In this document: in pieces, positions 1 through 64,000 of the stretch
How positions within the stretch are numbered: position 1 is the first letter of the stretch
How the letters are laid out: every line of letters starts with the position of its first letter
From: Spirochaetes bacterium ADurb.BinA120
GTDB taxonomy: Bacteria; Spirochaetota; UBA4802; UBA5368
Direction of reading: 5' to 3'
Length of the DNA: 64,000 bases
Assembly: GCA_002069125.1 (NCBI GenBank)
Contig: MVZN01000001.1
Coordinates: 71,696 to 135,695 of the forward strand
Notes under the pieces: model-generated
What the model saw: the letters and a program-made list of their open reading frames with translations, nothing else
What the model was told of the DNA's origin: nothing
Database searches by the model: none
Program-made: the position numbers and the translations under genes

Positions 1-1
1 G

Positions 2-562
2 GAATTCTTCTCCGTTCTACAGAAGATGGAAGGCATTCTCGGCGACCAGGTCGACCGCTCTTTAAAGGAAAACGAGGAGTACCTTGCGGATATCGACCGG
101 ATAAACCCGCAGCAGACCCTGAAGCTGATTCAACGGATTAATTACGCGCTTTCGACACTCATCGACAGGATAGGCGAGACCTCGAAATGGAAATGGTCCT
201 TTGTCGACCTCCAGGCGCGCGTGGCCGCCATCGTGAAGAACAGTATAAATTTCTCGGATGTACAGAAATACCGCGACCCTCGCATGGAGTTCTATCGTGA
301 GCGCCAGCAGTTGATGTCCCTTTGCAAACAGAGCCTCCGCGACGCGGCCCAGCAGTTCAGGACCAAATACGAGCAATCCACAAAGGTCCCCGGCGACATG
401 CTCAAGTCCATCGAATTCCTTACCGTCCTGCGACGCATCCATGTACTTTTCGGGGAATCAGACGAGGCTACCAGGCTTAAAACCGCCATCGACGCGATGC
501 GCGCCAGGCTCGAGGCCGACGAGAAGGAAAAGGAAAAAGAGAAAAAGAGCGGAAAAAAGTAG
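2..562 (+). CDS. hypothetical protein, 5'-partial (reading frame open to window start); K/E-rich C-terminal tail
   Basis: ORF track 26..562 with no stop between position 2 and 26 in the same frame; no recognisable family motif. Confidence 0.45.
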   Translation, partial: EFFSVLQKMEGILGDQVDRSLKENEEYLADIDRINPQQTLKLIQRINYALSTLIDRIGETSKWKWSFVDLQARVAAIVKNSINFSDVQKYRDPRMEFYRERQQLMSLCKQSLRDAAQQFRTKYEQSTKVPGDMLKSIEFLTVLRRIHVLFGESDEATRLKTAIDAMRARLEADEKEKEKEKKSGKK

Positions 563-594
563 CCGATCCCCCCCTTTTAATGATTTTACTTTTT

Positions 595-623
595 TTGACT
601 TGACGCAGGAAAATAATTATTGT
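595..623 (+). promoter_or_regulatory. sigma70-like promoter of hrcA operon (TTGACT -35 at 595-600; TATTGT-like -10 near 618-623)
   Basis: sequence motifs with ~17 nt spacing immediately upstream of CIRCE and hrcA. Confidence 0.4.
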
Positions 624-629
624 AAATTA

Positions 630-656
630 TTAGCACTCAATCGTATAGAGTGCTAA
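630..656 (+). promoter_or_regulatory. CIRCE operator (TTAGCACTC-N9-GAGTGCTAA), HrcA binding site
   Basis: perfect match to CIRCE consensus, 14 nt upstream of hrcA start. Confidence 0.92.
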
Positions 657-669
657 TAACGGTAACGAC

Positions 670-1725
670 ATGAATACCGATGAGAAAATAGATCGGCCTC
701 TCAACGAGAGGGAGGCGGCCATCCTGGGGGCCATCGTCTACGAGTATATTACCACCGGGAAACCGGTCGGTTCGCGTTCGTTTGTGCACAAGTACTCGTT
801 CAACCTGTCCCCGGCGACCATGCGGAACGTAATGTACGATCTCGAGATGATGGGCTACCTCATGCAGCCGCACACGTCCGCCGGCCGGGTGCCTACAGAC
901 AAGGGTTACCGTTATTACGTGGATTCCCTTCTGGACTCCTATGAGTTCGTGATGAACGAGAAGGTAAGCGTCCGGGAGGAGATGATAAAGCGGGAGATGC
1001 AGCTCGACAAGATCTTCAGCTCGCTAACGAGGACGATCTCGCTCGCGTCACAGTACGCCGGCGTGGTGCTCACGCCGCGGCCCGATTTTACAGTCCTCAA
1101 GCACATAGAGCTCGTACTTCTGGACAATAACGAGATCCTCGCGATCCTCGTGACGCGGAACGGAATCGTGATAAACAAGAAGGTGACCGTATCGACAAAC
1201 ATAACACAGGACGAGCTGTACAGGTTCAGCAAGTTCCTTACCGGCGAGCTTGGAGGGTATTCGCTCTTCGAGATCAAGAAGGATATGTTCGATAATCTGC
1301 GCGAGGGCAAGGACGCCGAGATCGACAGGGCCATGGCCCTGGACATAGCGGAGCTTGCGCTTTCCGAGAGCGAGGACCCCGATCTCTATATTGATGGAGT
1401 TCAGAACCTTCTCCATATACCGGAGATGATAGAGGCCGACAGGCTGAAGGGACTTTTAAGGCTTCTCGAGGAGAAGAAGGTGCTTCGCGGAATCATAGAG
1501 AAAACCATGGAGCGCGACGGCGTACAGACGCTGATCGGCGAGGAGATAACGGAGGCGGAGGTCTCCGGATGCAGCATAGTCACATCCTCGTACAAAATAG
1601 GCAACAAGCGCGTGGGGGTCGTCGGCATAATCGGCCCCACCAGAATGGATTACAAGAAGGTCGTTCCGCTGGTCGACTATACTGGAAAGGTATTTTCCGA
1701 ATTTCTGACCAAGATGTCGAAATGA
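670..1725 (+). CDS. hrcA: heat-inducible transcription repressor HrcA
   Basis: 351 aa; preceded by CIRCE and followed by grpE-dnaK-dnaJ; HrcA-like N-terminal winged helix. Confidence 0.9.
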   Translation: MNTDEKIDRPLNEREAAILGAIVYEYITTGKPVGSRSFVHKYSFNLSPATMRNVMYDLEMMGYLMQPHTSAGRVPTDKGYRYYVDSLLDSYEFVMNEKVSVREEMIKREMQLDKIFSSLTRTISLASQYAGVVLTPRPDFTVLKHIELVLLDNNEILAILVTRNGIVINKKVTVSTNITQDELYRFSKFLTGELGGYSLFEIKKDMFDNLREGKDAEIDRAMALDIAELALSESEDPDLYIDGVQNLLHIPEMIEADRLKGLLRLLEEKKVLRGIIEKTMERDGVQTLIGEEITEAEVSGCSIVTSSYKIGNKRVGVVGIIGPTRMDYKKVVPLVDYTGKVFSEFLTKMSK

Positions 1726-1776
1726 AATCGAGCTCGGAGCCGATCGGACTGAAGAGCGTTGCGTGGAGGAGAAAGA

Positions 1777-2535
1777 ATGATGCGTGAGTCGAAAGAAGCG
1801 AGGGAGTTGGGCGGTAAGGAGCACGAATCGAAGAACGCCGCGGACCCCTCACGCCCGAGGCCCGGGGAATCGGACATGGAATCCGCCGGGCAGGACAGGG
1901 GGGGCGAGGGTCCTCCCGGTCGCGCGGAGAATGACGATATGATCCGCCTCGACGCGGGCGATGTGGCCGAGGTGATCAACAAAAAGGATGAGGAGCTGGT
2001 GAAGAAGAACGAGGAGATAGAAGCGCTCAAGGACGTTCTAAAGCGCAGGCAGGCGGATTTCGAAAATTACAAGAAGCGCCTCGCGAAGTCCCAGGAGGAG
2101 TACAGGAACCTCGCGATACGGGACATGTCGATGGATATTATAGCCATCAACGACGACCTGTTGCACGCCGTCGATGCCGCCGGGGCGGTCAGTGATAACT
2201 GCACCGTGGCGGAGGCCAGGACCGCGTTTCTGGACGGAGTCCTGATGATCTCCCGGCAGGTGGAGGAAATGTTGAGGAAGTATGGAATCGAGGAAATCGA
2301 ATCGATCGACCGGGAGTTCGATCCGGCATTAAACGAGGCGGTCGAGATAGACGAGAGCCCGGACGTTGAACGCGATACCATCACGAAGGTTTACCGTAAA
2401 GGCTTCAGGATGGGGGATACCGTGGTCCGGGCGGCGAAGGTAAGGGTAAGCCGGCCGGCCCGCGTGTCGGAACAGGGAGGATGTGAGGGTAGCGTTCCCG
2501 GAGACGGTGACCGCGCGGATGGAGCGCAGTGTTGA
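1777..2535 (+). CDS. grpE: nucleotide exchange factor GrpE
   Basis: GrpE coiled-coil and C-terminal domain. ATG at 1777 has a GGAGGAG RBS at 1765-1771; ORF track start 1759 is a TTG. Confidence 0.85.
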   Translation: MMRESKEARELGGKEHESKNAADPSRPRPGESDMESAGQDRGGEGPPGRAENDDMIRLDAGDVAEVINKKDEELVKKNEEIEALKDVLKRRQADFENYKKRLAKSQEEYRNLAIRDMSMDIIAINDDLLHAVDAAGAVSDNCTVAEARTAFLDGVLMISRQVEEMLRKYGIEEIESIDREFDPALNEAVEIDESPDVERDTITKVYRKGFRMGDTVVRAAKVRVSRPARVSEQGGCEGSVPGDGDRADGAQC

Positions 2536-2606
2536 CGACCGAGGCGATACAAGGCCGGAACTTGAAACATAATTAAGGCGAAATAACTTTGAACCTATAA
2601 AGGAGC

Positions 2607-4553
2607 ATGACAATGGGAAAGATAATAGGAATCGATTTGGGAACTACAAATTCCTGCGTATCGGCGATGATGGGCGGCGAACCGGTGGTGATACAGAACT
2701 CCGAGGGCCAGCGGACAACCCCCTCGATCGTCGCGTTTACCGACAAGGGGGAACGGCTGGTGGGCCAGGTGGCCAAAAACCAGATCATCACCAACCCCGA
2801 AAACACGATCCGCTCCACCAAGCGGCTTATGGGGCGCAATTTCTCGGAGATTCAAGACGAAATGAAAATGGTGTCCTACAATGTGGTCGATGACGGCAAG
2901 GGTGGTTTTAAGATTAAGACCCTGGCCGGCGAATTCACCCCGCAGGAGATCTCGGCGAGGGTTCTGCAGAAGATGAAGCAGACAGCGGAGGACTTCCTCG
3001 GCGAACCGGTCACCCAGGCGGTCATCACCGTGCCGGCTTATTTCAATGACGCGCAGCGGCAGGCCACCAAGGACGCCGGGAAGATTGCCGGACTCCATGT
3101 CGAGCGCATTATAAACGAGCCGACGGCCGCGGCGCTTGCCTATGGACTGGACAAGAAGAAGGCAAACGAGAAGATCGCGGTATACGACCTTGGCGGCGGA
3201 ACCTTCGACATATCGATTCTGGAGCTCGGAGACGGCGTCTTCGAGGTTAAATCGACGAACGGGAACACGCACCTCGGCGGGGACGATCTCGACCAGCGGA
3301 TCATGAACTGGCTTATAACCGAATTCAAAAAGCAGACTGGCATAGACGTTTCCGGCGACAAGATGGCCCTCCAGCGGCTCAAGGAAGGGGCCGAGAAGGC
3401 GAAAATAGAGCTCTCCAGCAAGGCGCAGACGGAGATCAACATCCCCTTCCTCACCGCCGACCAGAGCGGGCCCAAGCACCTCATCATGACGCTGACCAGG
3501 GCGAAGTTCGAACAGCTCGTCGAGGACCTCATCGAATCGACCAAGGAGCCCTGCGTCAGGGCCCTCGAGGACGCAGGTCTCAATCCGGGCGATATAGACG
3601 AGGTGATCCTTGTGGGAGGTTCCACGCGTATTCCGGCGGTGCAGGACCTGGTAAAACAGATATTCGGCAAGGACCCGCACAAGGGGGTCAATCCGGACGA
3701 GGTTGTCGCCGTAGGAGCGGCCATCCAGGGCGGCGTGCTTGCCGGCGACGTTCACGACGTTCTTCTGCTCGACGTAACCCCGCTTTCGCTGGGGATCGAG
3801 ACCCTTGGAGGCGTAATGACCAAGCTCATCGAGCGCAATACGACGATACCGACACGAAAGAGCCAGATATTCTCGACGGCAGCCGACAGCCAGCCTGCGG
3901 TATCGATTCACGTGCTGCAGGGCGAAAGGGAGCTTGCCTCGCAGAACAGGACGCTCGGACGTTTCGACCTGGTGGGCATACCCCCCGCGCCGCGCGGCGT
4001 TCCACAGATCGAGGTGACCTTCGATATCGACGCAAACGGGATTGTGCACGTGTCGGCCAAGGACCTTGGCACAGGCAAGGAGCAGAAGATTCGTATCGAA
4101 TCCTCCAGCGGCCTGAACGAGGACGAGATCAAGCGTATGGTGAAGGACGCCGAGCTTCACGCCGACGAGGACAAAAAATTTCGCGATACTGTAGAGGCGA
4201 AAAACGAGGCCGACTCGCTCATCTACTCGCTCGAGAAGCTCATAAAGGAGAACGAAGGCAAGATAGAGGCCTCGGAAAAGCAGGAGATCGAAACGGAGAT
4301 AGCCAATCTGCGAAAGGCGATGGAGGGGAGCGATTCGGGCGCCATACGCGCGGCGAAGTCGCGGCTCGAGCAGGCGTCCCATAAGTTCGCGGAGCGCATC
4401 TATCGCGATTCGGCCCAGCAGCAGACCGCCGGAGGAGCGCAGCAGGGCGCCCAGTCGTCGGCGGAACATGCCGAGGCGGGAAGCGGCGCGTCCAAGAGCG
4501 AGGATAATGTTGTTGACGCGGACTTCGAAGTCGTGGATGACGACAAGAAATAA
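2607..4553 (+). CDS. dnaK: molecular chaperone DnaK (Hsp70)
   Basis: 648 aa with canonical Hsp70 motifs ([28 protein letters not shown]); AGGAG RBS. Confidence 0.97.
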
Positions 4554-4643
4554 CGTGTTTTTTCCGGGGAGGCGGACGCACCTGCGTCCGCCTCACGCGG
4601 TTAAGAGTCCAAACGAAGGGACGGTTTAGGCTAAGAGGGCTTT

Positions 4644-5753
4644 GTGGCTACCAAAAGAGATTATTACGAGATACTGAGCGTTCAGAAAAACGCCTCAGAG
4701 GACGAGATCAAGCAGGCGTACAGAAAGCTCGCCCTGAAATATCACCCCGACAAGAACAAAGGCAACGCGGAAGCCGAAGAAAAATTTAAAGAGGCCACAG
4801 AGGCCTATGAAATTCTGCGCGACCCTAAAAAGCGCGCCCAGTATGACAAGTTCGGGCATGAGGGAGTGGCCGGTTTCGAGGGCTTCGGGCGCGGGGCGTA
4901 CACGGACTTTTCGGACATCTTCGGAGATTTCGATATCGGCGATATCTTCGAGGGCTTTTTCGGCGCCGGTTTCAGCGGCAAGGGCAGGGGCAAAAGGCCG
5001 CGCCGTGGCGCGGATATACAGTACGATCTGATCATCGAGCTCGAGGAGGCGGCCACCGGCAAGGAGGCGCAGATAGAGATTCCGCGCAGCGAGACCTGCG
5101 CAACCTGCAACGGCAGCGGCTCTGGCTCGGGGGCCAAACCCGCCGTATGCCCCGTCTGTAACGGCACCGGCCAGATCCGTCAGACCCAGGGATTCTTTTC
5201 CATCACCCAGACGTGTTACAAATGCCGTGGTGAGGGCAAGATAATAACCTCACCCTGTAAAACCTGCGGCGGCTCTGGACTTGTTACGAAAAAACGCAAG
5301 ATCACGGTAAAGATACCGGCGGGTGTCGAATCGGGCTCCCGCCTGAAGATTACCGGCGAGGGCGAGCAGGGGCCTTCGGGCGGGCCTAGAGGCGACCTCT
5401 ACGTGGTGATCCACATCAAAAAGCACCAGGTGTTCGATCGCCATGGTAACGACATACTGAATGTCGTGGATATTTCCTACTCGCTTGCCTGTCTGGGGGG
5501 GGAGATAGAGGTCCAGACGATTACCGGCGGCAAGGTTAAGATGAAGATACCGGCTGGCGCCGAGAACGGCCAGATATTCCGCCTTAAGGGCAATGGCATA
5601 CCCTACTTGGGCTCGTACGGCCGCGGCGACCAGTTGGTCAAGATCAACGTGCGCGTTCCGAAAAAGCTTTCACCGCGCCAGAAGGAACTTCTTCAGGAGC
5701 TCGCGCGCCTGGAGGGCGAGGAGGCCGGCTCCTCGACCAGGCAATTCTACTGA
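4644..5753 (+). CDS. dnaJ: molecular chaperone DnaJ
   Basis: J domain (HPDKN), G/F region, four CxxCxGxG zinc-finger repeats; GTG start. Confidence 0.95.
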
Positions 5754-5773
5754 TCGGGCCCGGGCCTAGACCG

Positions 5774-6259
5774 CTAACCGGAGGAGAGCTCCAGCCGCTC
5801 CTTGAGCTCGAGGAGGAGCACTACGTGCTTGCGCTCCTCATCGATGAGTTTTTTGAGAACATTCACGGCGTCCACGTCCTTTTCGTGAATCTTCTGGAGC
5901 TCGCTGTAGTAGAGTATCGAGTCCTTCTCCGCGGTCATGGCTATTTTCAATACATCGAATATGGAATTGACCTTCGCGACGACGGCGTCCACATCGTCGT
6001 TATTTCTGAATACCCTGTCTTCGCCAAGGGCCTTAAGGTACTGATAGTATTCGTCGGTGAAGACACCGGGGGCTTCGCCCAGATTGCGGAGCATATTGCC
6101 GAAAACCTCCTTGTGGCGAAGCTCCTCTTCGGCCAGGAAGGCGAGGAGTTCACGGAAATTTGGATCGTCGAACCTCTTTCGTGCCTGGCTGTAAAAATAA
6201 TATCCGGACTCCTCTATGCCAATGGCAATATCGACCAGTTCCTTCGTTGAAAATCTCAT
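5774..6259 (-). CDS. ferritin-like/rubrerythrin-like diiron domain protein (no rubredoxin domain)
   Basis: 161 aa with paired ExxH-type helices (EEELRHKEVF, DEERKHVVLL). Confidence 0.6.
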   Translation of the reverse strand: MRFSTKELVDIAIGIEESGYYFYSQARKRFDDPNFRELLAFLAEEELRHKEVFGNMLRNLGEAPGVFTDEYYQYLKALGEDRVFRNNDDVDAVVAKVNSIFDVLKIAMTAEKDSILYYSELQKIHEKDVDAVNVLKKLIDEERKHVVLLLELKERLELSSG

Positions 6260-6301
6260 TTTCTCTCCTTGCGCGCCGTATCCTGAGGGGCGCGATCTGC
6301 A

Positions 6302-7777
6302 TTAAATCTCCAAGTTTTTAATCAATTCCATAAAAAGCCTCACGCCGTACCCGGTGGCGTTCTTAGGGCGGTAGCCCCGCTGTTTCGATCCCCAGGAGGT
6401 TCCGGCTATGTCCAGATGCGCCCAGGGGGTCGATTTTACGAAAGAGTTTAGAAAGCTCGCGCCGATTATCGTTCCGGCGTTTCGAGTGGACGAGACGTTG
6501 GATATGTCGGCTATATCCGATTTGAGGTCCTCCGCGTAATCCCCATAGAGGGGAAGGCGCCATAGGCGCTCGCCGGTCTCCTCGCCGGCCGCGTGAAGCG
6601 CCCCGGCGAGCTCGTCGCTGGGGGTGAGGAGCCCGGCTATAATCTCCCCGAAACATATCAGGCACGCGCCCGTAAGCGTCGCGATGTCGATTATGTAATC
6701 GGGCTTAAGCCTAAATTCGGTATAGGCGAGCGCGTCGGCCAGGACGAGCCGCCCCTCCGCGTCGGTGTTGCCTATCTCCACAGTCATGCCGTTGTAGGAG
6801 CGATAGACGTCGCCGGGGCGGTAAGAGTTTCCGCCGGGCATGTTCTCGCAAAGCGGGATGACCGCGTACAGGTTCTTTTTCAGCCCGAGTTCCGCCGCGG
6901 CCTTTATCGTATAAATGCAAGCGGCCGCGCCAGCCATGTCGCTGCGCATGTCCTCTATGTGTCCGGAGGGCTTGAGGTTTAGGCCGCCCGAATCGAAGGT
7001 AATCCCCTTGCCGACCAGCGCCAGAGACTTTTTACCGCGAGGGTTGCCGGTGTATTTTAAAATAGCCATACGCGGAGGATTGGCCCCTGCGCGTCCGACC
7101 GCGAGCAGGAGGCCCATGCCGAGCTTTTCGAGTTCACGGCGCCCGAGGACCGTGCAGCTTACGCCCTTCAGCCTGGCGAGTTTTTTGGCCTCCGCGGCAA
7201 TCGATACCGGATTGGCCCGCTCGCTCGTTTCGTTTATAAGATCCCTGCAGAGGAGGGAGTTGGAGCAGATGATGGAGACCTCCCTTAGCAGCCTTGCCGC
7301 GCCGGCTGTGTCTACGGAATGGAAACTGACAGACTGGACCGGGGCGTCGGTTTCGTCCTTGCGGGTTTTATAGCGGTCGAAGGCGTAATTGGCCAGATAC
7401 ATGCCCTCGGCAAGCGCACATAGGACCGGTTTCTCCTCGAGACCCTTAAGGCGCGGGAGAACGACATCGAGCTCCTTTATTTTCATTTTTCGCGCGGTGC
7501 CTGTCACCAATGCCGCGGAGTTTCTTAGCGTTTCGCGAGTGATTTCGGCGGGTTTTCCGAGGCCCGCGATTATAAGCGCAGGCCTTCCGGCGATCGGTAT
7601 AAAGGCGCATTCTCCGCTTTTCCCCCCGAAAAAACCTAGGTTTGCCCGGTCAACGATATGCGAGATATCGTCGGGGATTTCCGCGCCCTTGACATCCTCG
7701 CCGCCCTCGGGGAGAAATAGCGCCACGGTGTCCCGTTCTCCGAACTCGTGTCCTGTTTTGCGCGCAGTCAGTTTCAT
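6302..7777 (-). CDS. pepA: leucyl aminopeptidase (M17)
   Basis: 491 aa with NTDAEGRL motif and conserved M17 catalytic region. Confidence 0.9.
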   Translation of the reverse strand: MKLTARKTGHEFGERDTVALFLPEGGEDVKGAEIPDDISHIVDRANLGFFGGKSGECAFIPIAGRPALIIAGLGKPAEITRETLRNSAALVTGTARKMKIKELDVVLPRLKGLEEKPVLCALAEGMYLANYAFDRYKTRKDETDAPVQSVSFHSVDTAGAARLLREVSIICSNSLLCRDLINETSERANPVSIAAEAKKLARLKGVSCTVLGRRELEKLGMGLLLAVGRAGANPPRMAILKYTGNPRGKKSLALVGKGITFDSGGLNLKPSGHIEDMRSDMAGAAACIYTIKAAAELGLKKNLYAVIPLCENMPGGNSYRPGDVYRSYNGMTVEIGNTDAEGRLVLADALAYTEFRLKPDYIIDIATLTGACLICFGEIIAGLLTPSDELAGALHAAGEETGERLWRLPLYGDYAEDLKSDIADISNVSSTRNAGTIIGASFLNSFVKSTPWAHLDIAGTSWGSKQRGYRPKNATGYGVRLFMELIKNLEI

Positions 7778-7932
7778 GGGTATTCAAGGCCTTCCCTGGA
7801 TTGATGTAGGAGGGCTGGGTGCCTCCGCGTAAAGGCTAAGAGACCGGGGGAAATCGATTATTTCAACAAAAATTTCGGAGCCGAAATCCGGCGGCGCTTT
7901 ATTTGTATGCCAGGCATCATGGGGCAGGGGCT

Positions 7933-10038
7933 TCAGGATGCGGCTGTGGCCACCTCGAAATCAATCCTCATGGTCTCGATTTCCACGCCGATAAGGCGAA
8001 CCCTTACGCGGTCGCCGAGTCTGAAGCGCCTGCCGAGCCTGCGCCCGACGACGGTGAACTCGTCCTCGTTTACCAGGTAGTAGTCGTTTGTAAGCGTTCG
8101 CAGGGGGACCATGCCCTCTATGGGGCGCTCCATCAGCGTTACGAAAAAACCGTAGCGCGAGATACCGCTTATCACCGCGTCGAAAACCTCGCCGATGCGT
8201 TCGCGCATCAAACGGCATGACTTCAGACGGTGAAGGTCCCGCTCGGCGTTCTGGGCGATGCGCTCCATCTCGGAGCTCCTCTCCCCAACTGGGCGGAGCG
8301 CCTCGACGGAGTAGGGCGGGCTTTTGCGCTCTATGAGCGTCTTCAGACATCGGTGCACTACGAGGTCGGGATAGCGCCGTATCGGAGAAGTGAAGTGCGT
8401 ATAGTCCTTGAATCCGAGGCCGAAGTGCCCAAGCGGTTCCGTTCCGTAATAGGCCTGCATGAGCGACTTCAGGATGATGTAGTTCACCACCACTTCGTCG
8501 TCACGCCCCTTCACGCTCTCTATCACCTCCTGAAGAGCCGCGCCGATGTTCCCCACGGAGCGAAGGGGCATGGAGAGGGTCTGGAGGAATTTCTTGAGCG
8601 CCGTTAGCTTCTCCTGCGAGATGGTCTCGTGAATCCGATACAGGGTGGGAATTCCGTTTTCGCGGAGGGCCTTCGAAACCGCCTCGTTGGCGCTTAGCAT
8701 GAACTCTTCTATTATCGTATGGCTCTTGAAGCGCCGGGCGGCGATAAGATCCACGAGAGTGTTTCCCTCGTATATGAATTCCGAATCCGTCAGGTTCAGG
8801 TCCAGGCGGCCCTGGCGCATACGCCTCTGCTTGAGAATCATGGCGAATTCGTACATGGAAAGGAGAAGCCTGTCGGTTTTACCGCGTTTACCGCCCTCTA
8901 TCATACGGTGCGCCGAGGAATAGGTGAGGCGGCGGTCCACCTTTATAAGTCCCCGGTGGAAGGATTGCGATATCGGTTTTCCGGATTTATCGAAGACGAG
9001 CTCGGCCGTAAGGCTGAGCCGGTCGACCCTTTCCTTCAACGAGCACAATTCATTGGAGAGCGGTTCGGGCAGCATTGGAACGACATGGTTCCCCAGGTAA
9101 AAACTGGTGCCTCTGCGCGCCGCCTCCATGTCGAGTTCTCCGCCCGGCTTTACGAACGTGGAAACATCCGCGATATGGATATACAGCCTGTGCCCGTTGT
9201 GCCCTGACTCGAACGATATGGCATCGTCGAAATCCTTGGCGTTGTCCCCGTCGATGGTGACGGTGTAGAGCTTGCGATAATCCCTGCGCCCCTTCTTTTC
9301 GCGGGAGAGGAACTTCTTGTCGAAGGCGTCGAGCTCTTCGTAATGCGGGTGCCGGTCGGGTATGGAGTGTTTGATCAGAATGCGCTGAACGTCGTATTCC
9401 TCGTCGTCGGGCGAAAACGAGCGCTCGACCGAGCACTCCGCCATACCGGACACGGTCCTCCCGGTCAGCCGGACGATACAGAGGTCGCCCTTCAGCGGTT
9501 CGGAGGGGGAACGCCGGGCGCGGAGAGTAACCCCGCCCGGCATGTCCACCAGGCGCAGCAGGATGCGGTCGCCGAGTTTGGTCTCCACGCGGGCCATGTA
9601 GCGCTCCTTCCCGCGCCTGCGTACCTCCGTAACGCGCGCATAACACACCTCGTTTCTGATATCGTCAAGCTCGGCCTTGACGAGGTCCCCGGAATGGGCG
9701 TTCCCGATGTTTTCCTTCAATACGCCAAGCGTCAGCCCATCGTCGGTTTTAATTGTTCCGGCCCCCCGCCGGTCGATCGTAATAACGCCCTCCGGGCTAA
9801 AGCCGTCGGTGCGGGTGTAACTCCTGCCGCGCTTAAGCAGCAGGCCGGCGGCGGTCAGCCCGCGTAGCGTTTCGTCGACGATCGGCCGCTCTCGCCCGCC
9901 CTTATTTGAGGGTTTTCCGTGCCTCGAACGCGCCTGGGCGCCGCTGCGGGCCCGCGTTTGCGCGAGGATGTCCGCGTGAGTGAAAGGCCCCTTGAAGGCG
10001 CGTATGGCTTCAATGATCCGCTTGGATGATTCTGGCAT
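7933..10038 (-). CDS. rnr: ribonuclease R (RNB family 3'-5' exoribonuclease with C-terminal S1 domain)
   Basis: RNB catalytic motifs and C-terminal S1. ORF is open to 10209, but the Ser/Pro/Arg-rich extension overlaps the upstream gene; ATG at 10038 (MPESSKRIIEAI...) is the likely start. Confidence 0.85.
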   Translation of the reverse strand: MPESSKRIIEAIRAFKGPFTHADILAQTRARSGAQARSRHGKPSNKGGRERPIVDETLRGLTAAGLLLKRGRSYTRTDGFSPEGVITIDRRGAGTIKTDDGLTLGVLKENIGNAHSGDLVKAELDDIRNEVCYARVTEVRRRGKERYMARVETKLGDRILLRLVDMPGGVTLRARRSPSEPLKGDLCIVRLTGRTVSGMAECSVERSFSPDDEEYDVQRILIKHSIPDRHPHYEELDAFDKKFLSREKKGRRDYRKLYTVTIDGDNAKDFDDAISFESGHNGHRLYIHIADVSTFVKPGGELDMEAARRGTSFYLGNHVVPMLPEPLSNELCSLKERVDRLSLTAELVFDKSGKPISQSFHRGLIKVDRRLTYSSAHRMIEGGKRGKTDRLLLSMYEFAMILKQRRMRQGRLDLNLTDSEFIYEGNTLVDLIAARRFKSHTIIEEFMLSANEAVSKALRENGIPTLYRIHETISQEKLTALKKFLQTLSMPLRSVGNIGAALQEVIESVKGRDDEVVVNYIILKSLMQAYYGTEPLGHFGLGFKDYTHFTSPIRRYPDLVVHRCLKTLIERKSPPYSVEALRPVGERSSEMERIAQNAERDLHRLKSCRLMRERIGEVFDAVISGISRYGFFVTLMERPIEGMVPLRTLTNDYYLVNEDEFTVVGRRLGRRFRLGDRVRVRLIGVEIETMRIDFEVATAAS

Positions 10039-10066
10039 GCTGTTGTGGCGCGGGCCCGATTGCGGG

Positions 10067-10405
10067 CTATTCCGCGGTTTTTCCGGAACCGGTGGATGGG
10101 CCCGCAAAACGGGCCTGCTTGATCTCTTCGATTTCTTTTCTTCGTGACGCGATGGTGTCCCTGCAGTCGACGATGTTCCTGTACCGGGCCTGGACGGCTT
10201 CGTCTTCAAGGCTGATCTCGCGGGCCCCTTCCTCGATTCTGCCGGAAACGTATTCGCCGATTTCCGTATGGTTTTTTTCTATGGTGTATTCCAGCCGTTT
10301 GATCTCGAGGCTCAATTTGGCGAGCCGGGTATATTCCTCTGTTTTGTCCACCAGCATTTCGCCGTATTTAATGAACGATTTATGCGCGTTTTTAAAAAAT
10401 CCCAT
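10067..10405 (-). CDS. hypothetical coiled-coil protein (~112 aa)
   Basis: internal ATG of ORF 10067..10618 with GGGGGA RBS; heptad-like K/E-rich sequence. Confidence 0.45.
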   Translation of the reverse strand: MGFFKNAHKSFIKYGEMLVDKTEEYTRLAKLSLEIKRLEYTIEKNHTEIGEYVSGRIEEGAREISLEDEAVQARYRNIVDCRDTIASRRKEIEEIKQARFAGPSTGSGKTAE

Positions 10406-10482
10406 TCTCGTCCCCCGCTTTATACGGCCGGAACGATAACATTTGGAAGCGGCATTTGTCAACGATAAATGCCCGGACTCAA

Positions 10483-11223
10483 TTACGCCCGTATGACGCC
10501 TTGTATGATCTCGATAAGCGGGCGCTGGGGCTTTATGCGCGACGAGATACGCACGGGAAGCCCGGAATAAATTTCGATCGAGTCTTTTAGCGTCGGATGA
10601 GTGAAACGAAGAAAGCATGAATGAAGGCCTATCGCGTCGGGGTCGCCCCGCTCCGGGGAACCGTAACGGAAATCGCCGGTAATGGGGAACCCGCCGGCGG
10701 CGAGCTGGGCGCGGATCTGGTGTTTCCTCCCCGTATGCAGGTTGACCAGGAGGAGGGCGAGATTGGATCCGGCAGCGATCGGGACGTAGGATAGGGAAGC
10801 CTCTTTGGATCCGGGTCCCGCCGAGGCCGCGATGATCGTAGTGTCGCGTCGTCGTTCAAGATGGTGCGTTAGCGTTTTCCATTCCGGATCGTTGCCGGGT
10901 ACGGTCATCGTTCCGGATGGATCGTGCACGAGCGCCGCGTATAGTTTCATCACTCGCCGGTATTTGAACTCGTCGAAAAGCCGTCCCGCCGCCTTGGATG
11001 TCCGTGCGAAGAGCACGGGTCCCGATACGATGCGGTCCAGGCGGTGCGCCGCGCCGAGAAAGACCTCGCCGGGTTTCCCGTATTTTCCCCGGATGTATTC
11101 CTTCACAATATCGATAAGCGCGGTCCTTCCGGTGGCGTCCCGCTGGGTAATCATCCCGGCCGGCTTTTCGACCGCTATCACATGGTTGTCCTCGTATAGT
11201 ATTACCAACTCCATTTGGCGCAT
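10483..11223 (-). CDS. RluA-family pseudouridine synthase
   Basis: motifs HRLDRIVSGPVLFART and HQIRAQLA; start ambiguous (ORF open to 11334). Confidence 0.75.
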   Translation of the reverse strand: MRQMELVILYEDNHVIAVEKPAGMITQRDATGRTALIDIVKEYIRGKYGKPGEVFLGAAHRLDRIVSGPVLFARTSKAAGRLFDEFKYRRVMKLYAALVHDPSGTMTVPGNDPEWKTLTHHLERRRDTTIIAASAGPGSKEASLSYVPIAAGSNLALLLVNLHTGRKHQIRAQLAAGGFPITGDFRYGSPERGDPDAIGLHSCFLRFTHPTLKDSIEIYSGLPVRISSRIKPQRPLIEIIQGVIRA

Positions 11224-11617
11224 CCGTCTCGTTTGCCGCTTTACCTTCCGGAACCGAATTCCGGTACGGGAGGAATCCGATCCGTCATATTGCATCCGGT
11301 CCTCATTAAATAAAAGCACATTATGGCCGGTCAAGCCCGGGGCGCCTTAAAAAGGCCTCCTTTTATACTTTTAAGCGCCATCGTACATCCAGACAACGGT
11401 GAAACGATGCGGGCTCATTTCACCGAGTAAAAATAATACGATGGGGCCGTCTTAAAAGAGCGAAAACGAAGCTTTAAGCGATGAATGTTGAAAGGAAGCG
11501 CATCCCCGCCCCCAAAATCCCCCCATGCGGAGAGGCCGGGGAGGAGCCGTAAGAGGGGCGCACCCTCAATTCAAATACTAACGAACAAATTTATATTGAC
11601 ATCTTTTAGTTTATCGA

Positions 11618-12346
11618 TTGTCAAAGAGTCATAGGAGCGTTCCCCTGGCCCCGGAAGATTTTATTATTATGGATAAAATCTTGCCCTTTTTTGAGAAGGG
11701 GGTACTCTCTCCAATGGAGGCAACCATGACACCGCTCGCTCTCACCGCCATCACGAACTTTCTGTGGGCCAGCCTGTCGTTTTTTCTTGCCGGGATTCTT
11801 TTCGGCGGGATGGATGAGTTCGTAAGCCCTTATGGCGTGTGGGCGGCCGCGATAGCCCTCATGGGACTGGGCGCGCTTATCGGCGGCATCGATCACGGGT
11901 TTTTCGAACCCTTGGGCCGGGAATCGAAAGGCAGGGTGGCGATGCAGAAGATCTCATGGATAGCGGCCGGCGCCATGACCTTTTCCATAGTACTGGTCTG
12001 CGCTCTCCGTTTTTTCGACGGCGCGCTACGCGACATCGTCATGGCCGTCGGGGTCATCCAGTTATGCGTTTTTTGGGCCCTGATTTTTCTGACGGATAAA
12101 TTCCTCGTTGTCATCATAAACTACGCCCCGGTGATGGTTCTTTTCCTGGGGCTCAATATACACGGGCTTTCCACGGGAAGCGGCAGTATGAATCTCGTTT
12201 TTGGCCTGATTATCGCGTTTGCCGCGTCCGCCGTTCAGGTGGCAAGGGTCAATATCTTCCACCCTTTGAATTGGAACGGGCTCTACCATCTGATCATGAT
12301 GCCGGCGACACTGTTTTTTTATCTGGGAGGGCTTGATTTGCGATGA
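11618..12346 (+). CDS. integral membrane protein of unknown function (multi-TM)
   Basis: 242 aa, several hydrophobic helices; start may be internal. Confidence 0.5.
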   Translation: MSKSHRSVPLAPEDFIIMDKILPFFEKGVLSPMEATMTPLALTAITNFLWASLSFFLAGILFGGMDEFVSPYGVWAAAIALMGLGALIGGIDHGFFEPLGRESKGRVAMQKISWIAAGAMTFSIVLVCALRFFDGALRDIVMAVGVIQLCVFWALIFLTDKFLVVIINYAPVMVLFLGLNIHGLSTGSGSMNLVFGLIIAFAASAVQVARVNIFHPLNWNGLYHLIMMPATLFFYLGGLDLR

Positions 12347-12402
12347 TCGTCATCGATCGTGTTTTTGTTTGAGCGCTTAAGCGATTGCGTTAAGGATGGA
12401 AA

Positions 12403-12975
12403 ATGGCAACACGGGGCGCATACGGCGTAAAAATTGACGGGAAATATTTACTCAACTATCATCATTTCGATTCCTATCCGGGATGGCTGGGCAAGGAGAT
12501 CTGCGCGCTTGTCGTAAGAATAAACGGCGAGAACGGCTGGGGCACATTTCGCGAAAAGTTTCTTTCCGTCGTACCGGTTTATCCGGGTGACGCAGCCCCC
12601 GACGAGTTCGTCCGGAAGTACTGGAATCCGCACGAAGACCGCGCGCCGGGACAGGGAACGGTGGAGTGGTACAATCTTCTTCAGGGCTTCCGCGGAGCCA
12701 GACTGCTTTCGGCGATTTACGACAGGGACATTCACCATTTTCCGGTGGCGAACGATTTTCTTCTCGATTCGGCCTGCGAATACGGGTACGTTATCAACCT
12801 CGATGACATGACGCTCGAGTATTACCGGGGCCTTCAGCGGAGCCCGCAGCCGGAGAACCCCCACGGTACGAAACCCAATATAGACGGCTATTACCCCTGC
12901 CGGCTGGCCGCGATATTCCCTCTTGCGGAGGTAACCGCCGTGACGTTCATGGAGATGTTGGACGACGCCGATTAG
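12403..12975 (+). CDS. hypothetical protein
   Basis: 190 aa ORF with backbone codon usage; no recognised motif. Confidence 0.45.
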   Translation: MATRGAYGVKIDGKYLLNYHHFDSYPGWLGKEICALVVRINGENGWGTFREKFLSVVPVYPGDAAPDEFVRKYWNPHEDRAPGQGTVEWYNLLQGFRGARLLSAIYDRDIHHFPVANDFLLDSACEYGYVINLDDMTLEYYRGLQRSPQPENPHGTKPNIDGYYPCRLAAIFPLAEVTAVTFMEMLDDAD

Positions 12976-14105
12976 CGCTCCAGCACGCAGACGGTTTCGA
13001 TGTGCATGGTGCCGGGAAACATGTCGATTAAAGTCAACCCGCCAGTACTGTAACCGGCGTCGATAAAAACCCTCAGATCGCGGGCGAATGTGGCCGGATC
13101 GCATGAAACGTAGACGATCCTGGAGGGGGAGACTCCCATAATCGCTTTCCTGGCCCCGGGCGAAAGCCCGGACCGGGGCGGGTCGACGATGACCGTGTCC
13201 AAGGTTCGAGTTCCCGTGTTGAACGAGCCGGCGTCACCCACTAGAAATTTAACGGTCGCTATCCCATTGAGGCGTGCGTTTTTCCGCGCCCAGAATATGG
13301 ATCTTCTGTCGCGGTCGATGCCTGTTCCCCGGTTCCAGTTTTTGGCCAGGTGGAGAGAGAAAAAACCCGAACCGCAGCCTATGTCCAGAAAACGCGTTCC
13401 GGGCTCCAGTCGGGCGAGGTTGCCGACGGCCAGAAGCATTTTTCCCCTCAGGAACCGGTTCGCCTGGAAAAATCCTAAAATATGTCGCCGATATACTATG
13501 CCCGCCTCTCTTTCCTCCAGCGTAATATCGCCCTCGTAAGAGCGGAACACCCGTCCAGTCGAGTCCTCCGCTATCCTGAATTCCCCCAGTCCCGCTGGGG
13601 GGGCCTCTTTCAGTGCGTCATTGACGCCTTCGGATACAAGCAGGCATCCGGAGGAGGGGAATGGGACGAGCGTGGATGTTCCAGCGGCGAAAAGTCCCGT
13701 CCTGCCGTCTTCATATTTTACGGTGGCATGACTGCGGTATCCAAAGCGCGGTCCATCGATGGAAAGCGGCGGCGGCATTGCGTCCCGCCGGATGCCGCCG
13801 ATACGCTCGACACACTCGTGGAGAATGTCCCTTTTGATCTCCAGTTCATGCGCGTAGGAGATCCCGAGATAGGCGCAGCCGCCGCAGCGCCCGAAGTTCG
13901 GGCATTCCGGAGCGATTCTCATGGTCGAGGGCTCGATTAGATCGACGATTTCGGCGAAGGCGTGGTTCTTCTTGCGAAGGGTGATTGAAGCGCGCACACG
14001 GTCCCCGGGGAAAGAATAGGGGACAAAGACGGCCATTCCATCCGCAAAGGCAAGGCCGTAGCCGCCATGGGCGGCCCTGACAATTTCGAGCATGATCGTT
14101 TGCAT
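12972..14105 (-). CDS. 23S rRNA (uracil-C5)-methyltransferase RlmD/RumA family (TRAM + SAM MTase)
   Basis: TRAM-like N-terminus, Cys cluster (CPNFGRCGGC), SAM motif LDIGCGSGFFSL, VIVDPPRSGL; likely start MQTIML at 14105 (ORF open to 14312). Confidence 0.8.
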   Translation of the reverse strand: MQTIMLEIVRAAHGGYGLAFADGMAVFVPYSFPGDRVRASITLRKKNHAFAEIVDLIEPSTMRIAPECPNFGRCGGCAYLGISYAHELEIKRDILHECVERIGGIRRDAMPPPLSIDGPRFGYRSHATVKYEDGRTGLFAAGTSTLVPFPSSGCLLVSEGVNDALKEAPPAGLGEFRIAEDSTGRVFRSYEGDITLEEREAGIVYRRHILGFFQANRFLRGKMLLAVGNLARLEPGTRFLDIGCGSGFFSLHLAKNWNRGTGIDRDRRSIFWARKNARLNGIATVKFLVGDAGSFNTGTRTLDTVIVDPPRSGLSPGARKAIMGVSPSRIVYVSCDPATFARDLRVFIDAGYSTGGLTLIDMFPGTMHIETVCVLER

Positions 14106-14310
14106 AAAAGAGGATGAGCGATGTGTTCCCGGTAAATGCAAGCGGGAAATGATACAGGAACGAAGGGGCAACCGCTCTTCAGTATGAAAAGCGTTTGACA
14201 TAGCACGATTTTTATGGCCCGCTAAGCCCGAGGAAGTGAACGGAGCGCGGCGCCGGGAATGATCATCCTCCTGAACCACAAGGGGGGAGATCCGTTGAAG
14301 GAGGAAATCC

Positions 14311-15255
14311 ATGGGCAGGACCGCCTATTGTTTCGATCCGCTTTTCCTGGAGCACCAGACGGAATGGGGACATCCCGAGCGTGCCGAGCGGCTTATCGCC
14401 ATAGATACTCTGCTTAAGACGCGCCCCTATTACGAAGACCTGGTGCGCGTGGCCCCGAGAAGGGCGGACTCGAAGCATATAGAGCTGGTGCACGATCCGG
14501 CGTATATAAAGCGCGCGAGGGAGGAGATAGAGCGGGGCGATGATTATTTCGATTCCATGGATACGTCGGTCTGCAGGCGCTCCTACGAAATAGCCCTGTA
14601 TGCCGCGGGCGGAGCTCTAACAATGTGCGACACGATAATGGAAGGCAGGGCCGATTACGGTTTCTGCGCGGTTCGCCCGCCGGGGCATCACGCCGAGAGG
14701 GACTATGCCGCGGGTTTCTGCATCTTTAATAACGTCGCGATCGCGGCACGCTACCTCCAGACACGGTACAAACTCAAGCGCATCGCGATCGTCGACTGGG
14801 ACGTTCATCACGGCAACGGCACCCAGCACATGTTCGAGAAGGACCCCACGGTGTTCTACGCGAGCACCCACCAGTTTCCCTATTATCCCGGGACCGGCTC
14901 GCTTATGGAGAAGGGCAAGGCCGACGGCGAAAATTTTACGCTCAACATCCCCATGGACGCCGGAAGCGGCGACGAGGAATACCGCGAGGCGTTCAGGGAC
15001 CGAATCATTCCGGCCCTCGACTCCTTCCGGCCCGAATTTATACTGATCTCGGCGGGATTCGACGCACACCGTAACGATCCCCTCGCCGGAATAAACCTGT
15101 CGACCGCCATGTTCGGGGAATTCACGAAAATGCTTGTGGATGCCGCGGCGCGGCATTCGAAGAATCGCGTCATCGCGCTGCTTGAGGGCGGCTACAACCT
15201 CGACGCGCTGGCCGCGAGCGTCGAGCGGATGATGAGCGTCTTTGTCGGCGGCTGA
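14311..15255 (+). CDS. histone deacetylase superfamily / acetoin-utilization AcuC-like deacetylase
   Basis: 314 aa, HDAC-fold motifs (PPGHHA, DWDVHHGNGTQ). Confidence 0.85.
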   Translation: MGRTAYCFDPLFLEHQTEWGHPERAERLIAIDTLLKTRPYYEDLVRVAPRRADSKHIELVHDPAYIKRAREEIERGDDYFDSMDTSVCRRSYEIALYAAGGALTMCDTIMEGRADYGFCAVRPPGHHAERDYAAGFCIFNNVAIAARYLQTRYKLKRIAIVDWDVHHGNGTQHMFEKDPTVFYASTHQFPYYPGTGSLMEKGKADGENFTLNIPMDAGSGDEEYREAFRDRIIPALDSFRPEFILISAGFDAHRNDPLAGINLSTAMFGEFTKMLVDAAARHSKNRVIALLEGGYNLDALAASVERMMSVFVGG

Positions 15256-15256
15256 A

Positions 15257-16507
15257 TCAACCGGCGAGAATTCCAAGGACGTATTCAACGTACAGCACCG
15301 CGATGGAAATAATGAAGCTTGCGAGCGTCACCGCCATGCCCACCTTAAAAAACGGCAGAAAGCGGATCGCGACACCCTCCTCGCGCGCGCTCTCGATGAC
15401 TATTAGGTTGGCCATTGCGCCTATAATGGTCGCGTTTCCGGCGAGCGTCGCGCTCGAGGCGAGCGCGAGCCACAGAAGCTCGCTTGAGGCCGTCTTCATC
15501 ACTGGGAGCATGACGATGGTATAGGGAACATTGCTAACGATCTGAGAGAGAAAAAGGCCGAGACCGTGAAGCATGCCGAGGCCGGCCAGGTCCGCGGACA
15601 AAGGGGCATGCTCGATGAGCGGATCGAGGAGCCCGGCGCGTTCCACACCGTCCACCACTATGAAAAGCCCCGCGAAAAAAACGAGCAGCACCCAGTCGAC
15701 CTGTTTGATGACCCTCGAAGGGCGTATCCTTCCGAAAAGCAGCACCAGCGAGGCCCCGAGTAGAGCGATGACCGGTATCGGTATATCCAGCATGGGACTG
15801 AGGAAAAACATGATAATGACCAGCAGGAAAACGGGCACGGAGACCTTCATGGACCGGTAATCGTATTCGAAACCGTCGCCGTTGAAGCTGATCGCCCGTG
15901 ACTCGCGGAAATCCTCGCGGAAGAACAGCTTGATGATTACGATGAGAACTATCATGCCGAGCAGCGACACCGGCATGAGATGCAGAAGGAAACGACCGTA
16001 AGCGATCCCCGAGTTGATTCCGATGAGTATGTTCTGCGGGTTTCCAGTGATCGTCATGGCGCTTCCTATGTTGGAGGCCATAATTTCCGCGAAGAGATAC
16101 GGTATCGGGTCGAGCCCTCCGGAACGGCAGATGCGCAGTATTACCGGGGTGAACAGCAAGACGACAGCATCGTTTACCAGGAAGGCGCTTGCTATGCCGG
16201 TTGCGAATACGACGAGCGTAAGCAACTGGGAGGTGTTACGCGAGAACGCAATGGTGGTCCGGGCGATGAGCGTGAAAAATCCGTCGAGTTCGAGCACCGA
16301 GATGAGAATCATCATGCCGAGAAGAAGGAAGATTGTGTTGAAATCGATGGACCGTACGGCCTCGTCCATGGAGAGAACCCCGAAGAGTATCATCGCCACA
16401 GCGCCGAAGAATGCCGCTGAGGGCCTGTCGATATTGACGCCGGGGAGGCGCGTGAAGATGATTCCCGTATAGGTCAGGATGAAAATGACGATCGCAACGG
16501 TGTTCAT
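15257..16507 (-). CDS. ArsB/NhaD (CitMHS) superfamily ion transporter
   Basis: 416 aa polytopic membrane protein with duplicated permease halves. Confidence 0.7.
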   Translation of the reverse strand: MNTVAIVIFILTYTGIIFTRLPGVNIDRPSAAFFGAVAMILFGVLSMDEAVRSIDFNTIFLLLGMMILISVLELDGFFTLIARTTIAFSRNTSQLLTLVVFATGIASAFLVNDAVVLLFTPVILRICRSGGLDPIPYLFAEIMASNIGSAMTITGNPQNILIGINSGIAYGRFLLHLMPVSLLGMIVLIVIIKLFFREDFRESRAISFNGDGFEYDYRSMKVSVPVFLLVIIMFFLSPMLDIPIPVIALLGASLVLLFGRIRPSRVIKQVDWVLLVFFAGLFIVVDGVERAGLLDPLIEHAPLSADLAGLGMLHGLGLFLSQIVSNVPYTIVMLPVMKTASSELLWLALASSATLAGNATIIGAMANLIVIESAREEGVAIRFLPFFKVGMAVTLASFIISIAVLYVEYVLGILAG

Positions 16508-16699
16508 TCCAGTAATCCAGTGTCGCCTTATGTATGGTCGCCTCGGTCGGGAAACGGTTCCGTTTTATAGTAGAAGCTGTAGAGAACCGGTCGGCCGCCA
16601 AAATTGCGGAAACAGCAACGAACCAGGCGACAGATCGCTTGGGATTTTTGATTATCGCAAGCATTATTTTGGCTGAATTGAACGAGGGCCGGAAGATCG

Positions 16700-16740
16700 G
16701 ATAAAGCCGCCCGGGGGCGGCTTTATCCGGCTTGAACAGT
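16700..16740 (-). terminator. GC-rich hairpin (ggataaagccgcc...ggcggctttatcc) just downstream of rbr stop
   Basis: 13-bp perfect stem, weak U-tract. Confidence 0.5.
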
Positions 16741-16743
16741 TTG

Positions 16744-17361
16744 CTAAAAATGGTCGCAGAGGAGCTCGAAGTAGGCCCTGGGGTGCTCGCATGTCGGGCA
16801 CTTGTCGGGAGGCTCGTTGCCCTCGTGGATATATCCGCAGTTGCGGCATATCCATTTTTCCTTAGTTTCCCTTTTAAAGACCCTTCCTTCCTTGAGGTTC
16901 TTTAGGAGCATGAGATAGCGCTGCTCGTGATGGACCTCTACCTCGGCGACCTTGCGAAAGAGAAATGCGATGTCCTTAAAGCCCTCCTCCTCGGCGATCC
17001 TCGCCGCTTCGGGATAGAGCTTCGTATGCTCAATGTTTTCGCCTTCCGCTGCCTCCTTGAGGTTTTCTGCGGTGGTTCCGATAACGCCCGCCGGATATGA
17101 GGCGGTTATCTCCACTTCCCCTCCCTCGAGAAATTTGAAGAAACGCTTGGCGTGTTCCTTCTCGTTTTCGGCCGTCTCGAGGAATATGGCGGCTATCTGC
17201 TCATAGCCTTCCTTTTTAGCCGCCGACGCGAAATAGGTGTACCTGTTTCTTGCCTGCGACTCCCCGGCAAAGGCTGCCAGCAGGTTCTTTTCGGTTTTGG
17301 TGCCCTTTACGCTTTTCATGTGTCCTCCAATCGATGATGGTTCCAGTCTAATAATCCGCAA
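16744..17361 (-). CDS. rbr: rubrerythrin (diiron domain + C-terminal rubredoxin-like CxxC...CxxC)
   Basis: 205 aa, ferritin-like ExxH motifs plus CRNCGY...CPTCEHP. Confidence 0.9.
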   Translation of the reverse strand: MRIIRLEPSSIGGHMKSVKGTKTEKNLLAAFAGESQARNRYTYFASAAKKEGYEQIAAIFLETAENEKEHAKRFFKFLEGGEVEITASYPAGVIGTTAENLKEAAEGENIEHTKLYPEAARIAEEEGFKDIAFLFRKVAEVEVHHEQRYLMLLKNLKEGRVFKRETKEKWICRNCGYIHEGNEPPDKCPTCEHPRAYFELLCDHF

Positions 17362-17460
17362 AGATTATCGCGGCCTCTGCCGTACAGGGTCTTGCCGACC
17401 GGCTCGTGAAGAGAAGCATACGGGAATGCCGCCTCCCGAACCGGTCGGCGCGGGGCCGGT

Positions 17461-17838
17461 TTAGGCCTTCCAGAGTCCGTGCAGGTTGCAGTATTCCCGG
17501 GCGATCGGTTTATCGGCGCTTACTTTAAAAAGCGCCTCGGGGGAGTCGCCGGGGTTTAAAAACTGGCGATAGCTCTTTCCGTTAGCTATCAACTGCACCC
17601 ACATTATCCAGTGCTTTTCTTCCATGGGATGCGGCACGCCTCCCACCTTCACCTTGATGCCGTCGGCGGTCTTTTCGATCTCGGGAACGTGCTTCTCTTT
17701 CGAGGCATCGGTGGTGTTCTCTACGAGGAGTTGCATGGGCTTGCCGCAGCAAACGAGCTCGCCGCCTCCCACAAACAGCACCTCCACCATATTCCCGCAT
17801 ACGCTGCATTTATAGACTTCAAGCTTTTCTTTAACCAT
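17461..17838 (-). CDS. dfx: desulfoferrodoxin (2Fe superoxide reductase)
   Basis: 125 aa; N-terminal desulforedoxin CxxC...CC centre and C-terminal SOR domain. Confidence 0.85.
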
Positions 17839-17885
17839 ATTCCCTCCTGGGTATTATTAGTGCTGGCCGGCTCTTTGCAGGGGCC

Positions 17886-18890
17886 CTATTTGGTGATCAT
17901 CACCTTGCCGCGAAATATCCGGTACACGTAAAAAGTATAAAAAATGACGATCGGCATGCCTATGAGAGCGATGTAAAGCATCACCCAAAGCGTCTTCTCA
18001 CTCGAAGAGGCGTTGTAAAGGGTGATGTTGAGCGACGCGTTCCCAGTGGCGCGCACGAGGTTGGGAAACTGCGTAGCCCCCACGATGCCCCATAGCCCCA
18101 AAAGGGCCAGGGATGACATTGCGAACGAGAGGCCCGTTTTACCTCCGGACGCAAAGAGGCGGCACAAAAGCCAGGCCGCAATCGAAACCGCGGCCGAAAT
18201 CCATACAAGCGGATTGGAAAGGCTTTCCGGCATGTACACTATAGTGGCCGCAAACGAAAGCGCCATAGCCGCGATAAACAGCCCCCACACCCGACCGAAG
18301 ATGGAGCGCGCCCGGTTCTGAACGGCGCCGTCCGTCTTCATGGCGATATATGTAACTCCCTGCAGCAGAATGGCGAAGAGGCCGAGAAGGCCAATGGCGA
18401 GCGGGTAGGGGCGCAGGAGCGTGAAGAAATTACCTGTAAATTCCATGGATTCGGCCAGCGGTATGCCGACCATTACATTGCCGAGCGCGACCCCGTAAAG
18501 CAGTGACGGAAGCAGGCTTCCGGCCACGAAGGCCGCGCTCCACAGGCCGCGCCGTTTTTCGTCATAGTACCAGAATTCCATGGAGACGGCCCGGAAGATG
18601 AGCGCGAAAAGGACGAGCATGAAGGCAAGGTAGAAGCCGCTGAACACTGTCGCGTAGGCGTGTGGAAAGGCCGCGAAAAGGGCCGCGCCTCCCGTAACAA
18701 GCCAGACCTCGTTGCCGTCCCAGAAGGGCCAAATGGAGTTGAAGACCACAAGCTTCTCCTCATCGTCCGCGGCGAGGAAGGGCAGAAGCGAGCCCGCGCC
18801 AAGGTCGAAACCGTCGAGCAACGCATAGCCGGCCAGAAGCGCTCCAATAAGCGCAAACCAGGATGTCTGTAAAAATGTCAGTGTTTCCAT
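17886..18890 (-). CDS. cydB: cytochrome bd ubiquinol oxidase subunit II
   Basis: 334 aa polytopic, CydB-like N-terminus, immediately downstream of cydA. Confidence 0.9.
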   Translation of the reverse strand: METLTFLQTSWFALIGALLAGYALLDGFDLGAGSLLPFLAADDEEKLVVFNSIWPFWDGNEVWLVTGGAALFAAFPHAYATVFSGFYLAFMLVLFALIFRAVSMEFWYYDEKRRGLWSAAFVAGSLLPSLLYGVALGNVMVGIPLAESMEFTGNFFTLLRPYPLAIGLLGLFAILLQGVTYIAMKTDGAVQNRARSIFGRVWGLFIAAMALSFAATIVYMPESLSNPLVWISAAVSIAAWLLCRLFASGGKTGLSFAMSSLALLGLWGIVGATQFPNLVRATGNASLNITLYNASSSEKTLWVMLYIALIGMPIVIFYTFYVYRIFRGKVMITK

Positions 18891-18920
18891 GGCGGGCTCC
18901 CCTTTTTATCGGACTCCGTG

Positions 18921-20249
18921 TCAGTATCCCCCGGCCTTCGCGCCGGGTCCCTTTTTAACGATCTTCAAGAGGATGGCGACGAACACCGTAAAAAGGAGCA
19001 GGTAAATCATGGAGAACATTATCAGAGAGAAGAGCACCTGCCAGGCGGGCACCACGACGGAGACCGCGTCGGCTGTTTTCAGAACGCGGTAAACCGCCCA
19101 GGGCTGGCGGCCCACCTCGGCGGAGATCCATCCGAATTCGTTGGCCAGATGAGGCAGCGAAATGGCGGCGATCATGGATACAAGAAACCATTTCGAGGCG
19201 TATGCCGTTTGGCGAATGAGCATGAACGCCGAAAGAACGGCTAAAAGCGCGAAAAGCGATCCGAGCGCGATCATGACATGATACGACATGAACGGAAGCA
19301 AGACCGGCGGTCGCTCGTCGGGCCCGAACTCATCCAGCCCCATAATCTTCGCGTTGGGGTCGAAATGGACGAGGAGGCTCAGGAGCTTTGGAATGGAAAC
19401 CTCCAGATATGTTTTCCGTTCGCTCTCCACGGGAATGCCGAAGAGCGAGAGCGGGGCGCCTTCGGTGGTTTTCCACAGCGCCTCGAAGGCGGCCATCTTC
19501 TCAGGTTGCGTCTTCGCCACCTGGACCGAGCTCGAATGCCCTGAGGCGAATTGGGCCAGTGCGGAGAATATGAAAATTATAAGCGATATCTTCATGATGA
19601 TTTTCGGCATCGCCTCGTGCCGTTTGTTGAGCAGGTACCATGCGGCGATTCCCGCGAGAAACAGCGTGCCGGTTATCCAGCCGGCCAGCATGGTGTGCAG
19701 AAAGCGTATTACTGTGGACGGATTGAAGACGGCGGCATTGAAGTCGGTAAGCACCGCGCGTCCTCCCTCAATAGCGAATCCGGCCGGGGTCTGCATCCAG
19801 GAGTTTGCTATAATGATCCAGAACCCGGAAAGGTGCGAGCCCAAAAAGACCAAAAAGGCCGACACCCAGTACATGCGTCTCGAAACACGGTTACGGCCGA
19901 AAAGAAGCACACCCAGAAACACCGATTCCAGGAAGAAGGCCAGGATGCCCTCCGCTGCGAGCGGCGCCCCGAAGATGTCGCCGACAAGCCGCGAGTACTG
20001 CGCCCAGTTCGTGCCGAACGAAAACTCCAGGACGATGCCCGTGGCGACGCCAAGGGCGAAAATCAGCCCAAGGATCTTGATGAGGAACGCCGAGATCGTT
20101 TTATAGATCTCCTCGCCGGATTTTAGGAACAGTGTCTCGATCACCAGGATAACCAGCGTTATCCCCAGGGTAAGCGGCGGGAAGATAAAATGAAACCCGG
20201 CCGCGACGGCGAATTGTATTCTGGAAAGCAGAACGACGTCCAATGTCAA
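18921..20249 (-). CDS. cydA: cytochrome bd ubiquinol oxidase subunit I
   Basis: 442 aa, CydA N-terminus (LSRIQFA...), Q-loop region. Confidence 0.92.
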   Translation of the reverse strand: MTLDVVLLSRIQFAVAAGFHFIFPPLTLGITLVILVIETLFLKSGEEIYKTISAFLIKILGLIFALGVATGIVLEFSFGTNWAQYSRLVGDIFGAPLAAEGILAFFLESVFLGVLLFGRNRVSRRMYWVSAFLVFLGSHLSGFWIIIANSWMQTPAGFAIEGGRAVLTDFNAAVFNPSTVIRFLHTMLAGWITGTLFLAGIAAWYLLNKRHEAMPKIIMKISLIIFIFSALAQFASGHSSSVQVAKTQPEKMAAFEALWKTTEGAPLSLFGIPVESERKTYLEVSIPKLLSLLVHFDPNAKIMGLDEFGPDERPPVLLPFMSYHVMIALGSLFALLAVLSAFMLIRQTAYASKWFLVSMIAAISLPHLANEFGWISAEVGRQPWAVYRVLKTADAVSVVVPAWQVLFSLIMFSMIYLLLFTVFVAILLKIVKKGPGAKAGGY

Positions 20250-20267
20250 CCTCCCCGGCGGGCTGTC

Positions 20268-20429
20268 TTACTTCACGACCTCGAAAGCGTCCTTCTCCGC
20301 GCCGCAGACAGGACACACCCAGTCCTCCGGCAGGTCTTCGAACGGGGTGCCGGGTTTCACTCCGTTGTCCGGGTCCCCCTCCGCGGGATCGTAGATGTAG
20401 CCGCATACCGTACATAAGTATTTCTTCAT
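20268..20429 (-). CDS. rubredoxin (53 aa; below ORF-track size cutoff)
   Basis: hand translation [53 protein letters not shown]: two CxxCG knuckles and the rubredoxin signature; GGAGG RBS 7 nt upstream. Confidence 0.88.
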
Positions 20430-20508
20430 GACAGTCCTCCTCTATGGTAATTGTAATAAGGTTCGCCTGAAACGTTAAAATGCCGGCGGCTTGTCCGCGG
20501 CCGGCCGA

Positions 20509-20733
20509 TCAGGATCTCTTTTCAGCGGTATATCCCGCGCCTTTTATCGCGTTCATTAAGGCGTCCGTATCCGCCGTTCCTTCGACCTCGACCAGCTTTC
20601 GGTCCAGATCGATATTGACCCCTGTCACGCCCTCGACACGCCCGAGGGCTTCCTCGATGCGGCGGACGCAGTGCTGGCATGACATATCGTTGACTGTAAA
20701 TTCCACCCCTTGACTCCTTTTTACTGGTTTCAC
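20509..20733 (-). CDS. heavy-metal-associated (HMA) domain protein, CopZ-like metallochaperone
   Basis: 74 aa with MSCQHC metal-binding motif. Confidence 0.7.
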   Translation of the reverse strand: MKPVKRSQGVEFTVNDMSCQHCVRRIEEALGRVEGVTGVNIDLDRKLVEVEGTADTDALMNAIKGAGYTAEKRS

Positions 20734-20880
20734 GGAGGTTCGGCTATCCTAATGTTCCGCCGCGGTGAAATCAAGCACTATTCATCCCGTTGTATTATCC
20801 GCCCTTGGGCGGAGGACACGGCCGGAGAATTCGAAGCCCGACGAGGCGGCCATGTATCCGTGATGTGACCGGCGCTAATG

Positions 20881-21825
20881 TTACCGTCCAGGCCGTAAAA
20901 ATTGGACCATCTCCTTGTTTACCAGAGCGGGATGGCTCTCCATAAGCGCGTGCGGCCCGCCGGGAACCGCAACGAGCCTCGAATTCGTCAGCAGGTCGTG
21001 CATCCTTTTCGCCGATTCGGCCGGAACAAGGCGGTCTTCGGAGCCGTGCAGAATGAGCGACGGTGTCCTGATCCCGGCGGCGCAGTCCTCGACCTCCCAC
21101 AACGGGGTTCCGAAGTTCCTGAGGATGCGCAGGAAGGCGTATGTGTATCCGCGGGTGCGGGAAGGCAGGATGAATCGATCGAGGTAGTCATCGCCTACGG
21201 GAACGAGGCCGTTGGTGTTGATTGAGGCGTTTATCAGCCGGACCACCGGTCTTATGTTGAAGAGTATGAGAAACTCGCCGAGGAGCGGGTATCGCATGAG
21301 GCGGAATGCGATGTTCCCACTTGGGCCGTGTCGAAGGCCACCGCTTCCAATTAGGACCAGGTTGCGGACCATGGATGGGAAGGAGCATGCGAACCGGAGA
21401 ACTACCGCGCCTCCCATGGAGTGGCCGACAAGGCTCGCCCTGTCGATGCCGAGGGCCTTCATGAATTCCCGTAGCTGGCGGGCGTATAGTTCGAGTGAGT
21501 ACCGGATGCCGTAGGGCTTGTCGCTCATGCCATGGCCCAGGAGGTCGATCGTATGCACACGATAGCCCGCGCGAACCAGCGCGTCGATGGTTCTCTCCCA
21601 GCACAGGGAGGAGTGGCTGAACCCATGCACCAGGATTATATCCGGACCCCTGCCGTAGGTGCGGTAGGCCATGGTGTGGCCGACCACCTGTACCGTTTCG
21701 AGGCCTGTCTGGTTCGCGCGTATCCGTTCGGTTGTGGCTTTAAGCCCCTCGACTATGAGCGGTACCAGATAAAAAAATAGCAGGCATGCGGCGAGGAATG
21801 CCGCGATCTTTCTGAGCGAACCCAT
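20881..21825 (-). CDS. alpha/beta-fold hydrolase with N-terminal membrane anchor
   Basis: GHSMGG nucleophile elbow, HGxxxS oxyanion region. Confidence 0.8.
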   Translation of the reverse strand: MGSLRKIAAFLAACLLFFYLVPLIVEGLKATTERIRANQTGLETVQVVGHTMAYRTYGRGPDIILVHGFSHSSLCWERTIDALVRAGYRVHTIDLLGHGMSDKPYGIRYSLELYARQLREFMKALGIDRASLVGHSMGGAVVLRFACSFPSMVRNLVLIGSGGLRHGPSGNIAFRLMRYPLLGEFLILFNIRPVVRLINASINTNGLVPVGDDYLDRFILPSRTRGYTYAFLRILRNFGTPLWEVEDCAAGIRTPSLILHGSEDRLVPAESAKRMHDLLTNSRLVAVPGGPHALMESHPALVNKEMVQFLRPGR

Positions 21826-21989
21826 GGCCCTCCCGATTTATTATCAACGCGCGGCGTTGGCAAGTATAAATTGATCGGGGGTGCCCATTAAGATCTCGGA
21901 CGGGCGGTAAATTCATACGGGAAATTCCGCGTTCATTTACTGCTTGAAAAATCATATTGCCGAAATACCATTAGCTCCGGAGGCGGGTT

Positions 21990-22340
21990 ATGGCTGAAGA
22001 AAAGAAAAAAATACGCAGGCAGGGCGCGGACAGCGTTGTGAGGGCGATCAACGTTTTGGTGATCATCTCCTGGGTGGTGTTTCTGGTGGCCTTTATTATG
22101 GTTTCCATATCCGGCCCGGGGGGAGGGCGTTCGTACGGCGCCGTCAGGCCGGGCGGCTCCTCCCTTTACGGCTGGGCGATCGCGCTCATGGCTGTGCAGT
22201 TCATTCTATGCGTCACGGGCCTAATGGTCCAGTCCAGCCGGATGAAAAGGAAGTCCGACCGGTACAGCAGATCGCTTATAATTTTCACGGCGCTTTCGGT
22301 GGCGGGCATCATCTTCTTTATATTTACGTCATCCGGATAG
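21990..22340 (+). CDS. small membrane protein (3 predicted TM helices)
   Basis: 116 aa hydrophobic ORF with RBS-like GGAGG upstream. Confidence 0.45.
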   Translation: MAEEKKKIRRQGADSVVRAINVLVIISWVVFLVAFIMVSISGPGGGRSYGAVRPGGSSLYGWAIALMAVQFILCVTGLMVQSSRMKRKSDRYSRSLIIFTALSVAGIIFFIFTSSG

Positions 22341-22406
22341 GGTCGCGAAAATCGTTGCGAGACATGTGGCGCCAGGCGGCCCCCCCGGGGTCGGAGATGG
22401 TGCGCG

Positions 22407-23111
22407 GTGATTGAGGGCCGGATCGTCCCGGTGAAAGAAATGATGCACGGATGGAACAACAAGCCTGCCGAGGCGGTCAGGCTCCAGCGCGAGCTCTCCA
22501 CCAAGATCCAAACCAGCGGCTCGCCCGCAAAAATCGGCATAGTCGCCGGGGTCGATGTGTCGACCGGAGGGCCCGACGGGCTGGGACATTGCTGTATAGT
22601 CGTGCTCAATTTTCCGGGTCTGGAACCGGTCGAGGAATCGTGTCATTCCGGCGAGGTCCCGTTTCCGTATATTCCAGGCCTCCTTTCCTTCCGGGAGGGC
22701 CCGCTTTTTCTGCGGGCGTTTGAAAATCTGAAAAATAAACCGGATGTTCTTATCTTCGACGGACAGGGCATCGCCCATCCCCGGCGCTTCGGAATAGCCT
22801 GTCACATGGGGCTATTGCTGGGGATTCCATCCATTGGATGCGCGAAATCGCGGCTTTACGGCAGTTATGAAGAGCCGGACGAGGAGCGAGGGTCGACCTC
22901 TCCGCTTCTGGGGAATGATGGGGAACGAATCGGAACGGTGCTGCGGACCAGGTCCCGCGTCAGTCCGGTCTTCGTTTCTCCGGGGCACCTGGTGGGCATG
23001 GACGAGGCGGCGCGGATAGTACTTGCCTGCACGGGTAAATACCGGATTCCTGTGCCCACCCGCATGGCGCATATCCTTGCGGGTGAAAAACGTAAAACCT
23101 ATGCCGGGTGA
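22407..23111 (+). CDS. nfi: endonuclease V (deoxyinosine 3' endonuclease)
   Basis: GVDVS...FDGQGIAHPRRFGIACHMG motifs. Confidence 0.85.
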   Translation: MIEGRIVPVKEMMHGWNNKPAEAVRLQRELSTKIQTSGSPAKIGIVAGVDVSTGGPDGLGHCCIVVLNFPGLEPVEESCHSGEVPFPYIPGLLSFREGPLFLRAFENLKNKPDVLIFDGQGIAHPRRFGIACHMGLLLGIPSIGCAKSRLYGSYEEPDEERGSTSPLLGNDGERIGTVLRTRSRVSPVFVSPGHLVGMDEAARIVLACTGKYRIPVPTRMAHILAGEKRKTYAG

Positions 23112-23323
23112 ATAGGATGCTTCCTCAATTTTTTCTTGACACAGGCTGTCGGGGGTTGACTTTTTTCGGTCAGGGCCGCCACGGAGGCATTCCAACCGGG
23201 GGGATGCTGGTGGAATGGGCCCGGCTGGCGGTCTTCCTTTTTTTCTCCCGGATATTCATGTTCAACGGACAGGGGGTATCGATTGTTCCATAGCATGATA
23301 CAGCTGGGTCGGCGGGGGCTGCC

Positions 23324-24655
23324 GTGAGGCATATCGTTATAGCCGGCCTGGGAAGCGCGGGGTACGCCGCGCTCATGGCGATAAGGCGCACATCACCCGG
23401 AACCCGCATAACCGTCATAGACCCCAAGCCGCGAGACCTGGCGCATCCCTGCGGCATACCCTATGCACTGGGCGGACAGGTCCCCGCCGACGGCCTCGAA
23501 CAGGACATATATCTGAACAAGATGGGCGTAAAAAAAATAAGCGGCAGGGTCCTCGCCTTCGACGGAGCCGCGCATACCGTGACGGTCGCCGCCGACGGCG
23601 AGCATGCATTGGAGTACGACGCGGCGATTATCACTACAGGCGCGGTTCCGGTACTGCCGCCCATAAAGGGCCTGGAGAGCGTACTATATAAGGGCCTCTA
23701 TCCGCTCGCTACGACCGACGATCTAAAAAAGATAAAGGGCAGGCTGGATTCCTCCGTGCACGGCATCGTCATAGGCGCAGGCGCTATAGGTCTCGAGGCG
23801 GCGATAGCCCTTCGAAAGCACCTTAAGGGAATAGCGATTCTCGAGATGCGTTCACAGATACTGCCGGGGGTTCTGGATCCGGACATGACCGAGCCGGTGA
23901 GAGAACACCTCGAATCCTATGGCATCGGCGTCCACACGGATACCCAGGCGGACGGCGTTATCGAGCTAAACGGCTTTGGCGGCGTTACCGGGGGCGGGAA
24001 TAAATATGAGGGCGAAACCGGAATCCTCTCCGCTGGATTCAGGGCAAACACGGAGGCGGCCGGCGTCTCGGGCCTTGCCCTCGATCCGTTGGGCATCGTA
24101 GTGGACGGGAGGATGCGGACTTCTTCCATTGATATATATGCGGCAGGCGATTGCGCCGCCAACTGGTCCATCATAGACGGTTCGAGGCTCCCGGTGAAGC
24201 TTGCCACCGGAGCGTACAGGATGGGCATCGTCGCCGGTATCAACGCGGCCGGGGGCGATGCGGAATACAGGGGTACGGCCGGCACCTTCGTTACGAGGAT
24301 CGGAAACCTCGAGGTGGCGGGCACCGGATATACGACACAGGCGGCCAGGGCGGCCGGATATACTCCCGTAGAAGGAAAAATCCGAACGACAATACTCCCG
24401 GATTATTTTCCGGAGAATACAACGATCTCGATAAAGGTCCTGTGCGACAGAATGAGCGGGCGCTTTTTAGGGGCGCAGGCCGTCGCCGAAAGGGGCGCGG
24501 CGGAGCGCGTCAACCTCGTAAGCATGGCGCTCGAGACCGGAATGCTGCCCGCGGACTTCTGGAGGGTGGAACTCGCCTATTGCCCCGCGGTGAGCGAGGT
24601 CGTCGATCCGCTTAACAAGGCGATCGAATTCGCGCTTAGGAGGATGGCCCGATGA
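23324..24655 (+). CDS. FAD-dependent pyridine nucleotide-disulfide oxidoreductase, NADH oxidase/CoA-disulfide reductase family (single redox Cys)
   Basis: N-terminal GxGxxG, single-Cys motif AHPCGIPYALGG, second NAD GxGxxG, C-terminal dimerisation domain; ATGA overlap with gcvT. Confidence 0.8.
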   Translation: MRHIVIAGLGSAGYAALMAIRRTSPGTRITVIDPKPRDLAHPCGIPYALGGQVPADGLEQDIYLNKMGVKKISGRVLAFDGAAHTVTVAADGEHALEYDAAIITTGAVPVLPPIKGLESVLYKGLYPLATTDDLKKIKGRLDSSVHGIVIGAGAIGLEAAIALRKHLKGIAILEMRSQILPGVLDPDMTEPVREHLESYGIGVHTDTQADGVIELNGFGGVTGGGNKYEGETGILSAGFRANTEAAGVSGLALDPLGIVVDGRMRTSSIDIYAAGDCAANWSIIDGSRLPVKLATGAYRMGIVAGINAAGGDAEYRGTAGTFVTRIGNLEVAGTGYTTQAARAAGYTPVEGKIRTTILPDYFPENTTISIKVLCDRMSGRFLGAQAVAERGAAERVNLVSMALETGMLPADFWRVELAYCPAVSEVVDPLNKAIEFALRRMAR

Positions 24656-25740
24656 TGCGAAGGACGGCGCTGTACGAGGAGCACCTCGCGCTCGACGGGC
24701 GCATGGTGGATTTTGCGGGATGGGAGCTTCCGGTGCTTTACTCATCCATCATCGAGGAGCACGCGGCGACCAGGACCGGGGCGGGGCTTTTCGACGTTTC
24801 GCACATGGGCGAGATTATTGTAAATGGGCCCGGCGCGAAGAGCTTCCTTCGACGGATGATACCGACGCGCGTCGATAAGCTGGCCCCGTCGCGTTCCATG
24901 TACACCTGTCTTTGCCGGGAGGACGGGGGCGTGGTGGATGATATCTTCATCTTCATGATATCGGAATCCGAATTCTATATAGTGGTTAACGCCGCCACCA
25001 TCGAAAAGGACCTAAAATGGGTGCGCGCCCATGCCTCGAACGATGTGGAGATCGTCGATGTGTCCGCCGAAACATCCAAAATTGACTTGCAGGGCCCGGC
25101 CTCTCTCGATATCCTCACGCGCGTACTCGCGGACGAACGCGCTGGGCGCCTCGAGCGGTTTGAATTTTTTCATGCCGAGCACAGGGCCGTGCGCCTTATG
25201 GTTTCGCGCACGGGCTATACAGGCGAAAACGGATACGAGCTCTTTGTGCCCAACGATGCCGCAGTCTCGCTATGGAGGGAGCTCCTCCAGGCGGGAGAGG
25301 AGTACGGAATAAAACCGGCAGGCCTGGGCGCGCGCGACATGTTAAGGCTCGAGGCGGCCTATTCGCTCTACGGCCACGAATTGTCGGATACCATCACCCC
25401 GGTCGAGGCCGGACTCAATTGGCTTGTAACGAGCGCGGACGACTATATAGGCCGCAGGGTGCTCGTGGAACAGAAGGAGAAGGGGGCGCCGCGGACGATC
25501 ATCTGTTTCGAACTCGAGGGCAGGGGGGTGCCCAGGGAACACTGCCCGGTCCTTAAAGACGGCGTCGAAATCGGCATGAGCACCAGCGGCGGGTTCTCGC
25601 CGATCCTGAAAAAGGGAATCGGCATGGCGCTGGTAAAGGCCGGAACGCTCGCCGTAGGAGACGCTTTCTCCCTGCTTATCCGGGATAACCCCGTGCCGGC
25701 GCGCGCGGTGAAGCGGCCCTTTTACGCATTCAACGGCTGA
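24652..25740 (+). CDS. gcvT: glycine cleavage system T protein (aminomethyltransferase)
   Basis: 362 aa GcvT family; operon context with gcvH/gcvP. Confidence 0.92.
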   Translation: MMRRTALYEEHLALDGRMVDFAGWELPVLYSSIIEEHAATRTGAGLFDVSHMGEIIVNGPGAKSFLRRMIPTRVDKLAPSRSMYTCLCREDGGVVDDIFIFMISESEFYIVVNAATIEKDLKWVRAHASNDVEIVDVSAETSKIDLQGPASLDILTRVLADERAGRLERFEFFHAEHRAVRLMVSRTGYTGENGYELFVPNDAAVSLWRELLQAGEEYGIKPAGLGARDMLRLEAAYSLYGHELSDTITPVEAGLNWLVTSADDYIGRRVLVEQKEKGAPRTIICFELEGRGVPREHCPVLKDGVEIGMSTSGGFSPILKKGIGMALVKAGTLAVGDAFSLLIRDNPVPARAVKRPFYAFNG

Positions 25741-25804
25741 GGGGCGCACGCCGGAGACCATAACCGCACCCGGACGGACCGGGCGGACACAATCGGAGGG
25801 ATTA

Positions 25805-26197
25805 ATGAGCCACATACCGGACGACCTCAAGTACACCAAAGACAGCGAATGGATACGCATGGACGACGAATTCACGGCCACCTGCGGAATAACCGACCAT
25901 GCGCAGGAGATGCTGACCGACATAGTGTTTGTCGAGCTGCCCGAACCGGGCATGGAGGTGGCCGGCGGCGAGCAGGTCGCCGTGGTGGAGTCGGTAAAGG
26001 CGGTGTCCAACGTATATTCACCCGTCTCGGGAAGGATATCCGAGGTCAACAGGGCGCTGGAGGGCTCCCCCGAGCTTCTCAACGGCGACCCCTACGGCGA
26101 GGGCTGGATGTTTAAGATAGAGATGAAGGCGCCGCGGGAGCTCGACGGGTTGATGGACGCAGCGGCCTACGCCGCCCATATCGAGTCGGAGAGTTGA
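25805..26197 (+). CDS. gcvH: glycine cleavage system H protein (lipoyl carrier)
   Basis: 130 aa, lipoyl-lysine motif ESVKAVS. Confidence 0.92.
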   Translation: MSHIPDDLKYTKDSEWIRMDDEFTATCGITDHAQEMLTDIVFVELPEPGMEVAGGEQVAVVESVKAVSNVYSPVSGRISEVNRALEGSPELLNGDPYGEGWMFKIEMKAPRELDGLMDAAAYAAHIESES

Positions 26198-26198
26198 T

Positions 26199-27521
26199 AT
26201 GAAATACACATGCGGCGCCGATGCCGACCGCGCGGCGATGCTCGCGTCGATCGGTGTTCGCTCGGTCGACGAGCTCTTCGCGGGCATTCCAAAGGATTTC
26301 AGGCTCAAGGGGGGGCTCGATCTTCCGGAGGCGCTCTCGGAGATCGAGGTCATGCGCCGCATGGAGGAGCTTGCCGGAAAGAACAGGCCAGGGCGCTGTT
26401 TCGCCGGGGCCGGATCCTATGTTCATTATCTGCCCGCGGCGGTAGACGCTCTCGCCTCGCGCTCCGAATTCTACACCGCCTACACGCCCTATCAGGCCGA
26501 GGTAAGCCAGGGCACCCTGACCGCCATTTTCGAGTTTCAAACCTTCATCTGCCGGCTGACGGGAATGGACGTGGCGAACGCAAGCATGTACGACGGCGCC
26601 ACGGCGCTCGCCGAGTCCGTCCTCATGTCGGTGGGCGTTTCGGGTAAAAAGACGGTGGCTGTGGCCGATACGCTGCATCCCCATTACCGCCGGGTGCTCG
26701 AAACCTACTGCTGGGCCAACGATGTGGAAATTCGAACGGCCCACGGCGAAGCGGGGGTGATGATGACGCCCGCCGCGGACGCACTTGACGGGGCCTCGGC
26801 CCTCATCATCCAGAGCCCCAACTTCTTCGGCTGCGTGGAGGACGTATCGGCCCTGTCTTCCGCTGCGCACGCGGCCGGGGCCCATTCAATAGTCGTTGTG
26901 ACCGAGCCGCACAGCCTGGGGCTCCTCGCCCCGCCTGGGAAATCGGGCGCGGACATCGTTTGCGGCGAGGCGCAGTCGTTCGGAAACCCCGTGGGTTTCG
27001 GCGGGCCGGCGCTCGGGATGCTTGCGGCGGGCGCAGGATTCATGCGCCGCATGCCGGGCCGGCTCGTGGGGCGCACTGTGGACTCGGCGGGCAAAGAGGC
27101 CTATGCACTCACCCTTCAGACGCGCGAACAGCACATACGCCGCGAGAGGGCCACGTCCAATATCTGCACCAATCAGGGCCTTTGCGCGCTAAGGGCCGCC
27201 ATATACCTTTCGGTTCTGGGAAACGGAATCCGAAAGCTCGCGATCTTGAACCATAAGCTTGCGGCGCGATGCAAAAAGTCGCTAAGCTCAAAGGGGTTTA
27301 GGCCGGTCTTCGAGAGGCCGTATTTCAACGAGTTCGCGGTGAAGATACCTGGGGCGCCTGCCGTGATGAAGCGCCTCGAGGAAGAGGGTTATGTGCCCGG
27401 CGTGCATCTGGGCGATTATTACGAAGAGTATGAGGACTGCGTGCTCATCTGCTGCACGGAGATGACCGGCCCGGACGATATGGACGGGTTCGCGGAGGCG
27501 GTGGCGCGCTTCGCCAAATGA
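26199..27521 (+). CDS. gcvPA: glycine dehydrogenase (decarboxylating) subunit 1
   Basis: 440 aa P-protein N-terminal half. Confidence 0.92.
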   Translation: MKYTCGADADRAAMLASIGVRSVDELFAGIPKDFRLKGGLDLPEALSEIEVMRRMEELAGKNRPGRCFAGAGSYVHYLPAAVDALASRSEFYTAYTPYQAEVSQGTLTAIFEFQTFICRLTGMDVANASMYDGATALAESVLMSVGVSGKKTVAVADTLHPHYRRVLETYCWANDVEIRTAHGEAGVMMTPAADALDGASALIIQSPNFFGCVEDVSALSSAAHAAGAHSIVVVTEPHSLGLLAPPGKSGADIVCGEAQSFGNPVGFGGPALGMLAAGAGFMRRMPGRLVGRTVDSAGKEAYALTLQTREQHIRRERATSNICTNQGLCALRAAIYLSVLGNGIRKLAILNHKLAARCKKSLSSKGFRPVFERPYFNEFAVKIPGAPAVMKRLEEEGYVPGVHLGDYYEEYEDCVLICCTEMTGPDDMDGFAEAVARFAK

Positions 27522-27595
27522 AACGCCCGCGGGTATCGCGCAATGTGCGGGTGAGGAAATCGGGCGAAGGGTATTAGCTTGTAAGGGGTGGAGAT

Positions 27596-29020
27596 ATGCC
27601 GGTAATATTTGAAAAGAGCGGGTGTGGGCGAAGCGCATACCCCATGCCCGAATGGAAGCTCGATGACGCCGATCCCATCCCCCCCGAGTTACTGAACGAC
27701 GGGGTCGATCTTGTCGAGGCGGGCGAGCTCGACATCGTGCGCCATTACACGGCGCTCTCGCGCATGAACTTCGGAGTGGACACGGGGATGTATCCTCTCG
27801 GAAGCTGCACCATGAAATATAATCCGAAAATAAACGAGCGCGTGGCCGCTCTCCCGGGCTTTACCGGGCTGCACCCGCTCGCTTCCAGGGGGCTTTCGCA
27901 GGGCGCGCTCGAGGTCCTCCACGGGCTTTCCGGGCTTCTCTGCGCCATAACCGGAATGAGGCGCTTTTCGCTCGCCCCCGCCGCCGGGGCCCACGGCGAG
28001 CTTGCCGGCGTGATGGTCATAAAAAAATACTTCGAAAAGAGGGGCGAGCGCCGCGGCGTAATTCTCATTCCGGACTCGGCGCACGGCACCAATCCGGCAT
28101 CGGTCGCCATGTGCGGCTTCGAGACTCGCGAGGTCCCATCCACATCCGAGGGCGATGTCGACATGGAAAAACTCCGCTCCATAGTCGATCAAAACGTGGC
28201 CGCCATGATGCTCACGAGCCCCAATACGCTCGGCCTGTTCGACAGGAACACCCCGGCAATCGCAAATCTATTGCACGATAAGGGCGCACTTTTCTACTGC
28301 GACGGGGCCAACCTGAACGCGCTTCTCGGCGTTGTAAGGGTGCGCGACCTCGGCTTTGACCTCATGCATATCAACCTGCACAAGACCTTCTCGACCCCGC
28401 ACGGAGGGGGAGGCCCCGGCTCGGGCCCGCTTGGCGTGTGCGACGAGCTCGAGCCTTATCTCCCGGTGCCGGTAGTGCTTAAAGGGAAGGACGGCTTCCA
28501 TCTCGAGTACGACAGGCCGGATTCCATCGGCCGGATACATTCGTTTTACGGCAATTTTCTCGTCGCGCTTCGGGCCTTTGTTTACATATCAATGCTCGGC
28601 TCGGAGGGCATACGCGATGCCGGGGAGACTGCCGTATTAAACGCCAATTATCTGCTCTCCCTTCTGCGGAAGGACTACAATCTTCCGGTCGACCGGGCCT
28701 GCATGCACGAATTCGTGCTTAACGACAAAAACATGCCCGGCGGCGTAACCACAAACGACATCGCAAAGCGCATACTCGATTTCGGCTATCACGCGCCCAC
28801 GGTCTATTTCCCCCTTCTCATCCCGGGGGCTATTATGATAGAACCCACCGAAACCGAGACCAGGGAGATGCTGGAGGCCTTCGCCGAAGCCATGATCGCC
28901 ATAAAGCGCGAGGCGGAGACAAGCCCCGAAACCGTGAAGACGGCGCCGCATACGACGCCGGTCGGCAGGGTCGACGCGGTGCTGGCTGCGCGAAAACCGG
29001 TATTGAAATGGGAGCCTTAA
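27596..29020 (+). CDS. gcvPB: glycine dehydrogenase (decarboxylating) subunit 2 (PLP-binding)
   Basis: 474 aa with PLP-lysine region (NLHKTFSTPHGGGGPG). Confidence 0.92.
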   Translation: MPVIFEKSGCGRSAYPMPEWKLDDADPIPPELLNDGVDLVEAGELDIVRHYTALSRMNFGVDTGMYPLGSCTMKYNPKINERVAALPGFTGLHPLASRGLSQGALEVLHGLSGLLCAITGMRRFSLAPAAGAHGELAGVMVIKKYFEKRGERRGVILIPDSAHGTNPASVAMCGFETREVPSTSEGDVDMEKLRSIVDQNVAAMMLTSPNTLGLFDRNTPAIANLLHDKGALFYCDGANLNALLGVVRVRDLGFDLMHINLHKTFSTPHGGGGPGSGPLGVCDELEPYLPVPVVLKGKDGFHLEYDRPDSIGRIHSFYGNFLVALRAFVYISMLGSEGIRDAGETAVLNANYLLSLLRKDYNLPVDRACMHEFVLNDKNMPGGVTTNDIAKRILDFGYHAPTVYFPLLIPGAIMIEPTETETREMLEAFAEAMIAIKREAETSPETVKTAPHTTPVGRVDAVLAARKPVLKWEP

Positions 29021-29868
29021 GCGGAAGGATCCCCCGCTGGATAAATCTTAAAATACCCGGCGGGGCCGGATATGTCCGGGTTAAAAGCGTTATCGAGGCG
29101 GAGCGCCTTCACACCGTTTGCATGGAAGCGCGCTGCCCCAATATTGGAGAATGCTTTTCGGCCGGTACGGCGACCTTTCTTATAATGGGCGGCATCTGCA
29201 CGCGTAACTGCCGTTACTGTGCGGTCCGGCACGGCAGGCCCGGGCCGCCCGACCCGGACGAGCCGGGCCGCGTGGCCGGCGCCGTCGCGAAGCTCGGCCT
29301 GCGGTACGCCGTCATCACATCGGTGACGCGGGACGACATCCCCGACGGGGGCGCAAAACTCTTCGCGGAAACCATACGGGCCATACGAAGGATTTCTCCG
29401 GACTGCCGCGTGGAGGTGCTGGTTCCGGATTTTGGGGCCTCAATGGAATGCTCCATCGAGACGGTCATTCGCGCTGCCCCGGATGTAATAAACCACAACC
29501 TGGAAACCGTCGGGCAGCTTTTTCCGTCGCTTCGGCCTCGAGGGGATTATTCGCTTTCGCTCGAGCTCATCGAACGCGTTGTGCTGTCGGGAATACCGGC
29601 CAAGTCGGGCCTCATGCTCGGCCTCGGCGAGTCAATGGAAGAGCTTCGTACAACGCTCCAGGACCTCAAACGGGCAGGATGCTCCATGTTGACTCTGGGA
29701 CAGTACCTTCGTTCCAGTATGGAGAACCCGCCTGTGGCGCGTTTTTATACTCTGGAAGAGTTTGACGATATGAAGTCCCTCGCCGAATCCATGGGCTTCG
29801 AGGCCGTGCTCGCGGGCCCAATGGTGCGAAGCTCCTATCATGCGGGCGAATTGTCGGGGCGCTCATGA
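29008..29868 (+). CDS. lipA: lipoyl synthase (radical SAM)
   Basis: CPNIGEC and CTRNCRYC cysteine clusters. Confidence 0.92.
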   Translation: MGALSGRIPRWINLKIPGGAGYVRVKSVIEAERLHTVCMEARCPNIGECFSAGTATFLIMGGICTRNCRYCAVRHGRPGPPDPDEPGRVAGAVAKLGLRYAVITSVTRDDIPDGGAKLFAETIRAIRRISPDCRVEVLVPDFGASMECSIETVIRAAPDVINHNLETVGQLFPSLRPRGDYSLSLELIERVVLSGIPAKSGLMLGLGESMEELRTTLQDLKRAGCSMLTLGQYLRSSMENPPVARFYTLEEFDDMKSLAESMGFEAVLAGPMVRSSYHAGELSGRS

Positions 29869-30167
29869 CCGTCCAAGCGACGCTTAAGGCTCCGGGCGAG
29901 AAGCTTATCAGAATACGCCTCGAACTCGAGGCCCACGAGGTGCGTGAGGCCGCCATATCGGGCGATTTCTTCATCCATCCGGAGGAGTCCGTGAGCATAC
30001 TGGAAGAGGCGCTCCTCGGCCGCCCGGGCACGCAGGAGAAGCTTTTAAAGCGCCTGCAAGACACGGTGGAGCTTGGAGGCCTGGAGCTTGTGGGCATTTC
30101 GGCCGAGAGTATCGCCTCCTGTGCCCTTAAGGCCTATGAAAACCGAAAGGGCCCGGGGAAGGCCTGA
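29865..30167 (+). CDS. lipoate-protein ligase accessory C-terminal-domain protein (LplB-like, stand-alone)
   Basis: 100 aa ORF translationally coupled between lipA and the LplA catalytic-domain gene; size and position as in split lplB/lplA systems. Confidence 0.5.
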   Translation: MTVQATLKAPGEKLIRIRLELEAHEVREAAISGDFFIHPEESVSILEEALLGRPGTQEKLLKRLQDTVELGGLELVGISAESIASCALKAYENRKGPGKA

Positions 30168-30973
30168 TGGAGGAATGGAGGCTCATTATCGACCGGCCGG
30201 GCCGCGGGACGTACAATATGGCGGTCGACCTAAGCATCCTAAACTCGCTCGCCCGCCAGGCCTGTCCGCCAACGCTGCGCCTGTACTCCTGGTATCCTCC
30301 GGCCATAACCATCGGATATTTTCAGCGCCTGGAAGAAGAGGTGCGGATAAATAAATGCCGCGCTGCCGGCGTCGACGTCATACGGCGTGTAACGGGCGGG
30401 GGGGCCGTGTTCCACGACAGGGAGCTCACTTACAGCGTCTTCATCCCTCTTTCTCATAGCCTGGCGCTTCCCTCCATCCGCGAATCGTATGGGCTTCTCT
30501 GCTCGCCCATAGTCGAATGCCTTAAAAGCTATGGCCTAAATGCCCATTTCAGCCCGGTGAACGACGTGCTAACCGGCGGCGCCAAGCTCTCAGGCAGCGC
30601 CCAGACCCGCAGGAACGGCGTCTTGCTCCAGCACGGCACGCTTCTTGTAGGCGCCGATACGGAGCTTATGTTTAGCCTGCTCAATGTTTCGAAAGAGAAG
30701 TCGGTCGCTGCCGCGGAAGGCTCGCCCGAGGGAAGGGTGACGTCGCTTTCGGCGCTTTTAGGGGAATTGGTCCTCGACGGAGAATTTCAGACGGACCTGT
30801 CCATGCGGCTTGCGAACGCCTTTGCGGAGGGCCTGGGCTGTGTATTCGTTCAGGCCGAGCTTTCGGAGGCTGAGCGGAGGGAGGCCCTTGAAATCGAGGA
30901 AGGGCTTTTTAAGAGGGAGGAGTGGAACCGCGACCGTTCCATCAGACCCGCATTCGGCGCGGCGGGTGACTAA
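30167..30973 (+). CDS. lplA: lipoate-protein ligase A catalytic domain (BPL/LPL family)
   Basis: RRVTGGGAVFHD and KLSGSAQ (catalytic Lys) motifs. Confidence 0.85.
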   Translation: MEEWRLIIDRPGRGTYNMAVDLSILNSLARQACPPTLRLYSWYPPAITIGYFQRLEEEVRINKCRAAGVDVIRRVTGGGAVFHDRELTYSVFIPLSHSLALPSIRESYGLLCSPIVECLKSYGLNAHFSPVNDVLTGGAKLSGSAQTRRNGVLLQHGTLLVGADTELMFSLLNVSKEKSVAAAEGSPEGRVTSLSALLGELVLDGEFQTDLSMRLANAFAEGLGCVFVQAELSEAERREALEIEEGLFKREEWNRDRSIRPAFGAAGD

Positions 30974-32142
30974 AAGAAATCGCGCTCCTCGAGCTTTTTT
31001 TTAATGGCCGCGATCTGCGCCTCGTTGCTGATGATCTTTGTCATCCTCCGCTCCTTGTCCACCTCCAGATCGACCTGTATGGGTTTCCGGTGAAAACTGA
31101 CCGCCAGCCTGTTGCCTTCGCGTACGAACTTGCAGAAGACCGTCACCCGGGGCTTAAGGTAATCCCTCTGTCCCAGGTCGCGTATTACGGCCAGCTCCTG
31201 GGTGCTGAGCTCGCAGAAATCGTTTTTGGTGTAGAAGCCCTGCGAGTGATTGAGAATCGGGGCGACCCCGTTGATGAAGGCGCTGATGATGTCGTAATCG
31301 AAATGCGAACCGATGGTGTTCACGATGGCCTTGAGGGCGTATTCCACCGAAATGGCGTCGCGATAGGGACGTTTCGAGGTGAGAGCGTCGTAGATATCGC
31401 AGATGGAAACGATCTTGGGGAAGTCGGGCAGGTTTTCGTAGGGGAGGCCGTAATATCCCTGGTTATTGTACTTCTCGTGGTGAAAAAGAACCGATTGGAG
31501 GACTATGGGGCTTATCCGCTCCATGTTCTTAAGTATTTCGTATCCGAGCTGCGGATGTCGCTTCATCTTCTGCGTCTCGGTGATGGTGAGCTTGCCCTCC
31601 TTGTTGAGCAACTGTTTATCTATGCGGGTCTGGCCGATGTCGTGCAGATAGGAGCCGAGGGCGATGTATTTGATTTCGTCGAGCGTGAAGCCGCCGTGCT
31701 TTCCGGCGAAAAGCGCGGCCAGAATGCCGACATTTACGGAATGATTGTACAGGTACTCGTCGTGGGACTTCATCTCTTTAAGGAGCTCGACCGCCTCGAT
31801 GTCGGTGGTATTGAGGTCGTGCACTATCTCCTCCACCACCTTTTCGGCGTCGTGAAGCGTGGCGCGCGAGAGTTTCTCGGTGTTCATGATCTCTTCCATG
31901 ATCTCGCGCGATTTGTTGTACGCTATCTTCATCCGATAGGATGGTATGACTGCCCGCTCTCCGGTGTCGGTATAATAGAGGATATGGCCGTATTTTTCGG
32001 TGATTTGGGTAATCTTATCCGCGGTGAGCAATACGCGGGCCTCCAGTACCATCTCGCCGCTTTTTGAATATAACGGATAGATGAAACTGTTGTTCGGCCG
32101 CAGATAGTGGAGGTCCACCTTTATCTTTCTCGCGACCATCAT
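30970..32142 (-). CDS. HD-GYP domain phosphodiesterase (cyclic-di-GMP signalling) with N- and C-terminal extensions
   Basis: HDIGQ, HHEKYNNQGYYGLPYE (HD-GYP variant) motifs. Confidence 0.8.
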   Translation of the reverse strand: MMVARKIKVDLHYLRPNNSFIYPLYSKSGEMVLEARVLLTADKITQITEKYGHILYYTDTGERAVIPSYRMKIAYNKSREIMEEIMNTEKLSRATLHDAEKVVEEIVHDLNTTDIEAVELLKEMKSHDEYLYNHSVNVGILAALFAGKHGGFTLDEIKYIALGSYLHDIGQTRIDKQLLNKEGKLTITETQKMKRHPQLGYEILKNMERISPIVLQSVLFHHEKYNNQGYYGLPYENLPDFPKIVSICDIYDALTSKRPYRDAISVEYALKAIVNTIGSHFDYDIISAFINGVAPILNHSQGFYTKNDFCELSTQELAVIRDLGQRDYLKPRVTVFCKFVREGNRLAVSFHRKPIQVDLEVDKERRMTKIISNEAQIAAIKKKLEERDFF

Positions 32143-32350
32143 TCCTTCCTTTGTTTCAATGGATTAATACGGGTAGCTTTCCCCGCATTTGTCAAGCGAA
32201 AGACGCCCGTACAATGAAGACGTTTCGCACCTGAAATATAACGGTTTTTTTTCGGAAAAAACTAAAATTTCCGTCTACGAGGCCGTAGGCGGGATGCTTC
32301 TGGAAAAAGGCTTGATTTACGGGAACGCGGGGCCGTACAGTACACGGACC

Positions 32351-33979
32351 ATGGACCAGCTTCCGGGCGAATATCGAATCGTAAAAATATTCTTTCGGTT
32401 TTTTTCTTCGAGGGCTCTAGCGCTCGCGGTTGCGCTTTCGCTTCCAATCGGATGCGGTGACTTCTCGTCAGTGCGCGACCGGCATACGCTGTACATACAT
32501 CTTGGTTCCGAGCCGGGGCATCTCAATCCCATCACCTCCACCGAGGCCGTTGCCTCGTCCATCAACCAGCACATCTACGAAACGCTTCTCGACCGCGATT
32601 ACGATACCGCCGAACTCGTTCCTCAGCTCGCCGAGTCGTGGTCCATATCGCCGGACAGGCTGCGCTACCGCTTCAGGCTTAAAAAGGGCGTATTCTGGAG
32701 CGACGGCGTGGAGCTCACGGCGGACGATATCATTTATTCATTCAGGACCATTAAGGACCCAAAGGTGGCCTGCGCACCCCTTAAGGTGTATTACATCGAT
32801 GTGCGGGAGGTTCGTAAAATCGACCGCTACACCGTGGAGTTCCTATATTCCAAACAGTACTTCAGAGCCCTGGAGATCTGCGGAACCATTCCCATCGTGC
32901 CTGAGCATATCTTCGCCGACGGCACCGACTTCAACACGCATAAAAACAACCGCTTCCCGGTTGGGACCGGGCCTTACAGGTTCGAGCGCTGGGACACGGG
33001 GAAGCGCATAGTGCTCGTCCGAAACGACAGCTACAAGGGGAAGGCGCCCGATCTGCATCGCATAGTGTATCGAATCGTGGCCGAGCCCAATATCGCGCTT
33101 CAAATGGTTAAAAAAGGAGAGATGGACATGATGTCTGTGCGCGCCATACAATGGGTGCGCCAGACTAATTCCGACAGGTTCGTAAAAAATTTTTACAAAC
33201 TCCAGTATTACCTGCCAACCTATAATTACATCGGCTGGAACGCGGCGCGGCCCCTTTTCGCGGATCGGCGGGTCCGGCTTGCCATGACGCACCTGATAAA
33301 CCGCGATGCGATACTCGACAAGCTGCTCTTCGGTATCGGCGAGGTCGTAAGCGGGTCGTCTTATATCTACAGCAAGGGCTACGATAAAAGCATAAAGCCC
33401 TGGCCCTACGACCCGGAGCGTGCGCGTGAGCTTCTGGCGCGTGCCGGCTGGCGCGATACGGACGGCGACGGCATTCTGGACCGGGCGGGCAAAAAGTTCG
33501 CGTTTACCTTTACCATTCCCTCGGGGAGCAAGTTCGCCGAGCGCCTGGGCACCATCATGAAGGAGGACCTCTCGAAGGTCGGAATCGAGATGGACATCAA
33601 CCGCTACGAGTGGGCCGTGTTCGTACAGAAGCTGCACCAGCGCGATTTCGACGCAGTCACCCTGGCCTGGTCGCTCTCATGGGAAGACGACCCATATCAG
33701 CTCTGGCATTCGACGCAGGTGGCGGGCGGATCCAATTTCTGTTCGTTTAAGAACGCCGAGGCCGACGACCTCATCATCCGCCTGCGAAAGGAATTCGACG
33801 AGAAAAAAAGAATCAGGATGTACCACCGCTTTCATCGAATTCTCCACGAAGAGCAGCCGTACACCTTCCTGTACTGCACTCCCGCGCAGGTCGTCGTCAG
33901 CAAACGCTTCAGCGACGTAAAGGTGCACCTGCGCGGCCTCAACTATCTCGAATGGAAGGTCGCCGCGATCGATGATTAA
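32351..33979 (+). CDS. peptide/nickel ABC transporter substrate-binding protein (family 5, OppA/DppA-like), secreted
   Basis: family-5 SBP length and architecture; signal peptide at proposed ATG 32351 (ORF open from 32189). Confidence 0.85.
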   Translation: MDQLPGEYRIVKIFFRFFSSRALALAVALSLPIGCGDFSSVRDRHTLYIHLGSEPGHLNPITSTEAVASSINQHIYETLLDRDYDTAELVPQLAESWSISPDRLRYRFRLKKGVFWSDGVELTADDIIYSFRTIKDPKVACAPLKVYYIDVREVRKIDRYTVEFLYSKQYFRALEICGTIPIVPEHIFADGTDFNTHKNNRFPVGTGPYRFERWDTGKRIVLVRNDSYKGKAPDLHRIVYRIVAEPNIALQMVKKGEMDMMSVRAIQWVRQTNSDRFVKNFYKLQYYLPTYNYIGWNAARPLFADRRVRLAMTHLINRDAILDKLLFGIGEVVSGSSYIYSKGYDKSIKPWPYDPERARELLARAGWRDTDGDGILDRAGKKFAFTFTIPSGSKFAERLGTIMKEDLSKVGIEMDINRYEWAVFVQKLHQRDFDAVTLAWSLSWEDDPYQLWHSTQVAGGSNFCSFKNAEADDLIIRLRKEFDEKKRIRMYHRFHRILHEEQPYTFLYCTPAQVVVSKRFSDVKVHLRGLNYLEWKVAAIDD

Positions 33980-34973
33980 ATACATCCTCAAACGCCTTCT
34001 GCTCATTGTGCCCACCTTTATCGGCATAAGCCTCATCACCTATGCAATGATACGCCTTGCCCCGGGCGACTATACTACGCTTCGAGCCGGACTTCAGGGC
34101 GAGCTCAAAGCGGGAGCTATAGGCAATGAAATAATAGAACAGGAAAAGAGGCTCTACGGGCTCGACAAGCCGGTCATCGTAGGGTACTGGGACTGGTTTT
34201 CGAAACTCGTGGTGTTCGATTTCGGGACATCCCGAAAGGACGGCAGGCCCGTCGCGGAGCGTATCGGCGAGGCGCTTCCCATCACCCTGGCGCTAAACAT
34301 TATAAGCATGATAATAGTGTACATCATTTCCATTCCGGGAGGGATTCTATCGGCGCTCAAAAAGGACTCCCTCTACGACCGGGTCTCGAGCCTGATACTT
34401 TTTGTGCTCTATTCGCTGCCGTCGTTCTGGGTGGGGCTTCTGCTTCTAATGGTGCTTTCGGGCGGAGACTATCTCAACCTGTTTCCGCTGGGCGGGATAG
34501 TCTCCGACTGGGCGGAGGATTTCGGCTTTTTCGACAGGATGTTGAACATTGCCTGGCACCTAATGCTTCCCGTGGCGACCCTCACCTACGGGGGCTTCGC
34601 CTTCCTCTCGCGCTATACGCGGGCCACCATGCTCGAGGTTATAAACCAGCAGTATATCATGACTGCGCGCGCCAAGGGGCTCTCCGAGAAACGCGTGGTC
34701 CTGGTGCACGCGTTTAGAAACTCTCTCGTACCCCTTGTCACGCTTATGGCGACGATCCTCCCCGGGCTTCTTGGAGGAAGCGTCATAGTAGAATCCATCT
34801 TCTCCATCCCCGGTATGGGCATGCTCGCCTTCGAGGCGATACTAGCGCGCGACATTCCGGTCATAATGGCCATCGCCTCTATCTCCGCGGCGCTTACGCT
34901 CCTCGGCATCCTCATCGCCGATATCCTCTACGGCGTGGTCGATCCCCGCATACGGCTGGAGGCAGGGCAATGA
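33972..34973 (+). CDS. ABC transporter permease (OppB/DppB-like)
   Basis: 333 aa, 6 TM, EAA-like loop; ATGA coupling to flanking genes. Confidence 0.9.
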   Translation: MIKYILKRLLLIVPTFIGISLITYAMIRLAPGDYTTLRAGLQGELKAGAIGNEIIEQEKRLYGLDKPVIVGYWDWFSKLVVFDFGTSRKDGRPVAERIGEALPITLALNIISMIIVYIISIPGGILSALKKDSLYDRVSSLILFVLYSLPSFWVGLLLLMVLSGGDYLNLFPLGGIVSDWAEDFGFFDRMLNIAWHLMLPVATLTYGGFAFLSRYTRATMLEVINQQYIMTARAKGLSEKRVVLVHAFRNSLVPLVTLMATILPGLLGGSVIVESIFSIPGMGMLAFEAILARDIPVIMAIASISAALTLLGILIADILYGVVDPRIRLEAGQ

Positions 34974-35953
34974 TCCGCTCCCGAGGCTATTGGGCCGGCG
35001 TATGGAGGGAGTTCCGGCGCAACAGGCTTGCGCTTTCGGGCCTTGTGGTGGTGCTCGCGCTCTTTGTTGTCGCGCTGCTTGCCCCACTTTTGGCCAACGA
35101 TAAAGCCTATATCTATATCTCGCAGGGGAAGGCGTATTTCCCGATTTTATTCGAATATCCGGAGCTCGCCGGCCTAAACTTTCGCGAGGAGTCCGAAAAG
35201 GCCTTCGTCATCATGCCGCCAATTCCTTACACGAGTTCCGAGTACGATCTCGACGCCATAGTCATACCGCCCTCGGCCCGGCACATACTCGGCACGGACG
35301 AACAGGGGCGGGACCTGGCGGCACGCATGATCCATGGTACGCGCGTGTCGATACTCGTCGGCTTTATCGCGGTGTTCATCTATGTTACACTGGGCATAAT
35401 CATCGGCGCGCTCGCGGGCTATTATGGCGGCGTGGTCGACATGCTCATCTCGCGCTTCATCGAAATAATCATTTGCTTTCCGACCTTTTTTCTCATTCTG
35501 ACCATACTGGCTCTCGTCGGCCCGAGCCTTGTAAATGTCATGGTCGTAATAGGGATAACCGGCTGGACGGGAATCGCGCGCATAGTGCGCGGCGAGTTTC
35601 TAAAGGTGCGCGAGATGGAGTTCGTTCAGGCCTCACGAGCCCTTGGCGCGCGAGACCGCTCCATAATTTTCAGGCACATGCTTCCAAACTCGCTCGCGCC
35701 GGTCCTGGTTTCGGCTACCTTCGGCATAGCCTCGACCATCCTTATCGAGTCGTCCCTTTCCTTTCTGGGTTTCGGCGTACAGCCGCCCACTCCGAGCTGG
35801 GGGGATATCCTTTCGCAGTCGCGCGATTTTATGGACTTCGCCTGGTGGCTCACCCTTGTGCCGGGTTTCGCCATCTTTATCACCATAACAGCCTATAATC
35901 TGGTGGGCGAGGGCTTTCAGGACGCGATAGATCCCCGGGCTGTAAGAAAATAG
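34970..35953 (+). CDS. ABC transporter permease (OppC/DppC-like)
   Basis: 327 aa, 6 TM, conserved permease loop. Confidence 0.9.
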   Translation: MIRSRGYWAGVWREFRRNRLALSGLVVVLALFVVALLAPLLANDKAYIYISQGKAYFPILFEYPELAGLNFREESEKAFVIMPPIPYTSSEYDLDAIVIPPSARHILGTDEQGRDLAARMIHGTRVSILVGFIAVFIYVTLGIIIGALAGYYGGVVDMLISRFIEIIICFPTFFLILTILALVGPSLVNVMVVIGITGWTGIARIVRGEFLKVREMEFVQASRALGARDRSIIFRHMLPNSLAPVLVSATFGIASTILIESSLSFLGFGVQPPTPSWGDILSQSRDFMDFAWWLTLVPGFAIFITITAYNLVGEGFQDAIDPRAVRK

Positions 35954-36001
35954 GCCCCGGCTTGGGACCGAAATCCCGCTATTCGACCGGGCTTTGCGCC
36001 T

Positions 36002-36022
36002 GCGCCTGCCGGGGGCAGACCG
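36002..36022 (+). terminator. stem-loop (ctgcc-ggg-ggcag) after oppC-like gene
   Basis: GC hairpin followed by A/T-rich tract at the GC-to-AT composition switch. Confidence 0.35.
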
Positions 36023-36111
36023 AGTAGGCGAAATTATTTGCTTACATGTTTGCCAAAAAAACAAAAATGTGCTTTACATACTCATTTGTATAGTTCTTTA
36101 TAAATTTTTAA

Positions 36112-36143
36112 GGGAATCTCCAAAAATCAGCATTAAGATTCCC
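36112..36143. repeat. 8-bp inverted repeat gggaatct-N16-agattccc in the islet leader
   Basis: exact reverse-complement arms. Confidence 0.55.
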
Positions 36144-36165
36144 ATAAAATGTAACTACAGGCATA

Positions 36166-36222
36166 TTCAATAATTTGGCTTTCCCGCCCGCCTTCGGCGG
36201 ATGGGAAAACCAAATTATTGGA
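36166..36222. repeat. composite stem-loop: 11-12 bp AT-rich inverted repeat (caataatttgg / ccaaattattg) enclosing a GC-rich hairpin
   Basis: outer arms are exact reverse complements; inner ttccc gcc c gcc ttc ggc g g atgggaa pairing; ~30 nt upstream of MTase start. Confidence 0.6.
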
Positions 36223-36254
36223 GGTTGCCTTAATATTAAAGCAGGATTACGGTT

Positions 36255-37568
36255 TTGAATTCTAAAATAATTATTGGCGATAGTCGCTCAATGAGTGAGA
36301 CTCGAGATCACTCAATAGATTTAATAATAACGTCTCCCCCATACTGGCAAATTAAAGATTATGAAAACGTTAAACAAATTGGATTTGGGCAAAACCTGCA
36401 TGAATATTTAAAGGATTTATATAAAGTATGGAAAGAATGTTATAGGGTAATTAAACCTGGAAGAAGGCTATGCATTAACATCGGCGACCAATTTGCTCGA
36501 TCTATTATTTACGGAAGGTATAAAATAATTCCACTTCATTCAGAGTGTATTTCCCAATGTGAAAGTATTGGTTTCGATTTCATGGGATCGATTATTTGGC
36601 AAAAAAAAACTTCAATGAACACGACCGGCGGTGCTACAATAATGGGCTCTTTCCCTTATCCTCCCAATGGAATGGTCGAGATAGATTATGAATACATCCT
36701 TATATTTAAAAAACCGGGTGACAGTATTAAGCAAGATATAGAAATAAAAAAGAAATCTGAGATAACGAAAGAAGAGTGGAAGGAATACTTCTCCGGCCAT
36801 TGGTATTTTGGTGGCGCAAAGCAAATCGAACACCAGGCAATGTTCCCTGATGAACTCCCGAAAAGACTAATTAAAATGTTTTCCTTTTATGGTGAAACTG
36901 TTTTAGACCCATTTTTAGGAAGCGGAACGACTGTAAAAGTGGCATTAGATTTAAACAGAAACGCTGTAGGTTACGAAATCAATGGAGATTACCTATCAAT
37001 AATTAAAAATAAATTAGGTTTCCCCGAAGATTGTTTATTTTCCAATCATTCTCTTGAAATAATAAACCAGAATATAACTATTATAGAAGAGGATAATGAA
37101 GTCCAATATAATCCGAGCGTTCAAGATGCTGATTACAAGATAGATCCAAAATTATTGAAATTTAAAAAAGGAGATAATAGTTATAAAGTCGTTTCAATTG
37201 AAAATAACGACACTCTTATTCTTAATACGGGCTTAAAGGTGAAATTATTAGGAGTTATAATTGACCCTGAAAAAATCGACGAATTAGTAAATTATTTAAA
37301 CGAATTCGTATTGAAAAAAGAGGTAATTCTAAAATATGATAAAAAGTATCGTCCAGTAACAAAAGACATGATTCATGCATATGTTTATCTAAAAAACAAA
37401 ATATTCATAAATAGTTATATTCTTAAATCCGGATTTGCAAAAGTGGATACCCGTACCGACTATGATTTAAGATATAAATTTTCTAATCTAAGAGACAATA
37501 ATGGAGTAATGGATGGCAAAGGAGTGGATATTAAACAGTGCAATGAATCGGTTCCAACTAAATTTTAA
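36255..37568 (+). CDS. beta-class N4-cytosine/N6-adenine DNA methyltransferase (SPPY motif IV first, FxGSGT motif I later) fused to a C-terminal staphylococcal-nuclease (SNase/OB-fold)-like domain
   Basis: N-term IIIGDSRSM...IDLIITSPPYW, DPFLGSGTT at ~aa 218. C-term ~170 aa matches the SNase signature (VSIENNDTLIL...KVKLLGVIIDPE; ...AYVYL...NSYILKSGFAKV). TTG start at 36255; AT-rich codon usage. Confidence 0.85.
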   Translation: MNSKIIIGDSRSMSETRDHSIDLIITSPPYWQIKDYENVKQIGFGQNLHEYLKDLYKVWKECYRVIKPGRRLCINIGDQFARSIIYGRYKIIPLHSECISQCESIGFDFMGSIIWQKKTSMNTTGGATIMGSFPYPPNGMVEIDYEYILIFKKPGDSIKQDIEIKKKSEITKEEWKEYFSGHWYFGGAKQIEHQAMFPDELPKRLIKMFSFYGETVLDPFLGSGTTVKVALDLNRNAVGYEINGDYLSIIKNKLGFPEDCLFSNHSLEIINQNITIIEEDNEVQYNPSVQDADYKIDPKLLKFKKGDNSYKVVSIENNDTLILNTGLKVKLLGVIIDPEKIDELVNYLNEFVLKKEVILKYDKKYRPVTKDMIHAYVYLKNKIFINSYILKSGFAKVDTRTDYDLRYKFSNLRDNNGVMDGKGVDIKQCNESVPTKF

Positions 37569-38145
37569 AAGAAACGTTGGTGCAGTTTCCCAAGAAATCA
37601 GGAAATGTTCGCCAAGATCGGTTGAAGATTGGAAATGCTACTATTTTGAGAAGGTGCGTCCTAAAGAACATATTGAAGATTTAGGAAAGAAGCTATATAT
37701 TAAAATAACAGAAGTAATAGCCGCAGAAGTTGAAGATATTACGGAAGAAGAATGCATACAATATATGTTTAAACTTGTAATCGACCGTACTTTTGACGGA
37801 TACATGACGGAAATAAAGACTATTTACGGGCAATTACAACAAGTCATTGATTTAAAAATTGAACCGGCCCCGGATAAATGGGATAGATTATACAACATTG
37901 ATTTTTTTATAAAAGTAAAAGACAAATATATTGGGCTTCAAATCAAACCAGTAAGTGGAGTATCCCATATACCAGAAATTTTTAAAGAAAGAAACAATCA
38001 AATGTTAACTCATAAAAAATTTACTGAAGAATTTGGCGGTAAGGTATTCTATGTCTATTCTTTAAAAGACGGTGAGAAAAAGAAAATACATAATCAGGAA
38101 GTAATTCAGGGAATTCAAGACGAGATACTTTTCCTAAGCAGGTAA
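37513..38145 (+). CDS. hypothetical protein, candidate restriction endonuclease partner (PD-(D/E)xK-like D...QxK motif)
   Basis: 210 aa, GGAG RBS 6 nt upstream, overlaps MTase 3' end by 56 nt, same AT-rich codon usage; motif NIDFFIKVKDKYIGLQIKP resembles D-x(n)-(E/Q)-x-K. Confidence 0.4.
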   Translation: MAKEWILNSAMNRFQLNFKRNVGAVSQEIRKCSPRSVEDWKCYYFEKVRPKEHIEDLGKKLYIKITEVIAAEVEDITEEECIQYMFKLVIDRTFDGYMTEIKTIYGQLQQVIDLKIEPAPDKWDRLYNIDFFIKVKDKYIGLQIKPVSGVSHIPEIFKERNNQMLTHKKFTEEFGGKVFYVYSLKDGEKKKIHNQEVIQGIQDEILFLSR

Positions 38146-38185
38146 GGCCGACATCCGAGCACAACGAAACGTACCTCCTTGGTTG

Positions 38186-38194
38186 TTATCCACA
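38186..38194 (+). promoter_or_regulatory. perfect consensus DnaA box TTATCCACA upstream of lipoprotein gene
   Basis: exact 9-mer match. Confidence 0.35.
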
Positions 38195-38275
38195 TACGCC
38201 TTCGACATGTTAAGCCAAAAGGCCGTCGCAGTGTCGCATACTTTGACGTTTTCCGCGACCGAATAATTTAGTATT

Positions 38276-39238
38276 ATGAAGGTGGTGATGGCGCAGCATT
38301 CAAGCCCGAAAGGAATATCGGCGAAAAGCATCATCATGGGGGCCGCGGCCGTCCTGGTCGCGGGATTGGCCTCATGCGCCTCACTTAGAGAGGGCGATCC
38401 GGATGTATACTTCCTGTTGCCCAGGGAGTCCGATATTCCCGGATGGGAGATAGTGGACGGACCGCACCGTTTCGATAAAACGAATATGGCCCTGTATATG
38501 GAGTCCGACGCGGCACTGCTAAGGGAGTATAGAGCCTGGAGCGTGGCGATGGCGATTTACAGGCCCCTGGGGGGCAGGCCGGAAACGCTTGCAGTATGGG
38601 TTTACAGGCTTGGTTCGCCCGTAGATGCATTCGGTTTTTACGCCAGAAAGGCGGCCGCTGTAAGCGGAATACCGGCTCCGCCGCTCGGGGGGGACGACAT
38701 AACGGCCTTCAAAAGCGGCCTCCTGCTAAGAAAGGGCGCCCATTTCGTTTCGATCGTCACCGACAGGCCGGAGGCCGGGGCTGATGCGGTAATTTTCGCG
38801 CGAATCGTTCTGGACTCCATACCGCCGGTGGAATCCGACCTGCCCGAGTGGTCCGGCTTGTTCGGCGCCGATGAAAAGAGGAACGATCTCGTCTATTATC
38901 CGAAGGGGGTGACCGGTGTTCCGCTTAGTGTGGAAATGTTCGTTCGCCGGAGGCTGGTCAGGGGGGCGCCTTACGAGGTGTACTACTCGCGAAGGCCGTC
39001 GATTTCATCGGCCATGCGCGATTTTACAGCCCTGCTGGACCGCGACGGAGGCGGCTTTACGCTAGCGAGTTCCGGCGACAGGCAGGCGGCTTTCAGGCTC
39101 CGACCGGACGGCGGGTACGTGTTCGCCGCAAGATACGAGGACGTCATCTTCGGCGTTTTGTTGGCGGGGACGCTGCCGGATGGGAACAGTGTTATCGGCA
39201 TTCTTATGGATGAGATCTCCGGCGCGGGGAAGGATTGA
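38276..39238 (+). CDS. secreted/lipoprotein of unknown function
   Basis: 320 aa, signal peptide with LAGLASC lipobox-like motif. Confidence 0.6.
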   Translation: MKVVMAQHSSPKGISAKSIIMGAAAVLVAGLASCASLREGDPDVYFLLPRESDIPGWEIVDGPHRFDKTNMALYMESDAALLREYRAWSVAMAIYRPLGGRPETLAVWVYRLGSPVDAFGFYARKAAAVSGIPAPPLGGDDITAFKSGLLLRKGAHFVSIVTDRPEAGADAVIFARIVLDSIPPVESDLPEWSGLFGADEKRNDLVYYPKGVTGVPLSVEMFVRRRLVRGAPYEVYYSRRPSISSAMRDFTALLDRDGGGFTLASSGDRQAAFRLRPDGGYVFAARYEDVIFGVLLAGTLPDGNSVIGILMDEISGAGKD

Positions 39239-39246
39239 TAGGAGGC

Positions 39247-39909
39247 ATGGACCGCTCGATGTATTATATTATCGGCGATCTTCACGGAATGCTTTCAAGG
39301 CTCGAGGCCCTGTACGAGCGTCTGCGGGAAATCCTGCGAAAGGACGACACCCTGTTGTTCCTCGGAGATTATATCGACAGGGGCCCGCACTCCTACAAGA
39401 CGATTGAGTTCCTCATTGGGCTTTCCAGGCTGCATTCGACCATATTTCTCAAAGGGAACCACGAATCCATGCTGCTTGAATATCTGGCCGGCGGCGACGA
39501 TGGCCTGTATTTCCGTAACGGCGGAGAGAGAACGGTCGAAAGCTACAGGCGCGCCCAAGGCGCCTTCAGGGTGCCCTCGTCACACGTGGACTTTTTCAAT
39601 TCACTCGTCATGTATCACGAAACGGACAATTTTATTGCGGTCCACGCGGGAATCGATCCGAAAATAACAATGATGGACCTCCAGACGGAGGAGAATATGC
39701 TGTGGATTCGCGAGGAGTTTTATCTTGCCGACAAGCGCTGGCCCAAAACGATCATCTTCGGCCACACTCCCGCGGTCCATTTTTCCGGGGTGATGTCGAG
39801 GCCGTGGTTCGACGAGAGGCGCAATATAATCGGACTGGATACCGGTGCTGTGTACGGCGGCATGCTTACCTGCATGCGCTGGCCGGATAGGGCCATATTC
39901 CAGAGCTAA
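39247..39909 (+). CDS. PPP-family metallophosphoesterase (Ser/Thr protein phosphatase / ApaH-like)
   Basis: GDLHG, GDYIDRG, GNHE motifs; start ambiguous (TTG 39235 / ATG 39247 / ATG 39259). Confidence 0.8.
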   Translation: MDRSMYYIIGDLHGMLSRLEALYERLREILRKDDTLLFLGDYIDRGPHSYKTIEFLIGLSRLHSTIFLKGNHESMLLEYLAGGDDGLYFRNGGERTVESYRRAQGAFRVPSSHVDFFNSLVMYHETDNFIAVHAGIDPKITMMDLQTEENMLWIREEFYLADKRWPKTIIFGHTPAVHFSGVMSRPWFDERRNIIGLDTGAVYGGMLTCMRWPDRAIFQS

Positions 39910-39962
39910 GGACCGCGTGGCGTAAGGGCGCCCCGGACGGAATCGATAGCGGGTAATGGGAA

Positions 39963-41162
39963 ATGAAGAGATCGTTTAAGGAATACGGACGCCTGATCGT
40001 GTGCCTTCTATCAATTACGTTCGCGACGTCGGGTATTTCCGGGGCGGAGAATTATAGCATACTCGCCAGGGTCGAGTCCAAACGAAAAGACGGCCTTTTA
40101 ACCTTGAGATTCGACTCGAGACCGCTATCGGATTCGTATTTTCTCGTAGAAGGCGAGCGTGTGATCGGAAGGATATCGGTCGTTTCATCCGACAAGCCGG
40201 GGGAGGGCATGCGCGGCTGGTATAGGGTTATCGCGTATTATTCTCTCGACAACCCCGCCGACGAGGCATCCATCCGGGCCGGCCTCGAAATAGGGCTGCG
40301 CGTAGAGGCCGAAAGGAAGACGAGGGACTATGCCGAGCCCCAGAAAAGGGAAACTGTCGTCTATAAAAGCAGAATCATGTCGCCGGTCGACGGTCGAGAA
40401 ATGGTGCTCATCCCCGCGGGAAAATTCGTTTTCGGAAGCGATACCGACCAGAGAGACGAGGCGCCAGAGCGGATCATGGAGCTGGGGGATTATTACATCG
40501 ATCGGCACGAGGTGTCCAACGCCGATTTTCTGAGGTATGTGCGCATGACAAACGGCCAATACCCCGGATCATGGAAGGAGCGCGTTCCTGATCAGTCCGA
40601 GATGGAGCTTCCGGTAATGGTAACCTGGATGGAGGCCGAGGCCTATGCCCGCTGGGCAAACAAGCGCCTCCCAACCGAAATGGAATGGGAGAAAGCCGCG
40701 AGGGGACCCGCGCCGGCCCAGGGCGCCGGGAAGGATGCTGGATCGGACCGCCAATATCCATGGGGTGGAGGCTTCGAATCGGGAAGGTCGAATACCCTGG
40801 AATTCTGGGAGGATGCCGGAAAGGGAAAGGAGATCAAAGGCTCCAGGCTCAGAGGGCTCCTTCCGGTAACATCGTTCGAGGGCATAGGCGATTCGCCTTT
40901 CGGGGTCGTGAATATGTCGGGAAACGCCCCGGAGTGGACGACCGACTGGTACAGGGCCTACCCGGGAAACAATTATGCCGACAGGCGTTTCGGGACCAGA
41001 TTCAAGGTGCTGAGGGGGGGCGCCTGGTTCAGCAGGGCCGAAAGCGTGAGAGTAACGCGAAGGCAGATCGGTGGAATGCCGAACCTGTACAGCGATCCCG
41101 CAGGCGGGTTTCGTTGCATTAAGGCTCCGGCCCTGCTCGATATAGAATCTGACGGAAAATAG
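39963..41162 (+). CDS. secreted formylglycine-generating-enzyme (FGE-sulfatase/SUMF1) family domain protein with N-terminal extra domain
   Basis: signal peptide; FGE-domain motifs (RHEVSNADFLRYV, WMEAEAYARWANKRLPTEMEWEKAARG, RGGAWFS). Confidence 0.85.
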   Translation: MKRSFKEYGRLIVCLLSITFATSGISGAENYSILARVESKRKDGLLTLRFDSRPLSDSYFLVEGERVIGRISVVSSDKPGEGMRGWYRVIAYYSLDNPADEASIRAGLEIGLRVEAERKTRDYAEPQKRETVVYKSRIMSPVDGREMVLIPAGKFVFGSDTDQRDEAPERIMELGDYYIDRHEVSNADFLRYVRMTNGQYPGSWKERVPDQSEMELPVMVTWMEAEAYARWANKRLPTEMEWEKAARGPAPAQGAGKDAGSDRQYPWGGGFESGRSNTLEFWEDAGKGKEIKGSRLRGLLPVTSFEGIGDSPFGVVNMSGNAPEWTTDWYRAYPGNNYADRRFGTRFKVLRGGAWFSRAESVRVTRRQIGGMPNLYSDPAGGFRCIKAPALLDIESDGK

Positions 41163-41214
41163 AACAACAATAGTTGAAAATTCTATGTGTAAAAATGATA
41201 CAATTATTAACAGA

Positions 41215-41236
41215 TTTATCCACAAATGTGGATAAA
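41215..41236. promoter_or_regulatory. 22-bp perfect palindrome TTTATCCACA-AA-TGTGGATAAA = two inverted perfect DnaA-box 9-mers, overlapping the promoter/5'UTR of the EEP gene
   Basis: exact palindrome; each half is the TTATCCACA consensus; sits between AT-rich promoter elements and the RBS (41244-41250). Confidence 0.6.
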
Positions 41237-41256
41237 CCTCTGTGAGGGGGTACCCA

Positions 41257-42360
41257 ATGAGCACACGTTTTCTATCAGCTTTTATCGCGGTTTTTACCGG
41301 CATAATTATACTCGGATGCGGGAGAAAAGATGACAATGCCGGGGCCGTCAGAGAAAACCTGAAATTAATGAGCATAAATGTCTGGTCCGGGCTCGATTAC
41401 AAGGGCACTCTGGTCATGGGAGAATACGAAGCGCCTGAGAGGCGGGAGCTGCGCTACCAGTCCCTGTTATCGGAGATTCGCCGGCTCGATCCGGATATAA
41501 TCGGCATAAACGAGGCCAACTTCCTTCCGGATTATATCAAGCGGCTGGCCAGGGACATCGATTACGATTACATCTATCACGTGGGGGTTTCCGGCCTCCA
41601 TGTCGGCAGGCTGGGCCTGCCCTGGAACCTGCGGGAAGGAGACGCGCTACTGGCAAAAAAGGACATGTCTCTCTCATTCGTGGGAAGAAAGCAGCTCTCG
41701 GGCGGAGGGTGCGTCGGCAATATGTTCTCGTTCCATACGCAGGACGCCACCCAGGTGCTCGTCGGGAGACTTAGGGTCAACGGCCGGCACCTGTACGCCG
41801 CGGTGACCCACTGGCACGCGTCGCCTCTCGATGACGCGGCCACACGACGGACGCTCGAGGGGCTGAGGGACAAATGGAACTACAGCAGCGATCAATACAG
41901 GCAGGCCGTCGAGTCGCTCGTTGCGGATAACGAGTGGCGCAAGGGCGAGGCCAGGCTGATGTCGGAATACCTGGATTCCGTGGTCCCCGCCGACGCCCCT
42001 CTTGCCGTGCTGGGCGACTTCAATACGGAGATAACGAGCCCAGAGATGCGGCTTCTTATCGACAAGGGATATATCGACGCGTACGCCCGCGTTTCCCGCC
42101 AGCCCGGCCACACATGGGACCCTTCGGCGAACACGAACATCAGAAGCTTTTATTTGGGGGATACCGAAAAAAGGTTTGATTCTTTATACGAACACCTCAA
42201 CAGTATGAACGAGGCAACCGGCAAGCGGATAGATTTTATACTGCTCAACGAGACGCTTGGGACCGGACCGGTTGTGGACGCGGCGGTGTGTTTCGACCGT
42301 CTTCACGAGGGAGTCCACCCCTCGGACCACTTCGGGGTTTTCGCGATTGTCGCGTTGTGA
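41257..42360 (+). CDS. endonuclease/exonuclease/phosphatase (EEP) family lipoprotein
   Basis: signal peptide with ILGCG lipobox; EEP catalytic motifs (GINEAN, LGDFN, SDHFGV). ATG 41257 with GAGGGGG RBS; track start 41242 is GTG. Confidence 0.8.
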   Translation: MSTRFLSAFIAVFTGIIILGCGRKDDNAGAVRENLKLMSINVWSGLDYKGTLVMGEYEAPERRELRYQSLLSEIRRLDPDIIGINEANFLPDYIKRLARDIDYDYIYHVGVSGLHVGRLGLPWNLREGDALLAKKDMSLSFVGRKQLSGGGCVGNMFSFHTQDATQVLVGRLRVNGRHLYAAVTHWHASPLDDAATRRTLEGLRDKWNYSSDQYRQAVESLVADNEWRKGEARLMSEYLDSVVPADAPLAVLGDFNTEITSPEMRLLIDKGYIDAYARVSRQPGHTWDPSANTNIRSFYLGDTEKRFDSLYEHLNSMNEATGKRIDFILLNETLGTGPVVDAAVCFDRLHEGVHPSDHFGVFAIVAL

Positions 42361-42394
42361 AGGTGCGCGTGATCCAGGCTGACAGGGTGCCGAT

Positions 42395-44614
42395 ATGAGA
42401 TTATTCTATTTCCTCGCCAGAAAAATAAGCTATACCTTCGCGCTCGCCTTCCTTACCGTTTTGGGTGGATGGCTGGGTGCGGTATTCGGATATTTTCTCA
42501 GTACCTCGTTCCTCCTCTCCTCCATCGAGCAGATAACCAACATTATCGTCAAATGGCTTCCCTGGGCGGTTTTGTCGGCCACCATGCTGCACTATCTTCA
42601 GTTCGGAATACTCTCTCGCATAGGCATCCCGGCGTTTTTCAGTTCCCTGCGCATGATCAACAGGCGGTTCGACGGCGATATGCTGAAGGGGGAGATCAGC
42701 GACGAAGAGCTGCGCGAATTGTACGGGTACATCTCGGACCTTCCGCTGTACAATATGCTATCCTCGGTGTTTTACGTAGTGCTTACTGGAATACTGACCG
42801 TAATCGCGATATACGCGGACATGACGCTCGGCGGCACGTTCGATCCGGTTATTTTCAAGATGATGGGGAAGGCGATCGGAATCGGGCTCGTTGTTGTTTT
42901 CGTTCTGTACGGCATGTCGACATATCTTTTTACGGAGATCATAACCGGTTACGAGCGCGCAACCTGCTACAACACGCTCCTCGCGCGGGGAATAGTGACC
43001 CACCCGAGGGTGCTGAGCGGCGTCCGGGTCAAGTTCTCGTTTTTTCTAATTCTTATGGTACTGGCGCTTCTTACCTTCGCGGCCCTGATGGAAAAAAGCC
43101 GTTTCTTTTACAAGGCCGATTTAACCGCCGTCATCGTTTACCTCATTGTGGCAATCGCGTCGATGGTTTTTCTCATGGCGGTAAACTCCAACTCTATTTT
43201 ACGCGTCCTCAAGGAGATAAGCCGCGTGGCCCGGGAGATCTCCACCGGCGGCGACGCGGAGTTCCGGGTGCTCTCGCTCGACAGGGAATTTTCCGCAATT
43301 GAGTTCGGCTTCGTCGAAATGGCGCGCGAGATACGGGAGTACAGGAAAAACATCGAAATGAAGGTGGAGCAGCGCACGGCCGAGCTGCAGGGGGCGCTTG
43401 CGGACCTCAAGGAGCGCGACGATCTGATCCAGAAACAGTTGGATATAGCCAGCACCATACAGCGGGGCATTCTTCCGGGAAGGATCGACGATTGGAACGA
43501 GCTCAAGTTCTCCATACGTTACATCGCCATGGAGAAAATAGGAGGCGACTTCTACGACGTGTATCAGCTAAAAGGCAACAAGCTGGGCCTGCTGATGGCC
43601 GACGTATCGGGCCACGGCATCCCGGCGGCCCTGGTTACGACGATGGCCAAGATCTCTTTCGGAAATGCGTGCAACAAGCACGACTCCCCCCGAAGAATTT
43701 TCCAGGAGGTCAATCAGAACATCATCGAACACGTAAAGACGCAGGATTACCTGACCTGTTTTTTCCTGGCGATCGACGAGGACTATTCCGTAACCTACGC
43801 CAACGCGAGCCACCAGAAGGCCATTCTGCTGCGGGCTGGGGCGGAGGCCACGGAGCTGCTCGATACCAACGGGCTGTTTATCGGAGCCATCGAGGAGGCG
43901 CGCGATACCTATGAAGAGAAGACCACGAAGATGAAGTACGGGGACCGCCTTATCATGTACACCGACGGAATCCCCGAGGCCATCGATTCCGAACGCCGCG
44001 AGTATTCGTTGGAGAGGCTGCAGTCCGTAATAGTAAAGAACCGCAATCTCCCCCTGGAGGACTTTACGAGCGCAATCATAGAGGACGTGCAGAGGTTCAT
44101 AGGGAGCGCACAGGTTGAGGACGACATCACGCTGGTCGTCACAGAGCTCGCGCGCGACGCGGCGGTGGATATCATCAAAAATTCGAAAAAGCTCGTGTCG
44201 GAAAACAGGCACTACGAGGCCATCGAGCACCTCGAGCGGGGGCTTTCCCTGTATCCGGACAACAGGAAGCTATTATATAACCTGGCGAAGAACTATTTCC
44301 GCGTGAACAACTACGCCAGGACGATCGAAACAATCCAGTCGTATATAGAGGCGGACAAGCGCAACAAGTATGCCTACTATATCGCCGGCGCGGCCTACTA
44401 TCAAATGATGGATTACCAGAACTCGATCTACATGCTCGAGGAGGCCGTTAGAATAGACCAGAATTTCTCGAACGCGCATTTCGCCCTGGGCATGTCGCAC
44501 AAGAAGCGTGAGAACCGCGACGAGGCGATACGTTGTTTCGAAAAGGTGATAAATCTCGATGCGGACAATAAGCTCGCGCTTTACGAGCTGAGCGAACTCA
44601 GAAAGGCCAAATAG
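42395..44614 (+). CDS. membrane sensor with HAMP-like linker, PP2C-type SpoIIE phosphatase domain and C-terminal TPR repeats
   Basis: multi-TM N-terminus, coiled coil, GDFYD / MADVSGHG / DDITLV PP2C motifs, TPR tail. Confidence 0.85.
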   Translation: MRLFYFLARKISYTFALAFLTVLGGWLGAVFGYFLSTSFLLSSIEQITNIIVKWLPWAVLSATMLHYLQFGILSRIGIPAFFSSLRMINRRFDGDMLKGEISDEELRELYGYISDLPLYNMLSSVFYVVLTGILTVIAIYADMTLGGTFDPVIFKMMGKAIGIGLVVVFVLYGMSTYLFTEIITGYERATCYNTLLARGIVTHPRVLSGVRVKFSFFLILMVLALLTFAALMEKSRFFYKADLTAVIVYLIVAIASMVFLMAVNSNSILRVLKEISRVAREISTGGDAEFRVLSLDREFSAIEFGFVEMAREIREYRKNIEMKVEQRTAELQGALADLKERDDLIQKQLDIASTIQRGILPGRIDDWNELKFSIRYIAMEKIGGDFYDVYQLKGNKLGLLMADVSGHGIPAALVTTMAKISFGNACNKHDSPRRIFQEVNQNIIEHVKTQDYLTCFFLAIDEDYSVTYANASHQKAILLRAGAEATELLDTNGLFIGAIEEARDTYEEKTTKMKYGDRLIMYTDGIPEAIDSERREYSLERLQSVIVKNRNLPLEDFTSAIIEDVQRFIGSAQVEDDITLVVTELARDAAVDIIKNSKKLVSENRHYEAIEHLERGLSLYPDNRKLLYNLAKNYFRVNNYARTIETIQSYIEADKRNKYAYYIAGAAYYQMMDYQNSIYMLEEAVRIDQNFSNAHFALGMSHKKRENRDEAIRCFEKVINLDADNKLALYELSELRKAK

Positions 44615-44623
44615 GTCCCGCCG

Positions 44624-45796
44624 TCAGGCCTTAACGGCGCGCTCCACGGCATCCTCTATTACGGGGATCATCTCTTCCACGTAGCGATCTATATCCGGAA
44701 TGCTATTCTGGGGGAAGCGGAAGCCAATGGCTCCCTCATGCCCGCCGCCGTTGGCTATGTTCAGGATGTATAAAACGTCACGCAAGTCAAAGCTTCTGAA
44801 AAGGTGTCCGCGGCGCATTCGAAACTGCACAAGTTTCTCGCCACCCGCCTGGTCGGCAAAGCATATAAGGCTGAGCCGTCCGCTTTTCTCGGCGAGAGTG
44901 TTGGCTATGGCCTTTGTTACGGTGGTTATTATCTCGTGGTCGAATTCGCGGTACAGGTGGTCCATATCGTCTTCGTGCAGTATGACATATCCTATCGACT
45001 CGGAGAAACGCCTGCGCTCGTTGATGTAATTAAAGCAGGCCACCTCCCTCTCCGTGAGGTGCTGGAGCTCCTCGAATATCTGCTCCATGTTGGTGAAGTT
45101 GGTGTCACGCACGGTCATGCGTTCGAGGATGGTGTTGTACATCCCGGAAAAGATGTCGTAAAACTTCTTCTCCCTGCGGGACTTGAGGAATTGCCCCTTC
45201 TGCGTATCGCCCAGTATCCCCGTGAGTATGGCGAGGACGAAATTCCTGGAGAACGGATCTGAAATGAGGTATTTGTTGAGCAGTTTTTTTCTGGTGCGGA
45301 GCTTCAGCGCGAGATAGCCGACAAGCTCGCTCGAAGAGGAGGCGGCGGTAACGAGCGAGTACTCCGGCATGCCTATGTAATCGCTGTCTCCGCCCAGATG
45401 ATGGTCTATCTCTATCCTGACGATTGAATCGTCTTTCATCATGCGCGCTATTCTGGGATTAAGCTCGAGCATCGAGGGCTTCGGGGTGTCGCAGATTACG
45501 ATTGCGTCGATGCTGTTCAATATTCTGCGCGTTCCGCTGACAATCCGGATTGAATTGTATTTACAGATTTTCACCAGATATTGAAGGTTGTCGGGAATTG
45601 AGCCGGGTAGATATATCTGGGGAAATTTGTCGAATTTGGTGAGCAGTATGGCGAAGGCCACCATGCTGGCGATGCAGTCTTCGTCGGGACTTTTGTGGCC
45701 ACAGATCAGAAAGTTGCTGCGCGCCAGCATCATCTCGATGATGTTGTTGATTACTATGTTTTTCTCACGAATGGTCTGGATCGCGCGCTTGGCCAT
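44624..45796 (-). CDS. DHH/DHHA1 phosphoesterase, NrnA-like bifunctional oligoribonuclease/pAp phosphatase
   Basis: DHH (IEIDHHLG) and GGGH (NGGGHEGA) motifs; ATG at 45796 preferred over GTG 45847. Confidence 0.85.
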   Translation of the reverse strand: MAKRAIQTIREKNIVINNIIEMMLARSNFLICGHKSPDEDCIASMVAFAILLTKFDKFPQIYLPGSIPDNLQYLVKICKYNSIRIVSGTRRILNSIDAIVICDTPKPSMLELNPRIARMMKDDSIVRIEIDHHLGGDSDYIGMPEYSLVTAASSSSELVGYLALKLRTRKKLLNKYLISDPFSRNFVLAILTGILGDTQKGQFLKSRREKKFYDIFSGMYNTILERMTVRDTNFTNMEQIFEELQHLTEREVACFNYINERRRFSESIGYVILHEDDMDHLYREFDHEIITTVTKAIANTLAEKSGRLSLICFADQAGGEKLVQFRMRRGHLFRSFDLRDVLYILNIANGGGHEGAIGFRFPQNSIPDIDRYVEEMIPVIEDAVERAVKA

Positions 45797-46020
45797 CAGT
45801 TTTTCCGATAGATGAAAAATTCCCCCTGTTCCGGGGGGCCGTCTCACGCGGCTGAAGCCATCCTACGGGCTGTCGGAGAAACGAAGCGGGATTATGCGCT
45901 AATATCCCGCCGGACATCCTCCCGGGGATGGGAACCGATAAACGTATGCCTGAATAATAATAGCGATGGTGATGTAAAATGCAAATATTATTTAATCTGT
46001 TTTGTTTTTCCCGTCGCCTT

Positions 46021-46344
46021 TCAGACGATAAACGGAGAATATTTCAGCCCAACCGTCCCCTTTTTTATCCACAACCTAAGCTTCTGGGCGCTGCGGCCGT
46101 CCACGGACGTGATCGTTCCGATCTCCTCGATAAAGCTGATGGAGCTCACTGGGAACTCATAGAACAGCTTATCGTCCGAGAAGGGGTCGGTAAGAAGCAC
46201 CACTTTCTTCGAATCGCTCGCGTGCTTGCGGGGCATCCCCTCGAAGGAGACGTGGGATCTCCGGAATCCGGGGTCCTTGTAGAGGTCGACATCGAAACTC
46301 TCGGATATCTGCAGCAGCTTCCTGATGTATCGTTTTTCCGGCAT
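46021..46344 (-). CDS. hypothetical protein (107 aa)
   Basis: ORF with backbone-like codon usage between nrnA-like and asmA-like genes; weak RBS. Confidence 0.35.
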   Translation of the reverse strand: MPEKRYIRKLLQISESFDVDLYKDPGFRRSHVSFEGMPRKHASDSKKVVLLTDPFSDDKLFYEFPVSSISFIEEIGTITSVDGRSAQKLRLWIKKGTVGLKYSPFIV

Positions 46345-46529
46345 GGGCCTGCCTGTTCCTCGTACGGCCTAATATGCTTGACGACGAGCCATGACTGCTT
46401 TAATACGTAGACCGCTAATTCGACCGCCCGGTTTTTATAACGGCTTTTCGACCCGTTTCGGGCCAAGCACAAGGACTTCCGGCTCGAAGTCGTTTTATTC
46501 ATAATTCAGGCGAATATATCGTATCCAGC

Positions 46530-48818
46530 ATGATAAGGAAAGCGATAAAAAAGTCAATACTGTTTAAATCCGGAATCGCCGTCGCGGGCGTGGTTTTCGT
46601 CCTGGCCATGCTTCGCCTTTTCCTTTTCTGGAGCGCGCCGGAGAGGATGCTCAAGGAATCCCTCACGGCTTTTTTCAAGGAGAACCTCGGAAAGGCGGTC
46701 AAGTTCGAGGATGTGGGCATGTCGTTAATGGGCGACCTCCAGATAAGCAGCCTCAATATGTCCATCTCGAGCGATTTCAATGACAACATAAGCCTCGTGC
46801 AAAGCCCGTCTGTAACGATCGGCGTCGATCTGTGGTCGCTCCTAAAGGGGAGGGTCTGTATAAACGGGATCCGCTTCGCGGATCCAAGAATTACCCTCCT
46901 GAAACGCTATGACCGCACCTACGGCGATACCCTCCGGGACCTGTTTATGTCCGGAAAGCCCCTCGATGAGATCGGCAATATCGATGCCGCGGATTTTACC
47001 ATAATTATCTCAAACGGAAGGGTCACCGCAATCGAAAACCTTGTCGACGGCAGGATCGTTGTCGAAAGCACAAAGGTGAACCTCGAAGCCCGTTTCGACG
47101 ATGAAGGTATTGCATACAGGCTTAGCGGCACACTGGCGCCCTTCGGCAGCAGGGAGATCAGAAGGGGCGGGTTTTCGGCCTCGGGGACCATATATAGAAA
47201 TGGAGCCCGGCCCGGATATTCCTCCATGCACAGGCTGTCAATCGAGAATTTCGATGTCTCGTATCTCAACCCCAAACTGCCTTTCCCGTCACTTGCGGTT
47301 TTCGGAGGCTTGTCCATCAACGCGATCATTCACTCAACCGGCCCCCATGCGAGTATCGAATGTTCGACAGCGCTAAACAACCTGAATATCGTGGAGCGCG
47401 GCCGTGAAGGCGCCCGCAATGTCATCGCGAACGAAAACATGAACATATCGATGGCCCTGGATGTGCTCGACGCCGGGGGCCGGATCGTCGTGCGTGGGTT
47501 TGAGGCCGGTGACGATTCCGCTCGGCTGATCGCCAAGGGCATCTACAGTTGTAATGGCGGGGAGGAATATTTCGACCTCAGGCTCGAGCGATTCGGGATT
47601 GACCTCGCCCGGATGTCCGAATGGCTGACCCCCTGGGAGGGGGTATCATTCGACGGCCGCCTCGAGGGGGCGGGCCGGGTGTTCTATGATATGCGTCATA
47701 ACCGGGCGGTAGAGGTGTCCCTATTTGCCGGCGCGGATGGGCTCGCGGTAACCAAAAAATCCGGAAATTCCAGGAGGGTGCTTCTCTCGGTGCCGGGGGC
47801 GCGTGTTAGGATCAGGGACGGGGCCTTCTCGATTTCCGCGGAATTCCGGAAGGAGCGTTCGGATCTCGACTTTCGCGGCGGCGGTTTTGTCAGCGCATGG
47901 TTTCCTCTGGTTTCCGAAAGCTCGCTTTCGTTCGAATCGAAAGTGATGGAGGCCATTATCCCGGCTGGCGCGCTCTTTCAAAGCGTCAGACGGCTCTACG
48001 GGGAGGCCCTGGAGGACAGGACGAGCGGATATGAACAGCGGTTTTTCATGAAAACCCCACTGGGATCGTTCGTGAACAATAATATGATCGATTGTGAGAT
48101 CAGGGCTGCCAATGTCCTGTTCGGCGGCAGGAAGGCGCTCTCCGATTTTAAAGCGGCTATTCGACTGGCCGATGGATATCTCAGGCTCGAGCGGTTCTCA
48201 ATCTCCGGCCTGGGAGGCGACTACGGGCTCGATATGCGGGCATATCTGAAAAGCGATTATCCGGGCGGGTCGGTTACGGGCAGGGTCTCGGGGATCGACC
48301 TGGAGGAGCTCGCCCGCAATCTGGGCGTCGGAGGAAGCGTATCGGGTAGGCTGGGGGCGGATTTCAGCTTCGAATTCAGCGGCAACAGGAAGGCGCATCT
48401 GATCGACAATGGTAAGATGGAGTTCAACCTCACGGCGGAATCGGGGCATCTCCGCGAAACTGCGTTTCAAAACCGGCTGGCCGAATTCCTTAATGGCTGC
48501 GGATACGACAAGTCGGCGTTCGGGAGTATCGATTTTACGCGGGCGACCCTCTCGGCGAACCAGGTCGGGGAGAACCTGTACCTGAGCAACATGAATTTCA
48601 GCGGAGACTCCCTGAGCGCCGCGGGCTATGGTACGTATCGTCCCGATGAAGGCCTTCGTGTCCCTCTTAGCGCGAGCTATGCGGTTGAGGGAAGCGACGA
48701 GACTCCAGGAAAAATGACAAGCGTCCCGCTTGTAATAACGGGACGCCTTTTCGATCCGGTGCTGAAGGTTTCGACCAAGAAGGATTCGGCCGGATTATCC
48801 CTCTTTCATATCGATTAG
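46530..48818 (+). CDS. AsmA-family outer-membrane assembly protein
   Basis: 762 aa, N-terminal membrane anchor, long repetitive beta-rich body. Confidence 0.75.
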   Translation: MIRKAIKKSILFKSGIAVAGVVFVLAMLRLFLFWSAPERMLKESLTAFFKENLGKAVKFEDVGMSLMGDLQISSLNMSISSDFNDNISLVQSPSVTIGVDLWSLLKGRVCINGIRFADPRITLLKRYDRTYGDTLRDLFMSGKPLDEIGNIDAADFTIIISNGRVTAIENLVDGRIVVESTKVNLEARFDDEGIAYRLSGTLAPFGSREIRRGGFSASGTIYRNGARPGYSSMHRLSIENFDVSYLNPKLPFPSLAVFGGLSINAIIHSTGPHASIECSTALNNLNIVERGREGARNVIANENMNISMALDVLDAGGRIVVRGFEAGDDSARLIAKGIYSCNGGEEYFDLRLERFGIDLARMSEWLTPWEGVSFDGRLEGAGRVFYDMRHNRAVEVSLFAGADGLAVTKKSGNSRRVLLSVPGARVRIRDGAFSISAEFRKERSDLDFRGGGFVSAWFPLVSESSLSFESKVMEAIIPAGALFQSVRRLYGEALEDRTSGYEQRFFMKTPLGSFVNNNMIDCEIRAANVLFGGRKALSDFKAAIRLADGYLRLERFSISGLGGDYGLDMRAYLKSDYPGGSVTGRVSGIDLEELARNLGVGGSVSGRLGADFSFEFSGNRKAHLIDNGKMEFNLTAESGHLRETAFQNRLAEFLNGCGYDKSAFGSIDFTRATLSANQVGENLYLSNMNFSGDSLSAAGYGTYRPDEGLRVPLSASYAVEGSDETPGKMTSVPLVITGRLFDPVLKVSTKKDSAGLSLFHID

Positions 48819-50801
48819 CTCATAGATTTTAACCGGGAGCTCTTTACCCTTCACCCGGATTAGATCGAGCTCGCGCGCGACGATGTGGTCCTTTACGTAT
48901 TCGTAGGTTGCCTCGCTGATGATGATGTTGGTGCCATACACCTTGTTGGTCCCTTCGAGGCGCGCGCCGAGGTTGACGTTGTCCCCCATCAGGGTGTAGT
49001 CCATGCGCGACGAGGAGCCCATGTTCCCCACCACCATGTCGCCGGTGTTGAGACCTATGCCGATGTGGAGCTCCGGTTTGCCCTCCGCAACCCATTTCCT
49101 GTTGAGCTCGCCCAGCACCCTCATCATTTCGACGGACGCCCGCGCGGCCAGCACCGCGTGGTCCTCCTGCGGGATGGGCGCGCCCCAGAAGGCCATGATC
49201 TCATCACCGACATATTTGTCCAGTGTGCCCAGGTATTTGAACACTATGTCAGTCATGGCCTGGAGATACTCGTTGAGATGTTCGACAAGGGCCTCTGGCG
49301 TAAGGCGCTCGGATATGGTTGTGAATCCGCGGATGTCGGAAAAAAGCACCGTGAGTATCTTTTTCTCTCCACCCAGTTTCAGCTTGTCCGGGTCTTTGAG
49401 GAGCTCGTCCACCACGGATTTGGATACGAATTTTGAGAAGGTTTGCCGGATGTACTTCTTCTCGCGTTGTTCGGTCAATACACGATATACGGTTATCATG
49501 GTGAAGGTCCCGCCAATCTGTATGATCGGGGTGGCGAAAATGCACAATAGATTCATAGTATCGAACAGCAGGTACGCGGCGATTATATATGCAAGGCCGA
49601 GGCCGGTGGAAAACAGAATCGACATAAGGATGGAGACCCTCGGCAACAGAAGCCCGATAATGATCGCTATAACGAGAAGAACGATGATGTTCTCCCATTC
49701 GGTGAACTTGATGATGAAATCCTGGTTGAGGATGGTGTTGAGCGCGTTGGCGTGATGTTCGATCCCGAAAAGGTCGCCGTATGGGGACTTGTGAATATCG
49801 GTGGATATTCCCGTCACCGAGTAGGCCGCGACGAAGATGATCTTGTCTTCGAGGGACCGGTTGGTTATTTTGCCGTCGTTATAAAAATAATAATATGGGT
49901 AGTTCTGGAAGCTTCCCGGGCCGCCGATAAAGTTGATGTCCATAAAGCCCTCTTTATCGATCGGGATGCGGATTTCCCGCCCGGGATTAGGCTTCTTCAT
50001 TTTTTCCGCCGGCAGGTTCATCAGGCGGACGTATTTACCCATTTTTATCTCCACGTCCCTGGCGGCGATTCCGAAGTAACGCATCGTAAGCACCAGGTCG
50101 ATCGAGGGATAGTAGTAGCCCTTGTGCTTTATTACTACCGGCAGTTTGCGGTTGACGCTGTCGGGGTCGGGGCGTATGTTCGCGTATCCGATCCCCATGG
50201 CGGCCGAGGCAAGCTTAGGAGTGGGAGGAACGGCCTCTTCGGCCCATTCGTAGCTCGTGTCCGATGGGTCCACGGGGAAGCGCACGCGGTTGAGGACCGA
50301 CATGCGCTCTTCTGTGTCCGCATATTTGACATCAACCTCCTCGGTTTCGAAAGGGAAGTCCAGAAAGACTTGCCCGGCCTCGCGTATGGCGTCTGCCAAC
50401 TCCTGTTCTTTTTTCTTGTGGTCGAGAAACATTATATCGAAAAAAATCGCCCTGGGGTTTCCGGTCGCCACGTATCGGGTAAACTTCGCGTGGATGTCCC
50501 AGGGGAAGGGCCAGTGTATCTTATGGCCGGTGAATTCGCGGATGGTGTTCTCGTCTATGCCGAGAATGATGATGTCGTCGCGTGAGCGCGGGTTTTTCTT
50601 CGTAACGCGGACGCCTTCCTGCAGCTTTTTGGCCTTTTCGGAAGGATCTCTAAGAAAGAAACGGAAGTTGACCGCCCCGTTTTCGAGGCCATCCAGAATG
50701 CGCGTCTGTGTATAAACGAAGGCAAGGACGAGGAAAAGGGATATGGAAATGATGAAGGCTATGATATGGTTTTTGTGCTCCTGAATGAACTTGTTGTTCA
50801 T
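48795..50801 (-). CDS. adenylate/guanylate cyclase (class III) with periplasmic CHASE2 sensor and TM region
   Basis: CHASE2 N-terminal region, 3-4 TM helices, cyclase motifs (LFSDIRGFTTISE, YVGDEIMAFWG, GDNVNLGARLE). Confidence 0.85.
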   Translation of the reverse strand: MNNKFIQEHKNHIIAFIISISLFLVLAFVYTQTRILDGLENGAVNFRFFLRDPSEKAKKLQEGVRVTKKNPRSRDDIIILGIDENTIREFTGHKIHWPFPWDIHAKFTRYVATGNPRAIFFDIMFLDHKKKEQELADAIREAGQVFLDFPFETEEVDVKYADTEERMSVLNRVRFPVDPSDTSYEWAEEAVPPTPKLASAAMGIGYANIRPDPDSVNRKLPVVIKHKGYYYPSIDLVLTMRYFGIAARDVEIKMGKYVRLMNLPAEKMKKPNPGREIRIPIDKEGFMDINFIGGPGSFQNYPYYYFYNDGKITNRSLEDKIIFVAAYSVTGISTDIHKSPYGDLFGIEHHANALNTILNQDFIIKFTEWENIIVLLVIAIIIGLLLPRVSILMSILFSTGLGLAYIIAAYLLFDTMNLLCIFATPIIQIGGTFTMITVYRVLTEQREKKYIRQTFSKFVSKSVVDELLKDPDKLKLGGEKKILTVLFSDIRGFTTISERLTPEALVEHLNEYLQAMTDIVFKYLGTLDKYVGDEIMAFWGAPIPQEDHAVLAARASVEMMRVLGELNRKWVAEGKPELHIGIGLNTGDMVVGNMGSSSRMDYTLMGDNVNLGARLEGTNKVYGTNIIISEATYEYVKDHIVARELDLIRVKGKELPVKIYELIDMKEG

Positions 50802-50953
50802 ACGATGCCCCTTGATTTATATTCGGAATAAAGAAGAGTTGCCACAAATGCTCGCCGGAATTATCCGGTTTTTCAAGTAATTTATTAAAGTGTTGACAAA
50901 ATATTTCCACGGCGGGGAGATTTTATCCCTATATAAGTCTGCGAGGTGCCCAA

Positions 50954-52621
50954 TTGAACGTTAAAGACAGGATCGCCGAGGTGGTGGAATCGGCGCTACG
51001 CAGTGCCGCGGCCGATGGCGTCCTTGGCCCGGTGGACCTTCCGTCCGCAAAAATCGAATATCCACGCGAGGAAAAACATGGAGACTATTCCACGCCTGTT
51101 GCGCTGGAATCCGCCCGTGTTTTAAAGAAGTCCCCACTCGAAATAGGCGCGGTGCTCAAGCCGTATATAGAACGAAGCGAGCTGGCCGATTCCGTCGAGG
51201 TCGTAAAGCCCGGGTTTATAAACATATTTCTTTCACCGGAATTTTTGTTCAGCCGGATGGAAGATGTCTTGGGCGAGGGCGACAGCTACGGCAGGCAGGC
51301 AAAGCCAATCCCCAGGCGCGTCAATATAGAGTTTGTGTCGGCGAATCCGACCGGGCCGCTCAATATCGTATCGGCGCGCGCGGCGGCCGTAGGGGACACT
51401 CTGGCCAACCTTCTCGAGGCCTGCGGCGATATTGTGGAGCGGGAATTCTACGTCAACGATTTCGGAAACCAGGTCATTCTGCTTGGACGCTCTGTGCTGT
51501 GCAGGTATCGAGAACTCGAAGGGATTGAGATGGAGTTTCCCGAAGACGGTTATCACGGAGAGTACGTGCGCGACATAGCGGCGCATATCCGCGACAACTA
51601 CGAACGGGAAGTAAACGCCATCGCGAGCGAGGAGGCGCTCATCGATTTCATGGCCGGCAGGGCCGTGGAGTACAATGTGAGCGGGCAGAAACGGGACCTC
51701 GAACGTTTCAATGTCAACTTCCAACGCTGGTTCCGGGAGAGTGTACTTCACGCCGATGAAAGCGTCGAGGAAACCTTGCGGACGCTCGTAGAGCTCGGAG
51801 TGATTTACGAGGAGGAGGGTAAAAAGGTTTTCCGCTCCACGGATTTCGGGGACGATAAAGACCGTGTCGTGGTTCGCGATGACGGTAGACCGACGTACCT
51901 GCTTGCCGATATATCGTATCACCGGAACAAGAAGGAGCGCGGCTACGACCTCATCGTGGATATATGGGGGCCGGACCATCACGGATATATCTCCCGTCTT
52001 GCAGGCGCCATGAAGGCCCTGGGCTGCCCCGATGAGGCCTTCAGGGTGCTGATCGCACAGCAGGTAAACCTGGTGATGGATGGCGAGATGGTGAAGATGT
52101 CCAAGCGCCTTGGAAGGTTCTCCACCATGAGAGAACTCATCGATGAGATAGGTATCGACGTGGCCAGGTATTTTTTCATAATGCGCTCCATGGAAAGCCA
52201 TCTCGATTTCGACCTTGCGCTGGCAAAACGGCAGAGCTCGGAAAACCCTGTGTTCTATCTCCAGTATGCGCACGCAAGGATATGCTCCATTTTCCGGGAG
52301 GCGGAAAAGCGCGGATTCGCGTACGATGCCGCTGGAAGGGACGCCTCCCGGCTGCGGAACCCGGAGGCGCTTGCGCTCCTGAAGCTGCTGGCGCGCTTTC
52401 CGGAGGAGATCGCGGACGCGGCCGCCGCCTTCGAGCCGCACCGGATAGCCTCCTTCCTCATGAGACTCGCCCAGGCGTATCACAGGTTCTATACGGAGCA
52501 CCGGGTGCTCGCGGAGGACCAGGTCGAGGCGAATTCGAACCTGGCGCTGTGCGACTGCGTACGGATCGTTATGAAAAACGGACTGGGGCTTCTTGGGGTT
52601 TCCGCCCCGGAGAAGATGTAG
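50954..52621 (+). CDS. argS: arginine--tRNA ligase
   Basis: 555 aa, class I aaRS HIGH-like (ANPTGPLNI) and KMSK (KMSKRLG) motifs; TTG start. Confidence 0.95.
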   Translation: MNVKDRIAEVVESALRSAAADGVLGPVDLPSAKIEYPREEKHGDYSTPVALESARVLKKSPLEIGAVLKPYIERSELADSVEVVKPGFINIFLSPEFLFSRMEDVLGEGDSYGRQAKPIPRRVNIEFVSANPTGPLNIVSARAAAVGDTLANLLEACGDIVEREFYVNDFGNQVILLGRSVLCRYRELEGIEMEFPEDGYHGEYVRDIAAHIRDNYEREVNAIASEEALIDFMAGRAVEYNVSGQKRDLERFNVNFQRWFRESVLHADESVEETLRTLVELGVIYEEEGKKVFRSTDFGDDKDRVVVRDDGRPTYLLADISYHRNKKERGYDLIVDIWGPDHHGYISRLAGAMKALGCPDEAFRVLIAQQVNLVMDGEMVKMSKRLGRFSTMRELIDEIGIDVARYFFIMRSMESHLDFDLALAKRQSSENPVFYLQYAHARICSIFREAEKRGFAYDAAGRDASRLRNPEALALLKLLARFPEEIADAAAAFEPHRIASFLMRLAQAYHRFYTEHRVLAEDQVEANSNLALCDCVRIVMKNGLGLLGVSAPEKM

Positions 52622-52630
52622 AGGGCGGCG

Positions 52631-53863
52631 TTGAAGCGCGTTTCAATAGTATCCACTGGAAGCGAACTCGTACACGGCCATATCGCGGACGCTAACGCGC
52701 CGTTTATAAGCGCCCGGCTTTTCCCCACCGCGTTTGTCGTTGTCGCACACCACACGGTCGGCGATGTCCCGGGCGATCTTCGCCGGGTCATTCTCTCCGC
52801 TCTGGACGAGGCGGACATCGTAATACTTACAGGAGGTCTCGGGCCGACCGAGGATGACTTAAGCGTGGAAGTTGTCGGCGGGATTTTCGAGGCCGTGCCG
52901 GAAGTCAACCAGGCGGCCCTGGAACGAGCGAAAGCGTTTTTTGGCGCGATGGGGCGGGAGATGCTTCCCGGAGACATCAAGATGGTGTCGGTTCCCCGGG
53001 GTGCGAGGATCTTAGAGAACGAAGTGGGGCTTGCCCCAGGATTTTCCCTTGAGCGGCATGGCAAGGTTTTAATCGCGCTTCCGGGAGTTCCTCATGAAAT
53101 GAGGCCGATGTTTCAAAACAGGGTCGAGCCGTACCTGTTCTCGCTGTTCCCAGACGGAGGGAGGGACTCCCTCACCCTGCGAGTGGTGCTGATGCGCGAG
53201 GCGGAAGTGAACGATCTGGTGGCCGGCATGAACATCCCTTTCGATTCAATCGAATGGGGAATTACCACCTCCCCCGGGATGAACACCGTCCGATTCGTGG
53301 CTCGAGGCTCTGACCCGATCCCCTCTGAATCCATAATGAGGCAGGCGGCCCGGTTGTTCGGAGAAAGGATGCTCCATCCATCATCTCTCACTCTCGAGGA
53401 TGAGATCGTTCGACTTCTCGGCGAAAGGGGTCTCTCGCTCGCTCTGGCCGAGTCATGTACCGGGGGGCTTGTGGCGAAAAGGATCACCGACGTGCCGGGA
53501 GCTTCCCTTGTTTTCCGGGGAGGGGTGGTGGCCTATTCAAACGATGTAAAAAGTAATGTTCTTGATGTTTCGCGTGAAGTACTGGATACTTTCGGCGCCG
53601 TGAGCGAACCGACGGCGCTCGCGATGGCAAGGGGCGCGCTTCGGGTTTTACGCGCGGACATCGCGGCAGCGGTGACAGGCATTGCCGGGCCCGGGGGTGG
53701 AACGGAGACAAAACCGGTGGGCACGGTGTGCTTCGCGTTCGCCGGAATGACGGCGGATCGGGCGTTCACAAGGACCATACCCGGCGCCAGGGAGAGGGTT
53801 CGGATGTTATCGTCACAGTACGTGCTGGATGGAATCCGAAAGTTCATACACTCGATGAAATGA
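52631..53863 (+). CDS. cinA: competence/damage-inducible protein CinA (MocF-like plus nicotinamide-nucleotide amidohydrolase domains)
   Basis: 410 aa two-domain CinA architecture; TTG start. Confidence 0.88.
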   Translation: MKRVSIVSTGSELVHGHIADANAPFISARLFPTAFVVVAHHTVGDVPGDLRRVILSALDEADIVILTGGLGPTEDDLSVEVVGGIFEAVPEVNQAALERAKAFFGAMGREMLPGDIKMVSVPRGARILENEVGLAPGFSLERHGKVLIALPGVPHEMRPMFQNRVEPYLFSLFPDGGRDSLTLRVVLMREAEVNDLVAGMNIPFDSIEWGITTSPGMNTVRFVARGSDPIPSESIMRQAARLFGERMLHPSSLTLEDEIVRLLGERGLSLALAESCTGGLVAKRITDVPGASLVFRGGVVAYSNDVKSNVLDVSREVLDTFGAVSEPTALAMARGALRVLRADIAAAVTGIAGPGGGTETKPVGTVCFAFAGMTADRAFTRTIPGARERVRMLSSQYVLDGIRKFIHSMK

Positions 53864-56697
53864 AATCATTCCGCTTTTCAATTGTAATAACGGTGGCGCT
53901 CTTCACGATATGGGGATCGAGCGCTTACGCCATGGGCGCACAGGCCCTCTACGAGCAGGGCACCGAGGCGTTCAGGACCGGAAATTACGGTTCCTCCGAG
54001 CTTCTGTTCAGAAAGATAATCGATTCGGGTGATGGGATTGAGTACCGCGACCGCGCCTGGTACTACCTGGCCCTTTCGATCTTCAATCAGAAGAAATACA
54101 AAGACGCGATATTCGAGTTCAACCGCTTCCTGCTCATCTGCACGGCGCAGGACCTGTGCCATGAGTCCCGCTACTGGATAGCGGAATCCAATTATTATCT
54201 GAAAAATTACATCCGCGCCATCGAGGAGTTCAAGCGGTTCATCTCCCAGAGTCGCAACGAGATGCTTACAGTGGCGGCCCTGGACAGGATAGGCGAGATA
54301 TACTTCCAACAGGCGCGATACGACGAGGCGGTAATTGAATGGAAGGAGGCCATCAACCAAAATTCCGATGTCTCCCGAAACGCCCAGCGGGTCGTGTGGA
54401 TAGGCAGGGCGCTCTTTCTAAACGAAGATTATGACCAGGCGCAGAAACTACTCGAGTCGCTGATAAGCTCGAAAACTGACAGGGCCGGTGACGCCCAGGC
54501 CCGGATGATAATAGGAAGGATTTACCAGTTAAAGGGAAGACACCGCGACGCGCTAAGGGCGTTTTACGGCATACCGGAGACAATGCTCAGGGAATCGCCC
54601 TACTGTGACGCTCAGTATTTCAAGGCGATGTCCTCCATTGCCCTGGGAGACACGTATTCCGCGAAATCCTTCCTCGAATCCTTTCTGCTAATCGGAAAGT
54701 CTTCGGAATGGTATTACCACGCCAAATACGAGCTCGGAAACATTCTCATCAGGCAGAATAACGAAAAGGAGGGCATAGAGCTGCTCGAAGAGGTGCGCAG
54801 CTCGACACGCATAATGGCCCTGCGAAGCCGAGCGGCGCTCGTACTGAGCGGTATTTACCTCAAGAGGGATCCAGCCGAGGCCATACCCTACCTGGAGGAC
54901 GCGGTTTCGCTGCCCGACCAGGAGGAGCAACGGGGGGCGCTATCCCTTCTGGCCAGGGTTTATGTGGATGTAAAGCGTTATGAGGACGCCGAAAGGATAC
55001 TCTCGCTTCTCATCAACACCTATCCCGAAAATGAGGGGAATGACCAGGTCCAGTTCCTCATCGCGAGGGTCGCGCTGGAACGCAACGATCCCGAGGCGGC
55101 CATTAACGGATTCAATAAAATAAGGGCGATCAACCCCTCATCGCCATATCTCAGGGAGGCCGTTTATTATCTCGGGATGGCGCACGCGTTGAAAAATGAA
55201 TATATACAGGCGGTCGAGCTTCTAAACCGGTACGTATCGTCGGCGGGTGCCGAAAAAAGATACGATGCCCTGGTGCGGCTTCTTGAGTTATACACCGGAG
55301 CCTCTGATCTTAAAAACGCTGAGAAAACGGCGCAGATCCTGCAATCCGCGCATGCGCGCCATCCCGGAGTGGAGAGCGTGTTATATGATTTCGCACAGGA
55401 GCTCGGCCGAAAGGGCGGTAACAACGCCCGCTATCTTCAGTCTATCGTCGGCAATTATCCGCGTTCGGAGAGCGCCGGCAGGATCCTTTTTTTATGGGCG
55501 GGCGCGGGCTTTGCCGCGGGCGATTACGCGCGTGCCGAGCAGTTTTACCGGCAGTATCTCTCGGTACAGGGCCGGGAGATGGCGCAGGAGGCCCTTCTGG
55601 GCCGGGTGGAATGTCTGTTCCATCTGAAACGCTTTCGCGAGATCATCGTTCTCGCCACGGACGAATCGCGCCCCGAGCTGGATGACGCCAGAGCCGCGAG
55701 CATGGCGCTGTATCTCGCGCGTGCATACTATTTGGAAAAGAACCCGGAAATGGCGTACCGCACGCTGTCGGCACTGCCGGCCACGGCGCTGGAGGAAGGC
55801 GATATGCTGATTTTGGCGAAAGGGGCATTAAAAGCCGGCGATATATGGACTGCGCAGGCCGTACCTGCCCGGCTTGTCGCGGGATCGGAAGCCTATGCAG
55901 AATCGCTGTTTATTCTTGGAATATATTATTCCGCCGAAGGCAGGGAGGAGATTTCGATCGATTATTTCTCGAAGCTCGCGGCGGAATGCCCCGACTCGGC
56001 GATCATAGACGACGCAAGGATCGAAATGGCCGGTCTTTACGCAAACGGCCGCAGATACGGGGAGGCGCTTGAGGTTCTCGACCGAATGTCGGCGGCAAAA
56101 CACGCGGACCGGGCGCTTATCCTTAGAATAACGGCCCTGTTCCGAACGGGCAAGATTGAAAAAGCCGTCGAGATGACGAATTCTGGAATTCGAAGCATCC
56201 TGAAATATCCAGCAGGCGAAACGGTCGTAAAAGAGGCGCTTTTTTACTATTATCTAAAGGGCGATCCGGTAAATTTCGCCCTGTACTCGACTTATTTAAA
56301 GAGGTACTCGGGCAACGACCCGCTTCTCAACTATCTGTCCGGGAAGATGTATTTCGAACGGCAGCAGTACAATCAGTCCAGTTATTATTTCGGGAGGCTT
56401 GCCGCGAATGAAAGCCAATACAGGGAGGAGGCTTTGTTTTTTCTGGGAATTATTAGCATGACCTATCATAAAAACGCGCGCATTGCGGCCGGCCATTTTC
56501 AGCGATTGATCGACACCTCCGATCCCGACAACCAATTCGCGATGAAGGCGAGGATCAATCTGGCGATATTGATGAACGAAAGCGCAAATTATACGAAGGC
56601 CGAAGAGTTGCTCAGAGAGGTCGAATCGGGGCCCGAAAACGCGGCAATCAAGGTCCAGGCGGAGAATCTTTCGGAGTATTATAATTTCAGAAAGTAA
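53860..56697 (+). CDS. large secreted tetratricopeptide-repeat (TPR) protein
   Basis: ATG at 53860 overlaps cinA stop (ATGA), signal peptide, ~900 aa of TPR-like helical repeats (track ORF opens at 53728 inside cinA). Confidence 0.8.
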   Translation: MKSFRFSIVITVALFTIWGSSAYAMGAQALYEQGTEAFRTGNYGSSELLFRKIIDSGDGIEYRDRAWYYLALSIFNQKKYKDAIFEFNRFLLICTAQDLCHESRYWIAESNYYLKNYIRAIEEFKRFISQSRNEMLTVAALDRIGEIYFQQARYDEAVIEWKEAINQNSDVSRNAQRVVWIGRALFLNEDYDQAQKLLESLISSKTDRAGDAQARMIIGRIYQLKGRHRDALRAFYGIPETMLRESPYCDAQYFKAMSSIALGDTYSAKSFLESFLLIGKSSEWYYHAKYELGNILIRQNNEKEGIELLEEVRSSTRIMALRSRAALVLSGIYLKRDPAEAIPYLEDAVSLPDQEEQRGALSLLARVYVDVKRYEDAERILSLLINTYPENEGNDQVQFLIARVALERNDPEAAINGFNKIRAINPSSPYLREAVYYLGMAHALKNEYIQAVELLNRYVSSAGAEKRYDALVRLLELYTGASDLKNAEKTAQILQSAHARHPGVESVLYDFAQELGRKGGNNARYLQSIVGNYPRSESAGRILFLWAGAGFAAGDYARAEQFYRQYLSVQGREMAQEALLGRVECLFHLKRFREIIVLATDESRPELDDARAASMALYLARAYYLEKNPEMAYRTLSALPATALEEGDMLILAKGALKAGDIWTAQAVPARLVAGSEAYAESLFILGIYYSAEGREEISIDYFSKLAAECPDSAIIDDARIEMAGLYANGRRYGEALEVLDRMSAAKHADRALILRITALFRTGKIEKAVEMTNSGIRSILKYPAGETVVKEALFYYYLKGDPVNFALYSTYLKRYSGNDPLLNYLSGKMYFERQQYNQSSYYFGRLAANESQYREEALFFLGIISMTYHKNARIAAGHFQRLIDTSDPDNQFAMKARINLAILMNESANYTKAEELLREVESGPENAAIKVQAENLSEYYNFRK

Positions 56698-56801
56698 ACA
56701 GCCGGAGAAGCCGGGCCGATACCGGGAGCGGCCCTTCTAGATAGTGTGAGGAAACGGGACGGTCGTCCCGTCATGATTGCGAAAGCACAAGGGGAAACGA
56801 C

Positions 56802-57257
56802 ATGAAAAAGAGAAGGATCGCGGTCGTACATGGCCCCAATCTCAATATGCTGGGGAAACGCGAGGTCGGCATATACGGGAGGCTGACTCTCGATGAGTTG
56901 AACTCGTCAATAAAAACCGAAGCCGCGGCCGCAGGCGCGGACGTGGAATTCTTCCAGTCGAACGGGGAGGGCGAGATCATAGATTATATTCATGGAATAG
57001 GCCACCTCGACGGAATGATCATAAACCCGGGGGCATATACGCATACCTCGATCGCTCTGCGCGATGCGATAGCCGCCGTAAAAATTCCGGCGGTGGAGGT
57101 GCATCTGTCCAATATTCACTCCAGGGAGGAGTTCAGAAGGCAATCGATGATCGCTCCCGTGTGCGTCGGCCAGATCAGCGGGTTCGGCCCATACTCGTAT
57201 ATAGCGGGCCTCTTGGGGCTTCTCGACTTTCTTAAGGGGGCTTCCGGCGCCAAATGA
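56802..57257 (+). CDS. aroQ: type II 3-dehydroquinate dehydratase
   Basis: [17 protein letters not shown]-terminus. Confidence 0.92.
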
Positions 57258-58321
57258 AACTCGATAAACTGAGAAAGCGGCTCGAACGCGAGGAAAGGCT
57301 TCCCTTCCTGATTCTGGATCTTGTCAATATTCGATACCTCACCGGATTCGAGGGCTCCTCCGCCCTGCTGCTCATGACGAAAGACGGCGATTATTTCATA
57401 TCGGATTCCAGATACGAGGAATACGCGCGGTCCATCATTCCAGCGGACATGGAGTTTGTCCTGCTTAAGGGGCCATGCGAAAGGACGGTCGGAAGAATAC
57501 TGAAACGCAAACGCGTTAAAAGGCTGTTCGTGGAGGACCATAGCGCGACGCTCTTTCAGGCCGGCCTTCTCGCGAAGGCGATCGCGCCGGTCTCCCTATG
57601 CGAGGGCGGCAGCCCGGCCAATGAATTGAGGATGGAGAAGGGGCCACAGGAGATCGAGGCCATCCGCGCGGCGGTGGACCTGGCCGACAGTTGCTTTTCC
57701 CACCTTCTCTCGATCGTGAGGCCCGGGTTGATCGAATGGGACGTTTCAATTGAGATAGAATACTTCTACAGGAAAAATGGTTGCAGGAAATCTTCCTTTG
57801 ACTCAATTGTCGCGTCCGGGCCGGGGTCCTCCATGCCGCATTATATCACCTCCATGACCCGAAGGATCGAAAAGGGGGATGCGCTTCTCATCGACATGGG
57901 GTGCGAATTCAGGGGATATAATTCAGACTTGACAAGAACGATCTTCGTCAATAGCGTTGATGACGACCTTCGCAGGATATACGGAATTGTCCGGGACGCG
58001 CAGGAGCGTGCGATAGAGTTCGTCCGGCCGGGAGTACGATGCGGGGAACTCGACGCCGTCGCGCGCGGGCTGATTGCGGAGGCCGGATTCGGTAAGTTTT
58101 TCGGGCACTCGCTTGGACACGGCGTTGGCATGGAGGTCCACGAGCTCCCGGCAGTTAAAACCGGTAGCCGGACGAGGATAGGGAAGAATACGGTAATAAC
58201 GGTGGAACCGGGAATATATATCCCGGGCAGGGGCGGTGTTCGGATAGAGGATGTGGTGCTGGTCACCGACGGAGGCTCCGAAATACTGACGAAATCATCG
58301 AAAGACATTCATATACTGTGA
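57254..58321 (+). CDS. pepP: Xaa-Pro aminopeptidase (M24B)
   Basis: M24 metal ligands ([27 protein letters not shown]). Confidence 0.88.
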
Positions 58322-58331
58322 GGGGCGCTCC

Positions 58332-58895
58332 ATGATTACAAGCAACGATTTCAGGAGGGGAATGGTCATAAAGCTGGACGGGAACCTCTATTCCGTGGTG
58401 GAATACCAACATGTGAAACCGGCCCGCGGCGGGGCCTTTGTCCGAACCAAACTTCGTTCCCTGATGAGAGGCGCCATCGTCGATAAGACTTTCAGGGGGG
58501 GCGAGAAGGTGGAGGACGTTCGAATCGAAACGAAAAAGATGCAGTATCTATACGATGAAGGGGACTCGCTTGTATTCATGGATACCGAAAGCTACGAACA
58601 GGAGCCTGTGGCGAAATCATATGTCGGGAATATCCTGGATTACATCAAAGAGGGCGATACCGTCGATATATCCATTTATGAAGGTAAACCGATCAGCATC
58701 GAACCGCCCACATTCGTAAACTTGAAGGTCGTTTACGCGGAGCCCGGGCTAAAGGGCGATACAGCCACGAACGTAACCAAGCCGGTCAAGGTAGAGACTG
58801 GGGCGATGATCCATGTCCCGCTGTTCGTAAACGAATCCGACGTAATAAAAATCGATACCCGCACTGGTGATTACGTGGAAAGGGTCAAGCAGTGA
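58332..58895 (+). CDS. efp: elongation factor P
   Basis: 187 aa, KPARGGAFVRTKLR loop region. Confidence 0.95.
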   Translation: MITSNDFRRGMVIKLDGNLYSVVEYQHVKPARGGAFVRTKLRSLMRGAIVDKTFRGGEKVEDVRIETKKMQYLYDEGDSLVFMDTESYEQEPVAKSYVGNILDYIKEGDTVDISIYEGKPISIEPPTFVNLKVVYAEPGLKGDTATNVTKPVKVETGAMIHVPLFVNESDVIKIDTRTGDYVERVKQ

Positions 58896-59119
58896 TGAGC
58901 TTCCTGGGCGCCGCCGGCGAATGGATTAACAGAAACCCCGGAAAAGCGGCCGGCGCGTTCGCCGGATTTCTTTTCGGGGTTCTTCTCTTTACGATCGGGG
59001 TGTTAAAAACCGTATTAATCTTAATCTTCGTCCTGGTGGGCTATATAATCGGCAAGAGCAGGGACGACAATCTTTCAATAATTGAAGAGATAAACGAGCT
59101 GTTCCGCGGGAAGCGATAA
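58892..59119 (+). CDS. small integral membrane protein (~75 aa)
   Basis: ATGA-coupled to efp; two hydrophobic helices. Confidence 0.5.
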   Translation: MMSFLGAAGEWINRNPGKAAGAFAGFLFGVLLFTIGVLKTVLILIFVLVGYIIGKSRDDNLSIIEEINELFRGKR

Positions 59120-59177
59120 CTCGCGGCCGCATAGGACCGCGTGATCGCCGGCGAACCTGAATACCCGTTGGCATCGA

Positions 59178-60362
59178 GTGAATACGAAAAATCCCCTGCT
59201 GAAAGAGGCGCTGCGACTGGCCGGCTTGAAGCGGCACGAGGATGCCGTACTTGTCCTGGAAAGACTGGCCGCGGCCGCGCATCCAGACCCTCATGCGCTT
59301 TTCCTTCTCGCGGTGGAGTATCTGCAGTCCGGCGCCATCGGCAGGATAGAGCCGGTTCTTAATAGACTGCGCTCTCTGGACCGAAATTATCCTCCTCTGG
59401 TACGGTTGGAACTCTTCCTCTACCTGAAAGGCGCCGAAAGCGCGGCGGCCGCCCTTACCCGCTATATCGAGGCGATACAACGCTTTCCAAACGACAGACA
59501 TATCATTCGCGCCGTATCCGCGATACGCAGGGCGCATGATTTCGTTGAATTCCAGCGCTCAGCCCGCCTGAACGATTTTGTTCCGCTCCAAATACCTACT
59601 GATAGGCGCAGGGGCGTTATCCCCGCGATAAGTAAACCTGGACGCAGCCGTGTTTTCCGAAGATGGCTTCCAGCCGCAATCGCCGTCATCTCCATTTGCG
59701 TCTTTGTATTCATCGGCCTGCGTTACGGGCGGGTTTTGGTCGGCCTGATTGACCCCTACACGAAACGCCCCTCGAGGGATTTCAACCGAATCGATATGGC
59801 GACAATCGACGGCAGCAGGCACGATCTGATCGATAAGATACGAAGGGAACGTACACCGGTATTCTATTATTCGAATGAAGAGGTCGTTGCCGATTTCAAT
59901 AACGCCCGCTCTTTGCTTAAAAAGGAACTTTATAACGAGGCCCTTCTCCTCATTAACAAAATACTGAACAGTAACGCGGGATTTTCCGTCAAGGAGAGGG
60001 CGGAATTCCTGAAAAGTTACACCCTTTCGATCGAGGAGCGCGTATTCGAGCCGGTGGCATTCGACACGGTTGCCCGAAGTCCGTACCTGTACGGCGGGTT
60101 CTCCGTGGAATGGAGCGGAACCGCGGCCAACGTAAAGAGAAAGGACGGAAAACTCATATTCAATCTGATGATGGGCAAGGGACCGGCAAATACCTTTACC
60201 GGGATCGCGGACGTCTATTGCGAAAGGGATGTGCGGGATCTAGTCAATGGGGATGTCGTACTGATCAGGGCCCTGTTTGTTAACAATCCGGGCGGATATA
60301 ATCGGCCATACCTGGTCGCCAGGGAGGTGCGGCTTAAAGACGGTGGGAGCACCGGAAGATGA
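59178..60362 (+). CDS. hypothetical protein with N-terminal TPR-like helical region, one TM helix and a C-terminal domain
   Basis: 394 aa, coupled (ATGA) to the DUF362 gene. Confidence 0.5.
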   Translation: MNTKNPLLKEALRLAGLKRHEDAVLVLERLAAAAHPDPHALFLLAVEYLQSGAIGRIEPVLNRLRSLDRNYPPLVRLELFLYLKGAESAAAALTRYIEAIQRFPNDRHIIRAVSAIRRAHDFVEFQRSARLNDFVPLQIPTDRRRGVIPAISKPGRSRVFRRWLPAAIAVISICVFVFIGLRYGRVLVGLIDPYTKRPSRDFNRIDMATIDGSRHDLIDKIRRERTPVFYYSNEEVVADFNNARSLLKKELYNEALLLINKILNSNAGFSVKERAEFLKSYTLSIEERVFEPVAFDTVARSPYLYGGFSVEWSGTAANVKRKDGKLIFNLMMGKGPANTFTGIADVYCERDVRDLVNGDVVLIRALFVNNPGGYNRPYLVAREVRLKDGGSTGR

Positions 60363-61528
60363 CGGCGAAGACCCGTGTTTCCATACGCCGTTGCGAAGGG
60401 TATGATGATAATGAACTCGATGAAGCATTCGTACGGGCACTCCACGATATCGGGTTCGATTCCGGGCGGTTTCGCGGCGCCCGCGTCGCTCTCAAGCCGA
60501 ATTTATTGAACGCCAGCGCTCCCGACAAAGCGGTGGTTACCAATCCTGCGTTCTTCGCGGCGGCCGTCCGCATAGTGAAGGCCCACGGCGGAACCCCTGT
60601 TCTTGTGGAGTCCCCTGCCTTCCAGAGCCTCGAAAGGGTCGCCGCGAAAACAGGTTACGATGCGATCATTGCCGCCGAGAGACTGGAGGTGTGGGACAAC
60701 AGGTCCGTTGCGGTTATCATGAACGACGAGGCAAGGAGGTTTAAAAGGTTCGAGGTCGCCAGGCCGCTCCTGGAGGCGGACATTCTGTTTAACCTGCCTA
60801 AACTCAAGACACACGCCATAACGCGGCTGACCTGCGCTGTTAAAAATCTTTTCGGGACGATACCGGGTCTTGCCAAATCGAGATGGCATATGAGGGCCGG
60901 AACCGGGGATGAGTTCCCGGAATTGATACTGGATCTTTACGGTGCGCTCTCGGCCATCTTCTCCGGAAAAAGAAGCATGCTTCACCTGGTGGATGGAATT
61001 ATGGGGATGGAGGGGGATGGGCCCGGCCCTTCCGGTACGCCGCGAAAAATCGGCGTGGTGCTTGCCGGCACCGACGCCGTCGCGGTGGACAGTGTTGCCG
61101 CCGGACTGATCGGTCTCGATTCCGCCAATATCGCCACCATAAGCTCGGCCGCGGCGAGGGGACTCGGTGTCGGAAGAATGGAAGACATCGAGATAAAAGG
61201 AGTAGAGCTTCTTGACATAGCGGTTCGGGATTTCAAAGTGCCCGCTTCCAGGCTTTCCTCCCGCCTCCGGGATTACGTGCTAAAGATGGATGCTCTCCGC
61301 AATCTCTGGGTGGAAAAGCCCTTGCCCTCGCCGGACCGTTGTACGCTGTGCTATCAGTGCAGGACCATCTGCCCGGCGGAGGCCATCGGGACTGCGGAGG
61401 ACGGAGCAAGCGTTCCGAAATATGATTATACGGCGTGTATAAGATGTTATTGCTGCATGGAGATATGCCCCGAGGCGGCCATACGCCTCGAGAAGGGAAA
61501 ACTTCAGCGGATCATGGACTGGTTTTAA
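60359..61528 (+). CDS. DUF362-domain protein with C-terminal 2x[4Fe-4S] ferredoxin domain
   Basis: two CxxCxxCxxxCP motifs at C-terminus (CTLCYQCRTICP, CIRCYCCMEICP). Confidence 0.75.
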   Translation: MTAKTRVSIRRCEGYDDNELDEAFVRALHDIGFDSGRFRGARVALKPNLLNASAPDKAVVTNPAFFAAAVRIVKAHGGTPVLVESPAFQSLERVAAKTGYDAIIAAERLEVWDNRSVAVIMNDEARRFKRFEVARPLLEADILFNLPKLKTHAITRLTCAVKNLFGTIPGLAKSRWHMRAGTGDEFPELILDLYGALSAIFSGKRSMLHLVDGIMGMEGDGPGPSGTPRKIGVVLAGTDAVAVDSVAAGLIGLDSANIATISSAAARGLGVGRMEDIEIKGVELLDIAVRDFKVPASRLSSRLRDYVLKMDALRNLWVEKPLPSPDRCTLCYQCRTICPAEAIGTAEDGASVPKYDYTACIRCYCCMEICPEAAIRLEKGKLQRIMDWF

Positions 61529-61686
61529 GGCGGTGAAAGAGGGAGGGTGCTCAGCGAGGTTTTTTCTTTTTTCTGAGATAGTGATATATCAAATTTTCAG
61601 ATGATGAAAGAACCCGGTGCCCATGTCGGCTGCGCCCTTGAAACAAAGAGAATAAGGGTTTTTGGGGACGGATAAAATACCGCCTT

Positions 61687-61698
61687 GCAATTGCAAAT
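61687..61698. promoter_or_regulatory. 12-bp perfect palindrome TTGCAATTGCAA upstream of ridA
   Basis: self-complementary 12-mer ~20 nt upstream of the ridA start. Confidence 0.35.
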
Positions 61699-61720
61699 TT
61701 TTTCCTAAAGGAGCAAAAAA

Positions 61721-62101
61721 TTGAAAAAGATAATATCCTCAAACAAGGCCCCGAGGGCCATAGGGCCGTATTCACAGGCGGTTCTGGCGGGCAATTTACT
61801 GTTTATTTCAGGGCAGCTGCCGCTGGACCCGGAAAGCATGAAAATCAAAGGAGCCACCGCCGCCGAGCAGGCCGAACAGGTATTCAAGAATATTGATGCC
61901 ATACTGAAGGAGGCCGGGCTGGGGTTTAATCATGTTGCCAAAATGACCGTCCTGTTGAAAGATATGGCCGATTTTACCGCGGTTAATGAAGTCTACGCGC
62001 GGCAGTTTACGGGCGATTACCCGGCACGCGCCGCGTATCAGGTCGGCGCCCTGCCAATGGGGGCGCTGGTCGAAATAGAGGCTATCGCCATTATACAGTG
62101 A
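61721..62101 (+). CDS. ridA: RidA/YjgF family reactive-intermediate deaminase
   Basis: 126 aa; AAGGAG RBS; TTG start. Confidence 0.9.
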   Translation: MKKIISSNKAPRAIGPYSQAVLAGNLLFISGQLPLDPESMKIKGATAAEQAEQVFKNIDAILKEAGLGFNHVAKMTVLLKDMADFTAVNEVYARQFTGDYPARAAYQVGALPMGALVEIEAIAIIQ

Positions 62102-62287
62102 GACTTCAATACTACGAGTGAAAGGCCGTTTTGGATAGCATAATACCTCCGGGGAAAGCCCGGCGCGCAACCTTTGGCGAGAGAGGCGGCAATCCGTTTC
62201 CGGAATAAAAACTCCATTTTATCGAAGGCCGATATTTCTATTGACACTTCTGCCAGTTTTGGTGTTATTGTAAAAGCGGTGTACGAC

Positions 62288-62440
62288 ATGAAAAGAAAAA
62301 AGGATGACAGGAAAAAATTGTTGAAGTCCATACGAACGGGGATACGCCTAAAAACGCCTCCGCCCAAAAAAATTGCGCCCGAAACGGTATACAACAGAAA
62401 AAAGAACAGGCCCGTCGAGATTGACGGGCCTTATTCGTAA
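62288..62440 (+). CDS. possible small highly basic protein (~50 aa, K/R-rich)
   Basis: internal ATG of track ORF 62174..62440 preceded by a TTGACA-N17-TTATTG promoter-like element. Confidence 0.25.
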   Translation: MKRKKDDRKKLLKSIRTGIRLKTPPPKKIAPETVYNRKKNRPVEIDGPYS

Positions 62441-62532
62441 TAGCCAGAAAGCCCATATTGGAGCTTTCCGGAGGACCGGGAGGATTTGCGGGTGATATTA
62501 CTCCCATTCGCGATGGAGTAGGGGCATATCCC

Positions 62533-62994
62533 ATGAACACCAGCAGGCAAAAAGCCAAACGGCTAAACGATTTCGTGCTTCAGAAAATGGAAGAGGCGCG
62601 GATCATCGGTTACGCCAAAACGCCCTATGGAATGTCGACGGCCGGAGAGCGCCTGGATAGATGGCGGTCCCTGGGTATGCACCATGAGCTCCTTACACGC
62701 TACCATGGCTTCGCTGAATTCGCCCCAACCAATTATATCGACATTCGGGTTCCGGTTACGGCCACCGGAGCGCGCCCTAATGATGCGGAAGAACAACCTT
62801 ATTTCTGGAATGGTATGATAAACGAATATGTAGCGGAGATGGCGGTGTGGTGGGCCTTCGATCTTCTCACACCGGGCGAGGCTGTGGAATTCATGCTTGC
62901 CCACAAGCCTTCTGTCCAGTTCGGTTATATGGAGGGGCGAAGGAGGGATGAGCTAAGCGTTCAATTTGAAAATGGTTTGTGGATAGTCCGGTAA
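62533..62994 (+). CDS. hypothetical protein
   Basis: ATG with GGAGTAGGGG RBS inside track ORF 62458..62994. Confidence 0.45.
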   Translation: MNTSRQKAKRLNDFVLQKMEEARIIGYAKTPYGMSTAGERLDRWRSLGMHHELLTRYHGFAEFAPTNYIDIRVPVTATGARPNDAEEQPYFWNGMINEYVAEMAVWWAFDLLTPGEAVEFMLAHKPSVQFGYMEGRRRDELSVQFENGLWIVR

Positions 62995-63127
62995 GCATTA
63001 AACTGTCGGCAAAGCCACTGCTCTGCTTATGGGATCGAAAAAGCAAAAAGGACCGAAAAGGATTGCCGGGATCGCGGAGAATATGCATCCCAGCCCGAAG
63101 TCTATGAGCGGCAATCATAAAAAACAA

Positions 63128-63152
63128 AAAGGACGGAAACCTTACCGTCCTT
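63128..63152 (-). terminator. rho-independent terminator (ggacgg-N8-ccgtcc + U-tract) on minus strand, immediately 3' of the tRNA-like fragment
   Basis: minus-strand reading: cgtgaaaGGACGGtaaggtttCCGTCCtttttgtttttt. Confidence 0.8.
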
Positions 63153-63157
63153 TCACG

Positions 63158-63210
63158 TAGCGGAGGAGGGACTCGAACCCCCGACACGCGGATTATGATC
63201 CACAAAACCA
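63158..63210 (-). other. tRNA 3'-end fragment (canonical T-arm GGGGG-TTCGAGT-CCCTC plus acceptor 3' strand; no complementary 5' acceptor strand found): displaced tRNA 3' remnant / att-like site
   Basis: minus-strand ...gtcgggggttcgagtccctcctccgct-a matches the tRNA T-stem/T-loop/acceptor layout. The 5' partner (agcggag-like) is absent within 100 nt, so this is not an intact tRNA. Confidence 0.6.
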
Positions 63211-63370
63211 CGTCGCCTGTTAAGTATTACCGCCTTATACAGTACTACCAGAGGCCGAAAAAGTCAATAATTAATTGTTAAAAGTCGGAAAATGGAATTG
63301 CATTTTTTACGATGTTCTCATAGCGTTCTCATGGTATAGTTGAGTCGAATAGAGCGTTTCACTCCCGGGG

Positions 63371-63736
63371 CTACTTCCATTGAATATCCATGTGGTCGCC
63401 GTTGATAAGCATTTTGCAGTGTGACAGAATCGACATGCCGAGTATAAAGTGGATTCCGTTCGGGAGACTGCTTACGCGGATTATGGGGGATTTGCGCCGT
63501 TTACCATCGAATTCGATGTCGCTGATATAGGTAAACGCGTTGCGAGTCTGCATGTCGATGGTGCTGACGCGATCCCAGCTTATGGGCCTGATCTGAAGAG
63601 TGGTAATGACCTCATAGGTACAGGCGCAGGTCATGCTCCCCGTGTCGATTAGTCCCCTAAGGTTCCTTTTCTTTTTCTTGCCGATAACGACGACATCGAA
63701 TTCGAAAAGACCATTTGAGCTGCGCCTGACAATCAT
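63371..63736 (-). CDS. retropepsin-like (clan AA) aspartic protease, single domain
   Basis: 121 aa with LIDTGS catalytic motif and ILGMSIL flap/dimerisation region. Confidence 0.75.
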   Translation of the reverse strand: MIVRRSSNGLFEFDVVVIGKKKKRNLRGLIDTGSMTCACTYEVITTLQIRPISWDRVSTIDMQTRNAFTYISDIEFDGKRRKSPIIRVSSLPNGIHFILGMSILSHCKMLINGDHMDIQWK

Positions 63737-63742
63737 GTCGTG

Positions 63743-63988
63743 CTAAAGCGTAACAAGGGAAGAGAGTATCGTGATTTCCATCGAGACCTTTTTGACGGCG
63801 AAACCGACATCCTCGCCGAATTTCTTTATGCCGATAGCGACGCACTCGTCCAGTGTGTCGCAAAAGTGGGCCTCTCCGTCGTTGAAAGCGACGTGCTTTC
63901 CTTTGTGTTCTTTCATGTAGCCCGGAAGCACATCGTTGAGCTTGATGCTGTTGATCATCACTTCCGATTCGAGCTTTTTGAGGTTCAT
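63743..63988 (-). CDS. small protein of unknown function (81 aa) encoded immediately upstream of the retropepsin-like gene
   Basis: GGAGG RBS; 6-nt gap to the protease gene (operon). Confidence 0.55.
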   Translation of the reverse strand: MNLKKLESEVMINSIKLNDVLPGYMKEHKGKHVAFNDGEAHFCDTLDECVAIGIKKFGEDVGFAVKKVSMEITILSSLVTL

Positions 63989-64000
63989 AGTGTCCTCCCC

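What the first reader, a model, noticed from the sequence alone, without database searches (positions are those of the whole stretch)
36025..38150. AT-rich 2.1-kb islet after oppC carrying an atypical restriction-modification-like gene pair
Composition and codon usage switch abruptly from GC-rich backbone to strongly AT-rich between the oppC-like terminator (~36020) and ~38150, then switch back. The islet carries only two overlapping genes, a beta-class N4/N6 MTase with a fused SNase-like domain and a 210-aa protein with a PD-(D/E)xK-like motif, plus a highly structured leader. It sits where the opp ATPase genes would be expected and shows no integrase or transposase. A weak direct repeat (cgaaattatttg / cgaataatttag) lies near both edges. 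Taken together this looks like a compact, horizontally acquired defence module of non-standard architecture.
Basis: partly seen in the sequence, partly recalled or inferred. Interest (0 to 1): 0.8.

Follow-up and report, generated by a model that had tools for sequence, protein, structure and literature searches.

The report
Inserted CTAG-type restriction-modification gene cassette
The AT-rich islet is a real, horizontally inserted two-gene restriction-modification cassette of the known MjaI/MthZI kind (probably CTAG-specific), so it is an ordinary bacterial defence/selfish module and not a new type of system.

Summary
The composition switch is real. GC falls from about 0.56 to about 0.32, and third-codon-position GC from about 0.70 to 0.28. 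It is the only such stretch in the 64-kb window. The islet holds two co-directional genes that overlap by 56 nt.

- **Methylase (437 aa):** beta-class DNA methylase with an SPPY motif and a C-terminal staphylococcal-nuclease-like fold that has lost the catalytic residues.
- **Endonuclease (210 aa):** MjaI-family restriction endonuclease (Pfam PF09568, E 1e-47).

About 25 related Spirochaetota/Leptospirales species keep the same neighbourhood, with oppC directly followed by the DUF6599 gene, so this is an insertion. No opp ATPase genes are "missing" at this site.

The same pair, same overlap and same long methylase occur in thousands of metagenomic proteins. I found them in six other, unrelated genomic contexts. 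Both proteins are homologous (30-33% identity) to the characterised CTAG system MthZI of plasmid pFZ1. The methylase is 65% identical to a Persephonella methylase that I infer to be M.Pla5I, matched to CTAG in a published methylome.

The proposed direct repeat is no better than chance. A 135-nt hairpin-rich leader is real but lineage-specific and unexplained.

Verdict: new member of a known kind, low interest.

The parts
34970..35953 (+). Host oppC-like permease gene, left flank of the insertion
   Evidence: PF00528 and PF12911 OppC_N. It is conserved at 71-91% identity in about 25 related species, where it is followed directly by the DUF6599 gene.
36041..38250 (.). Inserted AT-rich islet. The boundaries are approximate: left edge somewhere in 36001-36062, right edge somewhere in 38165-38250.
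   Evidence: GC drop. Cassette homology to other hosts spans 36062-38165. The pair is absent from all related species at this locus. Alignments to the empty sites are only marginally significant (p about 0.03-0.06), so exact junctions cannot be fixed.
36063..36097 (+). Conserved upstream box (CTTTACATAcTCATTTGTATAGT). I infer it is the cassette's own promoter or operator.
   Evidence: 88-91% identical over 33-36 nt to L101/L102. The same block is present in L106/L107 about 45 nt upstream of the methylase start. Its function is inferred only; the consensus promoter scan did not call it.
36098..36232 (+). Lineage-specific structured leader of about 135 nt, with two hairpins (36106-36149, 14-nt arms; 36168-36220, 25-nt arms at 88% complementarity)
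   Evidence: Inverted repeats I17 and I1. RNA fold of 36041-36270 gives -66.1 kcal/mol and z -5.96. It is absent from the cassettes in L101, L106, L107, L104 and L113 but present in the sister lineage L110. There is no Rfam match and it is single-copy in the window.
36255..37568 (+). Beta-class DNA methyltransferase gene (437 aa, TTG start). Motif IV SPPY is at residues 27-30 (nt 36333-36344) and motif I FLGSGTT at residues 220-226. Probable N4-cytosine methylase for CTAG.
   Evidence: PF01555, E 4e-46. PADLOC MTase_II PDLC03259, E 1e-124, over residues 3-409. Best solved relative is 2zie (TTHA0409), E 2e-52. 33% identical to the pFZ1 methylase and 65% identical to the Persephonella sp. IF05-L8 methylase P0180. 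The start-codon position is conserved as TTG, GTG or ATG in other cassettes. dN/dS is 0.06 against the sister lineage.
37167..37499 (+). C-terminal SNase-like (OB-fold) domain of the methylase, residues about 305-415, basic (pI 9.3), with the nuclease catalytic residues not conserved
37513..38145 (+). MjaI-family Type II restriction endonuclease gene (210 aa, ATG start preceded by GGAG). It overlaps the methylase gene by 56 nt. The putative catalytic residue D130 is at nt 37900-37902 and K145 at nt 37945-37947.
   Evidence: PF09568, E 1.4e-47, profile positions 1-159 of 164. PADLOC REase_II. The exact sequence is named 'MjaI family restriction endonuclease' by NCBI. 30% identical to the pFZ1 (MthZI) endonuclease, E 6e-12. 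Conserved D130, Q143-x-K145-P146. dN/dS 0.05.
38146..38250 (.). 105-nt tail with about 50% GC, of uncertain origin (donor flank or diverged host spacer)
   Evidence: It lies outside the cassette homology, which ends at 38165. It does not align significantly to empty sites. It is conserved at 97% only in the sister lineage.
38276..39238 (+). Host DUF6599 gene, right flank of the insertion
   Evidence: PF20244. It directly follows oppC in related species.

Best explanation
The islet is a self-contained Type II (IIP-like) restriction-modification cassette of the MjaI/MthZI kind. It was inserted by horizontal transfer into the oppC-DUF6599 intergenic spacer of one Spirochaetota (Leptospirales-related) lineage found in anaerobic digester and sewage samples.

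Shown: two intact genes under purifying selection, their family membership, and the insertion itself.

Inferred mechanism:
- The beta-class methylase (SPPY motif) puts N4-methyl groups on a cytosine of the palindrome CTAG on host DNA.
- The MjaI-family endonuclease uses a PD-(D/E)xK-type centre (E101, D130, Q143-x-K145) to cut unmethylated C^TAG in incoming DNA.
- The methylase gene comes first and has a weak TTG start. The endonuclease gene starts from its own GGAG/ATG inside the last 56 nt of the methylase gene. Both are therefore made from one transcript, with methylase ahead of endonuclease and no separate controller protein.
- The methylase's basic C-terminal SNase-like domain has lost the nuclease active site. 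It most likely acts as an extra DNA-binding module.
- The unit that moves between genomes is essentially just the two ORFs. It has no integrase, transposase or terminal repeats.
For: FAMILY MEMBERSHIP
- PF09568 RE_MjaI, E 1.4e-47, and PF01555, E 4e-46.
- PADLOC Type II MTase (E 1e-124, near full length) and Type II REase models.
- NCBI's own name for the identical endonuclease.

HOMOLOGY TO A CHARACTERISED CTAG SYSTEM
- pFZ1 carries a methylase plus an MjaI-family endonuclease. They are 33% and 30% identical to the window's proteins.
- MjaI and MthZI cut CTAG, and M.MjaI and M.MthZI make m4C (PMC2615612, PMC5867850, PMC11033074).

SPECIFICITY
- The methylase is 65% identical over 413 aa, including the region where beta-class enzymes carry their target-recognition domain, to the methylase of Persephonella sp. 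IF05-L8. That gene lies next to a PF09568 endonuclease.
- The strain's methylome has an active Type II CTAG methylase, M.Pla5I, with a partner endonuclease Pla5IP (PMC4752239 supplements).
- SPPY at motif IV is invariant in the family.

INSERTION
- About 25 related species have SBP-oppB-oppC-DUF6599-Metallophos-FGE without the pair.
- GC is 0.32 against 0.56, and GC3 0.28 against 0.70.

MOBILITY OF THE SAME CASSETTE
- It sits between an HD hydrolase and a VKOR gene (L101), between selA and selB (L103-105), near IS and RT genes (L106), next to a PhdYeFM antitoxin gene (L107), inside an ApeP/PhzF/KR cluster with only 15-nt and 33-nt gaps (L113-116), and after pgi in Persephonella (L119).

FUNCTIONALITY
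- Both ORFs are intact in 20 near-identical contigs.
- dN/dS is 0.06 and 0.05 against a sister lineage that shares the insertion.

SNASE-LIKE DOMAIN
-. Loss of catalytic residues. Basic pI.
Against: - No enzymatic or methylome data exist for this organism. CTAG specificity is inferred.
- The endonuclease is only 30% identical to MthZI's, and about 33% identical, over its N-terminal half only, to the Persephonella one. Restriction enzymes can change specificity at such distances.
- Equating P0180 with M.Pla5I is an inference, because the locus tag could not be checked here.
- CTAG depletion in the host (9 observed against 44 expected) cannot be used as support. Relatives without the cassette at this locus are equally depleted (ratio 0.17).
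- The characterised CTAG methylases are 303-364 aa (PMC5867850) and, to judge by the pFZ1 enzyme, lack the SNase-like domain. The role of that domain is untested.
- The catalytic 'acidic' position of the (D/E)xK motif is Gln, or Ser in MthZI, so the active-site assignment rests on sequence only.
- No endonuclease of this family has a solved structure.
- The mechanism of insertion is unknown.
Confidence: 0.85

Rival explanations
1. One reading: a compact defence module of non-standard architecture, meaning a new kind of system in which a methylase-nuclease fusion works with a novel PD-(D/E)xK protein.
For: The methylase does carry an extra SNase-fold domain that the characterised CTAG methylases appear to lack: they are 303-364 aa, and the pFZ1 enzyme shows no similarity to it. 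I found no paper describing this domain in R-M methylases.
Against: The 210-aa protein is a full-length, high-scoring MjaI-family restriction endonuclease. The long methylase matches an existing Type II MTase model end to end. It is the common form across the 120 best-scoring homologs listed. The SNase catalytic residues are not conserved, so this is not a methylase-nuclease fusion in any functional sense. The same long-form methylase sits beside a PF09568 endonuclease in a strain with a published CTAG methylome.
Confidence: 0.05
2. A genuine Type II R-M pair of this family, but one that recognises a site other than CTAG.
For: The endonuclease is only about 30% identical to the endonuclease of the characterised MthZI system. 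It belongs to a different sub-branch from the Persephonella and MthZI enzymes. Host CTAG depletion is not specific to cassette carriers.
Against: The members of PF09568 with known specificity that came up in the papers and records read here, MjaI and MthZI, both cut CTAG. The methylase is 65% identical, including its variable middle region, to the methylase most plausibly responsible for CTAG methylation in Persephonella. It also shares the SPPY motif of m4C enzymes.
Confidence: 0.12
3. A decaying or domesticated remnant: the methylase acts as an orphan or regulatory enzyme and the endonuclease is inactive.
For: Many public gene calls list the methylase as only 308 or 328 aa. The methylase has a weak TTG start and an odd 135-nt structured leader inserted between the conserved upstream box and the start. 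MjaI and MthZI are reported to be poorly expressed from their native starts in E. coli (PMC2615612).
Against: The short calls are start-codon choices by gene callers. The 437-aa ORF is intact, with substitutions only, in all 20 contigs. Both genes show strong purifying selection (dN/dS 0.05-0.06). The conserved putative catalytic residues of the endonuclease are present.
Confidence: 0.08

Closest known systems
MthZI restriction-modification system of Methanothermobacter plasmid pFZ1 (CTAG; M.MthZI makes m4C)
   Same: Both components are homologous. The pFZ1 endonuclease is PF09568 (E 6e-64) and 30% identical to the window's. The pFZ1 methylase is PF01555, beta-class, and 33% identical over the catalytic core.
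   Different: The MthZI genes are convergent, while here they are co-directional (methylase then endonuclease) with a 56-nt overlap. M.MthZI is 355 aa and shows no similarity to the SNase-like C-terminal domain.
MjaI system of Methanocaldococcus jannaschii (MJ0984/MJ0985; CTAG, m4C), the prototype of Pfam PF09568
   Same: The endonuclease matches the family model over 159 of 164 positions at 162 bits. The methylase is of the same beta subtype with an SPPY motif (PMC5867850).
   Different: The characterised CTAG methylases as a group, M.MjaI among them, are reported as 303-364 aa, against 437 aa here.
M.Pla5I / Pla5IP of Persephonella sp. IF05-L8 (REBASE names; CTAG motif in the methylome of Blow et al. 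2016)
   Same: The strain's long-form methylase (P0180, 414 aa) is 65% identical over 413 aa, including the SNase-like domain. It lies directly upstream of a PF09568 endonuclease in the same orientation.
   Different: That endonuclease is of the MthZI-like sub-branch and only about 33% identical to the window's, over the N-terminal half. The genes do not overlap there. That P0180 is M.Pla5I is my inference.
TTHA0409 of Thermus thermophilus (PDB 2zie), a beta-class DNA methylase
   Same: It is the closest solved structure to the methylase core (E 2e-52 by sequence; Foldseek E 4e-18).
   Different: It is 297 aa, has no SNase-like domain and is only a putative methylase.
Mobile R-M gene complexes as described by Furuta, Abe and Kobayashi 2010 (PMC2853133)
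   Same: An R-M pair present in one lineage and absent at the same locus in relatives, with foreign composition.
   Different: None of the mobility signatures catalogued there was found: no linked integrase or transposase, no long target duplication, no flanking inverted repeats.

Membership tests
Type II restriction-modification system | Separate, adjacent methyltransferase and endonuclease genes | tested here: met
   Two overlapping co-directional ORFs. They match PADLOC MTase_II and REase_II models. The pairing recurs in seven independent genomic contexts, counting the window.
Type II restriction-modification system | Methylase with an AdoMet-binding motif I and a catalytic motif IV | tested here: met
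   FLGSGTT at residues 220-226 and SPPY at 27-30. These residues are invariant or nearly so (at least 90%) in 34 homologs.
Type II restriction-modification system | Matching site-specific methylation and cleavage activities | not testable with these tools
   This needs a methylome or enzyme assays. Purifying selection on both genes is only indirect support.
MjaI restriction endonuclease family (Pfam PF09568) | Score above the Pfam gathering threshold over most of the model | tested here: met
   162.1 bits against a cut-off of 22.7, profile positions 1-159 of 164.
MjaI restriction endonuclease family (Pfam PF09568) | Family-wide conserved residues (putative PD-(D/E)xK core) | tested here: met
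   D130 and G96 are invariant; Q143-x-K145-P146 and E101 are largely conserved among 30 diverse members, including the pFZ1 enzyme. Their catalytic role is inferred.
MjaI restriction endonuclease family (Pfam PF09568) | Cleavage at C^TAG | not testable with these tools
   Known for MjaI and MthZI. Inferred here.
Beta-class N4-cytosine DNA methyltransferases specific for CTAG (M.MthZI / M.MjaI / M.BfaI group) | PF01555 domain with the beta-class permuted order (motif IV before motif I) and SPPY in place of DPPY | tested here: met
   PF01555, E 4e-46. SPPY at residues 27-30 precedes FLGSGTT at 220-226. The same features are described for the CTAG enzymes in PMC5867850.
Beta-class N4-cytosine DNA methyltransferases specific for CTAG (M.MthZI / M.MjaI / M.BfaI group) | Close similarity to an enzyme with demonstrated CTAG specificity | tested here: inconclusive
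   33% identical to the pFZ1 methylase. 65% identical to the Persephonella methylase P0180, but linking P0180 to the CTAG methylome motif is an inference from its PF09568 neighbour.
Staphylococcal nuclease (SNase, PF00565) family | SNase OB-fold | tested here: met
Staphylococcal nuclease (SNase, PF00565) family | Sequence score above the Pfam gathering threshold | tested here: not met
   15.2-15.5 bits against a cut-off of 21. Only a few family members carry a precomputed PF00565 hit.
Staphylococcal nuclease (SNase, PF00565) family | Catalytic and Ca2+-binding residues (D21, R35, D40, E43, R87) | tested here: not met
   The D21 position is Asp in 9 of 22 sequences. The D40-E43 loop is deleted in 13 of 22. 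R87 is replaced mostly by Thr, Met or Val (16 of 22). R35 is Lys in 19 of 22. The alignment of the N-terminal half rests on my reading of the model's secondary structure.
Integrative mobile element (genomic island or transposon) | Integrase, transposase or recombinase gene | tested here: not met
   No integrase- or transposase-sized ORF lies in the islet: beyond the two R-M genes, the ORF listing shows only three short ORFs of 54-73 aa. None is present in the 64-kb neighbourhood genes I examined.
Integrative mobile element (genomic island or transposon) | Target-site duplication or terminal inverted repeats | tested here: not met
   The proposed direct repeat is at chance level. No edge-spanning inverted repeat is longer than about 20 nt at 70-74% complementarity. 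Cassette copies in other hosts share only the two ORFs.

The most novel reading that the evidence does not exclude
The conserved, basic, catalytically dead SNase-fold domain on this very widespread methylase family is an undescribed functional module. It might be a DNA clamp or dimerisation element that sets how the methylase finds CTAG, or a partner-control element towards the endonuclease. In addition, the bare two-ORF cassette spreads between bacterial and archaeal phyla, keeping about 27-33% GC and 74-78% DNA identity in hosts of 30-62% GC, by a route that needs no mobility gene or terminal repeat.
Probability: 0.25. Interest if true: 0.4.

Novelty: new member of a known kind. Interest (0 to 1): 0.2.

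Why it matters
It matters mainly as a clean example. A two-gene R-M cassette has dropped into an intergenic spacer, with empty sites in about 25 sister species, no mobility genes, and unchanged foreign composition although it predates a lineage split of about 4% DNA divergence.

For annotation, it shows that public gene calls often truncate the methylase (308 or 328 aa instead of 437 aa) because of its TTG start.

Two small open points could interest R-M specialists:
- the role of the nuclease-dead SNase-like domain, which is standard in this methylase subfamily but absent from the characterised pFZ1 enzyme M.MthZI and, to judge by length, from M.MjaI;
- the hairpin-rich 135-nt leader that is unique to this lineage.

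Neither point changes the overall picture of an ordinary Type II system.

Tried and rejected
1. CTAG avoidance as evidence for specificity. The host window is strongly depleted (9 observed against 44 expected). However, 22 loci from relatives that lack the cassette at this locus show the same depletion (27 against 164), so I rejected it as evidence.

2. It matches at 7 of 12 positions, which is at or below chance. My earlier impression from MAFFT that both copies pre-exist in the empty site could not be made significant either.

3. Exact junction mapping against empty sites. The intergenic spacers are too diverged. Local alignments reach only p about 0.03-0.06, and a global alignment with cheap gaps gave scattered nonsense. 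I therefore give the boundaries as intervals.

4. A truncated or disrupted methylase, suggested by the 308-aa and 328-aa gene calls. Rejected, because the ORF is intact in every contig.

5. Rfam scan of the leader and the islet: nothing found at E up to 1. The hairpin sequences are single-copy in the window, so this is not a dispersed repeat.

6. Consensus promoter and terminator scan: no more sites than in shuffled sequence.

7. Sequence search of the PDB with the endonuclease: no relative with a solved structure.

8. Viral contigs searched for the endonuclease: no relative found.

9. Literature search for an SNase domain in R-M methylases: nothing relevant. The original MthZI paper is not held in the library.

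10. Search for ABC ATPase signatures (LSGGQ) in all six frames of the window: none found. This is consistent with the ATPases being encoded elsewhere. It is a motif search only.
Full report
**Observation**

The composition switch is real and sharp. In 300-nt windows GC is 0.56-0.60 up to about 35990. It falls to 0.26-0.38 between about 36000 and 38200 and returns to 0.51-0.61 after 38250. In 1-kb bins the two islet bins (0.36 and 0.30) are the only ones below 0.48 in the whole 64-kb window. Third-codon-position GC is 0.28 and 0.29 for the two islet genes, against 0.68-0.72 for seven neighbouring genes.

The islet holds two substantial + strand ORFs. One runs 36255-37568 (437 aa, TTG start). 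The other runs 37513-38145 (210 aa, ATG start preceded by GGAG). They overlap by 56 nt in different frames. The only other ORFs listed there are three short ones of 54-73 aa.

**What the genes are**

The 210-aa protein is a full-length match to Pfam PF09568, the MjaI restriction endonuclease family (E 1.4e-47, 162 bits against a cut-off of 22.7). It also matches PADLOC Type II REase models. The identical sequence exists in public databases under the NCBI name 'MjaI family restriction endonuclease [Spirochaetota bacterium]'.

The 437-aa protein has a PF01555 N6/N4 DNA-methylase domain at residues 21-251 (E 4e-46). It matches one PADLOC Type II MTase model over residues 3-409 (E 1e-124). SPPY (motif IV) is at residues 27-30 and FLGSGTT (motif I) at 220-226, which is the permuted beta-class order. 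These residues are invariant or nearly so (at least 90%) in 34 homologs. Its closest solved relative is Thermus TTHA0409 (2zie; E 2e-52 by sequence, Foldseek E 4e-18).

**The C-terminal domain**

- By sequence the evidence is weak: Pfam SNase scores 15 bits against a cut-off of 21. A profile of the domain hits only staphylococcal nuclease entries in the PDB, the best at E 0.013.
- AlphaFold models give pLDDT 87-92 for residues about 305-415.

The nuclease active site is not conserved.
- The D21 position is Asp in 9 of 22 family members.
- The D40-E43 loop is deleted in 13 of 22.
- R87 is replaced mostly by Thr, Met or Val (16 of 22).
- R35 is Lys in 19 of 22.

The mapping of the N-terminal half rests on my reading of the model. 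The domain is basic (pI 9.3). I therefore read it as a nuclease-dead OB-fold that probably binds DNA. This is an inference. From my own knowledge, beta-class CcrM also needs a C-terminal extension for DNA binding.

**The endonuclease core**

A search of 1.84 billion representative proteins gave 425 family representatives. In an alignment of 30 diverse full-length members, including the pFZ1 and Paenibacillus enzymes, G96 and D130 are invariant. P146 is nearly so. Q143-x-K145 and a Glu near position 101 are mostly conserved. This fits a PD-(D/E)xK-type centre with Gln (Ser in the pFZ1 enzyme) in the acidic position. No member has a solved structure, so the assignment rests on sequence only.

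**It is an insertion**

Twenty contigs from many samples and four NCBI MAGs carry the islet at 99.7-99.96% identity in the same place. There are no indels and both ORFs are intact. The 308-aa and 328-aa methylase calls in those records are start-codon choices at Met130 and Met110, not truncations.

A scan of species-representative genomes with OppC returned about 25 related Spirochaetota/Leptospirales MAG species (OppC 71-91% identical). Most of them show the order SBP-OppB-OppC-DUF6599-Metallophos-FGE. There, OppC and DUF6599 are separated by only about 50-450 bp. None of them has a methylase, endonuclease or ATPase match. The pair is therefore lineage-specific at this site, and nothing supports the idea that opp ATPase genes belong here. 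The window has no LSGGQ signature in any frame.

A sister lineage (L109-L112) shares the insertion. Its cassette is 95-97% identical and its flanks 96.4-96.9% identical, so the insertion predates that split. Between the two lineages dN/dS is 0.06 for the methylase and 0.05 for the endonuclease, so both genes are maintained by selection.

**Boundaries and repeats**

Homology to cassettes in other hosts spans 36062-38165. Empty-site spacers are too diverged for exact junctions (p about 0.03-0.06). I place the left edge in 36001-36062 and the right edge in 38165-38250. A 105-nt tail of about 50% GC (38146-38250) is of unclear origin.

Shuffled edges do as well or better 99% of the time. No terminal inverted repeats stand out.

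**The same cassette elsewhere**

The same pair in the same order, with a 50-56-nt overlap except in L119, occurs in unrelated contexts:
- between an HD hydrolase and a VKOR gene, where the cassette is 31% GC in a 62% GC host (L101);
- between selA and selB (L103-105);
- near IS and reverse-transcriptase genes (L106);
- next to a PhdYeFM antitoxin gene (L107);
- inside an ApeP-like/PhzF/KR/LolA cluster, with only 15 nt before the start and 33 nt after the stop, the cassette at 27% GC in a 58% GC host (L113-116);
- after pgi in Persephonella (L119).

DNA identity to the window is 74-79%. Only the two ORFs are shared, plus in some cases a box of about 25-35 nt. No relative was found on viral contigs.

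**The leader**

The box CTTTACATA(A/C)TCATTTGTATAGT lies about 45 nt upstream of the methylase start in L101, L106 and L107. In the window it is at 36063-36097, about 160 nt upstream. The extra stretch of about 135 nt (36098-36232) contains two hairpins and folds far better than shuffles (z -5.96). It has no Rfam match, is single-copy and is shared only with the sister lineage. Its role is unexplained.

The methylase start-codon position is conserved as TTG, GTG or ATG across cassettes. This supports the 437-aa reading.

**Comparison with known systems and specificity**

MjaI is an active CTAG enzyme, and MthZI is its isoschizomer (PMC2615612). M.MjaI and M.MthZI are beta-class m4C CTAG methylases with SPPY, and the characterised CTAG methylases as a group are 303-364 aa (PMC5867850 and PMC11033074).

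Plasmid pFZ1 encodes a 355-aa methylase and a convergent MjaI-family endonuclease. These are 33% identical (core only) and 30% identical to the window's proteins.

The long-form methylase of Persephonella sp. IF05-L8 (P0180) is 65% identical over 413 aa, including the SNase-like domain. It sits next to a PF09568 endonuclease. That strain's published methylome lists an active Type II CTAG methylase, M.Pla5I, with a partner Pla5IP. Its other three motifs are assigned to m6A enzymes (PMC4752239 supplements). I infer that P0180 is M.Pla5I. The Persephonella endonuclease is of the MthZI-like sub-branch and only about 33% identical to the window's, so this methylase subfamily pairs with two endonuclease sub-branches.

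CTAG depletion in the host (9 observed against 44 expected) is matched in relatives that lack the cassette at this locus (0.17), so it carries no weight.

**Verdict**

The interpretation as a horizontally acquired R-M module is right. The claims of non-standard architecture, displaced opp ATPases and flanking repeats are not supported.

This is a new member of a known kind: a Type II R-M cassette of the MjaI/MthZI family, probably CTAG/m4C. I put the R-M identity and the insertion at about 0.85 confidence and CTAG specificity at about 0.7. The nuclease-dead SNase-like domain and the lineage-specific structured leader are minor open points.

Noticed in passing
window 1-64000 and loci L022-L046, L069: CTAG is the only 4-bp palindrome strongly under-represented in the host sequence (9 observed against 44 expected). 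The same depletion (ratio 0.17) holds in 22 loci from related species that lack the cassette at this locus, so it is a trait of the whole clade.
   Followed up: yes
L001-L020 (gene tables): Most public gene calls shorten the methylase to 308 or 328 aa by starting at internal Met130 or Met110. This removes the catalytic SPPY motif, although the 437-aa TTG-initiated ORF is intact in every contig. It is an annotation artefact.
   Followed up: yes
L103:3779-5639, L104:3743-5639, L105:662-2558: In another organism (GCA_002418835.1 and JGI metagenomes) the same cassette sits between selA and selB, splitting the selenocysteine gene pair.
   Followed up: partly
L113:4001-5891 (also L114-L116): In other Spirochaetota MAGs the cassette (27% GC) lies inside an ApeP-like/PhzF/ketoreductase/LolA cluster (57-59% GC). 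There are only 15 nt before the methylase ATG and 33 nt after the endonuclease stop, so the transferred unit is essentially two bare ORFs.
   Followed up: partly
L119:4001-5868 (Persephonella sp. IF05-L8, JNLJ01000005.1): A long-form methylase 65% identical to the window's is paired with an MthZI-like endonuclease that is only about 33% identical to the window's. This suggests partner exchange between methylase and endonuclease sub-branches within the family.
   Followed up: partly
window 32189-35953 and L021-L046: The SBP-OppB-OppC transporter genes have no adjacent ABC ATPase genes in this genome or in about 25 related species. No LSGGQ signature occurs anywhere in the 64-kb window, so the ATPase subunits must be encoded elsewhere.
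   Followed up: partly
window 38146-38250: A 105-nt stretch of about 50% GC lies after the endonuclease stop. It belongs neither to the cassette homology shared with other hosts nor, detectably, to the ancestral spacer. Its origin is unknown.
   Followed up: partly
L106:1-1101 and 5910-7292; L107:3221-3427: Other copies of the cassette lie next to an IS (rve) transposase pair and a reverse-transcriptase gene, or next to a PhdYeFM antitoxin gene. These copies therefore sit in mobile or defence-rich neighbourhoods.
   Followed up: no
L118:2953-3672 (Paenibacillus polymyxa pSC2): A distant MjaI-family endonuclease (25% identical) on a 510-kb plasmid has no annotated methylase next to it. Its neighbours include DUF262 and ASCH domain proteins.
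   Followed up: no

What the first reader, a model, noticed from the sequence alone, without database searches (positions are those of the whole stretch)
36255..37568. DNA methyltransferase fused to a staphylococcal-nuclease-like domain
The first ~265 aa are a textbook beta-class amino-MTase (SPPY before FxGSGT). The last ~170 aa are not a typical target-recognition region. They match the SNase/thermonuclease signature, including most Ca2+ and catalytic equivalents: E/D in IENNDT, K in KVKLL, and D and E in IIDPE. Arg87 in the YGRGLAYIY region appears replaced, but the GFAKV strand is kept. The domain is therefore either an active nuclease tethered to its own protective MTase (a single-chain R-M-like enzyme) or an OB-fold DNA-binding module recruited as a TRD. 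I do not recognise either as a described arrangement.
Basis: partly seen in the sequence, partly recalled or inferred. Interest (0 to 1): 0.7.

Follow-up and report, generated by a model that had tools for sequence, protein, structure and literature searches.

The report
Methyltransferase with a dead nuclease-like domain
This is an ordinary two-gene restriction-modification cassette, probably CTAG-specific, whose methyltransferase carries a staphylococcal-nuclease-fold domain that has lost its catalytic residues, while DNA cutting falls to a separate MjaI-type enzyme encoded next door.

Summary
The ORF at 36255-37568 is real (437 aa). Its N-terminal half is a beta-class amino-methyltransferase, with SPPY before FLGSGT.

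- 35 of 36 family members hit Pfam SNase.
- A family profile retrieves genuine SNases at E 1e-14 to 1e-18.

The nuclease reading does not hold. Across 128 relatives, D40 is never Asp, E43 is never Glu (deleted in 90), R87 is never Arg, and D21 is Asp in only 37. The catalytic loop is shortened, while fold-determining residues stay above 95% conserved. The query's "DPE" lies in a variable indel segment.

It overlaps the methyltransferase gene by 56 nt. This gene pair is conserved in 74 of 80 related loci across bacteria and archaea.

The pair sits in a 33% GC island in a ~56% GC genome. CTAG is the most depleted palindromic tetramer in the window (O/E 0.20).

Best reading: a mobile type II system, probably CTAG/m4C, whose methyltransferase uses a degenerate SNase-like OB domain as an accessory DNA-binding module. 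The architecture is widespread, and I found no description of it in the literature I could search. Interest is modest.

The parts
36040..38150 (.). Low-GC island (GC 0.26-0.40 against 0.52-0.63 in the flanks) holding the two-gene R-M cassette
   Evidence: Composition profiles. Similarity to the nearest relative from a different context (L001) covers exactly 36256-38140 at 78.5% nt identity, with unrelated flanks.
36255..37568 (+). M gene: 437-aa beta-class amino-methyltransferase with a C-terminal SNase-like domain
   Evidence: ORF. Pfam N6_N4_Mtase E 4e-46. Homologues at 57-96% identity, covering nearly the full length.
36255..37064 (+). Methyltransferase catalytic domain (aa 1-270). SPPY motif IV at 36333-36344; FLGSGT motif I at 36912-36929.
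   Evidence: Pfam aa 21-251. PDB 2ZIE TTHA0409 aligns to aa 5-254 at E 2.4e-52. Foldseek E 2.7e-21, TM(target) 0.82. Motifs are invariant in the family and coordinates were verified.
37065..37178 (+). Interdomain linker (aa 271-308) with the conserved motif Y285-x-P287-x-[IV]-x-D291-A292-x-x-K-I296-x-P298...F303
   Evidence: Invariant or near-invariant columns in A1/A2. Modest pLDDT, 51-69.
37179..37502 (+). Degenerate SNase-like (OB-fold plus helices) domain, aa 309-416, with catalytic residues lost
37503..37568 (+). Disordered 21-aa tail (aa 417-437) plus stop codon. It reads through the start of the R gene in another frame.
   Evidence: pLDDT below 50. Most relatives (410-416 aa) end before it. 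The overlap with R is 56 nt.
37513..38145 (+). R gene: 210-aa MjaI-family type II restriction endonuclease
   Evidence: Pfam RE_MjaI PF09568 E 1.4e-47. An MjaI-family REase is adjacent to the MTase in 74/80 related loci, 73 of them immediately downstream on the same strand.
36168..36220 (+). Stable hairpin (25-nt arms) in the AT-rich leader, 35 nt upstream of the M start. Role unknown; may not belong to the system.
   Evidence: Inverted repeat I1. Fold -46.4 kcal/mol, z -5.8. One compensatory pair change in strain variant L082; absent from other cassette copies.

Best explanation
The region is a horizontally acquired, two-gene type II restriction-modification cassette of the MjaI family, which recognises CTAG.

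Gene 1 (36255-37568) encodes the protective methyltransferase. It is a beta-class amino-MTase with an SPPY catalytic motif, predicted to make N4-methylcytosine in CTAG. Gene 2 (37513-38145, overlapping by 56 nt and probably co-transcribed) encodes the MjaI-type endonuclease that does the cutting.

The last third of the methyltransferase is a true evolutionary descendant of the staphylococcal-nuclease fold. It has lost its Ca2+-binding and catalytic residues and most of its catalytic loop, so it is not a nuclease.

My inference is that it acts as an accessory, largely sequence-independent DNA-binding module that helps the MTase hold DNA, possibly the non-target strand. [quoted passage not shown]

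How sure each step is:
- Shown by computation: the fold, the homology, the loss of catalytic residues, the adjacent REase, the conserved pairing, and the mobility of the cassette.
- Inferred: CTAG/m4C specificity (about 0.8) and the DNA-binding role of the domain (about 0.55).
For: - Gene identities: Pfam N6_N4_Mtase E 4e-46 and RE_MjaI E 1.4e-47.
- Inactivation, from 128 relatives: D40 is never D (K/R in 78); E43 is never E (gap in 90); R87 is never R (T in 80); D21 is D in 37. The loop is 8-10 aa against 13-19 in real SNases. Meanwhile A90, Y91, Y93, N100 and G107 are 95-100% conserved.
- DNA-binding plausibility: the R35 position stays basic (K 110, R 13). The former acidic D40 position is K/R in 61%. 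The domain pI is 9.3 and the family median net charge is +6.
- Conserved M-R module: 74/80 loci, with gaps from -54 to +292 nt.
- Mobility: a 33% GC island in a ~56% GC genome. Identity with L001 is confined to the two genes.
- CTAG: it is the most depleted palindromic tetramer (9 observed, 46.1 expected), and the island has none. MjaI cuts CTAG (PMC2615612). M.MjaI, M.MthZI and HVO_0794 are SPPY beta-class m4C CTAG MTases (PMC5867850, PMC11033074).
Against: - No biochemical data exist for any member of this fused family as far as I could find.
- The DNA-binding role is inferred from fold ancestry and charge only. Most SNase substrate-contact positions (K84, Y85, R87, Y113, Y115) are not conserved, so any DNA binding would use a remodelled surface.
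- The interdomain geometry is uncertain. The full-length model has pTM 0.64, four of the five models have pLDDT of 55 or less, and I could not inspect coordinates.
- CTAG depletion is common in bacteria whether or not they have an R-M system, so it is weak evidence for specificity.
- The window's REase belongs to a divergent MjaI subfamily (Pfam E 1e-47 against ~1e-70 for the canonical subfamily), so its specificity could differ from CTAG.
- The query itself has Asp at the D21 position and a D-P-E string nearby, so residual metal binding in this particular protein cannot be formally excluded.
Confidence: 0.65

Rival explanations
1. The SNase-like domain is a protein-protein module. It would mediate MTase dimerisation, or dock onto or restrain the MjaI-type endonuclease. 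That could couple R activity to M availability in a cassette that has no controller (C) protein.
For: - The domain co-occurs almost always with an MjaI-family REase (74/80 loci).
- No C-protein-like ORF lies between or beside the genes.
- Beta-class MTases generally work as dimers (PMC7544214).
- SNase DNA-contact residues are mostly not conserved.
Against: - Six of 80 loci show no MjaI-family REase next to the MTase, yet keep the domain. L059 and L071 have 5 kb of downstream sequence, and L039 has an EcoRV-family gene instead.
- A second MTase subfamily carries the same domain, but its neighbours were not examined.
- Positive charge and a retained basic residue at the R35 position fit nucleic-acid binding better.
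- No interaction was modelled.
Confidence: 0.17
2. The SNase-like domain, together with the conserved linker motif, is the sequence-reading element (TRD) that gives the MTase its target specificity.
For:
- The linker (Y-x-P-x-I-x-D-A-x-x-K-I-x-P) and several polar residues of the domain (K355, D362, K380, N381, N386, K391, D398) are nearly invariant across the family. That is what one would expect if they read one fixed sequence.
Against: - In beta-class MTases the TRD lies between the catalytic and AdoMet-binding halves. Here that internal region (aa ~110-195) is present and extremely conserved (WQKKTxMNTTGGA...PYPPNG).
- TTHA0409 (2ZIE) matches aa 5-254 without any C-terminal domain.
- Characterised CTAG MTases of 303-364 aa are too short to carry it (PMC5867850).
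Confidence: 0.13
3. The domain is an active nuclease, making the protein a single-chain restriction-and-modification enzyme.
For: - The query keeps Asp at the D21 position and Lys at R35, and has a D-P-E string near the D40-E43 region.
- Homology to a nuclease family is genuine.
Against: - D40, E43 and R87 equivalents are absent in all 128 relatives, and the catalytic loop is shortened.
- The D-P-E string is out of register and is not conserved even among the closest relatives (ILNPYK, LIDSEK, IKDSQR).
- A dedicated REase gene is present and conserved beside it.
- Staphylococcal nuclease itself is not sequence-specific (general knowledge), so an active copy would lack the site specificity a restriction activity needs.
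Confidence: 0.03

Closest known systems
MjaI / MthZI type II restriction-modification systems (CTAG; M.MjaI and M.MthZI are beta-class m4C MTases)
   Same: - The REase belongs to the same Pfam family (RE_MjaI, E 1.4e-47).
- The MTase is beta-class with SPPY, as in M.MthZI, M.MjaI and HVO_0794 (PMC5867850).
- Both are two-gene cassettes.
- CTAG is strongly depleted in the host window.
   Different: - The characterised CTAG MTases are 303-364 aa (PMC5867850), too short for the ~165-aa linker plus SNase-like extension found here.
- The window's REase is in a divergent subfamily.
- Specificity has not been tested for this family.
TTHA0409 of Thermus thermophilus HB8 (PDB 2ZIE/2ZIF/2ZIG), a putative beta-class DNA methylase
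   Same: It is the closest solved relative of the MTase half: phmmer E 2.4e-52 over aa 5-254, and Foldseek E 2.7e-21 with TM(target) 0.82.
   Different: It is 297 aa with no SNase-like C-terminal domain. No solved structure covers both domains; the best TM-score normalised to the query is 0.46.
Staphylococcal nuclease / thermonuclease family (Pfam PF00565)
   Same: - Detectable sequence homology.
- Conserved structural residues A90, Y91, Y93, N100 and G107.
   Different: - Catalytic and Ca2+ residues D40, E43 and R87 are absent, and D21 is variable.
- The loop after strand 3 is shortened to 8-10 residues.
- Y113 is deleted and Y115 is not conserved.
- The domain is intracellular and fused to an MTase, not secreted.
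Catalytically inactive SNase domains of eukaryotic Tudor-SN / extended-Tudor proteins
   Different: They are eukaryotic, bind RNA or proteins, and have a Tudor insertion. There is no indication of direct descent; the loss of activity looks independent.
[quoted passage not shown]
   Same: CcrM is a beta-class amino-MTase with an extra C-terminal domain that binds DNA nonspecifically (PMC6787082 abstract). That is the role I infer here.
   Different: - CcrM is an orphan m6A MTase (GANTC), not part of an R-M pair.

Membership tests
Beta-class N4/N6 amino DNA methyltransferase (Pfam N6_N4_Mtase) | Significant match to the family profile over the whole catalytic domain | tested here: met
   PF01555 E 4e-46, 158 bits against a cut-off of 26.7, profile positions 1-220 of 221.
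Beta-class N4/N6 amino DNA methyltransferase (Pfam N6_N4_Mtase) | Motif IV ((S/D)PPY) lies N-terminal to motif I (FxGxG), the circular permutation typical of class beta | tested here: met
   SPPY at aa 27-30 and FLGSGT at aa 220-225. Both are invariant in 48 aligned relatives.
Beta-class N4/N6 amino DNA methyltransferase (Pfam N6_N4_Mtase) | Methyl transfer to DNA, and the identity of the modified base (m4C or m6A) | not testable with these tools
   m4C is inferred only from the SPPY motif shared with characterised m4C CTAG MTases (PMC5867850).
MjaI-type type II R-M system (CTAG) | A REase of the RE_MjaI family is encoded next to the MTase | tested here: met
   ORF 37513-38145, PF09568 E 1.4e-47. 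The pairing is conserved in 74/80 related loci.
MjaI-type type II R-M system (CTAG) | Recognition and cleavage of CTAG, and protection by CTAG methylation | not testable with these tools
   Indirect only: CTAG O/E is 0.20, the lowest of the 16 palindromic tetramers, and the island has no CTAG.
MjaI-type type II R-M system (CTAG) | MTase architecture like M.MjaI/M.MthZI (single-domain, 303-364 aa) | tested here: not met
   The protein is 437 aa with an extra linker and SNase-like domain. The archetype sizes come from PMC5867850; the archetype sequences were not compared directly.
Staphylococcal nuclease (SNase/thermonuclease) family, as a fold/homology superfamily | SNase fold: a five-stranded OB barrel plus three helices in SNase order | tested here: met
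   [not shown]
Staphylococcal nuclease (SNase/thermonuclease) family, as a fold/homology superfamily | Statistically supported sequence homology to PF00565 members | tested here: met
   The query alone is below threshold. However, 35/36 relatives hit PF00565, best E 2.9e-6, and the family profile finds genuine SNases at E 1e-14 to 1e-18 in a 1.84-billion-protein library.
Staphylococcal nuclease as an enzyme (active Ca2+-dependent nuclease) | Ca2+ ligands D21, D40 (and T41 carbonyl) and catalytic E43, R35 and R87 are conserved | tested here: not met
   Query residues: D21=D, R35=K, D40=I, E43=P, R87=M. Family of 128: D40 never D, E43 never E (90 gaps), R87 never R, D21 = D in 37. All five genuine SNase domains aligned alongside keep D21, R35, E43 and R87.
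Staphylococcal nuclease as an enzyme (active Ca2+-dependent nuclease) | Nuclease activity in vitro | not testable with these tools
   Needs purified protein.

The most novel reading that the evidence does not exclude
The degenerate SNase-like domain is not just a passive DNA clamp. It would be a regulatory or sensing element specific to MjaI-type cassettes. For example, it might bind the partner endonuclease, or the unpaired or non-target strand at CTAG sites, so that restriction is licensed only once methylation capacity is in place. That would be a protein-level substitute for the controller proteins that other R-M systems use. Less likely, it could retain a non-canonical, metal-independent or differently sited nuclease or nicking activity. 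Either case would make this very widespread family a new functional class of MTase accessory domain.
Probability: 0.1. Interest if true: 0.6.

Novelty: new variant of a known kind. Interest (0 to 1): 0.3.

Why it matters
The result turns an apparent 'single-chain restriction-modification enzyme' into a conventional two-gene type II system, so no new defence principle is involved.

What remains of interest is modest but real. A very large, phylum-spanning family of MjaI-associated methyltransferases carries an inactivated staphylococcal-nuclease domain. The family has at least 269 species genomes and 1,744 cluster representatives for the domain, and by record titles many members are thermophiles or hydrothermal MAGs. 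I found no published description of this domain in MTases, and no solved structure includes it.

It is a prokaryotic example of a nuclease fold recycled into a non-catalytic module, parallel to eukaryotic Tudor-SN/eTudor. It could be a tractable model for how accessory DNA-binding domains tune beta-class MTases, for example at high temperature.

For annotation, the practical point is that a weak SNase hit on these MTases should not be read as nuclease activity.

Tried and rejected
- Single-sequence searches of the C-terminal region (Pfam, NCBIfam) gave only sub-threshold SNase/NucI/EcnA hits and could not decide the question. Family-level methods were needed.
- The profile search against PDB sequences gave SNase as top hit, but only at E 0.023 and only for the C-terminal half of the domain.
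- A tblastn of the window's REase against the 80 loci at 1e-5 suggested that 23 loci lacked a REase. This was an artefact of divergence: Pfam showed most of them encode a canonical MjaI-family REase, and the recount gave 74/80.
- A tblastn of the REase against plasmids, meant to reach pFZ1/MthZI, found only two Paenibacillus megaplasmid copies with no adjacent MTase of this type. So M.MthZI and M.MjaI sequences could not be compared directly, and their lack of the domain rests on the sizes quoted in PMC5867850.
- Literature searches for the fusion found nothing relevant. That is not proof of absence, because subscription journals and REBASE are not covered.
- The Rfam scan of the whole window found nothing.
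- The promoter/terminator scan of the island gave no more sites than shuffled sequence.
- Rejected: the idea that the conserved 21-aa tail is functional. It is disordered, absent from most relatives, and overlaps the conserved start of the R gene in another frame.

Full report
**1. What is at the coordinates**

The ORF 36255..37568 (+) exists. It starts at TTG and encodes 437 aa.

Pfam places N6_N4_Mtase on aa 21-251 (E 4e-46). SPPY (aa 27-30) comes before FLGSGT (aa 220-225), which is the beta-class motif order. Both motifs are invariant in 48 aligned relatives.

The nearest solved protein is the 297-aa TTHA0409 of Thermus thermophilus (2ZIE). It aligns only to aa 5-254 (E 2.4e-52; Foldseek E 2.7e-21). 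The last ~180 residues are therefore an extra.

**2. Is the extra part SNase-like?**

For the query alone the Pfam SNase match is below threshold (13-15 bits against 21; E 0.03-0.14). NCBIfam gives only weak NucI/EcnA hits. On that basis alone, chance could not be excluded. Family-level evidence settles it.

- A database search returned thousands of homologues. The best 120 are 61-96% identical, and 118 of them are near full-length at 399-437 aa.
- From these I aligned 36 diverse C-terminal regions (alignment A1).
- 35 of the 36 hit PF00565 individually, best E 2.9e-6, and no other family recurs.
- The A1 profile's best PDB sequence hit is staphylococcal nuclease (E 0.023).
- Searched exhaustively against 1.84 billion representatives, the A1 profile finds 1,744 proteins at E<=1e-3.
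- Those hits include proteins that Pfam scores as unambiguous SNases: P0203, P0220, P0247 and P0254, at PF00565 E 1e-40 to 1e-48. My profile scores them at E 2e-18 to 2e-14.
- An AlphaFold2 model of aa 281-437 is confident over the core (pLDDT ~90 for aa 310-415). Its element order is the SNase one.
- In the full-length model the same domain hits SNase variants separately from the MTase half. No solved structure covers both halves.

**3. Is it a nuclease?**

I aligned 128 family members with S. aureus nuclease and five genuine SNase domains. The S. aureus sequence was typed from my own knowledge.

| SNase position | Genuine SNases | Query | Family of 128 |
|---|---|---|---|
| D21 | D | D | D in 37 |
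| R35 | R | K | K 110, R 13 |
| D40 | D/N | I | never D; K/R in 78 |
| E43 | E | P | never E; gap in 90 |
| R87 | R | M | never R; T in 80 |
| Segment after strand 3 | 13-19 residues | 10 | 8-10 |

Y113 is deleted and Y115 is not conserved.

By contrast, the fold-determining residues are 95-100% conserved: A90, Y91, Y93, N100 and G107.

The query's 'IIDPE' sits in a two-residue-longer variant of the shortened segment (37 of 128 members). It is out of register with D-x-P-E. Even the nearest relatives read ILNPYK, LIDSEK or IKDSQR there.

The pattern is that of a fold kept under selection with the active site abandoned. The domain is basic (pI 9.3; family median net charge +6). The former acidic D40 position is usually Lys or Arg.

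**4.

The next ORF, 37513..38145 (+), encodes 210 aa and overlaps the M gene by 56 nt. It is an MjaI-family restriction endonuclease (PF09568 E 1.4e-47).

MjaI is an active CTAG-specific enzyme (PMC2615612). M.MjaI, M.MthZI and HVO_0794 are beta-class SPPY MTases making m4C in CTAG (PMC5867850; PMC11033074).

At least 269 species genomes encode a relative of the MTase. By record titles they come from many bacterial and archaeal phyla, and many are thermophiles or hydrothermal MAGs. In the 80 best loci, an MjaI-family REase is adjacent in 74. In 73 of those it lies immediately downstream on the same strand, with gaps from -54 to +292 nt.

The REases fall into two subfamilies. The window's is the more divergent one.

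The M protein's last 21 residues are disordered and most relatives lack them. They appear to be a read-through across the start of R.

**5. Context**

The two genes lie in a ~2.1-kb island of 26-40% GC, in a genome of ~56% GC.

Nucleotide similarity to the nearest relative from a different genomic context (L001, a Spirochaetes MAG) runs exactly from the M start to the R stop (36256-38140, 78.5%). The flanks are unrelated. A second contig, L082, is the same insertion in a closely related strain (95.6% identity including the flanks). The cassette therefore moves as a unit.

CTAG is the most depleted of the 16 palindromic tetramers in the window (9 observed, 46.1 expected). None occurs in the island. 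This fits CTAG specificity but is not specific evidence.

**6. Mechanism**

Shown by computation: this is a conventional type II M + R pair, and the MTase has a catalytically dead SNase-derived domain.

[quoted passage not shown] The arguments are:
- the nucleic-acid-binding ancestry of the fold;
- the retained basic residue at R35;
- the charge reversal at D40;
- the overall basic character of the domain;
- the fact that the closest solved homologue of the MTase core (TTHA0409, a putative methylase) has no such domain.

The conserved linker motif (Y285-x-P-x-[IV]-x-D-A-x-x-K-I-x-P...F303) may contribute. It is not explained.

Rivals:
- a protein-protein or regulatory role, 0.17;
- a true target-recognition role, 0.13;
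- an active nuclease, 0.03.

**7. Comparison with known systems, and novelty**

- The system is an MjaI-type type II R-M by its REase family and its MTase class.
- It departs from the archetype in MTase architecture. Characterised CTAG MTases are 303-364 aa (PMC5867850), too short for this extension.
- The domain belongs to the SNase superfamily by fold and homology. It fails the test for an active SNase.
- The closest conceptual precedents are the inactive SNase domains of Tudor-SN/eTudor (PMC7641849) and the C-terminal DNA-binding domain of CcrM.
- I found no paper describing an MTase-SNase-like fusion.
- The architecture is nonetheless abundant in databases. Some members already carry automatic PF00565+PF01555 hits.

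I rate it a new variant of a known kind, of modest interest (0.3). The main value of this analysis is to show that the 'single-chain R-M enzyme' reading is wrong.

Noticed in passing
window 36168-36220 (within the AT-rich leader 36040-36254): A very stable hairpin with 25-nt arms, 88% complementary, and a 3-nt loop sits 35 nt upstream of the M start. The surrounding 121 nt fold at -46.4 kcal/mol (z -5.8). The strain variant L082 carries a compensatory pair change (TTTGG/CCAAA to TTAGG/CCTAA). The hairpin is absent from the other cassette copies, has no T-run on either side and has no Rfam match. Its function is unknown.
   Followed up: partly
window 37503-37568 and 37513-37560: The 21-aa C-terminal tail of the MTase (GVMDGKGVDIKQCNESVPTKF) overlaps the conserved N-terminus of the REase in another frame. 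Relatives with a similar tail ('GKGMDIKQCNES') are those whose M gene overlaps R, and shorter relatives stop before R. The tail's conservation is probably a by-product of the overlapping gene.
   Followed up: partly
window 37065-37178 (aa 271-308): The interdomain linker carries a nearly invariant motif (Y285, P287, D291, A292, I296, P298, F303) with only moderate predicted order. A second MTase subfamily (P0173, P0186, P0231, P0234) has a related 'LPYxFxDP...KIDPKKLxFGSKI' linker before the same SNase-like domain. The role is unknown.
   Followed up: no
L039:2798-3673: In one relative (a Thermotogota MAG), the gene immediately downstream of the SNase-domain MTase is an EcoRV-family endonuclease (Pfam E 2.6e-105) instead of an MjaI-family one. 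This could be partner swapping or a neighbouring second system.
   Followed up: no
P0247 (707 aa), P0201 (1096 aa), P0203, P0254, P0220: The domain profile also retrieved proteins with tandem SNase domains. P0247 has five, P0220, P0203 and P0254 have two each, and P0201 has seven matching stretches after FecR and HEAT regions without a Pfam SNase call. Some have N-termini that look like signal peptides by eye. In P0203 one repeat has N in place of D40.
   Followed up: partly
P0217, P0226 (ABC_tran + SNase-like), P0261 (4Fe-4S + SNase-like), P0197 (RNase_T + SNase-like): The same degenerate SNase-like domain appears to be fused to unrelated N-terminal domains in a few metagenomic proteins. These may be real fusions or gene-calling or assembly chimeras.
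   Followed up: no
window, whole (CTAG at 5386, 5766, 7636, 13241, 32417, 34842, 39062, 56737, 60240): CTAG occurs only 9 times in 64 kb against 46 expected from trinucleotide frequencies (O/E 0.20). That is far lower than any other palindromic tetramer; the next lowest is ACGT at 0.66.
   Followed up: yes
window 32189-35953: Directly upstream of the island are three co-oriented ORFs that look by eye like a peptide ABC transporter: a substrate-binding protein and two permeases. One permease has a 44%-identical relative in L054. The cassette sits between this operon and a 320-aa hypothetical gene (38276-39238). The strain variant L082 has the same insertion site.
   Followed up: partly
window 1-64000: No Rfam family reaches its gathering score anywhere in the window on either strand.
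   Followed up: yes

Follow-up and report, generated by a model that had tools for sequence, protein, structure and literature searches.

In the 64,000-nucleotide window analysed here, from the Spirochaetota bacterium Spirochaetes bacterium ADurb.BinA120, composition and neighbouring genes delimit a low-GC island at 36030-38150 that holds a DNA methyltransferase (M) gene and a restriction endonuclease (R) gene only. GC content is 0.36 and 0.30 within 36001-38000, compared with about 0.53-0.60 in the flanks and about 56% in the genome. The island, about 2.1 kb long, sits between an oppC-like permease gene that ends at 35953 and a DUF6599 gene that starts at 38276, and both of these neighbours (ABC permease, DUF6599) have host composition; related cassettes in other phyla lie among unrelated neighbours. 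Judged by its sequence, the island is horizontally acquired. A search for an empty insertion site through the exact oppC-like protein found the island at all ten of the places listed, and no flanking direct repeats that would mark an insertion mechanism were found at the island, nor was there an Rfam match within it. Our protein search of plasmid records returned four distant Bacillales matches only, the archaeal pFZ1 not being among them.

The two genes lie on the + strand, as do all their features described below. The methylase ORF (36255-37568) starts with TTG and encodes 437 aa, and the endonuclease ORF (37513-38145) directly downstream encodes 210 aa, so that the two overlap by 56 nt (37513-37568). 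A ribosome-binding site, GGAG, lies at 37503-37506, 6 nt 5' of the endonuclease ATG at 37513, and with the overlapping methylase 3' end it forms a coupling region at 37503-37568. The preliminary description of this DNA had read the overlap and the good ribosome-binding site as translational coupling, and the ORFs and the GGAG site fit this. Among 66 related loci from many phyla, gathered with an alignment of closer relatives of the endonuclease, the same two-domain methylase was directly upstream in 52 and upstream with a gap in 8 more. The commonest overlap between the paired genes was 8 nt (24 of those 52), and overlaps of 50-56 nt were confined to the closest relatives, making the 56 nt seen here lineage-specific. 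The extra methylase tail (residues 415-437) was modelled as disordered by AlphaFold2 (AF2).

The 210-aa protein matched Pfam PF09568 (RE_MjaI) with E=1.4e-47 and 162.1 bits (cutoff 22.7) over profile positions 1-159 of 164, as well as two PADLOC type II endonuclease models (REase_II), and a 100% identical NCBI protein is already named 'MjaI family restriction endonuclease'. It has 4783 homologues, and close relatives at 65-83% identity occur across bacterial and archaeal phyla. These matches contradict the earlier view that the protein lacks a recognisable family signature; of the two roles then proposed for it, that of the methylase's restriction endonuclease partner is upheld by Pfam, PADLOC and the NCBI name, and that of a novel effector gives way to a large known family in which this exact protein is already annotated. 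Classified from sequence, the 210-aa protein is an MjaI-family type II restriction endonuclease, and the pair, already annotated, is an ordinary type IIP system. ATPase, specificity and helicase subunits are absent from the two-gene island, which has the type IIP gene layout. MjaI itself was earlier assigned to the PD-(D/E)xK superfamily (PMC2441816, PMC3424549).

The AF2 model of the endonuclease (pLDDT 93.9) shows alpha-beta-beta-beta-alpha-beta order, with a helical N-terminal half (about residues 1-111) and a nuclease core at residues 96-192. In a Foldseek search against the PDB, the matches with a recognisable fold were PD-(D/E)xK enzymes, at probabilities up to 0.99: bunyavirus and arenavirus cap-snatching endonucleases, archaeal Hjc, BstEII and the R2 endonuclease. 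Scores were modest (best E-value 2e-3, TM-scores 0.2-0.5), the TM-scores being low because the core alone aligns. The best structural matches, Hjc and the bunyavirus cap-snatching endonucleases, are minimal PD-(D/E)xK enzymes, but their substrates differ and no sequence relationship to them is detectable; unlike them, the endonuclease here carries a helical N-terminal region of 95 residues, and Gln stands in for its second acidic residue. Searches of PDB chain sequences with the endonuclease, both as a single sequence and as a profile, returned only TraC (E 0.75) and an OTU domain (E 0.023), and sequence and profile searches of the PDB found no experimental structure of any MjaI-family member.

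Conservation within the family points to the residues of the active site. The endonuclease segment NIDFFIKVKDKYIGLQIKP carries D130, Q143 and K145. D130 is the sole invariant acidic residue among 30 diverse family members (25-56% identity), in which E100 and Q143 are conserved at 90% or more; E100, Q143 and K145 are all invariant among the closer relatives. In a few distant members of the diverse set, position 143 is itself a lysine and position 145 is not. E100 (codon 37810-37812), the predicted catalytic Glu on the strength of conservation, the model and a weak hhalign alignment, lies on the long helix 78-111 before the sheet. D130 (GAT, 37900-37902), which the diverse alignment and the model mark as the 'D' of the PD motif, stands at the start of strand 131-135, and Q143-I144-K145 (37939-37947), seen in both alignments as a QxK variant of (D/E)xK, falls in strand 138-146. 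The hhalign comparison with Hjc was statistically insignificant (probability 1.5%) and is illustrative only; it set the four predicted catalytic residues in register, with E100 opposite Hjc E9. The predicted active site is E100, D130 and Q143-x-K145, with an unusual Gln replacing the usual acidic residue. Since family conservation yields these same positions, the earlier guess of a D...QxK motif holds, and the PD-(D/E)xK core with Gln for Glu that it implied is borne out by Pfam, AF2, Foldseek, conservation and the prior classification of MjaI; the structure prediction and structural search proposed with it, run here as AF2 and Foldseek, led to PD-(D/E)xK nucleases. The MjaI family is very widespread, yet it is without a solved structure or a mutational analysis of this Gln-containing active site.

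Pfam, PADLOC and PDB relatives divide the methylase into a beta-class N4/N6 domain (about residues 1-255), a linker, a domain resembling staphylococcal nuclease (SNase) and the disordered tail. It matched Pfam PF01555 (N6_N4_Mtase) at E=4e-46, and the PADLOC MTase_II model spans residues 3-409. Motif IV (TSPPYW, residues 26-31, 36330-36347) precedes motif I (FLGSGTT, residues 220-226, 36912-36932), and this order and the SPPY-type motif IV are those of the beta class. As a rule of thumb, an SPPY motif denotes N4-cytosine rather than N6-adenine methylation; the best PDB relative was TTHA0409 (2zie), and N4-cytosine methylases were among the PDB relatives. Nucleotide homology of the gene to its relatives starts at 36256, and the same 437-aa ORF is called in one NCBI assembly (GCA_035408725.1). 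We considered an A9 run at 36601-36609 as a site of frameshift or phase variation behind the 308-aa gene calls made for this methylase: the run was A9 in all eight contigs checked, so these calls are start-codon choices only.

We put at roughly 85% the probability that the pair is a two-gene type IIP restriction-modification system in the classical mould of MjaI and MthZI, brought in on the 2.1-kb island by horizontal transfer. Its beta-class SPPY methylase would most likely place N4-methylcytosine (m4C) in CTAG on host DNA, and the endonuclease, probably a homodimer as is usual for type IIP, would cut unmethylated CTAG of incoming DNA using E100, D130, Q143 and K145 with a divalent metal. The M-then-R gene order, the overlapping frames and the internal GGAG would couple endonuclease translation to methylase expression. 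The MjaI system of Methanocaldococcus jannaschii (R.MjaI MJ0984 and M.MjaI; CTAG, m4C) is likewise a two-gene type II system with a beta-class N4-cytosine-type methylase partner, and its endonuclease also belongs to PF09568; the likeness is at family level, and its host is an archaeon whereas the host here is a bacterium of the Spirochaetota. The isoschizomer system MthZI (C/TAG), on Methanothermobacter plasmid pFZ1, similarly pairs an m4C CTAG methylase with an adjacent endonuclease and is mobile, but it is plasmid-borne, whereas the island here is chromosomal and lacks any plasmid context. Pairs of this type are standard defence and selfish modules; this one would act against phage or plasmid DNA with CTAG sites on its entry into the spirochaete, and may help to explain why the host genome avoids CTAG so strongly.

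The CTAG specificity in this reading comes from characterised relatives. MjaI is active and specific for CTAG (PMC2615612), M.MjaI makes m4C at CTAG, and MthZI cleaves C/TAG (PMC11033074, PMC5867850); the enzyme here would presumably cut at that position too. In Persephonella sp. IF05-L8, the CTAG methylation seen by single-molecule sequencing is attributed to M.Pla5I, whose partner endonuclease is Pla5IP (PMC4752239 supplement). A Persephonella methylase with the same two-domain architecture, 65% identical to ours over 413 residues (full length), adjoins an RE_MjaI-family gene; we equate it with M.Pla5I on the basis of genome and neighbourhood rather than of a locus tag. The partner endonuclease there is distant (33% identity over 94 residues), and its gene is separated from the methylase gene by a 5-nt gap, whereas the genes here overlap. 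Among the 4-base palindromes of the window, CTAG stands out as by far the most depleted: base composition predicts 233 sites and a Markov model 44, but only 9 occur, none of them in the island. As CTAG depletion is common in bacteria with or without restriction, it counts only weakly towards specificity. Taken with the cited MjaI-family members, all of which recognise CTAG, and with the related methylase in a genome where CTAG methylation is assigned to the M and R pair, it suggests that the endonuclease probably cleaves CTAG. It is unlikely that this MjaI-family pair recognises another sequence, though type II families can include members of differing specificity, the likeness to MjaI and MthZI is one of family in an alignment that diverges down to 25% identity, and the depletion is non-specific.

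A second reading takes the endonuclease to be inactive or in decay and gives the methylase a mainly epigenetic, regulatory role; it has a precedent in LomA of pathogenic Leptospira, like our host a member of the spirochaete phylum. LomA is an M.MthZI homologue with the same predicted modification, a CTAG m4C methylase whose endonuclease has been lost and which regulates the expression of genes (PMC7708080). LomA is thus an orphan, but the endonuclease here is present and intact: its ORF is full length, the conserved catalytic residues are all there and its translational coupling to the methylase is kept. Across 18 contigs of independent sample origin, neither ORF was disrupted and the endonuclease protein did not vary, which makes decay very improbable.

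The C-terminal domain of the methylase (about residues 296-414, 37140-37496) was identified from profile matches, AF2 and alignment as a probable degenerate SNase-like OB-fold, predicted to be non-catalytic. The preliminary description had allowed that this domain might also be catalytic, giving the pair two different nuclease folds. Its likeness is weak and is to SNase only: against Pfam SNase (PF00565) it scored 13.1 bits (E=0.14), below the gathering cutoff of 21, although a few homologues do carry a precomputed PF00565 match; a profile of the domain returned SNase chains only from the PDB (E 0.002-0.03), and hhalign against SNase gave E=3.5e-5. AF2 modelled the domain at pLDDT of about 87-91 with SNase-like strand and helix order; a Foldseek search with the whole methylase gave a match list filled by methylases. 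The SNase reference sequence used for residue comparisons agrees with the PDB fragments from the profile search. Relative to SNase, the catalytic omega-loop is shortened by 9-11 residues, with loop 44-52 deleted, and across 19 family members the equivalents of D21, D40, T41, E43 and R87 are variable or hydrophobic; of the SNase catalytic and calcium-binding residues, the equivalent of R35 alone is kept (K or R). At methylase residue 366, in the loop matching the R87 region, strains of the species have either R or P. The domain is present in most relatives, being fused to the methylase C-terminus in 120 of the 120 close homologues listed and at 60 of the 66 related loci. Because the catalytic loop and residues are lost, a two-nuclease system is unlikely, and we rate its chances slightly below even those of a decaying endonuclease. 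The last of the alternatives, a methylase-coupled effector or toxin of a novel, non-nuclease kind, is effectively refuted by the strong Pfam and PADLOC matches, the nuclease fold and the conserved nuclease motif.

As a probable classical MjaI/MthZI-kind system, the pair offers little value beyond correct annotation, and only its extra methylase domain goes beyond what has been described for characterised CTAG systems. M.MjaI, M.MthZI, M.BfaI and HVO_0794 are 303-364 aa long (PMC5867850), whereas the methylase here, with its added SNase-like domain, has 437 aa. We suggest that this OB-like domain, predicted to be catalytically dead, most likely aids DNA binding. CcrM (PDB 6pbd), which structural searches matched to the catalytic domain, is likewise a beta-class methylase with an added C-terminal module, although that module differs in fold from the SNase-like domain. 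The C-terminal domain of CcrM binds DNA non-specifically and is the basis of our analogy. A bolder and more tentative proposal, to which we give somewhat less than even odds, is that the presumably dead domain is needed as a DNA-binding or dimerisation module and determines the way in which this widely transferred cassette methylates DNA. The commonest form of the partner methylase carries this degenerate nuclease-like domain, which is absent from the characterised archaeal enzymes.

We identified the 210-aa endonuclease (ORF 37513..38145, + strand) as a member of the MjaI family: it matched Pfam PF09568 (RE_MjaI) at E=1.4e-47 (162 bits, cutoff 22.7) over nearly the full profile, and two PADLOC type II endonuclease models matched it as well. 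A search of a large protein collection returned 4783 homologues, and a 100% identical NCBI protein, on 46 contigs, is named 'MjaI family restriction endonuclease [Spirochaetota bacterium]', so the statement in the preliminary description that the protein lacks a recognisable family signature was wrong. Experiments have shown activity for MjaI, the CTAG-specific type II enzyme from Methanocaldococcus jannaschii, which has MthZI as its isoschizomer (PMC2615612); MthZI cuts C/TAG, and M.MjaI produces N4-methylcytosine at CTAG (PMC11033074). Together with the adjoining 437-aa methylase, the endonuclease makes up an ordinary type IIP restriction-modification pair of the MjaI family, annotated before, on a small island acquired by horizontal transfer; the novelty claimed for the endonuclease is illusory, but the structural guess in the preliminary description was correct.

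The methylase ORF (36255..37568, + strand) has a PF01555 domain (Pfam, E=4e-46) in which TSPPYW (motif IV) precedes FLGSGTT (motif I), the order of the beta class, with SPPY as a rule typical of N4-cytosine enzymes; the closest solved relative is TTHA0409 (2zie). Nucleotide homology to related genes starts at 36256 and one NCBI assembly annotates this 437-aa ORF as well, making the TTG start credible. The 308-aa and 328-aa calls of other assemblies are start-codon artefacts, and frameshifts were rejected as their origin. A homopolymer in the catalytic domain (36601-36609) is A9 in all eight same-species contigs checked (L001-L008), and with the frame intact in 18/18 there is no sign of methylase phase variation.

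Four beta-class methylases that make m4C at CTAG, namely M.MthZI, M.MjaI, M.BfaI and HVO_0794, are 303-364 aa long (PMC5867850). Over 413 residues and both domains, the window's methylase is 65% identical to one from Persephonella sp. IF05-L8, whose gene adjoins an RE_MjaI-family gene on contig JNLJ01000005.1. Single-molecule sequencing of that strain assigned CTAG methylation to M.Pla5I, with Pla5IP as partner (PMC4752239 supplement), and we infer that M.Pla5I is this methylase. In the Persephonella cassette (L099, 3001-4868) the paired MjaI-family endonuclease shares only ~33% identity with the window's over 94 residues, whereas the methylase is conserved far better. Judged from these relatives, the methylase would modify host CTAG, probably as m4C, and a different recognition site for the pair is unlikely. 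The 64-kb window contains 9 CTAG sites (5386, 5766, 7636, 13241, 32417, 34842, 39062, 56737 and 60240), none in the island, where composition predicts 233 for the window and a Markov model 44 (observed/expected 0.04 and 0.20). CTAG is the most depleted 4-base palindrome, all others reaching at least 0.65 on the Markov scale. Such depletion agrees with a CTAG system, but we give it little weight because rarity of CTAG is common among bacteria.

Across 36001-38000 the GC content drops to 0.36 and 0.30, versus 0.53-0.60 in both flanks, indicating that this gene pair is a compact island of foreign DNA, flanked by an oppC-like permease gene and a DUF6599 gene. The ORFs overlap by 56 nt and a GGAG ribosome-binding site (37503-37506, +) lies 6 nt 5' of the endonuclease ATG; the ORF list, sequence and GC bore out these and all other sequence facts of the preliminary description. 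The ORF list and neighbourhood showed no controller protein at the locus, and the methylase-first order with overlapping frames would tie endonuclease synthesis to methylase synthesis. The endonuclease gene has the same neighbourhood in contigs of many samples, including GCA_035408725.1, GCA_029973775.1 and GCA_029565585.1. Both genes are intact in 18 same-species contigs from independent samples, and the endonuclease protein is identical in every one; a decaying endonuclease beside a methylase with a regulatory role, the situation of Leptospira LomA, is decidedly improbable against an endonuclease that is intact and invariant. In these strains (L001-L008, L089-L098), 36255-38145 (1.9 kb) shows 0-3 nt differences and the adjacent oppC-like gene (34970-35953) up to 33/984 nt, the left flank being far less uniform than the island. 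Either recent spread of the island among strains or variable recombination affecting the flank could explain this.

A 25-bp inverted repeat (36166-36222; 88% complementary, 3-nt loop, core GGCTTTCCCGCCCGCC TTC GGCGGATGGGAAAACC) lies 33 nt 5' of the methylase TTG start. It has no second copy in the window and no Rfam match, and the closest relatives do not conserve it 5' of their cassettes; a standard terminator was rejected since it lacks a T-run. As RNA, it would fold at -46.4 kcal/mol (z = -5.8).

Methylase residues ~296-414 gave a sub-threshold Pfam SNase match (E=0.14), and in the PDB the domain profile matched staphylococcal nuclease chains alone (E 0.002-0.03). Likewise, hhalign aligned the C-terminal domain to SNase at E=3.5e-5, and its AlphaFold2 model (pLDDT ~87-91) has strands and helices in the SNase succession. 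The suggestion that this domain is a second catalytic nuclease fold is contradicted by its alignment to SNase: it lacks loop 44-52, and among 19 family members the positions matching D21, D40, T41, E43 and R87 vary or carry hydrophobic residues (only R35 is kept, as K/R). Methylase residue 366, located in the loop that matches the R87 region, is R or P depending on the strain. The methylase is thus very unlikely to contain a second active nuclease. By analogy with CcrM, which has an extra C-terminal domain, we infer that this one may have a DNA-binding accessory role. It is a regular feature of the cassette: PADLOC methylase model PDLC03259 covers it too, and the close homologues listed (n=120; 335-437 aa) have at least 399 aa in all but one case.

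Among 30 aligned full-length representatives of the endonuclease family (25-56% identical to the window's protein), G96 and D130 are invariant and E100, G141, Q143 and P146 at least 90% conserved, while K145 is also invariant in the closer relatives. A few distant members have K at 143 and none at 145, suggesting that the lysine may have migrated. Two surveys placed MjaI in the PD-(D/E)xK superfamily by sequence analysis (PMC2441816; PMC3424549), and PDB chain sequence searches found no solved structure for any MjaI-family member. The AlphaFold2 model built from our alignment (mean pLDDT 93.9) has a long helix bearing E100 (78-111), strands at 116-118, 131-135 (D130 at its start) and 138-146 (with Q143 and K145), a helix (154-174) and a strand (178-186), the canonical succession for a PD-(D/E)xK fold. 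A Foldseek search of the PDB gave weak E-values (best 2e-3), TM-scores of 0.2-0.5 and probabilities up to 0.99; among the matches listed, those of recognised fold are PD-(D/E)xK enzymes (bunyavirus/arenavirus cap-snatching endonucleases, archaeal Hjc resolvases, BstEII and the R2 element endonuclease). A profile alignment with Hjc, non-significant alone, sets E100, D130, Q143 and K145 opposite its catalytic residues E9, D33, E46 and K48. Conservation, AlphaFold2 and Foldseek uphold the proposed D...QxK core and add an upstream Glu, E100. The endonuclease, probably a homodimer, would cleave unmodified CTAG, at a position likewise predicted, by metal-dependent hydrolysis at E100/D130/Q143/K145. 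The alternative of a novel effector is excluded by the Pfam match, the annotated identical protein and the Foldseek fold matches.

Endonuclease relatives occurred in at least 593 genomes in a scan of species-representative genomes, and the 80 that we kept (65-83% identical) belong to Spirochaetota, Planctomycetota, Bacteroidota, Omnitrophota, Desulfobacterota, candidate phyla and several archaeal lineages. Where upstream sequence sufficed (66 loci), a two-domain methylase lies directly 5' of the endonuclease in 52 and 5' across a 0.3-1.2 kb gap in eight; three have a different methylase 3', two a 5' methylase without the C-domain match, and at one no methylase was found. None of the 66 shares the window's neighbouring genes, which indicates that the cassette was inserted independently in different hosts. 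The commonest overlap is 8 nt (24/52 loci), the methylase stop lying 8 nt into the endonuclease gene in most relatives, and by this comparison the 56-nt overlap in the window reflects the loss of this early methylase stop. The last 18 methylase codons (37513-37568) are the conserved endonuclease 5' end in another frame, and the methylase tail (415-437), disordered in the model, is probably a by-product of stop loss.

Endonucleases 67-72% identical to the window's occur in Desulfamplus (L038, L040, L048), Promethearchaeota (L039) and Woesearchaeota (L088). The first four loci have a different methylase, ~32-36% identical and without the C-terminal domain (3' in Desulfamplus), and none was found within the sequence available at L088; this suggests partner swapping within the MjaI endonuclease family. 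The eight loci with 0.3-1.2 kb between the two genes (L032, L033, L044, L058, L061, L068, L072, L073) are mostly from Bacteroidota. The inserts at L032 (2889-3998; 369-aa protein, faint NucS_C match) and L033 (3200-3961; 253-aa protein, faint GIY-YIG match) could be further nucleases, or homing endonucleases, that entered the cassette.

What the first reader, a model, noticed from the sequence alone, without database searches (positions are those of the whole stretch)
63128..64000. Displaced tRNA 3' end with its native terminator marks an attR-type junction; an integrated element appears to extend past the window end
On the minus strand there is a perfect tRNA T-arm plus acceptor 3' strand directly followed by a strong rho-independent terminator. 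No 5' acceptor strand or D-arm can be paired upstream, so this is the 3' remnant of a tRNA gene rather than an intact tRNA. That is the classic arrangement left when a tRNA-targeting integrative element restores the tRNA at its far end and displaces the native 3' end. Consistently, the DNA to the right (63250-63370) is AT-rich with short direct repeats (gttctcat x2) and is followed by non-backbone-like genes (retropepsin-like protease plus a small protein).
Basis: partly seen in the sequence, partly recalled or inferred. Interest (0 to 1): 0.55.

Follow-up and report, generated by a model that had tools for sequence, protein, structure and literature searches.

The report
Prophage end at a split tRNA-Met
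The stretch is one end of an ordinary 31-kb prophage that inserted into a methionine tRNA gene, leaving the gene's original last 42 bases and its terminator stranded here while the phage's own copy keeps the tRNA whole at its far end.

Summary

- **The fragment.** Window 63158-63199 (minus strand) is the last 42 nt of an elongator-type tRNA-Met(CAU), from A32 of the anticodon loop to discriminator A73. The operon's own intrinsic terminator follows at 63127-63154. No tRNA is callable here.
- **The empty site.** Prophage-free contigs of the same species carry an intact tRNA-fMet/tRNA-Met pair at exactly this position. They diverge from the window starting at base 63200.
- **The element.** To the right lies a complete prophage: repressor pair, DnaB, terminase, portal, major head protein and tail fibre. 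I reconstructed it from contigs that overlap at 99.99-100% identity.
- **The far end.** The prophage ends 31,009 bp away with an excisionase-like gene and a tyrosine integrase (PF00589). The integrase start is 88 nt downstream of the regenerated tRNA-Met, in the same direction. The same 42 bp recur there as a direct repeat.
- **Relatives.** Integrases at 80%, 51% and 29% identity also sit just downstream of tRNA genes (Met, Arg, Pro).

This is the textbook tRNA-targeting integrase arrangement with an anticodon-loop-type site. The phage has no close deposited relative, but the mechanism is ordinary. The exact crossover point and present-day mobility are inferred, not shown.

The parts
62533..62994 (+). 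Host flanking gene (153 aa, no family), convergent with the tRNA operon. It was used to find occupied and empty alleles of the site.
   Evidence: The identical protein lies next to the intact tRNA pair in the empty-site contigs L147, L148, L150 and L152-L155. It lies next to the prophage in L149 and L151. No Pfam, PHROG or NCBIfam hit.
63117..63154 (-). Native intrinsic terminator of the tRNA-fMet/tRNA-Met operon (stem-loop 63127-63154, T-rich tail 63117-63126). The insertion separated it from the operon.
   Evidence: Terminator scan. Fold -14.9 kcal/mol, z = -3.5. Identical sequence directly follows the intact tRNA-Met in the empty site L148. A homologous terminator follows it in the related species L071.
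63158..63199 (-). Displaced 3' 42 nt of tRNA-Met(CAU), A32 to A73. This is the attR core and one copy of the 42-bp direct repeat that bounds the prophage.
   Evidence: It is the only sequence shared by attR (window), attL (L144 9871-9912) and attB (L148).
63200..63335 (-). Phage-derived P arm of attR: AT-rich and non-coding.
   Evidence: Divergence from the empty site starts exactly at 63200. From the repeats to the core, the arm is closely similar (most columns identical in alignment A1) to the arm of a different element in the same site (L156). Beyond that the two are unrelated.
63314..63332 (-). Candidate arm-type integrase-binding sites; this role is inferred.
   Evidence: Unique in the window, 0.01 expected. 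Conserved exactly in L156. A 16/19 copy lies in the P' arm at L144 9990-10008, with 0 expected, but it overlaps the integrase ribosome-binding site and ATG.
63195..63223 (-). Promoter-like site TTAACA-17-GATCAT that straddles the P arm/core boundary and points across the core. Weak and hypothetical.
   Evidence: 9 of 12 matches, and shuffles give 0.8 such sites per region, so it is not significant by itself. Both hexamers and the spacing are kept in L156.
63371..63736 (-). First prophage gene: a 121-aa retropepsin-like aspartic protease with a DTG motif.
   Evidence: Pfam Asp_protease_2, 27.3 bits against cut-off 24.3. NCBIfam clan_AA_DTGF, 28.9 bits, below its cut-off of 57.35. Weak PADLOC PDC-M08B hit, E = 2.5e-5. 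No PHROG.
63743..63988 (-). Second prophage gene: 81 aa, no family. It lies 7 nt upstream of the 121-aa gene.
   Evidence: It is always found together with the 121-aa gene in the contigs.
63200..64000 (.). Left end of a 31,009-bp prophage that runs on to window-equivalent 94,208, past the end of the window.
   Evidence: Overlap chain of contigs at 99.99-100% identity and the composite sequence. Gene content.

Best explanation
Window 63158-63199 with its terminator is the attR (P-O-B') junction of a 31-kb temperate phage. The phage integrated by tyrosine-integrase site-specific recombination into the second gene of a tRNA-fMet/tRNA-Met(CAU) operon.

**How it works.**
- Recombination between that copy and the chromosomal gene (attB) inserts the phage inside the gene.
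- At the integrase end (attL), the host 5' part joined to the 42-bp core gives a tRNA-Met identical to the original.
- At the other end, which is this window, a 42-bp core copy and the native terminator (the original gene's 3' end) are left as a non-functional orphan next to the phage P arm.

**Shown here:** the two 42-bp direct repeats, the base-precise insertion relative to empty-site alleles, the intact tRNA next to integrase and an excisionase-like gene, and the phage gene set.

**Inferred:** that strand exchange occurs in or near the 7-nt anticodon loop; that the ATGAGAAC repeats are arm-type integrase sites; and that the prophage can still excise.
For: **The fragment is real tRNA sequence but not a tRNA.**

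**Empty site in the same species.** L148 and six other contigs read: 153-aa gene, terminator, tRNA-Met, tRNA-fMet, promoter, Patatin/UDG.
- The window differs from L148 at only 5 positions over 56533-63199, then diverges from exactly 63200.
- A related species (L071) is syntenic with the window and has the same intact arrangement.

**Far junction (L144).** It reads tRNA-fMet, intact tRNA-Met, an 88-nt P' arm, then the integrase ATG in the same direction.
- Identity of L144 to the empty site starts exactly at the terminator-side edge of the 42-bp core.
- It continues at 99.7% over the 5.8 kb of shared host flank.

**Continuity.** Window, L140, L139/L142/L143 and L144 overlap at 99.99-100% over 1.2-12.8 kb. 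The composite has the core at 63158 and 94167, and ARAGORN calls the two tRNAs at c[94166..94319].

**Recombination genes.**
- Integrase: PF00589 at 88.8 bits, phrog_1 at E = 1.6e-48, and catalytic residues aligned to XerA 5hxy.
- The neighbouring 84-aa protein matches HTH_17 and excisionase PHROGs.

**Phage gene set.** cI/cro-like pair, Lar, DnaB, terminase, portal, major head protein, ejection protein and tail fibre.

**Relatives.** Integrases at 80%, 51% and 29% identity also lie about 90-150 nt downstream of tRNA-Met, tRNA-Arg(TCT) and tRNA-Pro(GGG), in the same direction.

**Published principle.** This is the principle behind the Islander database (PMC4383910). Anticodon-loop-to-3'-end att sites are a recognised class (bioRxiv 10.1101/2020.11.02.365908).
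Against: - I did not read both junctions on one molecule. The 31-kb span is a chain of three metagenome contigs from sister samples, joined by overlaps at 99.99-100% identity.
- Contig lengths imply that single contigs do span it, for example ERZ27257505 k141_24336 (113 kb) and ERZ27257498 k141_93005 (50 kb). I could not fetch their far parts.
- No free or circular attP form was found in IMG/VR, so present-day excision is unproven.
- The integrase ORF is about 80 aa longer at its C-terminus than its relatives, and this tail overlaps the excisionase-like gene. I did not examine this.
- attL, attR and attB are identical across the 42 bp, so the crossover point cannot be located.
Confidence: 0.96

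Rival explanations
1. It is the same kind of junction, but the prophage is a fixed, defective remnant that can no longer excise. The fragment would then be a fossil scar rather than a working attR.
For: No attP-form contig was found in IMG/VR. The integrase has an unusual C-terminal extension that overlaps the excisionase-like gene.
Against: - The two 42-bp repeats are perfect.
- The integrase catalytic residues are present and an excisionase-like gene is present.
- The structural and replication gene set is full.
- The same species occurs with and without the prophage, differing at only 5 of 6,667 flanking bases.
- Prophage copies from different samples are 99.99-100% identical.
Confidence: 0.12
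2. It is a tRNA pseudogene that arose from local duplication and decay of a tRNA gene, unrelated to any mobile element.
For: The 5' half is absent.
Against: The empty-site allele has the whole tRNA at exactly this position. The missing 5' half, with its promoter and partner tRNA-fMet, lies 31 kb away next to an integrase. The break is base-precise rather than gradual.
Confidence: 0.01
3. It is a functional but unusual tRNA-like RNA, for example an arm-less tRNA that the standard finders miss.
For: The permissive Rfam search aligns 63158-63217 to the tRNA model end to end, at 22.5 bits and E = 0.036.
Against: The score is below the gathering cut-off of 29. The anticodon arm is deleted and 2 of 7 acceptor pairs are broken in that alignment. 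The fold is no better than shuffles. The 5' part is phage arm sequence that differs in L156.
Confidence: 0.01
4. It is an assembly chimera that joins phage and host DNA at a conserved tRNA sequence.
For: Several contigs end inside the prophage or close to the attR junction (L008/L016 directly; the contig of L144 by length arithmetic).
Against: The identical junction appears in at least eight independent assemblies from ENA, JGI and NCBI. The complementary junction also exists. A 42-bp repeat is too short to mislead these assemblers systematically.
Confidence: 0.01

Closest known systems
tDNA-integrated prophages and genomic islands of the Islander type, with an anticodon-centred ('A') att site (Hudson, Lau and Williams 2015, PMC4383910; Williams 2002, cited there)
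   Same: A tyrosine integrase is used. The target is a tRNA gene. The element restores the gene, and the displaced 3' fragment marks the far end. [quoted passage not shown] The integrase lies directly downstream of the regenerated tRNA.
   Different: Nothing in the architecture differs. The host is an uncultured bacterium, probably a spirochaete, judging from the labels of the syntenic MAG L071 and of the integrase relatives. The phage has no close deposited relative: integrase at most 27% and terminase at most 33% identity.
Phage lambda Int/Xis/attP system (from my own knowledge)
   Same: It has a tyrosine integrase with SAM-like N-terminal domains and a small excisionase-like HTH protein beside it. 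The attP has AT-rich arms of roughly 135 and 88 bp with repeated short motifs. The layout is attL next to int and attR far from int.
   Different: Lambda's attB is intergenic with a 15-bp core; here the core is 42 bp inside a tRNA gene. Here attP lies upstream of int rather than downstream. The role of the arm sites is untested. Int and xis lie at the opposite end of the prophage from the repressor genes rather than beside the early-left genes.
Phages such as P22 (tRNA-Thr) and HP1 (tRNA-Leu), which integrate at the anticodon stem-loop (from my own knowledge; not checked here)
   Same: The identity block begins at the anticodon stem-loop and covers the rest of the tRNA. The anticodon stem could supply the inverted core-type sites.
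   Different: The target tRNA is different (Met, CAU) and the integrase is unrelated at the sequence level. No biochemical mapping exists here.

Membership tests
tRNA-gene-targeting tyrosine-integrase integrative element (Islander definition) | An intact, regenerated tRNA gene at one end of the element | tested here: met
   ARAGORN calls tRNA-Met(CAU) at L144 9838-9913, which is composite c[94166..94241]. It is identical to the tRNA of the empty site.
tRNA-gene-targeting tyrosine-integrase integrative element (Islander definition) | A displaced fragment of the same tRNA gene, as a direct repeat, at the other end | tested here: met
   A 42-bp perfect direct repeat at window 63158-63199 and at composite 94167-94208.
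tRNA-gene-targeting tyrosine-integrase integrative element (Islander definition) | A tyrosine integrase encoded inside the element | tested here: met
   PF00589 at 88.8 bits (cut-off 27.1), and phrog_1. R, HxxR, H and Y align to XerA 5hxy.
tRNA-gene-targeting tyrosine-integrase integrative element (Islander definition) | An empty-site allele showing precise insertion (attB = B-core-B') | tested here: met
   Seven same-species contigs and one related species carry the uninterrupted site. The breakpoints are exact to the base.
tRNA-gene-targeting tyrosine-integrase integrative element (Islander definition) | Both junctions on one replicon | tested here: inconclusive
   Shown only through overlapping contigs at 99.99-100% identity. 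The lengths of several contigs imply that they span the element, but their far ends could not be fetched.
Anticodon-loop ('A') att sublocation class | The identity block starts at the anticodon loop and extends to the tRNA 3' end | tested here: met
   The block runs from A32 to A73. The class is described in PMC4383910 and in bioRxiv 10.1101/2020.11.02.365908.
Anticodon-loop ('A') att sublocation class | Strand exchange takes place within the 7-nt anticodon loop, flanked by the stem as inverted core sites | not testable with these tools
   attL, attR and attB are identical over all 42 bp, so no polymorphism locates the crossover. The phage arm does keep GTGGA opposite TCCGC, which is compatible with this feature.
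Lambda-type attP with arm-type integrase sites | Repeated arm-type motifs on both arms that are bound by the integrase N-terminal domain | tested here: inconclusive
   ATGAGAAC occurs twice in the P arm and is conserved in L156. A 16/19 copy lies in the P' arm, but it overlaps the integrase start region. Binding was not tested.
Functional temperate phage | A complete set of packaging, head, tail, replication and immunity genes | tested here: met
   Terminase, portal, major head protein, structural and ejection proteins, tail fibre, DnaB and a cI/cro-like pair are present. No lysis genes were identified among the ORFs I scanned.
Functional temperate phage | Excision or induction is observed | not testable with these tools
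   No attP form was found in IMG/VR. Read-level data are not available here.

The most novel reading that the evidence does not exclude
Integration may rewire integrase transcription.

- **In the circular phage,** the promoter-like site in the P arm (TTAACA-17-GATCAT, window 63223-63195, conserved in the second element L156) would read across attP into int and xis.
- **In the lysogen,** that promoter is stranded at attR. It then points only into the orphan tRNA fragment and the host terminator, and might make a ~60-nt tRNA-half-like RNA.
- **Meanwhile,** int now sits 88 nt downstream of the host tRNA-fMet/tRNA-Met promoter. What lies between is a conserved hairpin with no U-tract on the sense strand.

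Integrase expression would then depend on whether the element is integrated, and on read-through from a growth-rate-controlled tRNA operon. A precedent for circular-form-specific integrase promoters exists in ICEclc (Pcirc; from my own knowledge).
Probability: 0.12. Interest if true: 0.35.

Novelty: new member of a known kind. Interest (0 to 1): 0.12.

Why it matters
- **Boundary.** The result gives a base-precise left boundary for a 31-kb prophage, with core 63158-63199 and phage DNA from 63200 onward. Genes right of 63200 should therefore be annotated as phage cargo rather than host backbone.
- **No tRNA call.** It explains why no tRNA should be called at this position.
- **A reusable set of sites.** attB, attL, attR and a reconstructed attP are now defined for a tRNA-Met-specific integrase from an uncultured, probably spirochaete, lineage. 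This could serve as an integration tool or as a strain marker.
- **A hotspot.** The site is used by at least three related elements.

Beyond that, this is a textbook case and teaches no new biology.

Tried and rejected
- **tRNA and RNA family searches of the window.** ARAGORN and Rfam at gathering score found nothing. The permissive Rfam tRNA hit was rejected as an artefact made of the real 3' half plus phage arm sequence.
- **Search for the free-phage attP in IMG/VR.** The P arm + core pattern found only the integrated junction. The core + P' arm pattern found nothing.
- **Fetching one contig with both junctions.** The 90% cluster representative P0001 is only 98% identical and sits on a 20-kb contig, so I did not pursue it.
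- **Literature.** Williams 2002 (PMC100330) is not held. I used PMC4383910 and a bioRxiv paper that summarise it.
- **Is the P arm upstream of the core a decayed tRNA 5' half?** MAFFT lines up a GGCGG, but L156 lacks it and the similarity is too weak to claim.
- **A 12-nt match of part of the core** inside the 121-aa gene has E = 0.02 and was treated as chance.
- **The 81-aa, 192-aa, 108-aa and 178-aa phage ORFs.** Each was scanned with Pfam, PHROGs and PADLOC, and all but the 178-aa ORF also with NCBIfam. No informative hit was found. The only hit, NCBIfam mtrD for the 108-aa ORF at E = 0.0099 and far below its cut-off, was disregarded.

Full report
**1. What is in the sequence**

Read on the minus strand, window 63199→63158 is ATCATAATCCGCGTGTCGGGGGTTCGAGTCCCTCCTCCGCTA. 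This parses as follows:
- a 7-nt anticodon loop, A-U-CAU-A-A;
- the 3' strand of the anticodon stem, UCCGC;
- a 5-nt variable loop;
- a complete T-arm, GGGGG/UUCGAGU/CCCUC;
- the acceptor 3' strand, CUCCGCU;
- the discriminator A.

Three bases further on comes a 10-pair hairpin followed by TGTTTTTTAT. The terminator scan reports it at 63154-63127, and it folds at -14.9 kcal/mol with z = -3.5.

The sequence is far from chance. A 23-nt part of it has one match in the window against 0.00 expected, even when 3 mismatches are allowed. The 41-mer is an exact match in at least 120 stretches of DNA from species-representative genomes of many phyla. In all nine loci checked, the match lies inside an ARAGORN-called tRNA-Met(CAU).

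There is no tRNA gene here:
- ARAGORN calls none in the 64 kb.
- Rfam at gathering score reports nothing.
- The only permissive Rfam tRNA hit scores 22.5 bits against a cut-off of 29. It deletes the anticodon arm and breaks two acceptor pairs.
- The 75 nt that would hold a tRNA fold no better than shuffles, z = -0.01. The intact gene found elsewhere folds as a cloverleaf.

**2. The empty site**

The host gene just left of the terminator (153 aa, window 62533-62994) occurs as an identical protein in many metagenome and MAG contigs.

In seven of them (L147, L148, L150, L152-L155), the terminator is preceded by two ARAGORN-called tRNAs. One is an elongator-type tRNA-Met(CAU). The other is an initiator-type tRNA-Met, with GGG/CCC in the anticodon stem and a C1·U72 mismatch. 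Beyond them are a TTGACA promoter region and then Patatin and UDG genes.

The window and L148 differ at only 5 positions over window 56533-63199. From exactly 63200 they are unrelated.

A MAG labelled 'Spirochaetes bacterium' (L071) is syntenic with the window at 72-82% identity. It has the same uninterrupted arrangement of tRNA pair plus terminator.

**3. What lies to the right**

At least eight independent assemblies from ENA, JGI and NCBI continue past the window's end. In order they encode:
- the 121-aa and 81-aa genes, then 192-aa and 108-aa ORFs with no family;
- a divergent cI/cro-like HTH pair and a Lar-like protein;
- an HTH_36 replication protein, DnaB and a ParB_N-like protein;
- a large terminase.

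I walked on through IMG/VR contigs. These gave a portal, a major head protein, virion structural proteins, a 1,514-aa protein with an ejection-protein N-terminus, tail-fibre proteins, a 178-aa ORF, and an 84-aa HTH_17/excisionase-like protein. The last gene is a 466-aa tyrosine integrase:
- PF00589 at 88.8 bits;
- phrog_1 at E = 1.6e-48;
- R, HxxR, H and Y aligned to XerA 5hxy.

**4. The far junction**

A JGI contig (L144, Ga0302236_1000101) carries that integrase at 100% identity. Immediately upstream, in the same direction, are the promoter, tRNA-fMet and an intact tRNA-Met, then 88 nt of phage arm and the integrase ATG.

Identity between L144 and the empty site starts exactly at the terminator-side edge of the 42-bp block. 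It continues at 99.7% for the 5.8 kb of shared host flank.

The contigs overlap as follows:

| Overlap | Length | Identity |
|---|---|---|
| window / L140 | 1,225 nt | 100% |
| L140 / L139 | 12,751 nt | 1 mismatch |
| L143 / L144 | 11,398 nt | 100% |

A composite built from them has the 42-mer at 63158 and at 94167. This gives an element of 31,009 bp, counting one repeat copy, with the tRNAs at c[94166..94319]. The 42 bp are the only sequence common to attL, attR and attB.

**5. How it works**

This is site-specific integration by a tyrosine integrase into a tRNA gene. The phage attP holds a copy of the tRNA's 3' 42 nt. Recombination with the chromosomal gene places the phage inside the gene. 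The 42-bp core at the integrase end keeps the tRNA identical to the original. A core copy and the native terminator, the original gene's 3' end, are left at the other end, which is this window.

The principle is the one stated in PMC4383910. [quoted passage not shown]

In the lambda convention (from my own knowledge), the window holds P-O-B', that is attR. The integrase-side junction is B-O-P', that is attL.

*Shown:* the repeats, the precise breakpoints, the integrase, the excisionase-like gene, and the regenerated tRNA.

*Inferred:*
- that strand exchange is in or next to the ATCATAA loop (the phage arm keeps GTGGA opposite TCCGC);
- that the tandem ATGAGAAC motifs are arm-type integrase sites;
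- that the prophage is still mobile.

On the ATGAGAAC motifs (63314-63332): they are conserved exactly in a second element's arm, L156. A 16/19 copy lies in the P' arm, but it overlaps the integrase start region.

On mobility: support comes from perfect repeats, intact recombination genes, the presence/absence polymorphism within a population that differs at 5 of 6,667 flanking bases, and 99.99-100% identical copies across samples. No attP form was found in IMG/VR.

**6. Relatives**

- An 80%-identical integrase (P0002, on a 1.07-Mb contig) again sits about 90 nt downstream of the tRNA-fMet/tRNA-Met pair, beside Patatin/UDG. It belongs to a different prophage.
- A 51% relative follows tRNA-Arg(TCT).
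- A 29% relative, from Spirochaeta isovalerica, follows tRNA-Pro(GGG).

So the subfamily keeps the layout of a tRNA followed by the integrase gene while changing its target. This is as described for tRNA-targeting integrases.

The site is a hotspot. L156 shows yet another element in the same position in the same species.

**7. Rivals**

- *Decayed tRNA pseudogene:* excluded by the attB, attL and attR comparison.
- *Arm-less functional tRNA:* excluded by the same comparison and by the sub-threshold, structurally broken Rfam alignment.
- *Assembly chimera:* excluded by the number of independent assemblies that share the junction.
- *Defective prophage:* the only live variant. I rate it about 0.12.

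**8. Comparison and novelty**

The architecture meets every testable defining feature of an Islander-type tDNA-integrated prophage with an anticodon-centred site. The one reservation is that both junctions were linked through overlapping contigs rather than read on one molecule.

The phage itself has no close deposited relative. Its best integrase match is 26-27% identical (Aaphi23, Thermus phages). Its best terminase match is 33% identical (THSA-485A).

It is a new member of a known kind. The finding is correct, well read by the first stage, and ordinary.

**9. Limits**

- The host's taxonomy rests only on database labels of a syntenic MAG and of integrase relatives.
- The crossover point, arm-site function, excision activity and any transcriptional consequences are untested.

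Noticed in passing
L156 6610-7315 (JGI Ga0208939_1001749); corresponds to window 63158 onward: A different element occupies the same tRNA-Met site in the same species. Its P arm closely matches the window's from the ATGAGAAC repeats to the core. Beyond that it is unrelated and encodes a DUF2335 protein instead of the 121-aa protease.
   Followed up: partly
L157 4757-6407 (ENA ERZ25039527 contig_31774, 1.07 Mb): A third, related prophage (integrase 80% identical) sits at the same tRNA pair beside Patatin/UDG in a related genome. It encodes a PF24729 Acb2/Tad1-hairpin protein, a family linked to anti-defence functions (that link is from my own knowledge).
   Followed up: partly
L144 9923-9949 and L157 4921-4949 (P' arm, between tRNA-Met and int): A 10-12-bp hairpin directly after the regenerated tRNA is kept in both phages through two compensatory changes (GTAAcTaCTG/CAGtAgTTAC against GTAAgTgCTG/CAGcAcTTAC). 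It has a T-rich tail only on the antisense strand, so it looks like a terminator for transcription running towards the tRNA, not for the tRNA operon.
   Followed up: partly
L144 9913-9920 against L071 7216-7223: The first 8 nt of the phage P' arm (ATAAACAA) are the same 8 nt that follow tRNA-Met in the related species' empty site. The window's own host has CGTGAAAG there. This suggests that the attP copy was captured from, or matches over 50 nt with, an L071-like host.
   Followed up: no
window 63371-63988 (minus strand): The two genes next to attR are a 121-aa DTG aspartic protease and an 81-aa protein with no family. They look like prophage-end cargo. The protease has a weak hit to the PADLOC candidate defence family PDC-M08B (E = 2.5e-5); the partner has none.
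   Followed up: partly
L002 2030-3859 (ENA ERZ2648042 NODE_729): One sample's copy of the prophage has a different immunity region. It also has a 397-aa RVT_1+GIIM protein (a group II intron reverse transcriptase) between the 192-aa ORF and the early genes.
   Followed up: no
window 63195-63223 (minus strand): A promoter-like TTAACA-17-GATCAT straddles the phage arm/core boundary and points across the core. Both hexamers are conserved in L156. In the circular phage it would face the integrase; in the lysogen it faces only the orphan fragment and terminator.
   Followed up: no
L143 11577-11830 / L144 11150-11398: The integrase ORF runs about 80 codons past the point where its relatives end (466 aa against 375-399 aa). 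This tail overlaps the excisionase-like gene in another frame. The 80% relative shares the length (468 aa).
   Followed up: no
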